Shown: one piece after another, positions 1-40,903 of the stretch
How positions within the stretch are numbered: position 1 is the first letter of the stretch
How the letters are laid out: each line of letters begins with the position of its first letter
DNA from: a virus
DNA length: 40,903 nucleotides
Reading direction: 5' to 3' (one strand)
IMG/VR virus record: IMGVR_UViG_3300025536_000004
Location: 1 to 40,903 of that record
Made by a program: the position numbers and the translations under genes
Notes under the pieces: generated by a model
What the model was told of the DNA's origin: nothing
The model's database searches: none
What the model saw: only the letters and a program-made list of their open reading frames with translations

Positions 1-127
1 AGCGGAATGACGAGACCTTAGCAGAGCTTCAAAACTCTCGCAAGAAAAACTCTGAACTCCTTGCCTCCCTTCGTTCTCAAAAAGGAATTTCCAACAGTGG
101 AGCAGGGTCTAGCCAGGTTCAACACGA
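1..127. repeat. Left copy of a 127-bp exact terminal direct repeat (same as 40777..40903); circular-contig overlap
   Basis: Bases 1-127 (agcggaatgacgag...ggttcaacacga) recur verbatim as the last 127 bases of the window. Confidence 0.95.
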
Positions 128-242
128 ACAAGAAGAAGACCCAAAGAAAGGTTATTCACAAGCTGATTTAGTTGTCTTAGCCCGTGTGGCTGGGAGAAAA
201 GGATTAAGTCTTGATGATTACCTTCGTACATTAAAAAAATAG
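1..242 (+). CDS. Scaffolding-like protein, C-terminal part; the gene starts at 40509 and crosses the circular junction (40509..40776 + 1..242 = 169 aa)
   Basis: Frame entering at base 3 is continuous with the 40509 ORF through the repeat; stop TAG 240-242. Acidic/Lys-rich helical sequence; sits between portal and capsid genes. Confidence 0.55.
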   Translation, partial: RNDETLAELQNSRKKNSELLASLRSQKGISNSGAGSSQVQHEQEEDPKKGYSQADLVVLARVAGRKGLSLDDYLRTLKK

Positions 243-306
243 TTTAGGTGTGCCTTGTCGAGGTGGCATCTAAACAGTCAGTCAGACTGTAACTCATCAC
301 AATACA

Positions 307-804
307 ATGAGCGCAGGTGATATAAAAATCGTAGACTTGGGAGGCAGAAATGTCTCACCAGTTAGGCGATTTGTTACGGAGTCTGCCGAAACTGCTATCA
401 ATCCTGGCGAACCAGTAGTCATTTCTAATACAAATGTCTATGTGATTGCTGCCGTGGATGCTGATGGTGTGTGTTACGCAGATTACTTCGTAGGAATTGC
501 CGCAAAGGTATCATCTCATTCGGCTTCTGCTGACGGCTATGTGGACGTTTATCTCGACCTTCCTGGTGTTATTTACGCAGCCAAGCCAAAGACGGCTGGT
601 TCGTGTAATACCCAAGCCAAGATTGATGCTCTTATGTTTAAGAGAGTCATTCTTGATTTGACTGCATCGAAGTACACGGTAGACACGGCGAATGCCGGGG
701 GTGTAACCCAATCAATCATGATCATGGGTGGCAACCCCGACCAAGACGAGTGCTACTTTGCGGTGTGTGACCAAGGAACGTGGAGAAACTACGGACACGG
801 ATAA
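307..804 (+). CDS. Putative head decoration/cement protein (165 aa)
   Basis: Lies between the scaffold-like and capsid genes (lambda D-E-like order). Beta-rich pattern GEPVVISNTNVYVIAA...FVGIAAKV...DGYVDVYLDLPGVIYAA resembles small decoration proteins; motif-level only. Confidence 0.35.
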   Translation: MSAGDIKIVDLGGRNVSPVRRFVTESAETAINPGEPVVISNTNVYVIAAVDADGVCYADYFVGIAAKVSSHSASADGYVDVYLDLPGVIYAAKPKTAGSCNTQAKIDALMFKRVILDLTASKYTVDTANAGGVTQSIMIMGGNPDQDECYFAVCDQGTWRNYGHG

Positions 805-813
805 TAAACTACT

Positions 814-3248
814 ATGAGTTATTCAAGCGGATTAAATCCCAATGCCGTTAAGACAGCCTTAGATGATATTTTTGACCAGGAGTATAATGCGGAGACACAT
901 CCTCAGTATGCTTCGGCAGAAACAGAGGCAGTTTTCCACCAGGATACGGCGGAAAACGCAGCGGTAATTTGGGAATTGTTTAAGGGAGTCGGAAACTGGG
1001 AACAACGAGCTGAAGAGCAAGATGTTCCACAGGGAACGCCTCGAATTGGAAATCAAAAGACCTTCTCAGTACTCAACTTCTCTAAGAGTGTTGACGTACC
1101 AAAGAACTTCTTCGATAGATTTTTGACATATCAACTTGCATAGGGTAGGATTACCTTATGAAAGAGAATGTCAGTCAGTTGGATAGATACCAGCGTTACA
1201 GATTAAGACACCCAGAGAGGATACGACAGCACCTTAAAAACTATCGTCTTAATCATCCAGAAAAAATTAAGGAATTTCGTACTCGATACTACGAGAAACA
1301 TAAAGAAGAAATAAAGAGAAAGGAGTTAAAAAAGTATCGTAGTAATAGGGAGGAAATCCTAAAGAAAAGGGCAACATACAGGAAAGACAATCGCATTAAA
1401 ATTCTCACAAGCAGTAGAAGACAGATTCTGAAGAAGTATGGGATGACAGCCGAAGATTACGAGAGTCTTCGTGAGAAACAAGAAGGCAGGTGTGCGATTT
1501 GCAATGTGCATTTCTCAGAAAAGGTGATTCTTGGTCGTATGCCGTCCATAGACCATTGTCATCAAACTGGAAAAGTAAGGGGTCTTCTTTGTATGACTTG
1601 CAACACCAAGTTGGGTGTACTGGAAAATAAGGTATTTATTCAACAGGCAGAAAAATATCTCAATAAAGATATTGTTGTCGAAGTGAAAATGGGTTAAACG
1701 GGGAAACTCCAGAACGGACAATCCCGTACCAAGCTAGAGGTTAAAATCTTTAGACGGTCGAACGACTAGGTGGTGAACCTCGCAAGAGAACATAACCCAC
1801 CCACGAAACCCCATTACTCGAAAGAGTAAAGATATAGTCTGAACATTACAGGAATGTAATGAGAGGGGGAATAAAGAGTCCCTCTGGTAACAAGAAGGAC
1901 AATATGCATAAAGCGTTTGCTTTCGCACTGTGCATATAAAACTGGGATAACTTCGGGGGAACTCCGTTAAAAGGAAAATCCCGACCCAAGTATGAGGTTA
2001 AAATCTCATAAAGGGCGAACGACTAGAGGGTGAACCTCGCAAGAGAACATAATCCTTCCACGAAACCCCAGCACCGAAAGGTGAAGATATAGTCTAAGCA
2101 CCAAACGAACCTTGATATTGATAGCATTTTATGATACATTAAGTTGTATGATAACATGTGCAAAATGTAAGAAACTCGGTAAAACATGCGGTAGCTGTAA
2201 AGAGTATGGGAGGAAGTACAGTAAGGCCCACCGAAGCGAGATGAATGAATACAGCAATGTATATTACTACAAGAACAAAGAATGGATTAGGGCAAAGGCT
2301 CAGGAGAAAAGAGCTTTAGAGGGAGAGAAGTATATGAACTGGAGAAGGAGGCCAAGACTCAAAAGAGTGTATGGAATAACCCAAGACCAGTTCAACGAAA
2401 TGCTTTCTGCTCAGGGTGGTCTTTGTAAAATCTGTAGAAACGAGTTTAATGAGATGTTAAGACCCTGTGTTGACCACTGTCATAAGACAGGAAGGGTCAG
2501 GGGGCTGCTCTGTAGAAAGTGTAACCTCATCTTAGGGCAGATAGAAAAGAACAACATCGAAATTGCATTGATTAGTCAATATTTAAAATAAGTTGGTGAA
2601 GTAAGGGATAAAGAGCCTTTACGATAATAATACTAGGGTGCTTACGAGAAAATGGTTCGCAACTTCGCCCGTCGTGCTCGCACGACCCGTGATTCAAATG
2701 CGATGGCTATTTTCCGAACAGCTACCACAACTACCACGACAGCAGATGGTGTGGCTTTGATTTCAGATTCACACATTAACTTGAATGGTACGACAGTTAA
2801 TAACAAGGTTACGGGAGCTTTGAGCGAAACAACCTTGAACACCGCCATCGTTCAGCTTTTAGAAATGAAAGCAGAAGATGACGTTGTTGATGGTTCACTC
2901 GCTCAGACTCTCTTGGTTCCTCCGGCTCTCTATAAGAGTGCTGTTGAAATCACTGAATCAGAGCTTCGCTCAGGAACTGCCAACAACGATATGAACGTCT
3001 ACTCAGCTAAGTATGGAATTAACGTCTATACTTCCCAGTTCTTGGGAGCGGCTGCTGGAGGTTCAGACGCAGCGTGGTGGTTATTGGGTAACAACCACTC
3101 TATCTACCGATTCGTTCGGCAGGGAGTACAGACCGACCTTGTGGACTACAAAACCCAGCGGAACAACAACTACATCTACAAAGGTGAGTTCCGTGAGGTT
3201 GTAGGCCCGATGTCGTTTGAAGGAATAGTGGGTTCGAGTGGCTCGTAA
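814..3248 (+). CDS. Major capsid protein gene in three exons (814..1116, 1898..1909, 2637..3248) split by two group I introns; spliced product 308 aa
   Basis: The 814 ORF stops at 1141 and the capsid-like frame resumes at 2637, right after an in-frame TAG. All junctions fall on codon boundaries, giving ...PKNFFD/DNMH/GAYEKMVRNFARRA.... Sits after the scaffold gene; capsid-like sequence pattern. Confidence 0.8.
1117..1897 (+). mobile_element. Group I intron 1 (781 nt) with the homing endonuclease ORF in the P1 loop
   Basis: P1 CUUCGAU 1110-1116 / GUCGAAG 1677-1683 with U1116.G1677 wobble. P10 AUUGUU 1671-1676 / GACAAU 1898-1903. P7 GACUA 1764-1768 / UAGUC 1835-1839. J8/7-P7 hallmark AAGAUAUAGUC 1829-1839; omega-G 1897. 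Core is paralogous to intron 2. Confidence 0.8.
1158..1697 (+). CDS. Intron-encoded HNH homing endonuclease, endonuclease VII type (179 aa)
   Basis: CAICN...SIDHCHQTGKVRGLLCMTCNTKLG His-Me finger motif. N-terminal basic repeats (RLRHPERI, RLNHPEKI). ORF lies between the 5' splice site and the internal guide sequence. Confidence 0.85.
   Translation: MKENVSQLDRYQRYRLRHPERIRQHLKNYRLNHPEKIKEFRTRYYEKHKEEIKRKELKKYRSNREEILKKRATYRKDNRIKILTSSRRQILKKYGMTAEDYESLREKQEGRCAICNVHFSEKVILGRMPSIDHCHQTGKVRGLLCMTCNTKLGVLENKVFIQQAEKYLNKDIVVEVKMG
1898..1909 (+). other. 12-nt capsid micro-exon GACAAUAUGCAU (Asp-Asn-Met-His) between the two introns
   Basis: Bounded by omega-G 1897 of intron 1 and the U1909.G1930 P1 wobble of intron 2. 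In frame with exons 1 and 3. Confidence 0.7.
1910..2636 (+). mobile_element. Group I intron 2 (727 nt) with the homing endonuclease ORF in the P9 loop
   Basis: P1 AUAUGCAU 1902-1909 / GUGCAUAU 1930-1937. P10 GCACU 1925-1929 / GGUGC 2637-2641. P7 GACUA 2021-2025 / UAGUC 2090-2094. AAGAUAUAGUC 2084-2094. P9 stem CACCAA 2099-2104 / UUGGUG 2593-2598 encloses the ORF. P9.x hairpin 2601-2622 has loop AUAAAGAG as in intron 1. Omega-G 2636. Confidence 0.8.
2148..2591 (+). CDS. Intron-encoded HNH homing endonuclease, endonuclease VII type (147 aa from ATG 2148; the track starts at TTG 2112)
   Basis: CKICRN...CVDHCHKTGRVRGLLCRKCNLILG motif; N-terminal CxxC...CxxC zinc-ribbon-like segment. Confidence 0.85.
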   Translation: MITCAKCKKLGKTCGSCKEYGRKYSKAHRSEMNEYSNVYYYKNKEWIRAKAQEKRALEGEKYMNWRRRPRLKRVYGITQDQFNEMLSAQGGLCKICRNEFNEMLRPCVDHCHKTGRVRGLLCRKCNLILGQIEKNNIEIALISQYLK

Positions 3249-3274
3249 ACCAAGTAATAATACAATTAACAATA

Positions 3275-3799
3275 ATGACTACAATCTACAAAGTCTTGTT
3301 GGGAGTAGCGTTATTGCTTGGCGTTGCTGGGCTTTTCCTCCCACAAGTTGTATCGGTTCTCGGAGGTACAACCAATTTGGACTCGTTGACTCTATCAGGA
3401 ACCCTGACGGCAGCAACGATTGTCAATACTGGTTCATTCATCAGTGATGCAATCTCGGCTACTACTGGGTTTTCCATCGCTGGCGGAGCAACTACCACGG
3501 TTTCTAACTGTACTAGCACGTCGTGGAATCCAGGGGCGATTTCTACTTCTACTGTTGCAACTACAACCGTGACTGCTATCCCAGGAATTACAGCAGGTGA
3601 TATTGTTTCCTTATCAATTGACACCTCAACCGTGTCATCCACTAACCAAGTTGCAGCTATCCTCTCTGGTGCGGTTTCCCTTTCGGGAGCGAGCACTGGG
3701 ACGATTACTGCACAGCTTTCCTGGCCCGCTACGGGCCCGGCAGCGGGAGTGTGGGATATTGCAACAACCACCTTGCGTGCCTGTTGGAGACGGCAGTAA
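3275..3799 (+). CDS. Thr/Ser-rich protein with an N-terminal hydrophobic signal/anchor-like segment (174 aa)
   Basis: MTTIYKVLLGVALLLGVAGLFLPQ... followed by a T/S/A/G-rich beta-like sequence; directly downstream of the capsid gene. Confidence 0.65.
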   Translation: MTTIYKVLLGVALLLGVAGLFLPQVVSVLGGTTNLDSLTLSGTLTAATIVNTGSFISDAISATTGFSIAGGATTTVSNCTSTSWNPGAISTSTVATTTVTAIPGITAGDIVSLSIDTSTVSSTNQVAAILSGAVSLSGASTGTITAQLSWPATGPAAGVWDIATTTLRACWRRQ

Positions 3800-3835
3800 C
3801 CTCCATACTCAGCTTCTCTTCGGGGAGGCTGGGAT

Positions 3836-4312
3836 ATGGAGGGAAAGGTCTTAAAAATAAAAATTATGAAACATACATCATTAATCATTCTATCAGTAGC
3901 ATTGGTTGTGTCGGCTTTCGTTTTATCGTCTAATGGTAGTACATCAAGCATTTTGGGTGGTGTTGAAACAGACGTTGTGAATACTGGTTTCGTGGTAGTA
4001 ACCTCGACGGTCAACACAACCGCTACGCAGGTTTTTGCCTCAGTTACCTCAACAGCGACACTCATCAACTTCACCTCGTCAACATTCACCTGTAAGCCAG
4101 ACGATCAAGGGACAACTGTCGCTTCTTCAACCGTAGTGGCGGGAGCAGGATTCATTCTCTCAGCGCACCAGGCAACGACAACTAACGTAGGGTTGCCATC
4201 TCAGGCGACTTTCGGAAGATGTGTCGCAGGGATGTATAACTGTGTTCCATTCAAGGGAACACTGAACTGTGTGGCTAACGTAGCTGCTGTAATAACAAAA
4301 GTATCTAACTAA
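3836..4312 (+). CDS. Thr/Ser-rich protein with an N-terminal hydrophobic segment (158 aa; alternative start 3866)
   Basis: GGAGG 7 nt upstream of ATG 3836. KHTSLIILSVALVVSAFVLSS anchor-like segment; Cys-containing C-terminal part. Confidence 0.6.
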   Translation: MEGKVLKIKIMKHTSLIILSVALVVSAFVLSSNGSTSSILGGVETDVVNTGFVVVTSTVNTTATQVFASVTSTATLINFTSSTFTCKPDDQGTTVASSTVVAGAGFILSAHQATTTNVGLPSQATFGRCVAGMYNCVPFKGTLNCVANVAAVITKVSN

Positions 4313-4314
4313 TA

Positions 4315-4911
4315 ATGGAAGAAACATTGGGGGCTGTAGAACTAGGGAACGAAGAGGTCGGAGAGACCCGGGTTTTGCAACCCCAATTAGACCCGATTAC
4401 TGACGATGTTCTGAATCTGAAGATACAAAGTCTCGCTAATTCAGTGACCCTTTCTCAAGTAGATACGGTTACGGTCTCTGGGACAACTTCAGAAACTGAT
4501 TTAGTAAACGTTACAATTCCAGGGGGGACTCTAGGGACTACGGGAGTAATTGGAGTTCATCTTGCGGTTACCGGCTTCTACACTAACAATGCTAGGACAA
4601 TTACTTTGAAGCTCTACTATGGATCGACTGTGGTTGTTAATGCGGGAGCATTGAGTTTAACGGGGAGTGGTATCAGTTCACAACATTTTGGGACAATAAA
4701 TGCTTATATTACTGCCGACGCTTCGGCGAATGCTCAAAATGGGGTTTTGTTAGGACTCTACAGTGATGGGGCTACGGGGAACCCACTACAAGGAGGAAGT
4801 GGAACAGCTACTGAAGACAGTAGCTCTAGCCTTACGCTACGGGTGACTGCGACAATCAGTGAGGCGGTCAGTACAATAGAAATGACAGTTCAGGGATACG
4901 TTATTTACTAA
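4315..4911 (+). CDS. Virion-module protein, function unknown (198 aa)
   Basis: ORF track; packed 2 nt after the upstream stop; beta-rich T/S/G composition. Confidence 0.65.
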   Translation: MEETLGAVELGNEEVGETRVLQPQLDPITDDVLNLKIQSLANSVTLSQVDTVTVSGTTSETDLVNVTIPGGTLGTTGVIGVHLAVTGFYTNNARTITLKLYYGSTVVVNAGALSLTGSGISSQHFGTINAYITADASANAQNGVLLGLYSDGATGNPLQGGSGTATEDSSSSLTLRVTATISEAVSTIEMTVQGYVIY

Positions 4912-4913
4912 AA

Positions 4914-6524
4914 ATGCCAAGAGTTTCACTTCTCGAAAAACCGCTTGGAGGAATGGGACTGGATTACACCCAGTCTAATTCTGCCGCTATTGAAGCGGGG
5001 AAAGACCAATACACTCGATCAACTGGGGTAAACCTATTCAACATCGGGAAGATAGGGCATATAAGCCCAGCGGAAACCTTTGATCAAGTGATGACAGATA
5101 CGAATTCCTACGTAGTATCTGTTCCTAGAGCCGAGGCAACAAAATTTGATGCCACAACGCTAACTTATCTCATGCTCGGTGGAGCCGCCAGTGCTGCACC
5201 GCGTGTTATCCGCTCAACCACTTTTCCGACCGCTCCCGATTTAAATCAGACGATTACAGCCCACGGGGGGGGTAATTTTACCTCACTTCCAGTAACAGGT
5301 TATTGGGGAGAGGACATTGTTACTTACAAGGCAAACAATGGGAGTTCAGCCGCTACGGATTACCTCTTTTACTCATGGAATGATTCCGTAGGGGGAGATG
5401 TTGGTAGATACGACTTCACAACTTTCGATGACGACTTTATGTCACAAGTAGCTACGGGAGGGTCAAATACTTATCTCGTAGCAGCTGTTCCTCACCGTAT
5501 GTTAGTTGCTCCAAATAACCATTTATATATTACGAATGGACAGTATCTGGCAGAATTTAAAGGAGCGACTGCTAATAACGGGACTATTAATAGAACTGCT
5601 ATGAACTTAGGTAATGGGTATGTATCCGTTGATATCAAAAGATATGGAAACTATATCGCGGTTTTATCTAATCGCTCTGTAGGATCAAATCTAGAAAATG
5701 CCAAGACGTTCAATGGCGAAGCACGCCTCTCTCTTATTAAGGCAAATACTTCTTTAGCTGATAACCCAGAGTTTGTATATCCTATTCCTGATAACTACGC
5801 TTCGGCTATGATTGTCTTAGACACGATATACATTTTTACCCAAGGAAAAAACAACACAGTCAAAATACTTAAATTCAATGGACAAAGTTTCACCACACTT
5901 CCAGGGAGCGAGCATCACACTAGTAAGATTGGTAATGCTCCGCTTCCTAATTGTGTAGAATTCTACAAAGACATGATTGTCTGGTCTCCTCAGAACGCTA
6001 CGGGAGGATACCTTTGTTCATATGGGCCGATGAGCTCTAAATCACGAGGGGTACACATCCCATATATATTAACAGACGGAACCAATACAACGACCGAAGT
6101 AGGAATGGTGAAAAATATAGAGCAGGTACGTTTATGGGCTGGAGTAAAATATAGCTCGACCTACAAATTAGCGAACATATCTGGATCAGGAGGGTATTTT
6201 GTGAATGGAGTGCTCCGCACCAGACTATACACGTTTCCTCACTACGCTACCATTAACAAATTTTTGTTCTACTTTTCTCAGCTTGGCACGGGCGCTAGTA
6301 TCCACATTGCACTATATCGAGATTACGATACCACCACTGATCTCCTGAACTACACCATATCTAACGCTAAGTTCGGATCAGCCAGAGAGGTTTCTGTACC
6401 AGTCAATTTAACTGGAGTGGAATCGTTCTATTTAAAGATAACATTCAACCATACCTCAATTACCAATACAGCCGCAGTTATAAGGAAGGTTGAGATGGAT
6501 TACACGCCTACAAACCAAACGTAA
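4914..6524 (+). CDS. Large structural protein with beta-propeller-like repeats; possible tail nozzle/tubular protein (536 aa)
   Basis: Recurring strand motifs YLFYSW, HLYITNG, GNYIAVLSN, DTIYIFTQG, MIVWSPQ; position in the structural module. Function is a guess. Confidence 0.6.
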   Translation: MPRVSLLEKPLGGMGLDYTQSNSAAIEAGKDQYTRSTGVNLFNIGKIGHISPAETFDQVMTDTNSYVVSVPRAEATKFDATTLTYLMLGGAASAAPRVIRSTTFPTAPDLNQTITAHGGGNFTSLPVTGYWGEDIVTYKANNGSSAATDYLFYSWNDSVGGDVGRYDFTTFDDDFMSQVATGGSNTYLVAAVPHRMLVAPNNHLYITNGQYLAEFKGATANNGTINRTAMNLGNGYVSVDIKRYGNYIAVLSNRSVGSNLENAKTFNGEARLSLIKANTSLADNPEFVYPIPDNYASAMIVLDTIYIFTQGKNNTVKILKFNGQSFTTLPGSEHHTSKIGNAPLPNCVEFYKDMIVWSPQNATGGYLCSYGPMSSKSRGVHIPYILTDGTNTTTEVGMVKNIEQVRLWAGVKYSSTYKLANISGSGGYFVNGVLRTRLYTFPHYATINKFLFYFSQLGTGASIHIALYRDYDTTTDLLNYTISNAKFGSAREVSVPVNLTGVESFYLKITFNHTSITNTAAVIRKVEMDYTPTNQT

Positions 6525-6528
6525 TTTG

Positions 6529-6537
6529 TGATATAAT
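6529..6537 (+). promoter_or_regulatory. Extended -10 promoter TGaTATAAT, 10 nt upstream of ATG 6548 (near-leaderless)
   Basis: tgtgaTATAATatataaataaATG; no Shine-Dalgarno in the gap. Confidence 0.4.
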
Positions 6538-6547
6538 ATATAAATAA

Positions 6548-7708
6548 ATGTCTACTTCGTATTTGTATACTGCCCTAAGAGACTCAATTCTTGACTCTAC
6601 CATCAACCCAAGCGCGGCTTACATTGTTGCCGTGAGAGACCACATCAATCGAGCGGCTAGGATCGTATATGGAGAATTGGATTTACGGGGTTCTAAGAGA
6701 CGTTCAACTATTACTCCTTTTGTTTTCGATGATTTTTATGATTACACCTGCCCTGTTGACCTAAAAGATTACGCTATCATAGATATTATCCCTCAAGGGG
6801 AGAGGAAACTGAATTCTCGTCCCAAGCTTGTTACGCCAGAATACTTCGATCGGAAAAAAGGTTCTCATAATTTGCTAGTTGCCGTACAAGATGACGACTT
6901 GGCTCGTAAGTTGAGGATTGACATTGATGTTGAGGACACGGTTACTACGGTCTCTACGCTCGATTCTTTGACTGCCGGAGGGGGAACTTGGGTACTATTC
7001 GGTGATGCAACCGCCGTAGCTGTAGACACAGATTACAAGGTTAAAGGTTCTGCCTCTATCCGTTATGACCTCGTTGGTTCTGGTACCACTGCTGGAATAC
7101 AGAACACCGACCTAACTGATATTGATATTTCTGATTATGTTAATAACGGTTCAGCAACCGTATGGGCGTATATCAATTCCACTACTGACCTTACGAATTT
7201 TATCGTCAGACTTGGCTCGGACTCCTCTAATTACTATTCAATGACTGTTACCACTCAGGCCGATGGAACAGCTTTCCAGAACGGGTGGAACCTTCTCCGC
7301 TTCGCTTTCAGTGGAGCGACTACGACGGGAACACCAGTAACCACAGCAACAGACTACGCCGTTCTCTATCAGACTAAGACGTCTGGTAAGCTAGATGATG
7401 GCTATCGTTTCGATGACTTCCAACTCCACACCGGGGAAAGCTATGATATTTTCTACTACTCGGCATATCCGTGGCAAGATACATCAGGAACATACATAGA
7501 AAACTCGACAGCTAATACCGACTACATCGTTGCCACGATGGATGAGGTAGATATAATCGTGATGCGAGGGAAAATGGAGGTAAATAGGGAGTTGAGGGAT
7601 TGGGAACAATATAAGTTCGCCCAAGCCGATTACATACAACTGGTTGACCGCTACCGTCGTCGAACACGGAGCGAGCGTTTACGAATAGAATATCCTTACT
7701 ACTCATAA
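6548..7708 (+). CDS. Structural protein: connector/adaptor-like ends with an inserted beta-sandwich carbohydrate-binding-like middle domain (386 aa)
   Basis: Helical N- and C-terminal parts flank GGGTWVLFGD...KVKGSASIRYDL...GWNLLRFAF...YRFDDFQL, a jelly-roll/CBM-like pattern; inference only. Confidence 0.55.
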   Translation: MSTSYLYTALRDSILDSTINPSAAYIVAVRDHINRAARIVYGELDLRGSKRRSTITPFVFDDFYDYTCPVDLKDYAIIDIIPQGERKLNSRPKLVTPEYFDRKKGSHNLLVAVQDDDLARKLRIDIDVEDTVTTVSTLDSLTAGGGTWVLFGDATAVAVDTDYKVKGSASIRYDLVGSGTTAGIQNTDLTDIDISDYVNNGSATVWAYINSTTDLTNFIVRLGSDSSNYYSMTVTTQADGTAFQNGWNLLRFAFSGATTTGTPVTTATDYAVLYQTKTSGKLDDGYRFDDFQLHTGESYDIFYYSAYPWQDTSGTYIENSTANTDYIVATMDEVDIIVMRGKMEVNRELRDWEQYKFAQADYIQLVDRYRRRTRSERLRIEYPYYS

Positions 7709-7709
7709 T

Positions 7710-9743
7710 ATGGCACAAAAATTCATTGCCAACGCAGACCCTTACGCTACTCTGGGAACCGAAACGAAAACACCAGGAGGTGGAACGGGATATAGTTATG
7801 ACGGAGGTACCTACACAAAAGTAAACGGTGGATTCAGTCTATACGAACCTGTTGCCCCAACTCCTACCTACGGAAATATGCAGATAGCTCAGATGCCCGT
7901 AGCCTCTTCAACAGATTATCGAGATACGACAAAACAGAATATGTCTTACTTGGGTTCTCAGACCACGCCCCAATCCCCACAGGGTTCACAAGGCACACCA
8001 CCAACAAGTCCGTTGTCTCTGAATATTTCCACGAACAATCAGGCGATGCAGAACATTCTGAAACAGACAAACGAACTTTTAAACAACCCAGAAATACAGA
8101 AGATTCTTACCCCCGAACAGGTAAAAACCATCGGCTCTATACAGGGACTAGAACTAAAGAATCAGAATCTTTTATCCCAAGCCAAAAGTTCTTCCGATGC
8201 GGGACAGTACGGCACCTTCAATACCGCTATCACAGAGTACAAGGGCAACCAGGCAGAAAGAGACAAGACCCTTGAGGAGCTTACGGCATCTCTGAATCCA
8301 CTGAGAGAAAGATATATGGCATCTATCCTGCCAGGGGCAGAAGAACAGGCCATCAACGAACAGTTATTAGGAGTGCGAGACCGACAACGACAGTTCAACA
8401 CCTCGTTGGATAGAGGAGCAGAGGCCCAGTACGGAACTGGTATTGCCCTAGACCTAGCGAGTGGTGGCGAAGCTCAACTTCGACGACGTGCTCAGTTTGA
8501 CCAACAGGATATGAGAAACGAAGAATCTTTGCTTCTCGACCGATTAGGATTGGCACAGGAATCGAGAAAGCTGACTCAACAAGGACTTGAAAAAGGAATG
8601 GAGTTTATGCTTCAGGATTACGAAATTGCAACTAAAGCTTTTGACGCTCAAGAGAAGCGTGAGCAACAAGTGTTTGATAACGCCCTTAAACTCGATACTC
8701 AGCAAAGACAGCAGTTCGCCGATATGCTCGATGTTCTTGAAGGAGTTGACCCGAACAAACTAACTCCAGAAGACGAAGCTACTATCGCTAACGCCGCTAA
8801 ATCACGAGGTCTTTCTTACGAACTTATCAAACAAGGACTTCAAGTTTCTTACGATAAACAATCTTTGGATGCGGCTGCTAAGAAAGCTGGAATCCAGTAT
8901 CAGAATGCTCAAACGAGAAAAGTATTAAACGATGCTGGTGATGGTTACACTGCCCCAGACCTCTTTGTCGAAACAACTGGTTCTGGTGAAACATTCGAAC
9001 AGTTCCTTGCAAAGAAACAGCAAGAGACTGGACAGTCATTCACTCCAAGTAAAGTTGCTCAGTTACGAAGTGAATACGATAAGAAGCAGGAGCTTACCTC
9101 AAATGGCGGGAACTATATGTTGAAACTGATGCAGTCTACGGTTGGTGGTAAGAAACCGAACCAAGTAGAAACCCTACGACCCATACAAAAGTCTCTTACC
9201 GTCATTAACCAGTTGACTGAACTTTCGAGTCTTATTAAGAATACGACCACCGACCCAATCATCGGTTCTTTGCGGTCTATGAACCCGTATGACTTCGATG
9301 CGAGGGCGATTCAGGCAACACTCCAGGCAACGGTTCCTAATCTGGCCCGTGGTGTGTACGGTGAAGTTGGTGTTTTGACCGATGCAGATATAAGAAATTA
9401 CATTCGGACACTTCCAAACATCAGGAGTACAAAAGAACAAAATGACTTCGTTATGGGCATGACGCTTCGTTCCCTTCAAAGAGGATTTGATTCACAGCTA
9501 GAGGTTCTTGCGGCAGCAGGATACGACATCAGTGGATTCAATAACGTGTATCAGAGGATGGATAATGCTGCTAAGGAGATTGAGTCTAACCTTGGAATGT
9601 TGGGTTCTGCCACCCCAGACGAGGAAACCATAAAGAGGGAGTTCGATGCCCTACGGTCTGGCGCTTATTCTCCTAATAGCGTGAATTATTTTGCTCCGAT
9701 AAGCGACTTCTTTTCATCAATAAATGTCCAACTATTCAAATAA
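7710..9743 (+). CDS. Gln/Glu-rich coiled-coil virion protein, internal/ejection or tape-measure-like (677 aa)
   Basis: Long helical low-complexity ORF; starts 2 nt after the upstream stop. Confidence 0.6.
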   Translation: MAQKFIANADPYATLGTETKTPGGGTGYSYDGGTYTKVNGGFSLYEPVAPTPTYGNMQIAQMPVASSTDYRDTTKQNMSYLGSQTTPQSPQGSQGTPPTSPLSLNISTNNQAMQNILKQTNELLNNPEIQKILTPEQVKTIGSIQGLELKNQNLLSQAKSSSDAGQYGTFNTAITEYKGNQAERDKTLEELTASLNPLRERYMASILPGAEEQAINEQLLGVRDRQRQFNTSLDRGAEAQYGTGIALDLASGGEAQLRRRAQFDQQDMRNEESLLLDRLGLAQESRKLTQQGLEKGMEFMLQDYEIATKAFDAQEKREQQVFDNALKLDTQQRQQFADMLDVLEGVDPNKLTPEDEATIANAAKSRGLSYELIKQGLQVSYDKQSLDAAAKKAGIQYQNAQTRKVLNDAGDGYTAPDLFVETTGSGETFEQFLAKKQQETGQSFTPSKVAQLRSEYDKKQELTSNGGNYMLKLMQSTVGGKKPNQVETLRPIQKSLTVINQLTELSSLIKNTTTDPIIGSLRSMNPYDFDARAIQATLQATVPNLARGVYGEVGVLTDADIRNYIRTLPNIRSTKEQNDFVMGMTLRSLQRGFDSQLEVLAAAGYDISGFNNVYQRMDNAAKEIESNLGMLGSATPDEETIKREFDALRSGAYSPNSVNYFAPISDFFSSINVQLFK

Positions 9744-11148
9744 AATGAACTACGAAGAATACAAACAAAAGAGACTCTCAGGAATTACCCCAGAAGAAGC
9801 ATACGAACAAGATGCTAGTGGATTCTCCGCTAGTAAAATGATTGGCAATGTCCCAAAAAGTGCGGGGCAATTTGTTGGAGGCGCTGCTAATGCAGTGATA
9901 CATCCAATTCAGACTGTCAAGACGCTGGGTTCGGTAGCTGCTGGAGGAGTAGAAAAACTAATTCCGGGAGAACAGGCTGAAGAAAAGTATTTTGACAACT
10001 TAACTGATTTCTATAAAGACCGTTATGGTTCTTTCGATAAATTCCTCACGGCACTAGAAGATGACCCTGTAGGAATTGCCTCGGATGCCTCCCTGTTTCT
10101 TACAGGAGGAGGTGCATTGGCAACCAAACTTGGAGGTGTATCAAAAGCATCTTCCTTGGTCAGGGCTGGACAGACGGCCTCAAGGGTGGGACAAGCGATA
10201 AACCCGATAAATGCCGTTACTGGTCTCACGGGAGCAACGAAGGCTTTATTTCCGAAACTCGCCCAGAAGATAGAGAAAAGTAATTTACGATTAACTAGAA
10301 CTAAAGAGGGAGCGATGGCAACTCAGGGGTTGGGATTTTCTGATGACGCTATAAACATAACCAAGAATAGACTTAATGAAGTTACCGATTATCTGGCAAA
10401 ACAAAAGATAGTTGGAAATCCATTAGATAGATTTGCCAAAGCAACAAACATTTACTACAAAACAGAAGACGCCCTGGATAACTTTTTTAGCTCATTCTCA
10501 AAGGGTTCGGTAGTGAAACAAGATAAGGTTATTCGTTCGTTGCAGGGATTGAAATCAATTTATAAAGGAGAAAGAGATTATAACGCCATAACGAAACAAA
10601 TTGATGGAGCTATTAAGGCTATCAAATCAGCTAGTAAGAATGATGCACTTACCTACAAAACCCTTAATCAATTCAAAAGGTCTACATACAAGAATGCCTA
10701 TAATAAGGCAGGAGAAAAAGTGGTAGATGGGGTGGAACACGCCATTGGAGATACAATCCGTGGGATTATTGACGAAGACTTGCGGGGATTAAAAATAGCC
10801 GGGCAGTCTTATGAACAGTTCAACCATAATTACGGACTTCTCATTGAAGCAAGAAAGTTGCTGAAAACTGCCGTTGGAAAACCAGAAATGTCTGTTGTTA
10901 CCGAAAGAGTTTTGGGTGGTCTTCTTGGATACTTAATTGGTGGTTCTGCTGGATTTGGTTCTGGTGGAGCAGGAGCATTATTAGGAACAGCTCTTGGTCC
11001 CAATTTCTTTCAATCGTTACCAGTAACAACTACCAAGTCTTTACTTGGAGCAGGAGCACAAAAGATAGGCGAAACAAAACTTCCGTCTATACTTGGAAAA
11101 ACGAAAACCCCACTAACAGCAATAGAAAGAATTAAAGAGGCTCAATAA
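9724..11148 (+). CDS. Internal-virion-like protein with a Gly-rich hydrophobic C-terminal segment (474 aa; alternative start ATG 9745)
   Basis: LGGLLGYLIGGSAGFGSGGAGALLGTALG membrane-like segment; follows the coiled-coil protein. Confidence 0.6.
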   Translation: MSNYSNKMNYEEYKQKRLSGITPEEAYEQDASGFSASKMIGNVPKSAGQFVGGAANAVIHPIQTVKTLGSVAAGGVEKLIPGEQAEEKYFDNLTDFYKDRYGSFDKFLTALEDDPVGIASDASLFLTGGGALATKLGGVSKASSLVRAGQTASRVGQAINPINAVTGLTGATKALFPKLAQKIEKSNLRLTRTKEGAMATQGLGFSDDAINITKNRLNEVTDYLAKQKIVGNPLDRFAKATNIYYKTEDALDNFFSSFSKGSVVKQDKVIRSLQGLKSIYKGERDYNAITKQIDGAIKAIKSASKNDALTYKTLNQFKRSTYKNAYNKAGEKVVDGVEHAIGDTIRGIIDEDLRGLKIAGQSYEQFNHNYGLLIEARKLLKTAVGKPEMSVVTERVLGGLLGYLIGGSAGFGSGGAGALLGTALGPNFFQSLPVTTTKSLLGAGAQKIGETKLPSILGKTKTPLTAIERIKEAQ

Positions 11149-11853
11149 ATGTCTTTATTCTCGGATACAATCAGAGGGGTAGGTACAAGCCTATCTGACA
11201 GAATCAGAGGGCTTAATCCTGTTAAGCAGACTATTGTGAACCCGATAGAAAAAGAACAGGAAGGGATAAAAGCGATGGTTTCCGATAAGTCAAAGAGCCT
11301 AAAAGAAATTCGAGCTAGTGTTGCTAACCACCCCCAAAAAGACCAGCTAATAGACTTCGCACGCAAATCCTATTTTGGAGCAACTGATTTCGCCAAAGAC
11401 TCAACGAAGAAGGCTCTAGGACTCATTCAGAAAAAGGAGATGACTGTTTTGCCCCAAGGACAACCTCAAGAACCTTTAAAGAAAGACCCACTAATTGATG
11501 CTATTGCCTATAACGAAACTGGAGTCGTCCCCGAAGAAGAAAAGTATTCATTTTCTCAGCCAAGCGGAAATAAGAAACTCGGTAAGGCATTAGGGAAATA
11601 CCAAGTAACAGAAGGGGAATTAAAGTCTTATGCCCCTCGCTATCTTGGCAGGACTGTAACCGCCGATGAGTTTCTTTCTAGTCCAGAGATACAAGACGAG
11701 TATATGAGAAATAAGATTACCAAACTGAAAGAACAGGGAAATTCTACCGAAGATATATTTAGAATCCACCGAGGCGGTGTAAATGCAAAACCAACTCAGT
11801 ACGGAGACTATGTGAGAAAAGGTCTGGATTTTGTTAAGTCCATAGAGGGATAA
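11149..11853 (+). CDS. Virion-associated lytic-transglycosylase-like protein (234 aa)
   Basis: AIAYNETG...GKALGKYQVT resembles the SLT catalytic Glu and GxxQ motifs; starts 1 nt after the upstream stop. Confidence 0.5.
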   Translation: MSLFSDTIRGVGTSLSDRIRGLNPVKQTIVNPIEKEQEGIKAMVSDKSKSLKEIRASVANHPQKDQLIDFARKSYFGATDFAKDSTKKALGLIQKKEMTVLPQGQPQEPLKKDPLIDAIAYNETGVVPEEEKYSFSQPSGNKKLGKALGKYQVTEGELKSYAPRYLGRTVTADEFLSSPEIQDEYMRNKITKLKEQGNSTEDIFRIHRGGVNAKPTQYGDYVRKGLDFVKSIEG

Positions 11854-11889
11854 TTAGAATCAAACCCACTTCTAAGAAGTCGCCCTTAA

Positions 11890-11898
11890 TGTTATAAT
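11890..11898 (+). promoter_or_regulatory. Extended -10 promoter TGtTATAAT, 6 nt upstream of ATG 11905 (leaderless mRNA predicted)
   Basis: aaTGtTATAATtaaccaATG; the A of the ATG is the 7th nt after the -10; no SD. Confidence 0.5.
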
Positions 11899-11904
11899 TA
11901 ACCA

Positions 11905-12663
11905 ATGCCCGAGATATTAGACAAAACCACTAAGAAAGTTCCTCCTCAGCTCCAAGAAATCCTAGATATTTTCCTAGAAACCTACGAGGACAAGATAAAA
12001 GAAATCGCCGAAGACAAGGTTGAAGAAAGTATGATGAATCTTTTGCCCTACCTCAAGGGTGAAAAGGGAGATTCAGGATTAGAAGGTAAGTCAGCTCAAA
12101 CTCCAAGACGGGGAGTTGATTATTTTACTGATTTAGACCAAGACCAGTTCGCTACAAGGATTCTATCTCTTATCCCAAAACCGGAAAATGGAAAAGACGC
12201 TGATGAAGTTCGGGTAGTGAGAAGGGTTTTATCAAAAATACAGTTACCAGAGATAGATGAACGTGGTATAATTAAGAAAGTATTATCTTCGATACCTGAG
12301 ATAAAAGAAGTGACACCAGAAGAAGTAAAGGAAAAACTGATGGAGCTTCCTATAGCGGGGCGGTGGTTCGATTGGAAGCATATCAAAAACGCTCCAGTTA
12401 GCCTTTCTGGGAAGAAACATCTAGGAAGGGGTACTGGTTCATCAGTAACAATGGAAGACATTACTTCTCAGTGCGACGGAGTTACTAAAACCTTTACGGT
12501 TCCGGCACACGTCCGTGCGCTTGGTGTATGGAGTACTCAGTTCCCTCTCATTTACCGCCCAACGACCGATTTTACAACTTCAGGAACGACATTGACCTTG
12601 ACATCGGCAGTAGGAGCACCAGATACTGGACAAACATTAATCTTTTTATACGTCGCACAATAA
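11905..12663 (+). CDS. Fibre adaptor-like protein with a short collagen-like G-x-y run; paralog of 15524..16246 (252 aa)
   Basis: GEKGDSGLEGKS. C-terminal block HIKNAPVSLSGKKHLGRGTGS...VTKTFTVPA...RPTTDF..SGTTLTLT is shared with the 15524 protein. Confidence 0.65.
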   Translation: MPEILDKTTKKVPPQLQEILDIFLETYEDKIKEIAEDKVEESMMNLLPYLKGEKGDSGLEGKSAQTPRRGVDYFTDLDQDQFATRILSLIPKPENGKDADEVRVVRRVLSKIQLPEIDERGIIKKVLSSIPEIKEVTPEEVKEKLMELPIAGRWFDWKHIKNAPVSLSGKKHLGRGTGSSVTMEDITSQCDGVTKTFTVPAHVRALGVWSTQFPLIYRPTTDFTTSGTTLTLTSAVGAPDTGQTLIFLYVAQ

Positions 12664-12690
12664 CCTCTTGTCTGGGGGAGAAATCCCCAC

Positions 12691-13890
12691 ATGAAGAAAC
12701 TACCACTCACACTACTTTCTCTTATAACGGTTTTTGGTTTATATGGAATTGCTTTCGGTGCGCCGACAGCTACTATCCTACGAGACATTTTTCCAGAAAC
12801 GACAAATACCTATTCGCTAGGAACCTCTACTAAGGTTTGGAATAGTGCCTCAATTAAAGACATAACTATTTCAGGGACCTGTACAGGTTGTGGCGGTGGT
12901 GGGAGTATTACCTCATCTTCACCGATAACCTCAGGGAATTTCCCCTACTGGACATCGCCTACCTCTACCGGAGGATTGAACGGAACTTCTACGTTAGCTC
13001 TTAGCGGAAGTACTCTTACTCAAACAGGTCTTTTCCGAGCTTCAGCCGGAGTTGCCCCGACTACAAATGACGGCGCGGCTCTCGGAAGTAGCACTGCGGC
13101 ATGGTCAGACCTCTTTCTTGGAAGCGGAGGAGTTATAAATTGGGGTGGTGGTGCTCTTACTTTGACTCAGGATTCTGCTGACCACCTTCAGATGACGGGT
13201 TCTTTAGGGGTTGATGCGGGGGGTATCAATATCGCTGGGCCATCAGAAGGAGCGAACAACGTAACAAGTATCATTATGGGTTCTGATGTTTCCTTTCCGA
13301 GACTTTTTACAATAACTGCCGGAGATGTTTCACGTAACTTCACGATGTTGGGAAATTTCACCGTGAACGGTACCACGACCATCTCAGGTAACGGAACCTC
13401 TACCTTAGCCAACGTCTCTAGCACCAACCTACAAGCCAGCGGTAGTTTGACTGTAGCTGGAACCTCTACCCTGAGTGCCGTGGACTACAATGGCCTTCCA
13501 TCCACCAACCTTCAGGCAGTAGGTCCACAGACTCGAACATTCAGCTCAGGAACTTCAACGACAGGAGGGGAGTTGGTCTACATGAATGCAACAGCTCGAT
13601 GGGACAGAGCTAACGCTTCGGCTTCAACGACTTCACAAGGACTCTTAGGAATCTCTCTCGTTACTGCTGCATCAGGAACAGCGATGAACGTAGCTCTCCC
13701 AGGGTCATTCGTAAGAAACAGCTCATGGACGTTTACTACAGGACAAACCCTGTATGCCTCAACGACCGTAGGAAATATCTCGGGCTTCCAGCCAACCTCA
13801 ACCAATAACGTAGTCAGAGTTCTCGGCTGGGCTGTATCAACGACAATCATGTACTTCAACCCGAGTCCCGACTTCCTCACTATCATATAG
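12691..13890 (+). CDS. Tail fibre/spike-like Thr/Ser/Gly-rich protein with a signal-peptide-like N-terminus (399 aa)
   Basis: MKKLPLTLLSLITVFGLYGIAFGAPTAT..., then a fibre-type motif FPETTNTYSLGTSTKVW. GGGGGAG upstream sits inside a GAAA-loop hairpin (12670-12685). Confidence 0.6.
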   Translation: MKKLPLTLLSLITVFGLYGIAFGAPTATILRDIFPETTNTYSLGTSTKVWNSASIKDITISGTCTGCGGGGSITSSSPITSGNFPYWTSPTSTGGLNGTSTLALSGSTLTQTGLFRASAGVAPTTNDGAALGSSTAAWSDLFLGSGGVINWGGGALTLTQDSADHLQMTGSLGVDAGGINIAGPSEGANNVTSIIMGSDVSFPRLFTITAGDVSRNFTMLGNFTVNGTTTISGNGTSTLANVSSTNLQASGSLTVAGTSTLSAVDYNGLPSTNLQAVGPQTRTFSSGTSTTGGELVYMNATARWDRANASASTTSQGLLGISLVTAASGTAMNVALPGSFVRNSSWTFTTGQTLYASTTVGNISGFQPTSTNNVVRVLGWAVSTTIMYFNPSPDFLTII

Positions 13891-15519
13891 ATGAAAAAAG
13901 TATTATTTATCGCAACCTTCTTCATCGCTGGATTTGCTTTGAATATGCAGAGCGTTCAATCAGCGACTCTGCTTCAGTATGGTTTTACCTCTTCTTTCGC
14001 TCCGACCTTTGTAGCAACGGATACCGTAGGCGTAGTTGTGTACGGCAATACGATGGCAAGCGGAACTATCGCCTCTACTGCACGAGGAAATAATAGTTAT
14101 GCTACCTCTGCTTCTCCTTTTGCCTCTGGCGATCCCGTAATCTCAGTTGGCCCAGCTAACGGTGCAATTTCTTCATCTTCGGCTCTTACTTCTAGTTCAT
14201 TTATGTACTTTTCTATCACTCCGAGAGAGGGGATGATGATGACCTTGAATAATCTAACTTTTAACGCCGCCCGTGGAGGTGCGGCTACTCCACGAGGCTA
14301 TGCTGTACGCTCTAGTCGAGACAACTACACAGCAGACTTAGGAAATGCCGACCTTGCTACTCAAAGACCCACCTGGACAAACGTAGTCATAGACCTTAGT
14401 TCTACTACATTTAAAAATGTAACCGGGCCAGTTATCTTCAAAATATACGTTTATGCTCCGGCTTCAGCAAACGTAGTAGATTTTGATGATTTCACGATTG
14501 ACGGAACGGTAACGACTGCCGGTGGAATTAACGGTGGTATCAAAACTCTTCCCGCTAATCCCGTTGGGCTTTATTGGGATTCTTATAACGATAGTGGACG
14601 ACTCGTAACCGTCGCCACTTCTTCTTATAACGTCATTTTCCTTTTCAATGCTACGCCGACCTCCTCACACTCAGGGGTTGAGTTTCCTGCTCCCGCAGGA
14701 GCGGCCAATGCCACCAACCTGAACGCAGACATCGCCACACTTCGAGCACGCAGACAGATTGTTCTTCTGACTGTAGGAGGTGCGAATGCCACAACTACGC
14801 TCACCAATCTTTCTCAAGCCGAAGAGCTGATTGCTAGTATCAAAGCAATCAATGTCCAACTTGGAGGTTCGGGACAGACAGCAGTCATTGACGGAGTAGA
14901 TTTCAATAACTTTGAAGGAATTACTGCTAATGGCCCATTGCTCACTTACATCGGCCAGAGCTTGAAAGCTTTCTACGGGAATCAATTCATCATCACTTCT
15001 CCCCCGGCTGCTTCGTATGGTCTGGCTCAGTTTGATACTGACCGCACTGCTATGGCAACGATGTACGCTGGTGGGGCTTTAGACTGGATGAGTCCTCAAT
15101 TTTACGACAGTTCAGACCTTGTGCCTCCGAACGGAGATTTAGCCGTAAGGACAGTATTGGGAACTTCTACTGACGGTTTTCGTCTTACCGAAAATATAAG
15201 CGGGGTTTCTACTACAATTCCTCAAAACCATATTGGCATCGGTTTCCAAATTGGAGCTAGTACGTCAACCCAATGGACAACCGCTGGGGCAACTTCGACA
15301 TACCTTCACACTGTAGCTTCTTCAACAAATCCAAAGGGGGGCATGAACTTTGCTGCTAGCCTGAATACTTCCTCTAGCTTCGGAAACATTGTTGGTGCAG
15401 TAATTACCAACAACCCAAGAAATACTTCGATCAAGACTTTAAATGGAATCGCCAATGCTTCAGTGCAAACCATTAATGGAATAATTGGAGCAACGGTAAG
15501 ATTAATTAATAACCTATAA
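13891..15519 (+). CDS. Secreted-type two-domain protein: N-terminal beta-sandwich plus C-terminal GH18-like (hevamine/Endo-H-like) glycosidase domain (542 aa)
   Basis: LLTVGGAN, IDGVDFNNFEG (compare DGVDFDDE / DGIDFDIE) and MSPQFYD (compare VQFYNN) motifs in GH18 order; N-terminal signal-like MKKVLFIATFFIAGFALNMQSVQSA. Confidence 0.55.
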   Translation: MKKVLFIATFFIAGFALNMQSVQSATLLQYGFTSSFAPTFVATDTVGVVVYGNTMASGTIASTARGNNSYATSASPFASGDPVISVGPANGAISSSSALTSSSFMYFSITPREGMMMTLNNLTFNAARGGAATPRGYAVRSSRDNYTADLGNADLATQRPTWTNVVIDLSSTTFKNVTGPVIFKIYVYAPASANVVDFDDFTIDGTVTTAGGINGGIKTLPANPVGLYWDSYNDSGRLVTVATSSYNVIFLFNATPTSSHSGVEFPAPAGAANATNLNADIATLRARRQIVLLTVGGANATTTLTNLSQAEELIASIKAINVQLGGSGQTAVIDGVDFNNFEGITANGPLLTYIGQSLKAFYGNQFIITSPPAASYGLAQFDTDRTAMATMYAGGALDWMSPQFYDSSDLVPPNGDLAVRTVLGTSTDGFRLTENISGVSTTIPQNHIGIGFQIGASTSTQWTTAGATSTYLHTVASSTNPKGGMNFAASLNTSSSFGNIVGAVITNNPRNTSIKTLNGIANASVQTINGIIGATVRLINNL

Positions 15520-15523
15520 TGAC

Positions 15524-16246
15524 ATGAGAGACGATTTTCTGATTGAAAACAGAAAAAAAAAGATTCGGATCAGCCTGTTGGAGTATCTGTCTACTCAGAA
15601 AGAAGATGATCTTGTAGAAAGTTTAAGAAGTGTAGAAGATAGGATCATGGAAAAGGTTACCCAGGAACTTCTCGGCGTGGTAGAAACCGTCTCTCGTATC
15701 TCTTTGACGCCTGGCCCACAGGGGGCGCCAGGCATTCAAGGGAAGACTCCTGTTGCGGGGGTAGATTATAGAATTCCAAAAGACGGGAGAACGCCTACAA
15801 ATGATGAGTTAATCTCGCTTATTAAGCCCCTGATTCCCGATCCCGTTCCAGGGGTTACGGGGAACGATGGGTCTCCTGACACAGGAGCGGAAATAGTTTC
15901 CAAAATAAATGAATTACCAATCAAGCCGAATCTTCAAATAGATGCTCGACATATTAAGAACTTACCAATCTCCCTATCCAAGAAACACATTGGTAGAGGT
16001 ACTGGAAGTCCAACCCAGGAGTATGACCTTTCTCCATTCCTTGACAGCGTGACGAAGGTGTTCACTGTCCCGGCGAACAAAAGAGTTCTCCTTATTACGT
16101 CATCCTCAACGCCTTTCTTCTTCAGGCCAACTGTCGATTACGTAGTTTCTGGGACAAGCAACACTACACTAACTTTCGACTCTTCGATAGATGCAAGTAC
16201 GATGCTCCAGCAAGGTCAGAGTCTCGGATTACTTTACGTAGAATAA
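15524..16246 (+). CDS. Fibre adaptor-like protein with a short collagen-like run; paralog of 11905..12663 (240 aa)
   Basis: GPQGAPGIQGKT. HIKNLPISLSKKHIGRGTGS...VTKVFTVPA...RPTVDY..SGTSNTTLT. Confidence 0.65.
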   Translation: MRDDFLIENRKKKIRISLLEYLSTQKEDDLVESLRSVEDRIMEKVTQELLGVVETVSRISLTPGPQGAPGIQGKTPVAGVDYRIPKDGRTPTNDELISLIKPLIPDPVPGVTGNDGSPDTGAEIVSKINELPIKPNLQIDARHIKNLPISLSKKHIGRGTGSPTQEYDLSPFLDSVTKVFTVPANKRVLLITSSSTPFFFRPTVDYVVSGTSNTTLTFDSSIDASTMLQQGQSLGLLYVE

Positions 16247-16247
16247 A

Positions 16248-18368
16248 ATGAAAATATCGAAAATACTATTTACTCTTATCCTCTCCTTTGGCGTGTACGG
16301 CGTTGCTTTTGCTGCTCCTACTTCGACTACAGTACAGAATCTTTTTATCTCTGGCATCAAACCGAACTCAGGAACTTCTACCCTCATTATCACTTCTTCG
16401 GGATTAGTCTCTACTTCTACGGGAGGAAGTAGTTCTGGAGGACTTGCTACCTCAACCCTCGGTCAGTTTACCCCTGGAAATTGTCTTCTTGTTCTCAATT
16501 CTTCTACGGCGATTGCTTTTGATGGTTGTAACTACAACTCTTCAACCGACAACCTAACTGTTGGGACCTCCTCGGTAACTAGATTGAGAATCAGTGGGTC
16601 TGTTATTGATAATCTCGGCGGTGGTGGGAATGACCTTCGACTTACCCCCTTTGGTGGGAATATAGTCTTCAATATTGATGGGGGTAAGCTTTTCCTAGGT
16701 GGTAAAGCTACAACTACTCTTGCTGGGTCTAGTGATGCGACTCAACCTGGATTCCTTTGTATTGGAGATGAAGCGGGAGGTGCTCAATATTGTCTTAATA
16801 GCGCCACTTCAACGGGACTAGGGTTTTATAATATAAACGACGGTAAGCAGTTCTTTATCAAGATGGACTCGCTTACAGACGGAGTTGTCATTACCCCTCC
16901 TGCAACGAGCGGAACCTGGGCTTTAACGAGTGACATCTTAGCTTCCTCAACGTGGCTCAAAGTAGCGAACAATCTTTCCGATTTGAACTCAACCTCTTCG
17001 GCGAGGACGAATATCGGTTACTCTGGGATTTCTCCTATCTCTATTTCTTCCACAGGAACGATTATTTTCACGAATCCAGGTTACATCACAACCTCTACCT
17101 ATAATGCCTCTATAACAGTGGCTACAGTCGCTCCGCTAGGAGGAGGTGGTAGCCTGACTGATGGTGGTACTTTAAGTCTGACCTGCACAACATGTATCAC
17201 TTCTCCTACTTCGCCGGGTGGCTCTGATACTTATATCCAATTCAATAATGCTGGAGCTTTTGGGGGAGTGTCAACCCTGACCTGGAACAGCAGCACACTT
17301 AACTTTTCTTCTCCGACGGGTACATTCTCGGGTCGAGTTGTTGTGCCGCTTGTTTTAGGAAGCACGGGTTCTGGTGGGAGTCTAACCTTGCAATCGACAG
17401 AAGACACAACTAGGGGGACTGTGGACGTGGAGCGGAAGCTCAGGGTTCACACTGGTTCATCTACTACTGGAGGAGGAGTTTATAACTTCATAGATGTTCC
17501 ACTAGATGTAACTCAAAACGGAGTCAATCCATCTTTCCGTATTCTCTTGGTGTCTGGCTCAACGACTTACACCACGAATCCCAATGTTTTTGGTGCTGGT
17601 TCACTTTTCAATTTCAACGGAACAGTTAGGACATCTGGCACTATTGCTATGTCAGCGTTAACGGCATTTGCCAACTCCGCAATCCTTTCGCCAGATATTA
17701 ACGCCTCAACTACGGGTTTCTCTACTAATTCTTTCTTAGATAACATAACTTACACGGCGGTTACAAATGCCAGCGCCACTGCGCCATTTCATCGAGGAGT
17801 ATCTTGTACAAACGTTTTAAATACTGGTTGGAGAATTACTGATTGGTCATGTTTGAGGGTTACTGACCCGACTGGTACGGGGAGTGAGATAACCAGTATG
17901 TATGGAATAGAGATAGTTGCTCTCACGGGACGTTCTAGTACTGTGGTAGCAGGAATCAACTCGGCAATTACTTCTTCTGGTACAGTCCGGTATTTCCTAC
18001 GTTCGACGGGTAATGCTCCGTCGTCTTTAGGGGGAAGTCTATACCTTGGGACTACTACCCCTAACGTGGCATCGGGGACTCTTCACGTTCTAGGAAATGT
18101 TCAACTCTCAGGAAGTTCCACTGTCATTACCCCTTCAATAGGAGGAGGTGCTCTCTTGGCGGGTCAGTGTGCTTCAGCAACTTCTTCAATAGACACCGCG
18201 GTCACTTCCTCAACCGCCGCTTTTATTACCACGCCTCAGAACTATCCTGGTGACGGTTCTGATTGGTACTCCTATCTTTCTGCTCCTGGGGAGCTCACGA
18301 CCAAGGCCTGTGCCATCGTAGCCCTAACTCCGGCAGCAACTTCATATGTGGTGAAGATACTAAAATGA
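16248..18368 (+). CDS. Large tail fibre/spike-like Thr/Ser/Gly-rich protein with a signal-peptide-like N-terminus (706 aa)
   Basis: MKISKILFTLILSFGVYGVAFAAPTST... parallels the 12691 N-terminus; follows the adaptor paralog exactly as in the first cassette. Confidence 0.65.
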   Translation: MKISKILFTLILSFGVYGVAFAAPTSTTVQNLFISGIKPNSGTSTLIITSSGLVSTSTGGSSSGGLATSTLGQFTPGNCLLVLNSSTAIAFDGCNYNSSTDNLTVGTSSVTRLRISGSVIDNLGGGGNDLRLTPFGGNIVFNIDGGKLFLGGKATTTLAGSSDATQPGFLCIGDEAGGAQYCLNSATSTGLGFYNINDGKQFFIKMDSLTDGVVITPPATSGTWALTSDILASSTWLKVANNLSDLNSTSSARTNIGYSGISPISISSTGTIIFTNPGYITTSTYNASITVATVAPLGGGGSLTDGGTLSLTCTTCITSPTSPGGSDTYIQFNNAGAFGGVSTLTWNSSTLNFSSPTGTFSGRVVVPLVLGSTGSGGSLTLQSTEDTTRGTVDVERKLRVHTGSSTTGGGVYNFIDVPLDVTQNGVNPSFRILLVSGSTTYTTNPNVFGAGSLFNFNGTVRTSGTIAMSALTAFANSAILSPDINASTTGFSTNSFLDNITYTAVTNASATAPFHRGVSCTNVLNTGWRITDWSCLRVTDPTGTGSEITSMYGIEIVALTGRSSTVVAGINSAITSSGTVRYFLRSTGNAPSSLGGSLYLGTTTPNVASGTLHVLGNVQLSGSSTVITPSIGGGALLAGQCASATSSIDTAVTSSTAAFITTPQNYPGDGSDWYSYLSAPGELTTKACAIVALTPAATSYVVKILK

Positions 18369-18655
18369 ACGTAGAAGACGTGCAAAAAAACCTAGAGAAT
18401 CATGAGGCAGATGATTTGCATTGGAAGAAAAAAGTCGGAGAACTTGGTCTTAGTGTTGGCAGTCTGGCCGAGGCTCAAGGACAAATGACTAAGGAGATGA
18501 AAGAAGTAAAGCTAATTATTAACGGGTGGATGGAGACTCAGAAGAGCATCGGTTTTCTGGGAAGATTTGTATTGAAGGTAGCAACTTACGCCGGAGCAGG
18601 AGGGGCGATACTGCTTCTTATAAATCAGATCAAGCAGTTATTTGGAATAAGATAA
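18365..18655 (+). CDS. Small protein with a C-terminal transmembrane helix; lysis-associated candidate (96 aa)
   Basis: ATGA overlap with the fibre stop; FVLKVATYAGAGGAILLLINQI hydrophobic tail. Confidence 0.5.
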   Translation: MNVEDVQKNLENHEADDLHWKKKVGELGLSVGSLAEAQGQMTKEMKEVKLIINGWMETQKSIGFLGRFVLKVATYAGAGGAILLLINQIKQLFGIR

Positions 18656-18861
18656 TGGAGAAACTTTATCGCAATTACGATGGTGAGTGGTTTGTAAGTA
18701 TGTGGAAGAATGGCAGATTTTATATAACAAAGGAAGATGGACATACTGTTTTTAAGGAGTTGGTCGATCGCGGAGATGAGACGATTGAGATAGTTGGCCA
18801 CGACAATTGCCCTTGCATGAATCCCCTATTAAATAAAAAACTTAAACTGAAAAAAATATGA
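18655..18861 (+). CDS. Hypothetical protein (68 aa)
   Basis: TAATG overlap upstream, ATGA overlap downstream. Confidence 0.5.
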   Translation: MEKLYRNYDGEWFVSMWKNGRFYITKEDGHTVFKELVDRGDETIEIVGHDNCPCMNPLLNKKLKLKKI

Positions 18862-20216
18862 ATAAAGAAAAAACAATACGTTCGTATGGATTAGACATCC
18901 GAAGAGAACGAGCAGAAAGCCAGGATTCCGATTGGGTATTTGGTTCTAATTCTGGTCCGTGTATCGCTATTATCCCAGAGTCAGAAAGGGAGGGTTATTT
19001 GCCCCAGGGTGAGGTACAGAGGACCGCAAAGGACGATATGATGGATTGTGCCTCCCGGGGGCCATTGAATATCCTAGAGGCCAAATTTACCTATTTATAC
19101 GCTACTGGCGGTATGACTGAGGAGAACGCGAGATGGCTAATGGCTAATGGGTATTTTGTTGATGGTAAAATAGTCCTATCGGATGCGTTTGTGGCCATTA
19201 ATGCTAAAACTACGAGACAAGGTAATTCTTTGAAAGCCCCTCTTGAAGCAATCAGAAAACAGGGCTTGATTCCAAAGGCCATGCTTCCGTTAGAAGCATG
19301 GATGAGCTTTGAAGATTACCACAATCCGACTCGGATTACCGATCAGATGATCCGTCTCGGAAAAGACTTTTTGGAACGGTTCGTTATTAATTACGAGAAA
19401 GTTTACGAAGTTGATTTCCCTCAACTATTAGAAGCGGACATGCTTGATGTTGCTGGTTTTGCGTGGCCTGAGCCGATCGATGGTGAATACCCGAGATCAG
19501 CCAAAAGTCCTAACCACTGTTTCGTTAACTTTAATAAGCCATGTTTTCTCGCCTTTGATAATTATCGAGATAGTTTCGATGGTGATTTCATAAAGAAGTT
19601 GGCTAGCAACTATGATTTTATGGAGTATGCGTACAGAATCTATATCTCAAAGGAAGTAACTGTAGCTCAAAGGATCTCGTGGCTATCTCAGTGGGCATCA
19701 ATCTTAGTGAACTTTCTTACTTTCAAGAAAGCGGCCGAAAAGGTAATTGAAGAAAAAAAAACAGAAAATAAACCAATGACGAAAACAGAATCTCCAGCAG
19801 AAATATTATATCGAGTCGCAAAATCTAACCTTGGCAAAGATGTAACTCCAAATGACGTTGTGGCTGATGAAGTTGCTTGTGCTGAAACAGTCAATGCCAT
19901 CCACAAGCAGGCTTTTGGTGATGAAATTGGAGGTGGAGCTTCTACCTTCAAGATGTGGGAGGCAATTAAAAAAAGGAAAGACTTTGTAGAAGTATCTGGT
20001 TATGAAGTCGGAGCAATTATCATTTCCCCGACCGGAACTAGAAACAGAGAAACTGAATTAACTCATGGTCATGTAGGAATTTGCGGAAACCATCAGATCA
20101 TGTCTAATAACTCTTTAACGGGAATCTGGGATACCTACTTCACTAAAGAAAAGTGGGAAAAATATTATAGAGATAAAGGAGCCTACCCGATTTATTACTA
20201 TCGAAAGGTCGCTTAA
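18858..20216 (+). CDS. Putative endolysin with two Cys-peptidase-like domains: papain-like N-terminal, CHAP/NlpC-P60-like C-terminal (452 aa)
   Basis: N-terminal Q...DCASRG...NHCF order. C-terminal VACAETVN (Cys) ... HGHVGICG (His) ... SNNS. Flanked by small membrane proteins. Confidence 0.5.
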   Translation: MNKEKTIRSYGLDIRRERAESQDSDWVFGSNSGPCIAIIPESEREGYLPQGEVQRTAKDDMMDCASRGPLNILEAKFTYLYATGGMTEENARWLMANGYFVDGKIVLSDAFVAINAKTTRQGNSLKAPLEAIRKQGLIPKAMLPLEAWMSFEDYHNPTRITDQMIRLGKDFLERFVINYEKVYEVDFPQLLEADMLDVAGFAWPEPIDGEYPRSAKSPNHCFVNFNKPCFLAFDNYRDSFDGDFIKKLASNYDFMEYAYRIYISKEVTVAQRISWLSQWASILVNFLTFKKAAEKVIEEKKTENKPMTKTESPAEILYRVAKSNLGKDVTPNDVVADEVACAETVNAIHKQAFGDEIGGGASTFKMWEAIKKRKDFVEVSGYEVGAIIISPTGTRNRETELTHGHVGICGNHQIMSNNSLTGIWDTYFTKEKWEKYYRDKGAYPIYYYRKVA

Positions 20217-20233
20217 AATGGTAAAATAAAAAT

Positions 20234-20497
20234 ATGTTAAAAACTATTTGGGATTGGTTGGTTACAAGTTCAAAAAATCCCGCTCAAACTTCCCTTACTT
20301 TAAGGGCTGGACTTCCTTTTATCGCCGCACTTTTACAGATATTCGGACATCCGATTAATACGGAGGCTCTCGGAGAATTAGGAGATCAGTTCGTAAACGT
20401 CTTAGTTCTTGGGGTTGCTTTCGTTACTGGCATCATTACGTTTTATGGAGCTGGCCGAAAAGTTACTACCACAGTCGGGAACATGATTGGTAAGTAG
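20234..20497 (+). CDS. Holin-like small membrane protein, two predicted TM helices (87 aa)
   Basis: LPFIAALLQIF and VLVLGVAFVTGIITFYGAG hydrophobic segments; next to the endolysin. Confidence 0.5.
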   Translation: MLKTIWDWLVTSSKNPAQTSLTLRAGLPFIAALLQIFGHPINTEALGELGDQFVNVLVLGVAFVTGIITFYGAGRKVTTTVGNMIGK

Positions 20498-20561
20498 GTT
20501 GGTTCAGGGGGACTCTTAATCCCTCTGGTCGAATCCACTGACCTTGATAAAGGAGTCACAT

Positions 20562-20771
20562 ATGAAATGCGGGAGGTGTAAAAATGAGTGCATCCTTCTC
20601 GGAAGCAACTCACGAACCACGTTCTACAAGTGCGAGTGCGGTCCTTACTACTACCATACTCCACTACGGAGCGGTCGTCGGACTGTTCGTGGTGGGGGTC
20701 TTAACGGCCATTCTCTTAGTGCCGTTGGTACTACTCGTCGTGACAGGATGCGTACTCAGTCAGTACATTGA
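20562..20771 (+). CDS. Zinc-ribbon-like small ORF (69 aa); only the first ~33 aa look protein-like
   Basis: AAGGAG 6 nt upstream. MKCGRCKNEC...YKCECG CxxC/CxC pairs. The remainder is Arg/Gly-rich and overlaps the 20584 ORF out of frame. Confidence 0.4.
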   Translation: MKCGRCKNECILLGSNSRTTFYKCECGPYYYHTPLRSGRRTVRGGGLNGHSLSAVGTTRRDRMRTQSVH

Positions 20772-20796
20772 CACTGATAGTCTTTGGGAGGACTAG
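20584..20796 (+). CDS. Small membrane protein ORF (70 aa) overlapping the zinc-ribbon ORF in the +1 frame
   Basis: GGGAGGTG 5 nt upstream. C-terminal two-thirds strongly hydrophobic (GAVVGLFVVGVLTAILLVPLVLLVVTG); the N-terminal 25 aa look like out-of-frame sequence. Confidence 0.45.
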   Translation: MSASFSEATHEPRSTSASAVLTTTILHYGAVVGLFVVGVLTAILLVPLVLLVVTGCVLSQYIDTDSLWED

Positions 20797-20817
20797 ACAA
20801 CCTAGCCTCCCTTTTTA
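20786..20817 (+). terminator. Rho-independent terminator closing the late/lysis operon
   Basis: GGGAGG 20786-20791 / CCUCCC 20806-20811 stem followed by TTTTT. Confidence 0.6.
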
Positions 20818-20819
20818 TT

Positions 20820-20854
20820 CATTGTCAACCCCTAAAAACGACATTGTAAACCCC
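20820..20854. repeat. Two 13-nt direct repeats CATTGT(C/A)AACCCC, 22 bp apart
   Basis: 20820-20832 and 20842-20854 differ at one base. Confidence 0.8.
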
Positions 20855-20867
20855 ACGATAGAATAAA

Positions 20868-20883
20868 GTTATCAATTGATAAC
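20868..20883. promoter_or_regulatory. Perfect 16-bp palindrome GTTATCAATTGATAAC (operator-like); extra half-site TTGATAAC at 20974-20981
   Basis: Self-complementary by inspection; the half-site sits 5 nt upstream of the -35 at 20987. Confidence 0.6.
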
Positions 20884-20986
20884 CATGGATAAATACTTTT
20901 GGTACTACATACTTACTTTTATAGCCGTCATTTTAGGAACGGCGGTTGTTATTGGTTCCCTGGTATAGGGCTGTTGATAACTTTCT

Positions 20987-21015
20987 TTGCAATTTTCATG
21001 AAAACTTTAGATAAT
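20987..21015 (+). promoter_or_regulatory. Sigma-70-type early promoter candidate TTGCAA-N17-GATAAT
   Basis: -35 20987-20992, 17-nt spacer, -10 21010-21015; first promoter-like site after the late terminator. Confidence 0.45.
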
Positions 21016-21021
21016 TAAGGT

Positions 21022-21130
21022 AGTTTGTTGTGGTTGGGCCGTTGAGTCCCCCGACAAGAATACGGCCACATATATACCGAGGTTGAGAGCTACTTGTGTC
21101 CCCCCACATTTAGCTCTCCCTCCCCCCTTT
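21022..21130 (+). ncRNA. Candidate small RNA / 5' leader with two hairpins carrying C-rich loops and a C-rich tail
   Basis: Hairpin 21037-21067 (GGCCGU/ACGGCC; inner GUC-CCCC-GAC). Hairpin 21085-21118 (GAGAGCUA/UAGCUCUC; inner UGUG-UCCCCC-CACA). Tail CCUCCCCCCUUU 21119-21130. Confidence 0.4.
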
Positions 21131-21278
21131 GAAAAACGTATCTCTAGAAGAAGAGGGTGTTGGTGGTGGATTATTGAAGCCACAAAGCTTTCTTCTGTTG
21201 TTTCGTGTGAGGAGGAACCAATCGGGTGTATTTATAAATCATCGGATTGGCTCGTCTTCTAGGGATACATGATTCTTT

Positions 21279-21359
21279 GAGTGATGCGCGTAAGGGCGAA
21301 AGCCTATGTAAAAACTTCCTACCAAGGTACCATTGGACTGGAGACTACGCGTATCACTC
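21279..21359 (+). promoter_or_regulatory. 81-nt structured RNA element 25 nt upstream of the first early gene: 14-bp closing stem and two inner hairpins
   Basis: GAGUGAUGCGCGUA 21279-21292 pairs with UACGCGUAUCACUC 21346-21359 (one G.U). Inner GGGC-GAAA-GCCU hairpin and CCAA-GGUACCA-UUGG hairpin. Confidence 0.5.
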
Positions 21360-21383
21360 AGTGAATCTAAAATAAATAAAATT

Positions 21384-21745
21384 ATGCAAGTATTGTTTCT
21401 CGATATAGACGGTGTGCTTAATACGGCAAAATACATCCAAGAGCACGGAGCAAAAGATGTAGACCCCCATAAAGCGGTTATATTAAACGACATCGTTAAG
21501 AGAACGGGCGTTAAAGTTGTTCTCTCCTCCACATGGCGGGAAGACCCAGAATTGAGTGCGATAATCCAACGAGTTGTCCAAAACCAACCCGACAGATGTG
21601 TCCTGGCCATAAGGTATCAAAATATGCTTGTGTAGATGACTCACCCGATTTTTTGGAAGGACAGCCTCTTTTCAAGACTGATTTTATGGAACGGGGATTG
21701 GACAAGGAACTAGCTGAAGAGATAGTTAATTATTTCAATGGATGA
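21384..21745 (+). pseudogene. HAD-superfamily phosphatase-like gene split over two frames (21384..21635 then the -1 frame to 21745)
   Basis: Frame A: MQVLFLDIDGVLN...VVLSSTWR (HAD motifs I/II), stopping at 21633. Frame B continues with KYACVDDSPDF... (motif IV-like DD). Confidence 0.5.
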
Positions 21746-22130
21746 TATTCCGATACGTAGGTTAGTTATATCCCTTATTCTTGTAATGGTTTCCTTTTTC
21801 TTCTTTCTCAATTCCCCCGTTTTTAGGTCCAAGGTGGAGATTGTACGACCCGACCCTCAAACGCCCCGTATATCGCATTTAAACGCTATTAATAAGCTTG
21901 TAGCGTGTGAGTCATCAGGCCGAAATATAACGATTATGGATTCAAATGGACGTTGGAGCCGAGGAATCCTTCAGTACCAAGACCGAACCTGGGAATGGTT
22001 CTCTAAATTGAGCGGAATCAAAGGAACTTCAACGAACCCGACTGATGCTATCGCCATGACGGAATGGGCAATCGAAAACGGGAAAATAGGACACTGGTCG
22101 TGTGCTCACTTATTAGGAATGGTAGACTGA
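21738..22130 (+). CDS. Membrane-anchored Rpf/transglycosylase-like protein (130 aa)
   Basis: N-terminal TM LVISLILVMVSFFFFL; ACESSGRN...GILQYQDRTW resembles the transglycosylase-like CES.G...GLxQ...W motif. Confidence 0.5.
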   Translation: MDDIPIRRLVISLILVMVSFFFFLNSPVFRSKVEIVRPDPQTPRISHLNAINKLVACESSGRNITIMDSNGRWSRGILQYQDRTWEWFSKLSGIKGTSTNPTDAIAMTEWAIENGKIGHWSCAHLLGMVD

Positions 22131-22372
22131 TGCCTAAAGGAGTTTATGAACGAACAGTAGAAAGTAGGTTAGAGACCTTGCAACACAAGGCGGCTTGTTG
22201 GAGTCAGTATATTGGGGTAAGCGGTCAAAAGTACAAAGGATTCTCCGATGAGTGGAGTTTCAGAAAAACATATGCCTATCGGTGTAAGTGTGGAATCTAT
22301 TTTGAAAGCCTCACTCAAGGGAAGAAATGTCCTAAATGTTTATGGGGACAAAATGTGCGATTATACGTATGA
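22130..22372 (+). CDS. Small zinc-ribbon protein (80 aa from ATG 22130)
   Basis: CTGATG stop/start overlap; CKCG...CPKC motif. Confidence 0.5.
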   Translation: MPKGVYERTVESRLETLQHKAACWSQYIGVSGQKYKGFSDEWSFRKTYAYRCKCGIYFESLTQGKKCPKCLWGQNVRLYV

Positions 22373-22487
22373 TATATTTAAAGTAAGGACTAAAGGACGA
22401 AGCCTAGTTAACCTCACAACACGCTTCAGACCCCACCCTCCCACGACTTATCGTGTCTCAGCGATTAAGCCTGATAGGTTAAGTCGG

Positions 22488-22520
22488 CCCCTCGCTTGCA
22501 TAGGAGGGGTTTTGTCTTTT
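22488..22520 (+). terminator. Rho-independent terminator
   Basis: CCCCUC 22488-22493 / GAGGGG 22504-22509 followed by TTTTGTCTTTT. Confidence 0.65.
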
Positions 22521-22584
22521 ATACTTATATTGTCTTCAGACAGTTTTAGTTATCCCTGAATCCCTCGATTTTTTCGGGGGATTT

Positions 22585-22593
22585 TGGTATGAT
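22585..22593 (+). promoter_or_regulatory. Extended -10 promoter TGgTATGAT with no protein gene behind it
   Basis: ttTGgTATGATagatat, directly after hairpin 22560-22582. Confidence 0.4.
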
Positions 22594-22599
22594 AGATAT

Positions 22600-22790
22600 A
22601 TTGTTCTTTGAATGATTGGGTGGTGGAATAAGACACAGCGAGAGTACGCCGACTAGCCAGTTACTCCACGCAGTAAAACAAGAAAGTTCCTCGTAGGAAA
22701 AACGAGGTAGCGGTAACCTTGCGATTTTAATCCGAGGGTAGACGACTGGCGTTACATGTAAGGTGGAAGTCCTTACCCCAATCACTCAGA
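22600..22790 (+). ncRNA. Candidate ~190-nt structured RNA upstream of the third HNH gene
   Basis: Closing helix UGAUUGGG 22613-22620 / CCCAAUCA 22777-22784. Hairpins CCUCGU-AGGAAAA-ACGAGG 22689-22707 and GUAAGG-UGGAAGU-CCUUAC 22758-22776. No credible ORF. Confidence 0.4.
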
Positions 22791-22794
22791 GAAT

Positions 22795-22878
22795 AAAAAA
22801 CCGACCTGATAAGATTTAATCGGTCGGACAAAAAGCTCTATAGTTAGCATTTCTTGTTTTGGGACAGAGCTACTGCCT
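22795..22878 (-). ncRNA. Candidate ~85-nt minus-strand small RNA with its own promoter and terminator
   Basis: Minus strand: TGtTATAGT (22893-22885), stem AGCUCU/AGAGCU, then CCGACC-loop-GGUCGG (22827-22801) followed by UUUUUU (22800-22795). Confidence 0.4.
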
Positions 22879-22884
22879 CTATTT

Positions 22885-22893
22885 ACTATAACA
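22885..22893 (-). promoter_or_regulatory. Extended -10 promoter TGtTATAGT on the minus strand
   Basis: Reverse complement of 22885-22893 (actataaca). Confidence 0.4.
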
Positions 22894-22921
22894 ATTGAAA
22901 ATTGATTTGGTTACGGTTTTA

Positions 22922-22930
22922 TGGTAATAT
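22922..22930 (+). promoter_or_regulatory. Extended -10 promoter TGgTAATAT, 7 nt upstream of ATG 22938 (leaderless)
   Basis: aTGgTAATATagggtctATG; no SD. Confidence 0.45.
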
Positions 22931-22937
22931 AGGGTCT

Positions 22938-23531
22938 ATGGTATATAACTGTGCTTGTTGTGGTGTTACCTTTGTGAGTAATAGATTCAGGAAAGATGGT
23001 GAAAAAACTTTCTGCACGGAAAAATGTAGTCACAGGTTTTGGTCTAAGGAGTGGCGTGAAAAAAATCCAGAAAGGAGTAAAGAAATTAACAGAAGGAGTT
23101 CTTTAAAAAATAGGGAAAAGCGCAATAACTATCAAAATTCTCAGTATAAGGAAAACCCAGAAGGTAGAATAAATAGGATGCAAGAGTGGAGGAGAAAAAA
23201 TCCGGAAAAATATAAAGCATCTTTTAAAAGAGACAGGGAAAGACTCGCAGAGTGGATAAAAGAAAACTATAGTAATTGGAAACAAGAAGTTATAAAGCAT
23301 TATACAAAGGGGAAAAACTGTTGTGAGTGTTGTGGTTTTTCAGACCAACGATTCTTAACAATTGACCATATTGTGCCACGTTCAAAAACAAAAGAACCTA
23401 GGATGGGAGGCTCTTCTTTATATAAATATATTTTAAATAGAAACTTTCCTTCGGGGTATCAAATACTTTGTTATAATTGCAACATGGGAAAAAGAGATAA
23501 TTTAGACTGCCCCCATAAACTTCAAAGCTAG
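22938..23531 (+). CDS. Free-standing HNH endonuclease (197 aa from ATG 22938; the track starts at TTG 22902)
   Basis: CECCG...LTIDHIVPRSK...LCYNCNMGKRD HNH motif; N-terminal CxxC zinc ribbon; basic NPE(K/R) repeats. Confidence 0.8.
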   Translation: MVYNCACCGVTFVSNRFRKDGEKTFCTEKCSHRFWSKEWREKNPERSKEINRRSSLKNREKRNNYQNSQYKENPEGRINRMQEWRRKNPEKYKASFKRDRERLAEWIKENYSNWKQEVIKHYTKGKNCCECCGFSDQRFLTIDHIVPRSKTKEPRMGGSSLYKYILNRNFPSGYQILCYNCNMGKRDNLDCPHKLQS

Positions 23532-23650
23532 GTTACGAATAGTTACGCACAGTTGTGGATAAGTTCGGCACTTGCGTGAAGATTCTGTGAAATGGTACTA
23601 TTGGGGTGTCGATGATGAAATACTTGCACTATAAAATAATTATTAAAGAC

Positions 23651-23698
23651 CCGCACACCATTGCCTTGCAAGGGCTTCATCGTGGTGTGTGGTTTTTT
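23651..23698 (+). terminator. Rho-independent terminator between HNH and the replisome organizer
   Basis: CCGCACACCA 23651-23660 / UGGUGUGUGG 23683-23692 (one G.U) followed by TTTTTT 23693-23698. Confidence 0.7.
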
Positions 23699-23708
23699 GA
23701 TTGTTAAT

Positions 23709-24428
23709 ATGGCACAGAGGAGGTTATTTAGTCAGGCGATAGTTGAGAGTGATGCGTTTTTGGATATGCCTATTTCTAGCCAAGCCCTTTATTTTCATCT
23801 AGGGATGCACGCTGATGATGATGGTTTTGTTAATCCTAAGAAAATAATGAGGCTTATAGGTGCTCCATCAGATGACTTAAATGTTTTACTTACTAAAAGA
23901 TTTGTCCTGAGGTTTGAGAGTGGGGTTATCGTAATTAAGCATTGGCTTATCCACAACACTATTAGGCAAGACCGCTATAAGGAAACCCTTTATCTTGAAG
24001 AAAAAAGCTCTTTAGTAGTTAAGGAAAATAAGGCATATACAGAGCTGGCAACCAATGGTTTACCAAATGGCAACCAAATGGAACCACAAGTTAAGTTAAG
24101 TAAAGATAAGTTAAGACAAGTTAAGTTACCCACCGCAAGCGGTGAGGGAAATGAGGTCTCGGAAATCATCTTTCTCTTTAAAGAAGTGAACCCTATGATT
24201 CAGAAATTGTATGGCTCCCCCCCTCAAAGGAAAGCAGTTGAGAGAATGCTAAAAGTATTCGGCCGTGAAAAACTTGAGACAATGATAAAATCTTTGCCCC
24301 AGGTTAATAAGAAGCAGTACTGGCCAAAAAGTACCACACCAGTCCAACTAGAAAACAACATCGCCACCTATAAAGCAAAAAACGAAGAAGAAAAGTCGAA
24401 AGGAAACATAATTGGTTTAGCAATATGA
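23709..24428 (+). CDS. Phage replisome organizer (DnaD/O-like replication initiator), 239 aa
   Basis: N-terminus RRLFSQAIVESDAFLDMPISSQALYFHLGMHADDDGFV matches the replisome-organizer N-domain pattern; iterons lie inside the gene. Confidence 0.7.
   Translation: MAQRRLFSQAIVESDAFLDMPISSQALYFHLGMHADDDGFVNPKKIMRLIGAPSDDLNVLLTKRFVLRFESGVIVIKHWLIHNTIRQDRYKETLYLEEKSSLVVKENKAYTELATNGLPNGNQMEPQVKLSKDKLRQVKLPTASGEGNEVSEIIFLFKEVNPMIQKLYGSPPQRKAVERMLKVFGREKLETMIKSLPQVNKKQYWPKSTTPVQLENNIATYKAKNEEEKSKGNIIGLAI
24063..24128. repeat. Iteron cluster (origin candidate): 2 x CCAAATGG(C/A)AA then 5 x GTTAAG within AAGTTAAG units
   Basis: CCAAATGG at 24063 and 24074. AAGTTAAGTTAAG 24088-24100, AAGTTAAG 24108-24115, AAGTTAAGTTA 24118-24128. 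Confidence 0.6.
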
Positions 24429-24712
24429 AAATATTCAAAATAAAAATGATGAGTGGGGTTGAAATACCTATAGACGGCGAGGTGTCGCTCCAATCTTTTT
24501 TGACCGAGGCTAATTCAGGTAAGAAGTTAGTTCTAACGAAGTACGGAATTGTGAATGTTGCGAGTATAGATTCTATCACAATCCACAAAGAGAAGATGGC
24601 AGAACTGGCACAACTAAGGGAATATAAGATGGAAAATCCTGAGAGGGAAGTATTAGGAGAATCCCCTTTCAAGGAACTTTTTGGGGAAGAATATAAAAAG
24701 TTAGGAAACTAA
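24425..24712 (+). CDS. Hypothetical protein (95 aa)
   Basis: ATGA overlap with the organizer stop. Confidence 0.6.
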   Translation: MKIFKIKMMSGVEIPIDGEVSLQSFLTEANSGKKLVLTKYGIVNVASIDSITIHKEKMAELAQLREYKMENPEREVLGESPFKELFGEEYKKLGN

Positions 24713-24751
24713 AGGTTTAGTCGAATCAGCTATAAAAGAGAAGTATGATTT

Positions 24752-25183
24752 ATGATTGATATAAACGACGAAGTACATAATTTCTTTCTAGGTAAAAGAC
24801 TTGGCAAAGGGATACACCGAGAGGTGTTCGCTTTTCCCCTCAAGGAAGGGTATGTCATTAAAATAGCCAACGATTCGGAGAGTAGGGCGGTGAATCTTAT
24901 AGAGGCAAGAATCTGGAATCAATTAAACGAAACTCCGGCTCAAAAGTGGTTCGCTCCAGTAGTAGATGTAAGTGAATCGGGAGCCTATCTCATTCAAAGA
25001 CGAGCGGAGCAACTCCCGAAAGAAAAGTATCCTAAAAAGATTCCACACTTTTTCACCGATACTAAATACTCTAACTTTGGCTGGATAAAAGGGATTGGAT
25101 TTGTATGTGTAGATTTCGGGAGTTTTAATATGTTTCGGGGGATAACAACGAAAATGGTAAAGGCCGAATGGTGGGGAGATTAA
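24752..25183 (+). CDS. Minimal protein-kinase-like (YrbL-like) protein, 143 aa
   Basis: LGKGIHREVFAFPLKEGYVIKI (Gly loop + Lys), TDTKYSN (DxKxxN), VCVDFGS (DFG), in canonical order. Confidence 0.5.
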   Translation: MIDINDEVHNFFLGKRLGKGIHREVFAFPLKEGYVIKIANDSESRAVNLIEARIWNQLNETPAQKWFAPVVDVSESGAYLIQRRAEQLPKEKYPKKIPHFFTDTKYSNFGWIKGIGFVCVDFGSFNMFRGITTKMVKAEWWGD

Positions 25184-25264
25184 TTCTGTGCATAACCTCC
25201 ATTGGACAAAAGTAGACAGTAGGGTATAGAATAGAAGAAAGGTCATTAAACATATATTAGGAGA

Positions 25265-25579
25265 ATGAAAAAGGTTAAAAAAGTAGTAAAGAATGGAATG
25301 GTTGCCGTTTGTATTTCCCCTGGGTTTGGGGCGGGATGGTCAACTTGGGAGGAGGTTAGTCCATTTGAACCAAAGGTAGTGGATATGATTCTTGCGGGTC
25401 GTCAGAAAGACATAGACAAAGAGTGGTGTAAAACACAGCTTGGATTGGATAATGTTTACTGTGGGGGGGCAGAAGACCTAGAGGTTGTGTGGATTAAAGA
25501 GGGGGAGGAGTTTTACATCGACGAGTACGACGGGGCAGAAAGCATCGTGAGTAATGAGAATCTTACTCTAAAGGCTTAG
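25265..25579 (+). CDS. Hypothetical protein (104 aa)
   Basis: AGGAG 2 nt upstream of the ATG. Confidence 0.6.
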   Translation: MKKVKKVVKNGMVAVCISPGFGAGWSTWEEVSPFEPKVVDMILAGRQKDIDKEWCKTQLGLDNVYCGGAEDLEVVWIKEGEEFYIDEYDGAESIVSNENLTLKA

Positions 25580-25616
25580 CCCCCATCCCTTCAAATAACT
25601 AAGATGAAAAAACAAA

Positions 25617-25925
25617 ATGAAACAAAAAGAACACCCAATCACATACGAAGCAGTAGGAGACTTTCTACTCTGGGTATTAATTATCATTATAGCCGGAAGC
25701 GCAGTGATTAAATGGATGGAGTGGGGAGGCGTCCTAGTGTACCCGAGAGAGAGGACTGAATCCCACCAACACGTTCCGTGGGTGGCGGTGGAAGAAAGAA
25801 ACTGTGGCTTTGAGTGCGAAGCTTGGGGAAAGATAGGTTCTAATCAAAGGTCTGTCGGTAGAAAACTTATTTGCGGAAGGGATTATATGGAAGACCATGA
25901 ATGTGCCTGGAGTCCTATCTGGTAG
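25617..25925 (+). CDS. Small membrane protein (102 aa, one TM)
   Basis: FLLWVLIIIIAGSAVI segment; AAAAAACAAAATG start context. Confidence 0.55.
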   Translation: MKQKEHPITYEAVGDFLLWVLIIIIAGSAVIKWMEWGGVLVYPRERTESHQHVPWVAVEERNCGFECEAWGKIGSNQRSVGRKLICGRDYMEDHECAWSPIW

Positions 25926-25972
25926 CTCCCATGATAAGTGGATTGAGATAATTCCTAACGATAATAACTAAG

Positions 25973-26326
25973 ATGACTAAAACCTACAAACTACCAATAA
26001 TTTTCTCTTTCGTGATTTCTTTGTTTGTCTTCGGGAATTGGGCTTATCATTCAATTCCTCATTATCGAGACGTAACGCACATGGAGATTTGTGTACCAGA
26101 GATGGTTGAACACTCCACTACGAGCACAACGGTTATTATTGATAATGGAATGTGGCTCAACCCGAAAGGAGAGATGAAAACATGGGAAACAGATGAAAAC
26201 GATTGTGAGTCATTACCCGCTCGCATGAGTGTAAGATACAACTTGACCGTCTCTAGTTGTATTCATCATTACGAGTCCGGCGTCTGGGCATGTTACACAG
26301 AGGTCAAAGAAAAATATTACTGGTAA
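25973..26326 (+). CDS. Small protein with an N-terminal TM anchor (117 aa)
   Basis: LPIIFSFVISLFVFGNWAY segment. Confidence 0.55.
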   Translation: MTKTYKLPIIFSFVISLFVFGNWAYHSIPHYRDVTHMEICVPEMVEHSTTSTTVIIDNGMWLNPKGEMKTWETDENDCESLPARMSVRYNLTVSSCIHHYESGVWACYTEVKEKYYW

Positions 26327-26328
26327 TC

Positions 26329-26661
26329 ATGCTATCCGACATCTTAAAGAAACAGCGGGAAGAGTTTGAAAAAGAGAGAACAGACGCAATAAGCGAAATG
26401 TTCGATAACCCCGAAGGCGGGATTTATCCCACATCGAAGTTCTTCAAAAGACTAGACAGGTTTGTAGTTAACCTTCAATCCGAACTCCTCTCAGCCGTGA
26501 TAGAAGAAATTGAGGGGAGGAAAAAGACAAAAACGTATCCGCAACAACTGCATACTTTTAAAGGAGAAGTAGAGTATTTCGATAGATTGAGTGATGGAGA
26601 CATTCATTACAACCAAGCCCTATCCGAGCTAGTCGAGAAACTTAAAGAAGCATTGAAATGA
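26329..26661 (+). CDS. Hypothetical helical protein (110 aa from ATG 26329)
   Basis: ATG 2 nt after the upstream stop; the track's earlier start overlaps the previous gene. Confidence 0.55.
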   Translation: MLSDILKKQREEFEKERTDAISEMFDNPEGGIYPTSKFFKRLDRFVVNLQSELLSAVIEEIEGRKKTKTYPQQLHTFKGEVEYFDRLSDGDIHYNQALSELVEKLKEALK

Positions 26662-26816
26662 AATTTAGAACAAAAGTAGAAATCATAGCTGGTATTCTTT
26701 TCTGGGGAGGTATGGTGTGGATGGGAATACAATACGGCTGGCAACTTCCCGTTTCTGTTTTCCTGGTAATCTTTGGGGCAATTATACAGATGAAAAATAA
26801 AGAAGAAAATTGGTAA
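26658..26816 (+). CDS. Small two-TM membrane protein (52 aa; below the track cutoff)
   Basis: ATGA overlap. MKFRTKVEIIAGILFWGGMVWMGIQYGWQLPVSVFLVIFGAIIQMKNKEENW. Confidence 0.45.
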   Translation: MKFRTKVEIIAGILFWGGMVWMGIQYGWQLPVSVFLVIFGAIIQMKNKEENW

Positions 26817-26821
26817 CTCCA

Positions 26822-27016
26822 ATGCCTAAATCCAAACAACCCCAGAGTTCTAAAAAGAAGGTGCTGAGATTCCTATCCGTCCTTATCGTTTCCGTCCTCG
26901 TAATTTTTATCGCAGGAAAGATTTTCGAGTTATATGTACTCGCTGGGCGGTATAAGGATTTGGCGAAAAACGAAAGATTTATGAGCTGTCTCGGAAAAGA
27001 AATAAACACCAAATAG
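26822..27016 (+). CDS. Small one-TM membrane protein (64 aa from ATG 26822)
   Basis: Lys-rich N-terminus, then FLSVLIVSVLVIFIAG. Confidence 0.5.
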   Translation: MPKSKQPQSSKKKVLRFLSVLIVSVLVIFIAGKIFELYVLAGRYKDLAKNERFMSCLGKEINTK

Positions 27017-27019
27017 ATT

Positions 27020-27217
27020 ATGAACCTACACACAAAAGAAGTAATACTCGACGTACTTTCCCTAATAGGGAATATCTTTCTAATCCTTGTATCTTCTTGG
27101 TTGGTAGTCTTTCACGGATTCTCAAAGTGGTGGTTTGTCCTATTCTTCTTAGCGAGATTCAGGTACGCAACTTCGGAGTGGATAAGAGAACAACAAAATA
27201 AAGACTCCTCTAATTAA
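27020..27217 (+). CDS. Small two-TM membrane protein (65 aa)
   Basis: VLSLIGNIFLILVSSWLVVF and WWFVLFFLARF segments. Confidence 0.5.
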   Translation: MNLHTKEVILDVLSLIGNIFLILVSSWLVVFHGFSKWWFVLFFLARFRYATSEWIREQQNKDSSN

Positions 27218-27218
27218 A

Positions 27219-27719
27219 ATGACTCTCAAACAACTAATCAAAAAAGGAAAGTACCAGTGGGTGAATGATTCTATCACCGCAGAAAACTTCCCCCAAGAAG
27301 AAGTCCGAGGAGAGGTAGAAATATTTGACCCTGGAAAATCTTTCACTTTCAAGGAAGGAATCCAGTTCTTAAAAGACAAAGGCTATGAGCCAGCCAATGC
27401 CTACGAGTTACTGACCTATGGAGCAACACACCTTGAGGAGAATAGTGATAAACCCTACATCATTGCCTTAGGAACTGTCTGGCTGCACCCGCGCCGCTTC
27501 CCTCACGTGATCTGCGTGTACCGTAGCCCCTCGGACCGCAAGCTGCGCTTGTTCTGGACTGGCAACGGGTTCGTCGGCAACTGTGTGCTCGCTGGCGTCC
27601 GGCCTCGCAAGCCCTTAGTACCTAAGACCCTCAGTCCTTCTAACCCTTTGACCCTTGAGTCCCGTATTTCTGAATTGGAAAAGTTCAAAGAGTCGGTGGA
27701 GAAAATCCTGAAGATATGA
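27219..27719 (+). CDS. Hypothetical protein (166 aa) containing a GC-rich patch
   Basis: ORF track; codons 27480-27615 are strongly GC3-rich, unlike their neighbours. Confidence 0.6.
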   Translation: MTLKQLIKKGKYQWVNDSITAENFPQEEVRGEVEIFDPGKSFTFKEGIQFLKDKGYEPANAYELLTYGATHLEENSDKPYIIALGTVWLHPRRFPHVICVYRSPSDRKLRLFWTGNGFVGNCVLAGVRPRKPLVPKTLSPSNPLTLESRISELEKFKESVEKILKI

Positions 27720-28486
27720 AATACCAATGTTTCTGTTCCTGCCACGATAAAAAATGGATACGAGGATTAGAACACGAAACCAAGTGTTGTGAAGATATGG
27801 TCGGATGGCTAGAGGGGCAACCAATCCCTCAACCTTCCGAGACAGACTGGAGGACGAGATTTGATGAAATGTTTCCTTACAGGCTAGGAGAAAACCCAGC
27901 AGTTTCTATCCCAAATATGGATTTGAGGAAGTTGATAAAAGGCTTCATCTCTCAAGAAATCGAACAAGTAGAGTCCCGAGCGAGGGAGGATGAAAATAGA
28001 GAGATAGAGGAAAGGTTGGGGGATTATTTTAGGGGATTGGTTCTTATGCCAGACCCCCAGGCATCTTTAATAGAGCTAAAAGGCTTTTTATTTCCAAAGA
28101 TTACGGAAAAGCGTAAACTTCGGAAAAATTTGGGGGATGATAAGATTGCCCAGGCAAAGGCCGAAGGATATAAAGAGGGGTATAATAGAGGAAATCAAGA
28201 CGGGATGAGAGGTAAGTTTTTCCAGAAGTTAGAGATAGACTATGAATATGACATCCCTAAAGAATTGGAAGAGTACATAAGGGCCGAAGCCAAGAAGGAA
28301 GTAAAAGATGTTCTCGAAGCCCTCTGTATGATGTATGAACAGTACTGTAGCAAGGACGGACATCTATTTATGACGGCTGGAGAGTTTGCCTCAAAGGTCT
28401 TAGAAGACAACGGGTTACTGTTCCCAGATGATGCTGGTCGAGGGGAAATAAAATACGAGAACCTCCAATCCCTAGAGGATAAATAA
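27716..28486 (+). CDS. Hypothetical protein, Cys-rich N-terminus (256 aa)
   Basis: ATGA overlap; CFCSCH...CC. Confidence 0.6.
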   Translation: MKYQCFCSCHDKKWIRGLEHETKCCEDMVGWLEGQPIPQPSETDWRTRFDEMFPYRLGENPAVSIPNMDLRKLIKGFISQEIEQVESRAREDENREIEERLGDYFRGLVLMPDPQASLIELKGFLFPKITEKRKLRKNLGDDKIAQAKAEGYKEGYNRGNQDGMRGKFFQKLEIDYEYDIPKELEEYIRAEAKKEVKDVLEALCMMYEQYCSKDGHLFMTAGEFASKVLEDNGLLFPDDAGRGEIKYENLQSLEDK

Positions 28487-28492
28487 AAACAA
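28475..28492. repeat. 18-nt direct repeat GAGGATAAATAAAAACAA, copy 1
   Basis: Identical to 28602-28619. Confidence 0.9.
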
Positions 28493-28493
28493 T

Positions 28494-28613
28494 ATGTATG
28501 CCTGTTATAAATGTGATAGAGAGCCCTGTGAAGAATGTGCCGGAAAAAACGAAGAATTGAGAAAAGAGTTAGAAACTAAACTCCAGGAATCAATAACCAA
28601 CGAGGATAAATAA
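28494..28613 (+). CDS. Small CxxC-x4-CxxC protein (39 aa; below the track cutoff)
   Basis: MYACYKCDREPCEECAGKNEELRKELETKLQESITNEDK; flanked by the 18-nt repeats. Confidence 0.4.
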   Translation: MYACYKCDREPCEECAGKNEELRKELETKLQESITNEDK

Positions 28614-28619
28614 AAACAA
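28602..28619. repeat. 18-nt direct repeat GAGGATAAATAAAAACAA, copy 2
   Basis: Identical to 28475-28492. Confidence 0.9.
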
Positions 28620-28841
28620 ATGACTATAGAAGACGAATATAAACTACTTGGTGCTAAAGTTTGCGAAGGTGTACACGATTTTAAAATTGAACACATCGAG
28701 GAAGAGGGTGGGAACGATATGACGGTTCTGAGATGCCGCAAATGTGAATTGGCTCACTTTAAAAGCCTCTTGGGAGTTTCAGGATGGATGATGCCCGATG
28801 GAACAAAAAGGTCTAACCCAAGTCCAAGATTAAATAGCTAA
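28620..28841 (+). CDS. Small Cys/His-motif protein (73 aa)
   Basis: CEGVH...CRKC. Confidence 0.5.
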   Translation: MTIEDEYKLLGAKVCEGVHDFKIEHIEEEGGNDMTVLRCRKCELAHFKSLLGVSGWMMPDGTKRSNPSPRLNS

Positions 28842-28856
28842 TTAACAGATAAGGAT

Positions 28857-29066
28857 ATGGAAAAGAAAACTTACTGGTGCTCGGACTGCTTGCAGGTTTT
28901 CCCCGTAGAAGAATTAAAGCCAGACCCAACACCAGTTTGGTTCGGCCCCGAAAAACTAACGATTACTACAAAAGAGGGAATTGTCGAGGTCGAGAATAAA
29001 TATCTTCTATGCCCCTTTCACTGGGATAAAACAGATAAAGGGCTAGAAGGGACAACGTGGATTTAA
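28857..29066 (+). CDS. Small zinc-ribbon-like protein (69 aa)
   Basis: AAGGA upstream; CSDC...CPFH. Confidence 0.55.
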   Translation: MEKKTYWCSDCLQVFPVEELKPDPTPVWFGPEKLTITTKEGIVEVENKYLLCPFHWDKTDKGLEGTTWI

Positions 29067-29092
29067 TCCTAAAGACAGCTCTGAATAGAAAT

Positions 29093-29347
29093 ATGAAAAA
29101 GAACTTTGATGAAAAAATAAAAGAGTGGGTTGGTGCAGTTCTCGATGGTAGGGCAAAAGTAATAGACGATTTCTGCAAGGTCTACCTAGCCTCACGATCC
29201 GAATGGTTTATAGAAAATCCAGAAAGATTGCAAAGGTTGAGGCTTGAGGTGCAACAGGTTCACACCCCAAACGGAATAAAAGAAACCTACACGTTCAGTA
29301 TGAAGCCAGGAAGGTCAAAGCTCTCCTCTACCCCTAATACAGAATGA
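29093..29347 (+). CDS. Hypothetical protein (84 aa from ATG 29093; GTG 29057 is possible)
   Basis: ORF track frame. Confidence 0.5.
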   Translation: MKKNFDEKIKEWVGAVLDGRAKVIDDFCKVYLASRSEWFIENPERLQRLRLEVQQVHTPNGIKETYTFSMKPGRSKLSSTPNTE

Positions 29348-29481
29348 AAAAACTAACGACAAAAACACTACGAAAAGGATTCTGTCCGATCTGTCTCCAG
29401 CTCTACCGAGATTACGAAGCAGAGGTAAAAAGGCAGTATCTAGCTCGAAAAAAGGCGAGAAATATACCTGTGGATAAGTGA
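29344..29481 (+). CDS. Small basic CxxC protein (45 aa)
   Basis: ATGA overlap. MKKLTTKTLRKGFCPICLQLYRDYEAEVKRQYLARKKARNIPVDK. Confidence 0.4.
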   Translation: MKKLTTKTLRKGFCPICLQLYRDYEAEVKRQYLARKKARNIPVDK

Positions 29482-29561
29482 GCTTTTGACTCCTTGCAAT
29501 CCATTGGAAACTATGCTAATGTAAGGAGGTCAAAGGTCGAAAACAAAGACTAACAAATAAT

Positions 29562-29705
29562 ATGGAACTCGAAGAACTAAAAATAAACCGGACGGTAGAA
29601 GATATTATTTACGAAGAACAGAACAAGCCGATAGAAGATAGGCAGAAGTTTTACGGAATTGCTGGAATGATAGTGCTAGCCACGATAGCTTTATTAATTT
29701 ACTAA
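29562..29705 (+). CDS. Small tail-anchored membrane protein (47 aa)
   Basis: C-terminal FYGIAGMIVLATIALLIY. Confidence 0.4.
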   Translation: MELEELKINRTVEDIIYEEQNKPIEDRQKFYGIAGMIVLATIALLIY

Positions 29706-29809
29706 AAACGAGTGCATTGAAAGGGGTTTGTCCGACGTCTATGTGAGTTTCCGCACTGGTTGCTCGCTATCTGAGGAAGCCGGAGGAACTCCCCTCAATA
29801 AAAAACAAA

Positions 29810-29941
29810 ATGCCAGAATTATCTAAAATAGACTTCATCCTCAAGCATATGGACGAACGTCGGTGTCAGGGTGAATCATGTATGGTATGCCAAGCGATAG
29901 TAAAAATAATCGAGGATGAGTTATCTAAAAAAACAAAATGA
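29810..29941 (+). CDS. Small Cys-motif protein (43 aa)
   Basis: AAAAAACAAAATG context; ATGA overlap downstream; RRCQGESCMVCQ. Confidence 0.4.
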   Translation: MPELSKIDFILKHMDERRCQGESCMVCQAIVKIIEDELSKKTK

Positions 29942-30135
29942 TTATACAAACAATAAACACTCAAAACGGCATAGAGACTAAGCGAGTACCAGAAAATGAC
30001 CAAGAGTACCGAGAAATGTTGCGAAGTGATTTAGTAGCGGTGGTTCGAGAAGCAAAAATGGCGTTTGGCGAGTCGGCGACGGCTCGGATGTTATCGGACG
30101 CATTAGATGAAAAACACGAAAATGAACAGATATAA
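29938..30135 (+). CDS. Hypothetical protein (65 aa)
   Basis: AAAAAACAAAATG context. Confidence 0.5.
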   Translation: MIIQTINTQNGIETKRVPENDQEYREMLRSDLVAVVREAKMAFGESATARMLSDALDEKHENEQI

Positions 30136-30949
30136 ATTTATTGATGAGGGTAAACAACACCTTCATACACTAGACGGGAAACCGCTTATCGGAACGTCTA
30201 CTGCGTTGCAAGTGCTTGCCCGCCCTTTGACCTGGTGGGCAAGTGGATTGGCGGTTCAAGAGCTAGGCTGGATAAAGAAGTTAGACACTCGAAAGTCAAC
30301 GAAGGAAGAGTGTGCAAAAAATGCTATCGAAAGACGAGAGAGAGCCTCCGAGATGAAGACGAAGATTGAGTCTATGTCGCCGGAAGATTATTTAAACCTT
30401 CTGGATTGTGGCTATAAGGCTCATAGTGTGAAGCTTGATAAGTCGGCCGATAAGGGAGTTGATATGCACGCCGAACTAGAGAAGTATGTCTTGGAATGCC
30501 TTAATTTATCACTAGGGATTCCTTGCGAAACAGAATCAATCCATCCATCGGTACAGATATTCTCAAAGTGGGCGGTTGAAAACGTAAAAAGGTTTATCGC
30601 TTCCGAAGGATATTGTTACTCAGAGGAGTTGTGGGTTGGAGGAATCTTCGACCTGCTTCTTGAAATGAAAAATGGCGATATAGTTTTAATGGACTTCAAG
30701 AGTTCAAAAGAAGCCTATATGAGCCAGTTCTTCCAGTGCGGAGGGTATGACCTACAGATTACCGAGAATGGAATACTCGATAAAGACGGTAATGAGATGC
30801 AGAGATTAGAGAAACCGATTACTTCTTACGCCATCTTTCCTTTCGGTGCGGAAAAGCCTGAGCCTAAGTTTCATTACAACACAAAAGAGGCACAAGATGG
30901 ATTTTTGGCGGCGTTAGCACTTCATAAAATACTGAGTAAAACTGATTAA
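30107..30949 (+). CDS. PD-(D/E)XK (RecB/Cas4-like) nuclease, 280 aa (alternative start 30122)
   Basis: GGIFDLL...IVLMDFKSSK (D...D/ExK) followed by QFFQCGGY (QxxxY); N-terminal HLHTLDGKPLIGTS typical of phage exonucleases. Confidence 0.6.
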   Translation: MKNTKMNRYKFIDEGKQHLHTLDGKPLIGTSTALQVLARPLTWWASGLAVQELGWIKKLDTRKSTKEECAKNAIERRERASEMKTKIESMSPEDYLNLLDCGYKAHSVKLDKSADKGVDMHAELEKYVLECLNLSLGIPCETESIHPSVQIFSKWAVENVKRFIASEGYCYSEELWVGGIFDLLLEMKNGDIVLMDFKSSKEAYMSQFFQCGGYDLQITENGILDKDGNEMQRLEKPITSYAIFPFGAEKPEPKFHYNTKEAQDGFLAALALHKILSKTD

Positions 30950-30991
30950 AAAGGTCGGCCAAAATAATAATTAACTAAAAATAAATTAACT

Positions 30992-31342
30992 ATGTTAATT
31001 GATAAATCACGATACCAGGAAGTAGGAACGGGTAAGACTTGGCCAACAAAGGAAAATCCTTTGAAGATTGGTGATAGTGTAGAGGGGCGCTATGTTGACA
31101 AGCGAGTTGAACAGGGGCCAAACAAGTCTAACTTGTATGCCCTAGAGCAAAGCAACGGGGATATTGTATGGGTATGGGGAAGTACGGTTATTGATAGAAA
31201 ATTTGATTCGATTGCTAAAGGTAAAATGGTGGCGATTGAGTATCTGGGAGTAAAGAAATCAGAAAAGCGAGGTGGCTCTGATTACAAGGATTACTGGGTA
31301 GGAAGCGGAATCCAGGTTGTTGGCGACGAGCCAGCTCTCTAA
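30992..31342 (+). CDS. Hypothetical protein, possibly an OB-fold (116 aa)
   Basis: ORF track; beta-rich; next to the nuclease. Confidence 0.55.
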   Translation: MLIDKSRYQEVGTGKTWPTKENPLKIGDSVEGRYVDKRVEQGPNKSNLYALEQSNGDIVWVWGSTVIDRKFDSIAKGKMVAIEYLGVKKSEKRGGSDYKDYWVGSGIQVVGDEPAL

Positions 31343-31344
31343 TT

Positions 31345-31728
31345 ATGAAAATCAACGAACACATAGTAAGAATAGTCGGTGATGCCTATGTGCCTGAAGG
31401 GTTAGCTATGGATAAATCGTACCAAGGTTTATTCCAGGCTGATGTGAAGAAAATAGCTCATTCCTCAAATGAGGATGGAAGCGAGAACATTGTCTACAGC
31501 CTGAAACTGCTAACCCTTCAGATCGTTGATGAGGCGGGCAAAGCTCAGAAAATGAAAGATAAACGGAGTTGGAGCAAGAAGGTTCGAGGGGCAATCTATC
31601 ACTTATGGGAAGACCGAGGGGGTGAGGATACTGGATTTAACGAGGAAGCGTTTTACGATGCCTTTCAAGCTAAATTTCTAAGACACTTTGACTCTATTGC
31701 CGAGTATATGAGGAACATAAAAGAATAG
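31345..31728 (+). CDS. Hypothetical protein (127 aa)
   Basis: ORF track; 2 nt after the upstream stop. Confidence 0.6.
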   Translation: MKINEHIVRIVGDAYVPEGLAMDKSYQGLFQADVKKIAHSSNEDGSENIVYSLKLLTLQIVDEAGKAQKMKDKRSWSKKVRGAIYHLWEDRGGEDTGFNEEAFYDAFQAKFLRHFDSIAEYMRNIKE

Positions 31729-31745
31729 CGAACAAGTTTACTGAA

Positions 31746-32015
31746 ATGCCAAGACATACAAAAGAAAAGTTACTAGAGGATGTACACAAGATAAGCGTCA
31801 AAGCGGCGGGCGACGGGTATGGAATCGGAGCTAGAGATTACTTTGCTCTTGGGTATATGTGCGGCAAGTATGGAGTTGAGCGACTATACGATAACCAAGA
31901 GGAAGTCATAAAAGGGTGTCAGGAGTATGACAAAACCGACGAGTTGGCCTTATTAGACACTATCGGGGAAACTTTGATTGATATGGAGGTAATCAAAAAC
32001 GATGGCCGATTATGA
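31746..32015 (+). CDS. Hypothetical protein (89 aa)
   Basis: ORF track. Confidence 0.55.
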   Translation: MPRHTKEKLLEDVHKISVKAAGDGYGIGARDYFALGYMCGKYGVERLYDNQEEVIKGCQEYDKTDELALLDTIGETLIDMEVIKNDGRL

Positions 32016-32371
32016 TAGAAACCAAACAACAAGCTCTCGACCTATTCGAGGAAACCCGACAAAACTTCTTAAAGAAGTGTCGCTCGGTAGCCAGAGATAT
32101 AGCTCGTACAAAAGAGAGCATAACAATTGATGATGTAAGACTTCAGGTTCAGCTACCAGAAGGACTAGACGGGCGAGTATTCGGGGCGGTGTTTCATTCG
32201 GACGAATGGGAGAAAGTTGGGTATATAAATTCCAAGCAAAAGGAAAATCACGGACGACCGATTGGAGTATTCAAAATAAAGAATCCAAAACCGCCAGAAA
32301 TGTCAGAGAAAGTTAGGGAAATAACCAGCCTTTTAGAATCAAAAGTCGAAAAATCAAATACGTTGTTTTAA
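32012..32371 (+). CDS. Hypothetical protein (119 aa)
   Basis: ATGA overlap. Confidence 0.6.
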   Translation: MIETKQQALDLFEETRQNFLKKCRSVARDIARTKESITIDDVRLQVQLPEGLDGRVFGAVFHSDEWEKVGYINSKQKENHGRPIGVFKIKNPKPPEMSEKVREITSLLESKVEKSNTLF

Positions 32372-32550
32372 TGGAAAAAGTATACAAGATAGTTGTTACT
32401 ACGGATTTAAGCAATGACGAATTCGAGTTAGAAGTTGATAGTTTTTTAAGGAATACATCGGCGAGAAAGAGGATAGATTTAGTTCTTGAAATGACGGACG
32501 AAGAAGTGGAAAAAGAGTATTCAAAGCAAACCGAAATTGTGGTAAAATAA
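32371..32550 (+). CDS. Small acidic protein (59 aa; below the track cutoff)
   Basis: TAATG overlap. MEKVYKIVVTTDLSNDEFELEVDSF... Confidence 0.45.
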   Translation: MEKVYKIVVTTDLSNDEFELEVDSFLRNTSARKRIDLVLEMTDEEVEKEYSKQTEIVVK

Positions 32551-32555
32551 GAGGA

Positions 32556-32948
32556 ATGTATATTTCGGTAAACACAGTTCCCTTCAAGAAGCTCAAGAGT
32601 ACGAAGGCTTGGAAATTGACATCTGAATTAGTCAGAAAATTGGCGAAGGGAAGGTGTTATACCTGCGGGAGAATTGTCCCATTCAGTAAGTTAGTTGCCG
32701 GACACGCCATAGAGAAGATAGGAAAGGCTGGTATTTATTTCGATTTAGATTGTCTAAGGGGTCAGTGTCAATATTGCAATCGGAGGCTTCACGGAAACTA
32801 TGCCGTTTATACTCTTAAACTTATCAAGGAAATCGGGGAAGAAAGAGTAAGAAGAATGCACAAAAGGGCCAGACCAAAACAGTGGTCAAAAGAGGAACTA
32901 AAAGAAATAGAAAAAGATAGACAGGTAAAGATAAACAATAATGAGTGA
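32556..32948 (+). CDS. NinG/Rap-like recombination endonuclease (130 aa)
   Basis: CYTCG...VAGHAIEK...LRGQCQYCNRRLHGN...Y matches the lambda NinG family pattern. Confidence 0.6.
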   Translation: MYISVNTVPFKKLKSTKAWKLTSELVRKLAKGRCYTCGRIVPFSKLVAGHAIEKIGKAGIYFDLDCLRGQCQYCNRRLHGNYAVYTLKLIKEIGEERVRRMHKRARPKQWSKEELKEIEKDRQVKINNNE

Positions 32949-33786
32949 AAATAAATTCCAGACCGTACAATTACCAAACGAACTTTTCTTTTATAGAGGA
33001 AAGACCGTGCCTCATGGAGTCAAGGGAAGAAGACTAGACCGAGTTGAGTACCCAGACGAAGGAGGTATACACACATACTTTGAGGGGATGAAGTATCCAT
33101 TCAGGGGATTCCTAGATATGGGTAGTATTGGTCGGGCAAATATCGTGAAAAAGTATGTAAAGAAAGATTTAAGAATGGCATCGGTATCGCCACTTAGGTA
33201 TGTTGTTCCCCTTGTTTTTATCCTACCGAATTTTCTTTTCAAAAGAATCTTCAATACCTGGATTAGCCTACTGGCCCAGTTTTGCCACGAAGTTATGAGG
33301 GTTGACTGGTACGACTCTAATACTTATAAACTATATTCGGAACCAGTAGGTGAGATAATGAGGGTATTCTCTAAAACGGTAGACTTAAAGGATGATGAAA
33401 CGGCGTGGATAGTCCTCAGTATCTGTACCATCCTAGAACAGGACAAGGCGTACAGATTTCGATTACAGGATGCGTTTTCCCAGCTTAATAAGGATGCCTT
33501 CACATTGAATCCTCGCAAAGAGTTACGCAGAGTCATAATGATTCTCGTGGAACGTGATTCTGCTAGGGATTGGCGAGCTATGTCTAAGTTGATTCTTCTA
33601 GGATTATGGTTCGCCTCGGTATTCAGAAGAGATTTATATAAAAAGGTTATATCCTTCTTTGATGAGTTGAACCCGTGGAGATTAAAACTAGATACAAATG
33701 ACCTTTACTGGTGCTTAGCGATAGACGGTTATGACTTTCAAGGTAAGCCGTATGAGGAACGGGTAGCTCTTCAAAAAACCCTTTAG
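32941..33786 (+). CDS. Hypothetical protein (281 aa)
   Basis: ORF track; 8-nt overlap upstream. Confidence 0.6.
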   Translation: MSENKFQTVQLPNELFFYRGKTVPHGVKGRRLDRVEYPDEGGIHTYFEGMKYPFRGFLDMGSIGRANIVKKYVKKDLRMASVSPLRYVVPLVFILPNFLFKRIFNTWISLLAQFCHEVMRVDWYDSNTYKLYSEPVGEIMRVFSKTVDLKDDETAWIVLSICTILEQDKAYRFRLQDAFSQLNKDAFTLNPRKELRRVIMILVERDSARDWRAMSKLILLGLWFASVFRRDLYKKVISFFDELNPWRLKLDTNDLYWCLAIDGYDFQGKPYEERVALQKTL

Positions 33787-33789
33787 GTA

Positions 33790-33798
33790 TGGTATAAT
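33790..33798 (+). promoter_or_regulatory. Extended -10 promoter TGgTATAAT, 7 nt upstream of ATG 33806 (leaderless)
   Basis: taTGgTATAATagacgatATG; no SD. Confidence 0.5.
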
Positions 33799-33805
33799 AG
33801 ACGAT

Positions 33806-33982
33806 ATGCCCCTTCTCAAAGGCAAGAAAAACGAACGAAAGAATGTTGTCGAGTTGTCAGTTGGGGGAGTTGGTCCAGCCAGGCACAAGGCTATTGGAAC
33901 CATAATGAAGCGTAAAAGTATGAGTTATGAAAAAGCGAGACAATACCAGGCTAAAATAATCGCTCAAACACTAAATGGCTAG
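33806..33982 (+). CDS. Small basic protein (58 aa; below the track cutoff)
   Basis: MPLLKGKKNERKNVVELSVGGVGPARHKAIGTIMKRKSMSYEKARQYQAKIIAQTLNG; overlaps the next start by 8 nt. Confidence 0.45.
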   Translation: MPLLKGKKNERKNVVELSVGGVGPARHKAIGTIMKRKSMSYEKARQYQAKIIAQTLNG

Positions 33983-34268
33983 AGACGAAACACTATTAAA
34001 AGACCTCAAGAATCTCCGAGAGAAGGCGGCGAAGCAGGAAGAGGAGAAGAAATACTCGATTCTTTGCGACCATGTTCTTTTAGCCCCGACACCGATGAAG
34101 ACAGTTTTCATAAAGAGGAAACCGATTCATCCCAAGGACACAGGCAAGACCTTTCTCTGTGATTCATGTGCTATAGTCTTTGAGCATCAAGTCTTATCGC
34201 ATAATCCAGTAGGATTCCAAGCCCTAGAGGACAAAATATTCAGAAAGAATGTATCAAACTACCAATGA
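33975..34268 (+). CDS. Hypothetical protein (97 aa)
   Basis: ORF track. Confidence 0.55.
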   Translation: MARDETLLKDLKNLREKAAKQEEEKKYSILCDHVLLAPTPMKTVFIKRKPIHPKDTGKTFLCDSCAIVFEHQVLSHNPVGFQALEDKIFRKNVSNYQ

Positions 34269-34435
34269 AATTCAGATACGGTCAGACCGTAATAGTAAAC
34301 GATAATAAGAAGTTTTTTGTAAACACTATCGGGGAGATTATAGGGTATCAAACAGACGGGAGTGAGGTCATTTATTTGCTAAAAATCGGGGATAAGGAGT
34401 TCAAATTCAAAGAAAAAGAGTTATCAACACCATGA
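34265..34435 (+). CDS. Small protein (56 aa)
   Basis: ATGA overlaps at both ends. Confidence 0.4.
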   Translation: MKFRYGQTVIVNDNKKFFVNTIGEIIGYQTDGSEVIYLLKIGDKEFKFKEKELSTP

Positions 34436-34527
34436 ACTGGGAAGAACGAATAATGCAAGGATGTAAGATAGTAGTAGGACTATATGTCGTCTACCTACTT
34501 CAAGAGATATTACAAGCAGTACAATGA
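34432..34527 (+). CDS. Very small hydrophobic protein (31 aa)
   Basis: ATGA overlaps at both ends; IVVGLYVVYLLQEIL. Confidence 0.3.
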   Translation: MNWEERIMQGCKIVVGLYVVYLLQEILQAVQ

Positions 34528-34877
34528 ACACATTTACAGCAGAAATTAATCTCAAGATAGGAAAAAAGATATACAATCAAAAGATTGAGGTGGAAGATTT
34601 TAGTGTATTCAAAGAGGCAATAGGGGACCTTTATTTGAAAGGAAAAGCAACCTTACAGTCAGAACTATTTAAAAAATACCAAGGCAGGAAAGACAATATG
34701 GAGAACCTAAAAAAGGAGGAGATAGTTATAGTTTCTCCAGCCTTATATTTATCTACCTACGAAAAACTGGGGAAAGAGAGAGTAAGAGTAAATCCATTCC
34801 TTTCGGGGGCTGGAGGACTAACAAACGATATAGTAATAGTGGTTAACAAAGATTCACTAGAGGCTAAACTAACATAG
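34524..34877 (+). CDS. Hypothetical protein (117 aa)
   Basis: ORF track. Confidence 0.6.
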   Translation: MNTFTAEINLKIGKKIYNQKIEVEDFSVFKEAIGDLYLKGKATLQSELFKKYQGRKDNMENLKKEEIVIVSPALYLSTYEKLGKERVRVNPFLSGAGGLTNDIVIVVNKDSLEAKLT

Positions 34878-34878
34878 A

Positions 34879-35040
34879 ATGTCAGTGAATAAAAAGAAAA
34901 CATATTGGGTAGTATATAACCGAGGGGGGATGTCTAAGGAAGACACAATTGAAACCTGGGAAAAAGAGAAGGATTTAGTATTCAGAGAGGTAACTCCAAG
35001 AGGTAACCTTATATTTACAAAGAAGAATGCCAACGATTAA
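34879..35040 (+). CDS. Small protein (53 aa)
   Basis: ATG 1 nt after the upstream stop; overlaps the TerS start. Confidence 0.4.
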   Translation: MSVNKKKTYWVVYNRGGMSKEDTIETWEKEKDLVFREVTPRGNLIFTKKNAND

Positions 35041-35404
35041 TCAAGAAAGAGCAGCTAAAAGAGTTAAAGAGGTTATTGAAAAAGGGGAGAAGATAGATGG
35101 AGGAGACATATTGGAAAACATCGGATACAGTAAGTCAATAGCAAAGAACCCAAAACTCATATTTCAAAGTAAAGGATTCCAAGAGGCTCTAAAGAGTCTA
35201 GGCTTCTCGGTAGGAGCAGCCGATATGACTATTGCTAAGATTCTTAGAACGGGAAAAGAAGAGAATCAGATTAAAGCTTCCCAAGAGATTTATAAACGAT
35301 TCGGAGCTTACGAACAGGGAGGAGAGACAACAAGTAATACTTTTATTCAAATTAATATTAACCCCCCGAATGGAAAAGGTACTGAACATAAATCCGACAG
35401 CTAA
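35027..35404 (+). CDS. terS: Terminase small subunit candidate (125 aa)
   Basis: Directly upstream of and overlapping TerL; helix-turn-helix-like ILENIGYSKSIAKNPKLIFQSKGFQEAL pattern. Confidence 0.55.
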   Translation: MPTINQERAAKRVKEVIEKGEKIDGGDILENIGYSKSIAKNPKLIFQSKGFQEALKSLGFSVGAADMTIAKILRTGKEENQIKASQEIYKRFGAYEQGGETTSNTFIQININPPNGKGTEHKSDS

Positions 35405-36779
35405 ACAGTATGAGGCGTGGCAAGCTCTCCAAGACCAAGACATACGGGAGATTCATTTTGGTGGAGGAGCTGGAGGTGGGAAGAGTTGGCTTGGTTGCGA
35501 ATCAAGACTTGTAAGAGCTTTAGCTTACCCTGGGTATAAAAGTTTTATCGGAAGAAATGAACTTACTAGATTGATGGCTTCGGCTTTTGTTACATGGCAG
35601 AAGGTGTGTTCCTTGCATGGGCTAGAAGCAGGGAAAGACTGGAAGTTAAACGGTAAATATAACTATATCGAGTTTCCTAATGGAAGCAGAATCGACCTTT
35701 TAGACCTCGCTCATAAGCCAAGCGACCCAATGTATGAGAGACTAGGTTCTTTAGAATACACCGACGGTTGGGTGGAAGAAGCGGGTGAGGTTCCTTTTAT
35801 GGCGATTGATATCCTTCAGTCAAGAATCGGGCGACACAAGAACGAAGAATTTAACCTAAAGCCAGACACACTTTATACCTACAACCCAAACAAAGGCTGG
35901 GTGTATCGTATTCATAAGCAAGCTAAAGAAGGCACGCTTCCAAAAGACACAGTGTTTATTCAATCCCTTTATAAGGACAACCCATTTACGGCAGAAATTT
36001 ACGGCGAGCAGTTGAATAGAATCAAAGACCCCGCTATGAGAGCGAGGCTTCGAGAAGGTTCTTTTGATTACGATAACGACCCAGCAAAACTCATTGAGAC
36101 TGATGCAATTATAGACCTTTTCACAAATACGGTTGACGTTGGCGAGAGATACCTAACGATTGATGTGGCACGGCACGGCGTAGACAAGACTGTATTCTAC
36201 CTATGGGAAGGGTTTAGGGTGTATGGAGTAAGGATTTATCAAAAACAAGACACTCAGGTTACATCCGAGAAGGCTCGTATTGTCGCCGCCGATGAAAGAA
36301 TACCGTATAGCCATTGTCTTGCTGATGAAGACGGCATTGGTGGAGCGGTAGTGGATACGAATAAAGGATTCCAGGGATTTATTGCGAACACGCCCGCTAT
36401 GGAGAATAAAATAACCGAGGAGAAGGAGAACTACGCAAACCTACGGTCACAGTGTCATTACGTTATGGCTGATAAGATAAACAAACACATGATGGCTATT
36501 AATGTAAGACCAGAACAGTTTAAGTCAGAGGTTCCAGGACTTACTTTTGAGGTTTGGAAAGAGATGTTGGCCGAGGAGCTAGAGGCTATCAAGTCAAAAG
36601 ATATGGACAAAGACAACAAGCTGAAGGTTCGTAGTAAAGAAGAGGTGAAAGAAGAGATAGGAAGAAGCCCTGATTTCTCGGATACCTTAATGATGAGGAT
36701 GAAGTTTGACTACGGCACAACAGGAGTTGCACACGTTGTCAAGATATACCGTCCAGCATTGACAAGAAGGCAGTTTTAG
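35370..36779 (+). CDS. terL: Terminase large subunit (469 aa from ATG 35370)
   Basis: Walker A FGGGAGGGKSW; Walker B-like region WVEEAGE; C-terminal nuclease-type acidic motifs (LTIDVARHG, LADEDGIG); size and position before the portal. Confidence 0.85.
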   Translation: MEKVLNINPTAKQYEAWQALQDQDIREIHFGGGAGGGKSWLGCESRLVRALAYPGYKSFIGRNELTRLMASAFVTWQKVCSLHGLEAGKDWKLNGKYNYIEFPNGSRIDLLDLAHKPSDPMYERLGSLEYTDGWVEEAGEVPFMAIDILQSRIGRHKNEEFNLKPDTLYTYNPNKGWVYRIHKQAKEGTLPKDTVFIQSLYKDNPFTAEIYGEQLNRIKDPAMRARLREGSFDYDNDPAKLIETDAIIDLFTNTVDVGERYLTIDVARHGVDKTVFYLWEGFRVYGVRIYQKQDTQVTSEKARIVAADERIPYSHCLADEDGIGGAVVDTNKGFQGFIANTPAMENKITEEKENYANLRSQCHYVMADKINKHMMAINVRPEQFKSEVPGLTFEVWKEMLAEELEAIKSKDMDKDNKLKVRSKEEVKEEIGRSPDFSDTLMMRMKFDYGTTGVAHVVKIYRPALTRRQF

Positions 36780-36793
36780 CCTAGTATAATCCC

Positions 36794-37450
36794 ATGGAAA
36801 AACTAGAACTTTTGAAGCAAATTATCTCTCTTGCGACGGTTCTTTTGAACTTAGCCCTTAATCCAGCACTTCCAGCTGACCAGAGGGTACAGGCACTGAA
36901 CGATTCAACAACCATCCTTCGTGGCGCAAGCCAGATGATTGTAGCTTTGAATGCGAGTTCAACCACTACATTCCCCACCTCAACACTCCCAGAGGCACAG
37001 ATACAGACTTCTACACCAGAGACCATAGTTATGCCTCAGGTTATATATGTCCCTGTAGTACCTCAACTAGTCCCTGAGCCAATCTCACAACCAGTCCCAT
37101 CTATTTCTCTTGGTGCGGTTCCACAAAAGGTAAGGTCAGAGGTGATTGACTCTAACTTTGGACAGGATTTGTGTATTGGAGCTACTCGTATTGGAGTACA
37201 ATTCAGGTACAGTAAGAACGCCAGTTACACCGCCGAGGTAACCGTAGGAAACGATACACAGACTGTACCGATAACAAGTGGATTAGGATTCATTAATCTC
37301 GAACCTGATACGGTATATGAGCGAACGGTAAAACTTATTAGAGGAAATAACTTTGCTATCTCTCACGACAAAGTAAGAACTCAACCTGCCGACCAAGATT
37401 TCTGTGCGGGCGTTACAGGAATAAATGTTTTCGATGCGTATTGGGAGTAG
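36794..37450 (+). CDS. Hypothetical protein between TerL and portal (218 aa); helical N-terminus, Pro-rich linker, beta C-domain
   Basis: ORF track. Confidence 0.6.
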   Translation: MEKLELLKQIISLATVLLNLALNPALPADQRVQALNDSTTILRGASQMIVALNASSTTTFPTSTLPEAQIQTSTPETIVMPQVIYVPVVPQLVPEPISQPVPSISLGAVPQKVRSEVIDSNFGQDLCIGATRIGVQFRYSKNASYTAEVTVGNDTQTVPITSGLGFINLEPDTVYERTVKLIRGNNFAISHDKVRTQPADQDFCAGVTGINVFDAYWE

Positions 37451-37477
37451 TTGGTAGTAGCTTGCAATTTGTTTTTG

Positions 37478-37486
37478 TGCTATAAT
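37478..37486 (+). promoter_or_regulatory. Extended -10 promoter TGcTATAAT upstream of the portal gene
   Basis: TTGTTTTTGTGCTATAATA resembles 40341-40360; GTCTGGG box at 37500-37506. Confidence 0.5.
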
Positions 37487-37521
37487 ATATCTATCGTTGG
37501 TCTGGGGACGAGAAAGATTTA

Positions 37522-39552
37522 ATGATAAATACAATCTCTCTCTCCCGTTACGCGAGTGGAAAATCAAAAGGACTCATTAAGAGTCCTGTTTCTAGTTACA
37601 AACCTTCTAAGAAAGAGAAGGAGAGGATAGAACAAATCAAAAAGAAGTTCGAGCGTTCCTACTCAACCATGAGGAAGACGTATCGGCAGTTCAATAACAA
37701 GTCTGTCCTTGAGCTACAGGATGAGTGTCAAAAGCTCTTCTTGAATTACCGCCCCGCTAAGTCTAATGACCCTGATGAGCAGTGGAAATCTGATGCTATA
37801 CGTCCAATCGTAAGGAATCGGTCGGTTTCTATTGCTGCGCACATGACAAAGCAGGTGATGCAACCAAACATCATTGCTCAGAACGACCAGCAAGTATCCG
37901 ACACCGAAGCAGCTATCGTAATGCAAAACCTTATGGAGTACGCCAACTACGAGGCTGACTACGACCGAGGATTCTTCTACGCTGTTATTTCGGCTATTAT
38001 CAACCCAGCTGTCATTATCCATACTGAGTACCGCAAAGCGTATAGGACTATCAAAGAAATAGGCGAGGACGGAAGCTGGAAGAAAAAGGATATACTAGAC
38101 GAAGAGAACTCAGGTTTCAAAGATATGGTTGTTCCCGTTGAAGAACTCTATATCTCAGACATCTTCCAGCACGACATCCAGAAGCAGGATTGTTTAATCT
38201 GGCGTAGGGTTATTACCTATGAGGCAGCGATGGCTAAATACGGTGATAGAGATAACTTTAAGTTTGTGAAGCCAGGTGTCCAGGTTCTCTTCGACGGAGG
38301 AACAGACACATTTTACGAGCAGTATGACCAAGACTTAGTTGAGAAATTTGTTGAGGAACTAATTTACTACCACAAAGCTGAAGACCTACAGATTGCGATG
38401 GTAAGTGGTGTCTTGATGGACGACCCCGACCAACCAAACCCACGCCTTGATAAGAAGTACCCATTTGTAAAATCAGGCTATGAGTTGATTGACGAAGGTA
38501 GGTTCTTCTACTACTTTTCGTTAGTAAGAAAGATGAAAGATGATGCCGAAGTTATTAACACTCTCTACCGAATGTTAATTGATGGCACATACCTCAAGGT
38601 AATGCCCCCCCAGGCTATTTTCGGGGATGAGATAATAAACTCTTCGGTTATTTATCCAGGACAGATGACGACCTTCGGTAAGGATTCAAAGATACAGCCT
38701 ATTGATATTGGCATAGACTTGAACGCTGGCTTGGGCACCCTTCAGAAGACCGAATCGTCACTGTCCGAAAGTTCCAATGACACTATGCAATCTGGCCAAG
38801 GGATGGTTGGTTCTCAGACCGCTTTTGAGATTTCACGTCTTGAACAGAACGCCATGATTATGCTCGGACTTTTTGGTAAGATGGTGGCTTTCATGGTCAG
38901 AGACCTCGGCGAGCTACGGGTAGGAGATATTGTCCAGCATCTCACAGTAGGAGAAGTCGATGAGATTGTGGGGGATGATGCTTCTTTGAAATATCGTAGT
39001 TTCTTAGTTCCAGGACAGGTTAATCAGGGGCAGAAGGTGAATAACCGAATTGTTTTTGGTGAAATGCCCAAGGCAGAAGATAGTAAAGCGATGAGCGAGA
39101 GAGTCGCGATGATGGAGGGTGGTGCAGGGATGGATCAAATGGATAGTATCTCTCAAGAGCAAAAGGATAGCTTCTTAAAGAAGGGAATTGAAGGAGACAC
39201 TAGACTCTTTATTGTGAACCCTGAACTATTTCGGGGGCTTAAGTATAAAGTTATGATTTCTCCAGAGATGGCTCAGCCGCAAAGTGAGAACTTCAAGAAG
39301 GCATTGGCTCTCGAAGAATTTGACCGACTCATCCAGCTTCCGTTTATTGACCAAGAAGCAGTCACCAAAGACCTACTCTTGGGTATTTACGAGGCAACAA
39401 GATTTAACGTGGACAAATACATCAAGAAGCAGGAGGTGTTACCAGCGATCCCTGAGGGTGAGCAGATGGGACAGCCCGATGGTCAACCAAGCGTTCTGAA
39501 CAAATTAATGGGAACTGGCAGAAGCCAGGATTTACAATCAAAGGTCTTATAA
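37522..39552 (+). CDS. Portal protein (676 aa)
   Basis: Size, position after TerL, and a portal-like N-terminal pattern (QWKSDAIRPIVRN...AAIVMQNLMEY); motif-level only. Confidence 0.65.
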   Translation: MINTISLSRYASGKSKGLIKSPVSSYKPSKKEKERIEQIKKKFERSYSTMRKTYRQFNNKSVLELQDECQKLFLNYRPAKSNDPDEQWKSDAIRPIVRNRSVSIAAHMTKQVMQPNIIAQNDQQVSDTEAAIVMQNLMEYANYEADYDRGFFYAVISAIINPAVIIHTEYRKAYRTIKEIGEDGSWKKKDILDEENSGFKDMVVPVEELYISDIFQHDIQKQDCLIWRRVITYEAAMAKYGDRDNFKFVKPGVQVLFDGGTDTFYEQYDQDLVEKFVEELIYYHKAEDLQIAMVSGVLMDDPDQPNPRLDKKYPFVKSGYELIDEGRFFYYFSLVRKMKDDAEVINTLYRMLIDGTYLKVMPPQAIFGDEIINSSVIYPGQMTTFGKDSKIQPIDIGIDLNAGLGTLQKTESSLSESSNDTMQSGQGMVGSQTAFEISRLEQNAMIMLGLFGKMVAFMVRDLGELRVGDIVQHLTVGEVDEIVGDDASLKYRSFLVPGQVNQGQKVNNRIVFGEMPKAEDSKAMSERVAMMEGGAGMDQMDSISQEQKDSFLKKGIEGDTRLFIVNPELFRGLKYKVMISPEMAQPQSENFKKALALEEFDRLIQLPFIDQEAVTKDLLLGIYEATRFNVDKYIKKQEVLPAIPEGEQMGQPDGQPSVLNKLMGTGRSQDLQSKVL

Positions 39553-39562
39553 ATAAAAAAAC

Positions 39563-39859
39563 ATGATTACACTAAACGAATGGAAGTCAATTAAGTGGGA
39601 GGATAGAGCGAGGATTATCAAAGAGTATAAGATTGGTCGGTCAGCTCCAACAAAGGTGGTACAGACCGCACCAGGTATGTGCGTGATGGCAGATGATGGT
39701 GTGAGACAGCAAGATCTCGTTATATTCGAGAATCTGAAATTAGGTGAGGTTTTAAATACGCTCGGTGGAGATGTAGCACCAAAGAAAGTCGCTGAGGTTA
39801 TCCAAGAGGCCGTAGTTGAAGCGGAGAAACCTAAGAAGAAGGTAGCCAAGAAGAAATGA
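39563..39859 (+). CDS. Hypothetical head-module protein with a Lys-rich tail (98 aa)
   Basis: C-terminus EKPKKKVAKKK. Confidence 0.55.
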   Translation: MITLNEWKSIKWEDRARIIKEYKIGRSAPTKVVQTAPGMCVMADDGVRQQDLVIFENLKLGEVLNTLGGDVAPKKVAEVIQEAVVEAEKPKKKVAKKK

Positions 39860-40272
39860 ACGACCGATTACTTAACCTCATAGTTAAAGAAGTGTTCAAT
39901 GGAGTTACGGCTGACGAGATTCTCAGCATAGAATCAAAGACAATCAACGGTGCAGTATACCCCTATACCCTGAAGATAGGAGATACCATTCTTCCCTCGC
40001 AGGACATCATCCGATTACAGACAGAGGCAGAAATGCTCAAGAACTTCTACCTATGGGAACTTCTCTTAAAGAGAACCCAGTATGTAGCCCAACTGAAAAC
40101 GTGTGAGAAATCTACGGGAATAGAAGATGTATATTTCGGGAAAGCAATGATTCTAGCGGTTCAGACTATCAAAGAAGTTATCGAGACGATATTAAAATTC
40201 AAAGTCGAAAAAATACCAGAAAAAGAAAAACATGGCAATGGGAAGCTTAGCAAAAAAGAAATTGATGTCTAA
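39856..40272 (+). CDS. Hypothetical head-module protein (138 aa)
   Basis: ATGA overlap. Confidence 0.6.
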   Translation: MNDRLLNLIVKEVFNGVTADEILSIESKTINGAVYPYTLKIGDTILPSQDIIRLQTEAEMLKNFYLWELLLKRTQYVAQLKTCEKSTGIEDVYFGKAMILAVQTIKEVIETILKFKVEKIPEKEKHGNGKLSKKEIDV

Positions 40273-40273
40273 A

Positions 40274-40333
40274 ATGAAAGCAAAGAAGAGCGTGAAGAAG
40301 GTGGCGAAGAAGTCTTCAAAGAAAAGAGTCTAA
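40274..40333 (+). CDS. Lys-rich micro-ORF (19 aa, MKAKKSVKKVAKKSSKKRV)
   Basis: ATG 1 nt after the upstream stop; too short to be sure. Confidence 0.25.
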   Translation: MKAKKSVKKVAKKSSKKRV

Positions 40334-40350
40334 TAATAAGTTGTTTTTCG

Positions 40351-40359
40351 TGTTATAAT
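40351..40359 (+). promoter_or_regulatory. Extended -10 promoter TGtTATAAT upstream of the scaffold/capsid genes
   Basis: TTGTTTTTCGTGTTATAATA; GTCTGGG box at 40370-40376. Confidence 0.5.
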
Positions 40360-40365
40360 AGTAAT

Positions 40366-40470
40366 GTTAGTCTGGGCGGTTGGGTATCTTTTTACCTAGC
40401 TGAGGCGTATAGCCCCAGACCTATACTCTCTCGGCTCGGTAAAAGGGTACTCTAATCGGTATCCTTTTTT
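40366..40470 (+). ncRNA. Candidate ~105-nt leader/small RNA ending in a terminator-like hairpin (40441-40470)
   Basis: Stem GUCUGGG 40370-40376 / CCCAGAC 40414-40420. Stem AAAAGGGUAC 40441-40450 / GUAUCCUUUU 40459-40468 runs into UUUUUU 40465-40470 (its last 4 pairs use the tract), about 38 nt before ATG 40509. Confidence 0.35.
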
Positions 40471-40508
40471 AATCGAGGAGCAGGAACCCTTCAAACCTGT
40501 ACAAAAAG

Positions 40509-40903
40509 ATGGAAAACATCGAAAACGCTGTACAAAACGAGTCTCCCGCAGCAGAAACTCAGATAGTTAATTCGGAGGAATCCAAATTAGACACAAAGAT
40601 TGTCATTGAAGCGTTGGAGGAGAGTGACAAAGCCTTAGCGAAAGCTGAGGAGAAAATCGTCAGGATGAAGAAAGATGCTAAGAAGTCTTCGGACGGATTT
40701 GCAGATGAATCTCTTGATGAAGATATTGATGCGAAGATAGAACGGCTTGTGGAAGCTAAGCTTTCTCAAAAGCCAGAGCGGAATGACGAGACCTTAGCAG
40801 AGCTTCAAAACTCTCGCAAGAAAAACTCTGAACTCCTTGCCTCCCTTCGTTCTCAAAAAGGAATTTCCAACAGTGGAGCAGGGTCTAGCCAGGTTCAACA
40901 CGA
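40509..40903 (+). CDS. Scaffolding-like protein, N-terminal part (continues at base 1 across the junction)
   Basis: ATG 40509; the frame stays open to the window end and continues through the 127-bp repeat. Confidence 0.55.
   Translation, partial: MENIENAVQNESPAAETQIVNSEESKLDTKIVIEALEESDKALAKAEEKIVRMKKDAKKSSDGFADESLDEDIDAKIERLVEAKLSQKPERNDETLAELQNSRKKNSELLASLRSQKGISNSGAGSSQVQH
40777..40903. repeat. Right copy of the 127-bp terminal direct repeat
   Basis: Identical to 1-127. Confidence 0.95.

Follow-up and report, generated by a model that had tools for sequence, protein, structure and literature searches.

The td, nrdB and sunY introns of phage T4 belong to subgroup IA2 and carry I-TevI, II and III. 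The T4 enzymes are of the GIY-YIG or HNH type and are encoded in P6 or P9.1 loops, with one intron per gene, and translation of the ORF is in tension with folding of the ribozyme. The three introns have been reviewed (PMC2988022, PMC3984707). Introns in phage capsid genes have been published for mycobacteriophage LittleE and lactococcal phage Tuc2009, with spliced capsid mRNA demonstrated by RT-PCR in LittleE (PMC3706429); capsid genes with multiple introns are found in the crAss-like Zeta group (PMC7886860), and a small exon lies between two phage introns in phiNIT1 (PMC11878797). The DHHRN family of endonucleases, with F-CphI of cyanophage S-PM2 as its type member and an Endo VII motif composed of D, H, H, R and N, includes enzymes encoded in DNA polymerase group I introns of Yersinia phage Berlin and Pseudomonas phage LUZ24; several myoviruses have intron-encoded members as well (PMC6083498).

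We analysed a stretch of 40,903 nucleotides (‘the window’; all features described below are on its plus strand) and conclude that two mobile group I introns of subgroup IA, independent of each other, very probably interrupt the major capsid gene of a phage whose complete genome measures 40.8 kb. The original prediction had called such an arrangement unusual, which is an overstatement given the published precedents for capsid introns, for multi-intron capsid genes and for small exons between introns.

The first capsid exon (positions 814–1116) comprises codons 1–101 and ends in TTC GAT; its frame runs on into the first intron and is closed by a TAG at 1141–1143. The downstream frame opens at position 2637, directly after a TAG at 2634–2636, and corresponds to the third exon (2637–3248; codons 106–308 and the stop). 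Both assignments come from the ORF list, translation and homolog alignment, with homologs colinear through F100-D101. Between the introns is a 12-nt middle exon (1898–1909; GACAAUAUGCAU) that reads GAC AAT ATG CAT and encodes D102-N-M-H105. Ligation of the three segments had been predicted to create one ORF of 308 amino acids with all junctions on codon boundaries, and this is what we find: 303 + 12 + 612 nt gives 927 nt, or 308 codons plus a stop, and translation across the junctions places both introns in phase 0. The predicted capsid peptide across the spliced junctions is NFFDDNMHGAYEK. Gene callers split the gene into fragments of 109 and 198 amino acids and miss the four-codon exon; the exon-3 ORF is called as P0081 in the source contig.

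The spliced protein matched PF25209 (Phage_capsid_4) and PF10124 (Mu-like_gpT) in Pfam and the major head protein in PHROG, and is predicted to be an HK97-type, Mu gpT-like major capsid protein. It has 745 homologs, the best 120 of which are mostly 306–312 amino acids long and 60–78% identical; hundreds of uninterrupted homologs of ∼308 amino acids exist. Alignment with 29 homologs of that length is free of gaps over FFD/DNMH/GAY (splice points shown as slashes), as the predicted junctions demand, and none of the 30 aligned capsids departs from D101, D102 or H105. In the closest relative (L179; 78% amino acid identity) the capsid gene is uninterrupted and exactly 927 nt long, and its empty allele reads TTCTTTGATGACAATATGCACGGAGCA. 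We further collected 54 intron-less alleles, using a motif that required the D and H of DNMH, and obtained the consensus AAGAACTTCTTTGATGACAATATGCACGGTGCT, to be compared with AAGAACTTCTTCGAT/GACAATATGCAT/GGTGCT in the spliced window sequence; the 12-nt exon equals the consensus except for its last base (T in the window, C in the consensus). A blastn search of GenBank phages with positions 700–3300 returned no close relative and a single 33-nt match attributable to chance.

The proposed junctions restore the exact gene length of the family (927 nt), and they alone restore D101, D102 and H105, with one exception. Moving both junctions of intron 2 by +1 yields HSA, which is also found in homologs, but puts an A rather than a U before the 5′ splice site.

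Intron 1 (positions 1117–1897, 781 nt) is inserted after codon 101, at what we term site A, and has G1897 as its terminal nucleotide. A search with the Rfam covariance model RF00028 matched positions 1627–1861 with 51.3 bits (gathering score 50; E 2.7e-10). The exon pairings foreseen for this intron were both recovered: P1 pairs CUUCGAU (1110–1116) with GUCGAAG (1677–1683) over 7 bp with a terminal U.G, and P10 pairs AUUGUU (1671–1676) with GACAAU (1898–1903) over 6 bp, so that the P10 strand and internal guide sequence together occupy positions 1671–1683. The catalytic core (1689–1839), delineated by helix coordinates and covariation, comprises P3, P4, P5, P6, P6a, P7, P7.1, P7.2, P8 and J8/7, and the minimum-energy fold recovers the core helices (z = −3.35). 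Two hairpins seen in the fold follow at 1844–1885, namely P9 (1844–1861), with a GGAA loop, and P9.1 (1862–1885), with AAUAAAGAG in its loop; AUAAAGA(G/A) recurs in the P9.1 loop of all related introns whose 3′ end was inspected. P1 spans a 560-nt loop with an ORF inside. We do not claim a helix closing that loop, as the best candidate duplex (−13.4 kcal/mol) was equalled by 57 of 500 shuffled sequences.

Intron 2 (1910–2636, 727 nt) follows codon 105, at site D, and ends with G2636. RF00028 matched it at positions 1873–2117 with 24.7 bits, which is below the gathering score of 50 (E 0.025 across the whole window and 0.0011 locally). Its predicted pairings likewise hold: P1 joins AUAUGCAU (1902–1909) to GUGCAUAU (1930–1937) in 8 bp with a terminal U.G, and P10 joins GCACU (1925–1929) to GGUGC (2637–2641) in 5 bp, the P10 strand and guide sequence being contiguous at 1925–1937. 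The catalytic core (P3 to P8 and P7) is located at 1942–2094 (fold z = −2.98). Unlike intron 1, in which the ORF lies in the P1 loop, this intron has its ORF within a P9 stem (2099–2598), read from the sequence as CACCAA (2099–2104) paired with UUGGUG (2593–2598); the stem forms in the fold when the ORF is deleted, and the equivalent stem encloses the ORF in related introns. A P9.1 hairpin with the loop AUAAAGAG is found at 2601–2622. On rechecking, all strings and coordinates quoted in the original prediction were exact.

The hallmark reported for both blocks, AAGATATAGTC, is indeed present at 1829–1839 and at 2084–2094. The two blocks have a mean column identity of 81% (78% for the trimmed cores), and across the 40.9 kb there is no further match to RF00028 and we found no further introns or endonucleases. 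We examined covariation with a hand-drawn structure (P3–P8, P7.1 and P7.2) on eight related intron cores. Paired bases occupied 97.8% of the cells, versus 29–46% when the partners were slid, and compensatory changes were observed in 17 of the 39 pairs; none of 500 shuffles matched the observed values. P7.1 (5 bp) has three compensatory pairs and P7.2 (3 bp) has one, while P7 is invariant across the eight cores and is therefore neither supported nor contradicted by covariation. Introns 1 and 2 themselves differ by approximately nine compensatory pair changes in P3, P4, P6a, P7.1 and P8, read by eye from alignment A3. The Rfam model and the covariation among relatives confirm a group I core in both introns. 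Two extra helices, P7.1 and P7.2, separate P7 from P3′ and assign both introns to the subgroup IA type. No P2 is evident in either of the two introns.

The two intron ORFs are located at 1158–1697 (endonuclease 1, 179 amino acids, in the P1 loop of intron 1) and 2148–2591 (endonuclease 2, 147 amino acids, in the P9 loop of intron 2). Both had been described as HNH ORFs. Each matched PF02945 (E 9.4e-21 and 9.6e-21, respectively), which was the sole Pfam family at E ≤ 0.01, and neither matched the classical HNH family; endonuclease 1 corresponds to endonuclease VII in PHROG. Because Endo VII and HNH enzymes belong to one His-Me finger superfamily (PMC5714182), the earlier designation is right at the superfamily level only: the ORFs are of the Endo VII-motif (DHHRN) kind, with PF02945 at E ∼1e-20, and not classical HNH. 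Both align to residues 10–71 of T4 endonuclease VII (E 1.4e-5 for endonuclease 2), retain the D, H, H, R and N residues (motifs IDHCHQTGKVRGLLCMTCN and VDHCHKTGRVRGLLCRKCN) and are 36% identical to each other; endonuclease 2 also has an N-terminal CxxC...CxxC. We predict that both are homing endonucleases of the DHHRN family. Endonuclease 2 is taken to start at ATG 2148, for which the source gene caller also gives 147 amino acids, rather than at TTG 2112, where the mechanical ORF begins. The last 27 nt of the endonuclease 1 ORF overlap P10, the guide sequence and P3, and this 3′ end could hinder folding. A match to CRISPR-DR30 at 1246–1283 (E 0.76), inside the same ORF, was taken as chance.

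A consensus scan detected a promoter-like motif shortly upstream of each ORF. TTGACA-17-TAGGAT (1123–1151; 10 of 12 consensus matches) ends 6 nt before ATG 1158, and TTGATA-17-TACATT (2112–2140), which is preceded by TG, ends 7 nt before ATG 2148. Such motifs are not enriched over the region as a whole (6 found vs 4.5 ± 2.5 expected); the layout of motif followed by ATG is present in 18 of 35 related intron ORFs versus 1 of 70 out-of-frame tests. Use of these promoters, like the specificity of the endonucleases, is something we infer.

Relatives of the capsid gene are free of introns or carry one at the first site only or at the second site only. Four insertion points are found inside the 12 nt that code for DNMH, and the window takes the two outermost. 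Alleles with an intron at site A only include L073, L074, L122, L140 and L156 among others, and the guide sequence of intron 1 recurs in the site-A introns of L073, L074, L071 and L122; those with an intron at site D only are L171/L174, which hold the ortholog of intron 2, and L148, which holds a further site-D intron. The P1 pairing is kept in 13 of 13 tabulated introns at the four sites, with exon and guide changing jointly. Across independent contigs, exon changes are accompanied by changes in P1 and P10, in L073b, L074 and L071b for intron 1 and in L171 and L148 for intron 2. At site A, P10 changes from AUUGUU/GACAAU to AUUAUU/GAUAAU and to GUUAUU/GAUAAC; at site D, P1 changes from AUGCAU/GUGCAU to AAGCAU/GUGCUU and P10 from GCACU/GGUGC to ACAGU/GCUGU. 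Judged from these alleles, this site in the capsid family is a recurrent intron target.

Several other accounts of the pair were considered and rejected. The introns are not a twintron, since they are tandem rather than nested, with 12 conserved coding nucleotides between them and a complete core and its own P1 and P10 in each. A recent local duplication is opposed by the cores, which are 78% identical to each other and each at least as close (80–84%) to introns elsewhere, and also by the endonucleases, which are 36% identical and occupy different loops. Nor did intron 2 appear to have arrived recently by horizontal transfer: its ortholog in L174 is 65% identical in nucleotide sequence (49% in endonuclease amino acid sequence), about the same as the flanking exon (63%). 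When bacterial genomes were searched for the core pattern, the only matches were in one contig from Limosilactobacillus and one from a Myxococcales MAG, a result that is uninformative about the host of the phage.

We propose that the guide sequence of each intron would pair with the end of the upstream exon to form P1, with a U.G at the cleavage position where guanosine attacks, and that the freed exon would then attack behind the terminal G, aligned by P10. Two such ligations would give the 927-nt mRNA and the 308-residue capsid protein, and virion production would therefore depend on both splicing events. P10 of intron 1 (1898–1903) and P1 of intron 2 (1902–1909) have two nucleotides of the middle exon in common, because that exon is only 12 nt long. 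The two helices could thus not be fully formed together, but either order of splicing would spare the pairings of the other intron. Each endonuclease would probably be translated from a leaderless mRNA made from the promoter within its intron, and would target the intron-less capsid alleles that co-infecting relatives bring in; repair of the cut would copy the introns into these alleles. With only 12 bp between the sites, co-conversion of both introns would be the usual outcome. A broader reading, which we regard as rather doubtful, is that the 12 nt coding for DNMH are a contested landing pad for at least four intron lineages with their own Endo VII-motif endonucleases, in phages that probably infect bacteria of the candidate phyla radiation (CPR). 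By occupying the two outermost points together, the window phage could have a capsid gene that no competing endonuclease can cut while it attacks those of co-infecting relatives; this would amount to interference competition mediated by introns and not simply to selfish DNA. In the same reading, the two nucleotides shared by P10 and P1 may also impose an order on the splicing reactions.

The junctions, the core structures, the homology of the product and the presence or absence of introns in relatives are established by computation; that the introns self-splice without protein help is a point we infer. In vivo, splicing of some phage group I introns requires protein cofactors, and one or both ribozymes here might rely on such host or phage helpers or might have decayed, leaving an inactive gene or a defective phage. 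The score of intron 2 below the Rfam gathering threshold would fit such a state, as would the 560-nt P1 loop of intron 1, with an ORF that runs over the guide sequence and P3 and no supported closing helix. We nevertheless consider it unlikely: neither intron has lost any core helix or its J8/7 and P7 strings, the differences between the two are compensatory, and the L171/L174 ortholog of intron 2 retains P1 and P10 complementarity although its exons are down to 63% nucleotide identity. The two endonuclease ORFs look intact too, as does the remainder of the terminally repeated genome, and the low score of intron 2, as read off the printed alignment, is probably due to its P9 ORF and absent P2.

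The pair might instead act as one unit that joins 1116 to 2637 and skips the middle exon, with loss of DNMH as the main or a regulated outcome. Experiments on the terminase gene of phage SIOphi have shown such skipping between tandem group I introns, and the title of a paper on Twort orf142 cited in the same source names exon skipping (PMC11878797); here the skipped product would stay in frame (FFD/GAY). That this happens in the window is highly improbable, since D102 and H105 are invariant, the DNMH positions are absent from none of the 30 aligned homologs, the 12 nt are kept in all 54 intron-less alleles (albeit collected with a motif requiring that D and H), and each intron has its own P1 and P10 matched to the middle exon. 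An assembly artefact, in which two single-intron variants were joined as a chimera or duplication, is barely conceivable. The sequence is a metagenomic assembly and single-intron alleles at each site are known in nature, but the cores differ by ∼20% and the endonucleases, in different loops, are 36% identical, so the pair is not a collapsed or expanded repeat. Moreover, the flanking exon sequence continues in frame without a break, the arrangement recurs in a second contig (20–50 kb) with the same exon-3 protein, and the capsid gene has two introns in other contigs as well (L071, with a 25-nt exon between them).

Recognition of the two introns restores the real 308-residue capsid protein from split gene calls. 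The natural allele series (empty, occupied at A, B, C or D alone, or occupied at both A and D) makes testable the competition of homing endonucleases and introns for one short conserved target, the possible shielding of a host gene by introns against rival endonucleases, and the behavior of two ribozymes that share a 12-nt exon. Intron-rich structural genes now extend to a phage group apparently linked to CPR bacteria.

In LittleE and Tuc2009, as in the window, an intron interrupts the major capsid gene and relatives lack it, a U precedes the 5′ splice site, a G ends the intron and an endonuclease gene lies inside. Those phages have one intron each, whereas the window has two in tandem, and the LittleE ORF, of a LAGLIDADG-like type, runs on the opposite strand, whereas the window ORFs have the Endo VII motif and are on the same strand. 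The published multi-intron phage genes share with the window the placement of several group I introns in an essential gene, short internal exons and IA-like cores; the window differs in its 12-nt internal exon, which we do not claim to be the shortest, and in the 2-nt overlap of adjacent P10 and P1. F-CphI, like the window enzymes, carries D, H, H, R and N in an Endo VII catalytic motif near its C terminus, but it is free-standing and acts together with an adjacent intron that lacks an ORF, whereas both window enzymes are intron-encoded, in a capsid gene and in P1 and P9 loops. The T4 introns, finally, resemble those of the window in being mobile, of the IA type and equipped with endonuclease ORFs in peripheral loops, and differ from them in P2, which is apparently absent in the window.

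The original prediction was that two tandem self-splicing group I introns, 12 nucleotides apart, interrupt the capsid gene, and all of its quoted strings and coordinates were exact when the sequence was re-read. The capsid frame runs from the ATG at 814 to a TAG codon (1141–1143), and the frame ending at 3248 opens at 2637, right behind another TAG (2634–2636); two ORFs (1158–1697 and 2112–2591) lie between these pieces. Ligation of the exons (814–1116, 1898–1909 and 2637–3248) yields 927 nucleotides encoding, as proposed, 308 amino acids. The spliced protein matches the Pfam families Phage_capsid_4 and Mu-like_gpT and the PHROG major head protein, and a search of 5.8 billion proteins returned 745 homologs, the best 120 of which are mostly 306–312 residues long and 60–78% identical, with query coverage of 93–100% in nearly all.

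An alignment of 30 sequences is gap-free and colinear across both junctions (PKNFFD-DNMH-GAYEKMV, hyphens marking the junctions), and residues D101, D102 and H105 are invariant in it. At the DNA level, the consensus of 54 uninterrupted alleles reads AAGAACTTCTTTGATGACAATATGCACGGTGCT, and the ligated exons of the window read AAGAACTTCTTCGAT-GACAATATGCAT-GGTGCT. The closest relative (locus L179, 78% amino acid identity) carries an uninterrupted gene of exactly 927 nucleotides. A one-base displacement at either end of intron 1 eliminates an invariant residue. Shifting the junctions of intron 2 by +1 gives HSA, which is also present in homologs, but places an A rather than a U before the 5′ splice site. 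Production of the capsid protein would require precise removal of both introns.

The two similar blocks of ∼160 nucleotides (81% mean column identity when aligned, 78% over trimmed cores) differ in their agreement with the Rfam group I model. The first is matched at 1627–1861 with 51.3 bits (gathering score 50; E = 2.7e-10), while the second is matched at 1873–2117 with 24.7 bits, below the curated threshold (E = 0.0011 in a 1.8-kb search and 0.025 in the whole window); no further group I intron match was found elsewhere in the 40.9-kb window. Intron 2 is supported by homology to its intron family and by covariation. We gathered related introns from IMG/VR and metagenomes by the conserved core pattern, and drew helices P3, P4, P5, P6, P6a, P7, P7.1, P7.2 and P8 by hand on an alignment of eight cores (A3). 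Standard pairs occupy 97.8% of cells in this alignment, versus 29–46% after displacing the 3′ partners by 1–3 columns; 17 of 39 pairs have changed on both sides, and none of 500 shuffles reached the observed pairing values. P7 is invariant in the eight cores and its covariation is uninformative. Between introns 1 and 2, approximately nine compensatory pair changes can be read from the alignment in P3, P4, P6a, P7.1 and P8, and thermodynamic folding recovered most core helices together with P9 and P9.1 (z = −3.35 and −2.98). Both introns belong to subgroup IA, since P7.1 and P7.2 are present; no P2 is evident in either. We infer from sequence that both are self-splicing.

Every related intron whose 3′ end was read also has a P9.1 hairpin with AUAAAGA(G/A) in its loop, followed by a GAUAAC-like string a few nucleotides before the terminal G (GGUAAC in intron 1, GAUAAU in intron 2; window tails 1869–1897 and 2607–2636). 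The shared loop and string may form a tertiary contact.

The P1 and P10 pairings originally drawn gain independent support from relatives, where they change together with the exon in all 13 tabulated introns. At the insertion point of intron 2, P1 changes from AUGCAU/GUGCAU to AAGCAU/GUGCUU and P10 from GCACU/GGUGC to ACAGU/GCUGU; at that of intron 1, P10 changes from AUUGUU/GACAAU to AUUAUU/GAUAAU or GUUAUU/GAUAAC. P10 of intron 1 (1898–1903) and P1 of intron 2 (1902–1909) have two nucleotides in common, such that the full helices would be mutually exclusive; whichever intron splices first, the pairings of the other should stay intact.

Most of the capsid homologs fetched from public contigs have uninterrupted genes (74 loci); selection was based on capsid score for some loci and on intron pattern for others, so these numbers give no measure of intron frequency. 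In many other capsid homologs the FFDDNMHG motif is split by an intron from the family found in the window, at four points that are each preceded by U and all lie inside 12 nucleotides: site A, after codon 101 (at least nine distinct introns: window intron 1, L073, L074, L071b, L109, L140 and L177, and the ORF-less L122 and L156); site B, after codon 102 (at least six: L040, L001, L096, L114, L135 and L176); site C, within codon 104 after AU (at least four: L075, L093, L130 and L149); and site D, after codon 105 (three: window intron 2, L171/L174 and L148). The two outermost sites precisely delimit the middle exon of the window, and the allele states seen include empty, A alone, D alone, and A plus D (the window). 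Loci L109 and L149 share the same 29-residue peptide around the insertion region and have introns at different sites. The relatives show these to be mobile introns at an insertion hot spot.

A recent local duplication is disfavoured as the origin of the pair: the cores of introns 1 and 2, at 78% identity, are no closer to each other than to introns of other contigs (80–84%). Recent transfer of intron 2 fares no better, its 65% nucleotide identity to the L174 ortholog being similar to the 63% of the flanking exon. With the two introns 12 bp apart, an empty allele targeted by either endonuclease would probably acquire both of them by co-conversion.

Both predicted endonuclease ORFs are present, but are of a type other than classical HNH: the only Pfam family reported for either is Endonuclease_7 (PF02945; E ∼1e-20 for both), with no other family, HNH included. 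Each can be aligned with the N-terminal, catalytic portion of T4 endonuclease VII and retains D, H, H, R and N, the signature residues of the DHHRN homing endonuclease family (F-CphI); the paper on that family lists members lying within group I introns in DNA polymerase genes of phages (PMC6083498). The two are only 36% identical. In intron 1, ORF 1 sits in the P1 loop, downstream of the 5′ splice site and ahead of the guide sequence, with its last 27 nucleotides shared with P10, the guide sequence and P3. In intron 2, the P9 loop contains ORF 2. The location of ORF 1 looks like a rearranged ORF cassette, since in site-A relatives (L073b, for example) the P1 loop is ∼50 nucleotides long and P9 carries the ORF. 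ORF 2 probably starts at the ATG at 2148 (147 amino acids), a start that agrees with the gene call supplied by the source and with the N-terminal CxxC...CxxC of homologs.

A sigma-70-like −35/17 nt/−10 motif lies 6–7 nucleotides upstream of both endonuclease starts (1123–1160 and 2112–2150). This arrangement recurs at 18 of 35 distinct ORFs from related introns (among them L001, L074, L075, L096, L109, L114 and L171), versus one hit in 70 out-of-frame tests. It predicts an intron-internal promoter giving leaderless endonuclease mRNAs; promoter use, like endonuclease specificity, is putative.

Further introns and endonuclease ORFs were seen in other loci. L071 (2317–4000; contig shared with L083 and L157) is a capsid gene of the same family with two introns, an Endo VII-motif ORF in each, and an inter-intron exon of 25 nucleotides (A GAA TTG AGT AAA GAT TTG TTC GAT); its upstream intron, with a very small core, lies within codon 93 (after AGC AU). 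L073 has an ORF-less intron near capsid codon 16 (2525–2795; Rfam 84.9 bits) with a clear P1, ACGGAGCU/GGUUCCGU; no choice of junction that puts U ahead of the 5′ site and ends the intron in G restores VKTEL-DRVF, and the frame seemingly requires a 3′-terminal A. On a 99-kb contig, L082 (3850–5150; L154 is the same contig) has a gene interrupted by at least three group I introns in tandem, with exons of ∼30 and ∼50 nucleotides between them and, in the P8 loop of the middle intron, an ORF with a CxxC...HH...CxxCH pattern, HNH-like by appearance; L145 has two cores at the same 919-nucleotide spacing. L002 (2350–3130, minus strand) carries an intron of the window family, with an identical P7.1/P7.2 string, in a gene other than capsid. 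The core pattern occurs once each in L106 and L107, on a Limosilactobacillus contig (L106, Limosilactobacillus coleohominis) and a Myxococcales MAG contig. An Endo VII-motif ORF in L008 (5657–6067), ∼700 nucleotides downstream of an uninterrupted capsid gene, could be free-standing or within an intron of the next gene. Cores in L084 and L085, just upstream of capsid matches starting at residues 23 and 14, are apparently same-family introns near the 5′ end of the gene.

An exact 127-nucleotide direct repeat (1–127 and 40777–40903) bounds the window, which is a complete 40,776-bp genome, either assembled as a circle or terminally redundant; it has no tRNA genes, and encodes the large terminase subunit at 35232–36779. 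One capsid homolog (P0048, 65% identity) maps to 74–95 kb of the 235.6-kb contig JBBCGM010000001.1 (L180/L181), binned as Candidatus Moraniibacteriota; another is labelled Paceibacterota, and intron-bearing relatives also come from 0.1-µm groundwater fractions (Hainich). Together these suggest CPR/Patescibacteria hosts. We found no published account of group I introns in Patescibacteria phages.

The Twort gene orf142 reportedly contains three introns. Capsid-gene group I introns are known from mycobacteriophage LittleE (proven by RT-PCR) and Tuc2009 (PMC3706429), at least three interrupt a crAss-like phage capsid gene (PMC7886860), and Bastillevirinae phage genes contain two to three introns, with exon skipping and a small exon separating two of the introns (PMC11878797). 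Since capsid introns, multi-intron genes and small inter-intron exons are already published, membership of this two-intron capsid gene in a known kind is well supported; distinctive here are the 12-nucleotide exon with overlapping P10 and P1, the endonuclease in a P1 loop, and the four-point insertion hot spot.

Follow-up and report, generated by a model that had tools for sequence, protein, structure and literature searches.

A 12-nt capsid exon between two group I introns lies within the guide-helix footprints of both

How do two group I introns share an exon of only 12 nt? The question is raised by a Mu gpT-like major capsid gene (814-3248, plus strand) in a 40,903-nt stretch of viral DNA (IMG/VR virus record IMGVR_UViG_3300025536_000004, positions 1 to 40,903), hereafter the window. 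Two group I introns, at 1117-1897 and 1910-2636, interrupt the gene. The first-pass annotation had proposed that the micro-exon pairs with the guides of both introns, that the introns may therefore be spliced in an obligate or preferred order or the exon skipped, and that this could time or check capsid synthesis. The features of the locus are listed in Table 1.

The spliced capsid product has 308 aa and aligned without gaps to 33 uninterrupted homologues. An uninterrupted capsid homologue with 78% identity (P0001) reads ...NFFDDNMHGAYEKMV. The gapless alignment, together with a U before each 5' splice site and the intron-final G, fixed the splice sites at 1116/1117, 1897/1898, 1909/1910 and 2636/2637, and the two junctions that bound the micro-exon are those first proposed. 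The DNMH residues are found in every uninterrupted homologue, so the 12 nt belong to the mature RNA; none of 34 capsid sequences departs from D102 or H105. Judged by this conservation the 12-nt segment is a real coding exon, and the locus differs from a side-by-side twintron, in which the spacer is absent from the mature RNA. The intronless junction letters of the capsid gene are TTCTTCGATGACAATATGCATGGTGCT. Moving the junctions of intron 2 by +1 (H-S-A-Y) was rejected: it puts A instead of U before the 5' splice site and breaks the P1/P10 register.

Intron 1 matched Rfam RF00028 with 51.3 bits at 1627-1861, over the gathering score of 50. The match of intron 2 (24.7 bits at 1873-2117) is under the gathering score; its E-value was 0.001 when searched locally and 0.025 when the whole window was scanned. 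The two cores are 74% identical and every helix is kept in both. RNAalifold on a 9-intron family alignment recovered P3, P4, P5, P7.1, P7.2 and P8 with double changes in 16 of 35 pairs; P7 (GACUA/UAGUC) is invariant. Intron 2 has no P2, and four A residues alone tether the distal end of its P1 to its own P3. The splice-site wobbles are U1116.G1677 in intron 1 and U1909.G1930 in intron 2, and this U.G pair is present in all 11 family members compared. Both are real group I introns by these features and are predicted to self-splice; they are IA-like, with P7.1/P7.2. The view of intron 2 as a dead relic was discarded, its core helices, omega-G, guide and ORF all being intact. Scanned with Rfam at a relaxed threshold, the whole window gave no further introns, and there were no tRNAs.

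Table 1. Coordinates of the capsid gene, its introns and their guide sequences (numbering of the window), with the insertion points of the intron family
Feature	Position	Strand	Evidence or occurrence
Capsid exon 1, M1-D101	814-1116	+	translation and gapless alignment to uninterrupted homologues; P1 scan
Last 7 nt of exon 1, CUUCGAU, 5' strand of intron 1 P1	1110-1116	+	
Group I intron 1, 781 nt, omega-G at 1897	1117-1897	+	RF00028, family alignment, RNAalifold compensatory changes
Intron 1 ORF, 179 aa, Endonuclease VII/HNH-type putative homing endonuclease	1158-1697	+	Pfam PF02945 (9.4e-21), PHROG endonuclease VII
Intron 1 P10 guide AUAUUGUU	1669-1676	+	scan; compensatory changes vs L005, L072-74, L096, L099
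Intron 1 P1 guide (IGS) GUCGAAG, pairs with 1110-1116; G1677.U1116 wobble	1677-1683	+	scan
Intron 1 P3	1689-1693/1810-1814		
Intron 1 P4	1699-1703/1722-1726		
Intron 1 P7	1764-1768/1835-1839		
Intron 1 P7.1	1769-1773/1797-1801		
Intron 1 P7.2	1779-1781/1786-1788		
Intron 1 P8	1815-1818/1825-1828		
Intron 1 P9 hairpin	1844-1861		read off sequence
Intron 1 terminal hairpin	1862-1885		read off sequence
Micro-exon GACAATATGCAT, 12 nt, codes D102-N-M-H105	1898-1909	+	alignment to uninterrupted homologues
Contested AUAU, intron 1 P10 +5 to +8 and intron 2 P1 -8 to -5	1902-1905	+	guide scan, energies, covariation
Group I intron 2, 727 nt, omega-G at 2636	1910-2636	+	RF00028, 24.7 bits; core likeness to intron 1
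Intron 2 P10 guide GCACU, pairs with exon 3 GGUGC (2637-2641)	1925-1929	+	scan
Intron 2 P1 guide (IGS) GUGCAUAU, pairs with 1902-1909; G1930.U1909 wobble	1930-1937	+	scan
Intron 2 P3	1942-1946/2067-2071		
Intron 2 P4	1954-1958/1979-1983		
Intron 2 P7	2021-2025/2090-2094		
Intron 2 P7.1	2026-2030/2054-2058		
Intron 2 P7.2	2036-2038/2043-2045		
Intron 2 P8	2072-2075/2080-2083		
Intron 2 P9 (around ORF)	2099-2104/2593-2598		read off sequence
Intron 2 terminal hairpin	2603-2620		read off sequence
Intron 2 ORF, 147 aa from ATG at 2148, Endonuclease VII/HNH type, in P9 loop	2148-2591	+	profile matches
Capsid exon 3, G106 to stop codon	2637-3248	+	translation, homologue alignment
Insertion point after D101 codon			intron-1 site
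Insertion point after D102 codon			L001, L042
Insertion point inside M104 codon			L075
Insertion point after H105 codon			window only

The guides were located by an exhaustive scan in which every G in each intron was tested for a long contiguous P1 plus P10. The guide site was unique in each of the 9 introns scanned, including both in the window, where no other G with a long P1 had more than 1 bp of P10. Intron 1 pairs CUUCGAU (1110-1116) with GUCGAAG (1677-1683) in P1 and GACAAU (1898-1903) with AUUGUU (1671-1676) in P10; relative to P3 its IGS lies where that of intron 2 does. The P10 can be extended to 8 bp (GACAAUAU, 1898-1905, with AUAUUGUU, 1669-1676), of which 6 bp (1671-1676 with 1898-1903) are supported by the family. 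P1 of intron 2 pairs AUAUGCAU (1902-1909) with GUGCAUAU (1930-1937), and as a local hairpin 1902-1937 has -14.1 kcal/mol. The scan thus bore out the earlier assignment of 1898-1903 to P10 of intron 1 and of 1902-1909 to the 5' strand of P1 of intron 2. A multi-strand MFE fold of exon 1, guide and micro-exon did not recover P10, but such a fold says little about a helix that depends on tertiary docking. The intron 1 guide is further contested by a local hairpin (1654-1660/1667-1673) and by the translated ORF, which makes simple predictions unreliable.

Across 11 related introns the P1/P10 scheme paired 82% of cells compared to 62% after shuffling, and its covariation score of 0.595 (0.18 shuffled) was reached by none of 500 shuffles, which places the scheme beyond chance. 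Slid registers gave 26-52% pairing. In each of the 11 introns the P10 guide adjoins the P1 guide, with a P10 of 5-9 bp directly beside a P1 of 6-9 bp. P10 positions +1 to +5 pair in 11 of 11 introns and +6 in nine; P1 position -7 pairs in ten and -8 in four, close to chance level. Compensatory changes among introns at the intron-1 site were found at P10 +3, +4 and +6. Among the relatives searched no other intron turned up at the H105 site, so the 8-bp P1 of intron 2 lies beyond site-specific covariation.

Nucleotides 1902-1903 are indeed claimed by both helices, and potentially 1902-1905; with these overlapping footprints a full-length intron 1 P10 and a full-length intron 2 P1 are mutually exclusive, as the first-pass annotation had argued. 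The two scanned footprints share 2-4 nt, or 1-4 nt in view of the helix lengths of the family, within 1902-1905. Both helices have a well-supported claim on 1903 (P10 +6, 9/11; P1 -7, 10/11). At 1902 the P10 pair (+5, 11/11) is well supported and the P1 pair (-8, 4/11) is near chance level. The contested pairs are distal A-U pairs. A P10 of at least 5-6 bp and a P1 of about 7 bp occupy some 12-13 nt, and on a 12-nt spacing an overlap follows from the ordinary footprint of the family. The summed helix energy is -7.2 to -7.9 kcal/mol whatever the split of AUAU, where helix energies cover secondary structure only and ignore tertiary docking, and any winning helix read from them is a guess.

A split of 5 + 7 bp removes the base-level conflict entirely. 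It is conceivable that the introns do not interact at all: a P10 of about 5 bp and a P1 of 7 bp would fill the 12 nt exactly, and splicing would be independent, even simultaneous. These lengths are the minimum footprints of the family (P10 5 bp, 11/11; P1 7 bp, 10/11), and the summed energies are almost indifferent to where AUAU is divided. However, two folded cores would have to grip opposite ends of a stack of about 12 bp, where a steric clash seems likely, and in intron 2, which lacks P2, just four A residues join the distal P1 end to P3. We regard independent splicing as unlikely.

Exact-pattern scans with the shared P7.1/P7.2 motif found few loci (L001, L002/3, L004, L005) and a scan of GTDB genomes yielded just five intact relatives. 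Megablast of INPHARED phages with 800-3300 returned nothing but a 33-bp chance match. A pattern of terminal hairpin plus YEKM was dropped, its hits L085-87 being chance matches in unrelated genes. At the intron-1 site there are seven other distinct introns (L005, L072, L073, L074, L096, L099 and relatives) with no second intron adjoining. The P10 of these single-intron relatives is 5-9 bp, as long as that of intron 1 in the window. Altogether these 12 nt hold four insertion points of one intron family (Table 1). The tandem arrangement occurs only in the window among about 100 related loci, and the window alone has two cores about 260 nt apart. With the tandem state unique, the comparative data are silent on selection for it.

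These relatives bear on the proposal that the shared nucleotides enforce an obligate order, for example removal of intron 2 before intron 1 can ligate its exons, and that this order was selected as timing or quality control for the capsid. At full length a P10 of up to 8 bp and an 8-bp P1 exclude each other over 1902-1905, and once the intron 2 hairpin has formed the intron 1 P10 would be down to 4 bp, or about -0.5 kcal/mol; as single-intron relatives retain 5-9 bp of P10, an order effect is physically plausible. The intron 1 guide, however, carries no sign of adaptation, since its P10 is no different in length from that of relatives without a neighbouring intron. The contested pairs are distal A-U pairs with P1 -8 paired in just 4 of 11 family members, just one locus of about 100 has the arrangement, most relatives are intronless, and the late capsid expression of intronless sister phages needs no such device. 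The built-in timing or quality-control step of the first-pass annotation is not borne out by the equally long P10 of single-intron relatives and the single tandem locus, and a selected obligate order is improbable. The same low standing is given to a relay of two ribozymes in which P1 of intron 2 captures 1902-1905 and gates intron 1 (or the reverse) as a delay or fidelity check on which the phage depends. If it held, such a relay would be the first example in nature of a group I ribozyme that gates a second one by way of exon bases common to both.

Both introns carry an ORF that matched PF02945 Endonuclease_7 with E about 1e-20. The intron 1 ORF lies in the P1 loop (L1), its final codons hold the intron 1 guide sequence, and introns that share its insertion site have homologues with 56-58% identity in this position. 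The intron 2 ORF is 36% identical to it; a search for relatives of its endonuclease found none above 46% identity and none in IMG/VR. With cores 74% identical and ORFs only 36% identical, a recent tandem duplication is ruled out. Most alleles have no intron and share the target sequence (n=41 distinct intronless alleles, conserved target); the nearest relative (L094) is intronless. The locus has the marks of mobile introns, with endonuclease ORFs (putative, by sequence) and intron-minus alleles with an intact target.

We favor the following origin: two related but distinct mobile introns probably inserted 12 nt apart in a hot spot, and the overlap is likely to be a geometric by-product and not an evolved device. 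Each intron would have inserted separately into the hyper-conserved capsid codons for FFDDNMHG, with its guide tailored to the uninterrupted exon sequence. P10 of group I introns is often short and not strictly required, which suggests that the distal pairs are dispensable. Shortened helices may suffice for each ribozyme, for example a P10 of 4-5 bp and a P1 of 7-8 bp, since the contested pairs are only distal A-U.

Two insertions so close together could still affect splicing. The two cores of about 200 nt are probably unable to dock together on one 12-nt segment; if docking is exclusive, exon ligation by intron 1 and the reactions of intron 2 would take place in succession. The P1 hairpin of intron 2 would form about 30 nt after transcription of the micro-exon and probably captures 1902-1905. 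Intron 1 may still finish first, as it is complete 727 nt before the 3' splice site of intron 2 is transcribed. A preferred splicing order, mutual interference or steric exclusion of the cores is plausible. The intended product would be the three-exon ligation, and a skipped RNA would be a defective by-product.

Skipping could also be more than an accident. Two similar ribozymes might act as one hybrid or stepwise and join exon 1 to exon 3, with a capsid lacking DNMH as a regular or regulatory product. In the window capsid gene this would be in frame, and the cores are suited to it, being 74% identical with identical P7 strands and a cross-intron P3 that keeps 4 of 5 pairs. Skipping is documented for the Twort 23-nt exon, the Coxiella 34-nt exon and phage SIOphi (PMC10136302, PMC11878797). 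In the capsid gene, however, it would delete D102 and H105, invariant in the 34 homologues, and the guides for it are weak: the intron 1 P10 guide forms only four G.U wobbles with exon 3 (+6.2 kcal/mol) and the intron 2 IGS pairs with the last bases of exon 1 over just 2 bp. In engineered tandem introns differentiated splice-site sequences nearly abolished skipping (PMC10136302). The suggestion that in-frame loss of DNMH is a useful outcome is hard to reconcile with the invariant residues and weak skipping guides, and we consider this reading very unlikely.

The closest known system is Twort orf142, whose introns were reportedly studied by Landthaler and Shub in 1999. Of its three group I introns, the second and third are separated by an exon of 23 nt (summaries in PMC10136302 and PMC3073962), and hybrid or stepwise ribozyme action was proposed for them. 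The window resembles it in having a phage structural gene, closely related IA-type tandem introns, a very short exon and cores able to cooperate. In contrast to Twort, the exon has 12 nt instead of 23 nt, a length at which the P10 and P1 footprints overlap, and both introns carry HNH/Endonuclease VII ORFs. The architecture for Twort-like exon skipping is present (12-nt exon, 74% identical cores, identical P7), but guide support for it is poor. Two self-splicing group I introns also surround a 34-nt exon in the Coxiella burnetii 23S rRNA, as cited in PMC10136302, and a small exon in the rNDPL gene of phiNIT1 among the Bastillevirinae phages, with exon skipping in SIOphi (PMC11878797). Alternative ligation was observed in these systems, but their exons are longer or of unstated size, the genes are different, the intron subgroups are unrelated, and the cited papers describe no overlap of guide footprints.

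In fungal mitochondria, Agaricus bisporus cox1 has an exon 2 of 3 nt (PMC2987802), and in Ophiostoma cob-490 and cox3-640 an inter-intron 'pseudoexon' is used for P10 or P1; ratchet-like sequential splicing was proposed for such tandems from sequence alone (PMC7902536, PMC8393795). As in the window, a very short inter-intron segment serves the upstream P10 and the downstream P1. The Ophiostoma spacer is removed or non-coding, whereas the 12 nt of the window code conserved residues and must stay, and the fungal tandems are organellar with LAGLIDADG ORFs, unlike the phage introns with Endonuclease VII/HNH ORFs. In engineered tandem Tetrahymena introns around a 24-nt exon, inclusion or skipping was set by core similarity and P1/P10 site differences (PMC10136302). 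There too two introns flank a short exon, but that construct is artificial and has a longer exon and identical introns; the window introns already have differentiated splice-site sequences. Our literature search found no bacterial or phage tandem intron case with a stated exon size down to 12 nt.

The 12-nt exon offers a natural substrate to study how two ribozymes share one segment, with respect to order, interference and fidelity against skipping. Arguably the comparative picture of the insertion points is more informative than the tandem itself: one intron family has retargeted its guide to four places in a 12-nt stretch of a conserved capsid motif, which is relevant to the choice and shifting of insertion sites by mobile introns. 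The phage family appears to be linked to CPR (Patescibacteria) hosts, and this apparent link adds ecological interest to the locus.

The window, part of a phage genome, matches ENA contig ERZ27300258 k141_298334 (40,917 nt) and has on its plus strand genes for a large terminase subunit, for a portal-like protein and for the capsid. The capsid gene, whose product is a Mu gpT-like major capsid protein (Pfam PF10124 and PF25209; PHROG major head protein), is interrupted twice. The three joined exons encode a 308-aa protein that aligns over its whole length, with no gap at either joining point, to hundreds of homologues from uninterrupted genes (307-310 aa). The best homologue, P0001, shows 78% identity and has the sequence ...SKNFFDDNMHGAYEKMV... 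D101, D102 and H105 are invariant across a 34-sequence capsid alignment. The gapless alignment fixes the junctions at 1116/1117, 1897/1898, 1909/1910 and 2636/2637 and, together with the invariant residues, identifies the 12-nt segment GACAATATGCAT (DNMH) as a genuine exon. The capsid gene has its closest genomic relatives (GTDB contigs L089, L090 and L093) in CPR/Patescibacteria MAGs, namely Paceibacterota, Moraniibacteriota (a 235-kb contig) and Saccharibacteria, which suggests that CPR bacteria are infected by this phage group or harbour it as prophage.

Both interruptions are group I introns. Intron 1 scores 51.3 bits with Rfam RF00028 (1627-1861), exceeding the gathering score; the 24.7 bits of intron 2 (1873-2117; local-search E=0.001) fall short of it. 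No further intron was detectable in an Rfam scan of the whole window. The two cores share 74% identity. In an alignment of nine family introns, with members gathered from public contigs, P3, P4, P5, P7.1, P7.2 and P8 were recovered and are supported by compensatory changes; double changes occur in 16 of the 35 predicted core pairs, and P7 does not vary. Having P7.1/P7.2, the family is taken to be IA-like. Both introns encode an Endonuclease VII/HNH ORF (PF02945, E about 1e-20). Since these ORFs are only 36% identical and lie in different loops, the pair is not a recent tandem duplication. All family members, with or without a preceding ORF, carry a conserved terminal hairpin (loop AUAAAGAG, motif GGAUAAAGAGCC) 12-20 nt upstream of the 3' splice site, which probably makes a tertiary contact or helps to position the 3' splice site.

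The splice-site helices were mapped by an exhaustive guide scan of the nine introns. Each G was tried as wobble partner of the splice-site U, and contiguous pairs were counted with the 5' exon (P1) and, 5' of the candidate G, with the 3' exon (P10). All nine introns had exactly one site at which P1 reached at least 6 bp and P10 at least 5 bp. The scan returned the helix coordinates of the first-pass annotation and its sharing of 1902-1903 between intron 1 P10 and intron 2 P1; the overlap could span 2 to 4 nt (1902-1905). The micro-exon contains the self-complementary hexamer AUGCAU, and the intron 2 guide GUGCAUAU is therefore almost a copy of the exon sequence AUAUGCAU; intermolecular self-pairing of the micro-exon is also possible.

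Among D101-site introns, exon and guide covary, with compensatory changes at P10 positions +3, +4 and +6, the last being nucleotide 1903. Across 11 introns, the P1/P10 scheme pairs 82% of cells (62% shuffled) and contains 38 double-change cells (11.5 expected); its covariation score of 0.595 (0.18 shuffled) was matched by 0 of 500 shuffles, and slid registers gave only 26-52% pairing. P10 is paired in 11/11 introns at +1 to +5, 9/11 at +6 and 5/11 at +7 and +8, and P1 in 11/11 at -1 to -6, 10/11 at -7 and 4/11 at -8. The claim of intron 1 P10 on 1902-1903 (+5 and +6) is therefore family-typical, while that of intron 2 P1 is typical at 1903 (-7) and near chance at 1902 (-8).

Features of the capsid locus and of related loci on public contigs (L numbers); energies are nearest-neighbour estimates only
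Feature	Position	Guide	Remarks
Capsid gene	814-3248		exons 814-1116, 1898-1909, 2637-3248
Intron 1 P1	1110-1116	1677-1683	7 bp
Intron 1 P10	1898-1905	1669-1676	8 bp; first 6 bp 1898-1903 x 1671-1676; 4 bp -0.5, 6 bp -2.5, 8 bp -4.9 kcal/mol
Intron 2 P1	1902-1909	1930-1937	8 bp; as duplex 4 bp -2.3, 6 bp -5.0, 8 bp -7.4 kcal/mol
Intron 2 P10	2637-2641	1925-1929	5 bp
Intron 1 ORF	1158-1697		P1 loop
Intron 2 ORF	2148-2591		P9 loop
Terminal hairpins	1862-1885; 2603-2620
D101-site exon, window	GACAAU	AUUGUU
D101-site exon, L005, L074	GAUAAC	GUUAUU
D101-site exon, L072	GAUAAUAUG	UAUAUUAUU
D101-site exon, L096	GACGAU	AUCGUU
Insertion after D101 codon (intron 1 site)	L005, L072, L073 (= L077), L074		ORF in P9 loop
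Insertion after D101 codon	L095-98 and L099-101 groups		ORF in P1 loop, like window
Insertion after D102 codon	L001, about 5670-6450; L042, 4290-4560		L001 on minus strand
Insertion inside M104 codon (AU/G)	L075, 3230-4005
Insertion after H105 codon (intron 2 site)	window only
Further introns, reverse complement	L004, about 440-1000; L005, about 3910-4350
Further introns	L072, about 2320-3190; L073, about 2600-2790; L056, L064, just upstream of 4001

The premise that the two full-length helices are mutually exclusive is correct, although the contested pairs are only distal and would be dispensable. Whichever way AUAU (1902-1905) is split, the summed helix energy is -7.2 to -7.9 kcal/mol; the local hairpin 1902-1937 with its extension reaches -14.1 kcal/mol. 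This hairpin probably wins 1902-1905 because it could form fully once about 30 nt have followed the micro-exon out of the polymerase, and intron 1 would then have a marginal P10 of 4 bp for as long as intron 2 is present. On the other hand, intron 1 may finish first, since it is fully transcribed 727 nt ahead of the intron 2 3' splice site. By our estimate, some splicing-order preference or interference between the introns is likely; a strict dependency is unlikely.

The intron 1 P10/P1 guides (1669-1683) lie within the intron's own ORF (codons about 171-176 of 179), and endonuclease translation and P1/P10 formation should be mutually exclusive. Because the ORF is in the P1 loop, this P1 encloses about 560 nt. 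The same architecture is found in L095-98 and L099-101; the other D101-site introns have the ORF in the P9 loop. In MFE folds the distal half of the P10 guide can be tied up by a 7-bp local hairpin, AAUAUCU (1654-1660)/AGAUAUU (1667-1673), which together with the embedding in the ORF adds competition for the guide. The last six bases of intron 1, AAGAAG (1892-1897), are complementary to exon 1 CUUCUU just upstream of P1 (1108-1113). This pairing displaces P1 in multi-strand MFE folds and may be due to chance, family 3' tails being A-rich.

Exon skipping, also proposed in the first-pass annotation, would indeed remove DNMH in frame and is mechanistically conceivable. The P7 strands of the two introns are identical and a cross-intron P3 would retain 4/5 pairs, in which the window resembles the hybrid-ribozyme model proposed for Twort (PMC10136302). 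A useful DNMH-less capsid is argued against by the loss of invariant D102 and H105 and by weak cross-pairing: the intron 1 P10 guide forms only four G.U pairs with exon 3 (+6.2 kcal/mol), and the intron 2 guide only 2 bp with the end of exon 1. The splice-site sequences are also differentiated, like those that almost abolished skipping in engineered tandem introns (PMC10136302). Documented cases of skipping include short exons flanked by group I introns, of 23 nt in Twort orf142 and 34 nt in Coxiella 23S rRNA (PMC10136302, PMC3073962), and Bastillevirinae phages have a small exon with dominant skipping (PMC11878797). For side-by-side group I introns in fungal mitochondria, use of the spacer for P10 or P1 and a ratchet-like order have been proposed (PMC7902536, PMC8393795); a 3-nt exon occurs in cox1 of Agaricus bisporus (PMC2987802). 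The window is a new, more extreme phage instance, its 12-nt exon being coding, conserved and shorter than both guide footprints combined. A limited literature search found no described case of overlapping P10 and P1 footprints in phage or bacteria.

With a P10 of at least 5-6 bp and a P1 of about 7 bp, the footprint usual in this family takes up 12 nt or more, and therefore any two members 12 nt apart would overlap. Since P10 in single-intron relatives is as long as in the window, there is no sign that the guides have adapted to the tandem state or been under selection for it. Among about 100 related loci, the window alone shows the tandem arrangement. The suggestion that the overlap acts as a timing or quality-control step finds no support, and we consider an adaptive timer very unlikely. 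Most likely, the arrangement arose when an intron hot spot was invaded twice. Single family introns occur at the same capsid hot spot in related genes, and the L095-98 and L099-101 endonucleases have 56-57% identity to that of intron 1. Only in the window are two cores found about 260 nt apart. The majority of relatives are intronless with the same target sequence (41 distinct intronless alleles); in L094, the nearest relative, the insertion site reads TTTGATGACAATATGCACGGAGCA. Introns of the intron 1 type recur at the D101 site, and no close relative of intron 2 or its endonuclease was found (best endonuclease match, 46% identity), from which we infer that intron 2 probably arrived later.

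One intron family uses four insertion positions within the 12-nt D-D-N-M-H coding stretch (1105-1116 and 1898-1909), an insertion hot spot. At each position the guide is re-tailored, and all 5' splice sites are preceded by U, which suggests guide retargeting or site shifting inside one conserved motif. The ORF-less L042 intron (4304-4553, 250 nt), whose core is complete and whose P1 and P10 measure 6 bp and 7 bp, is a compact candidate ribozyme for experimental work. More family introns are found near the capsid N-terminus in relatives (after about residue 8-14), deeper in exon 1 of L072 and, in L002 (= L003), in a gene after a scaffold-like ORF. The family moves widely across phage structural genes.
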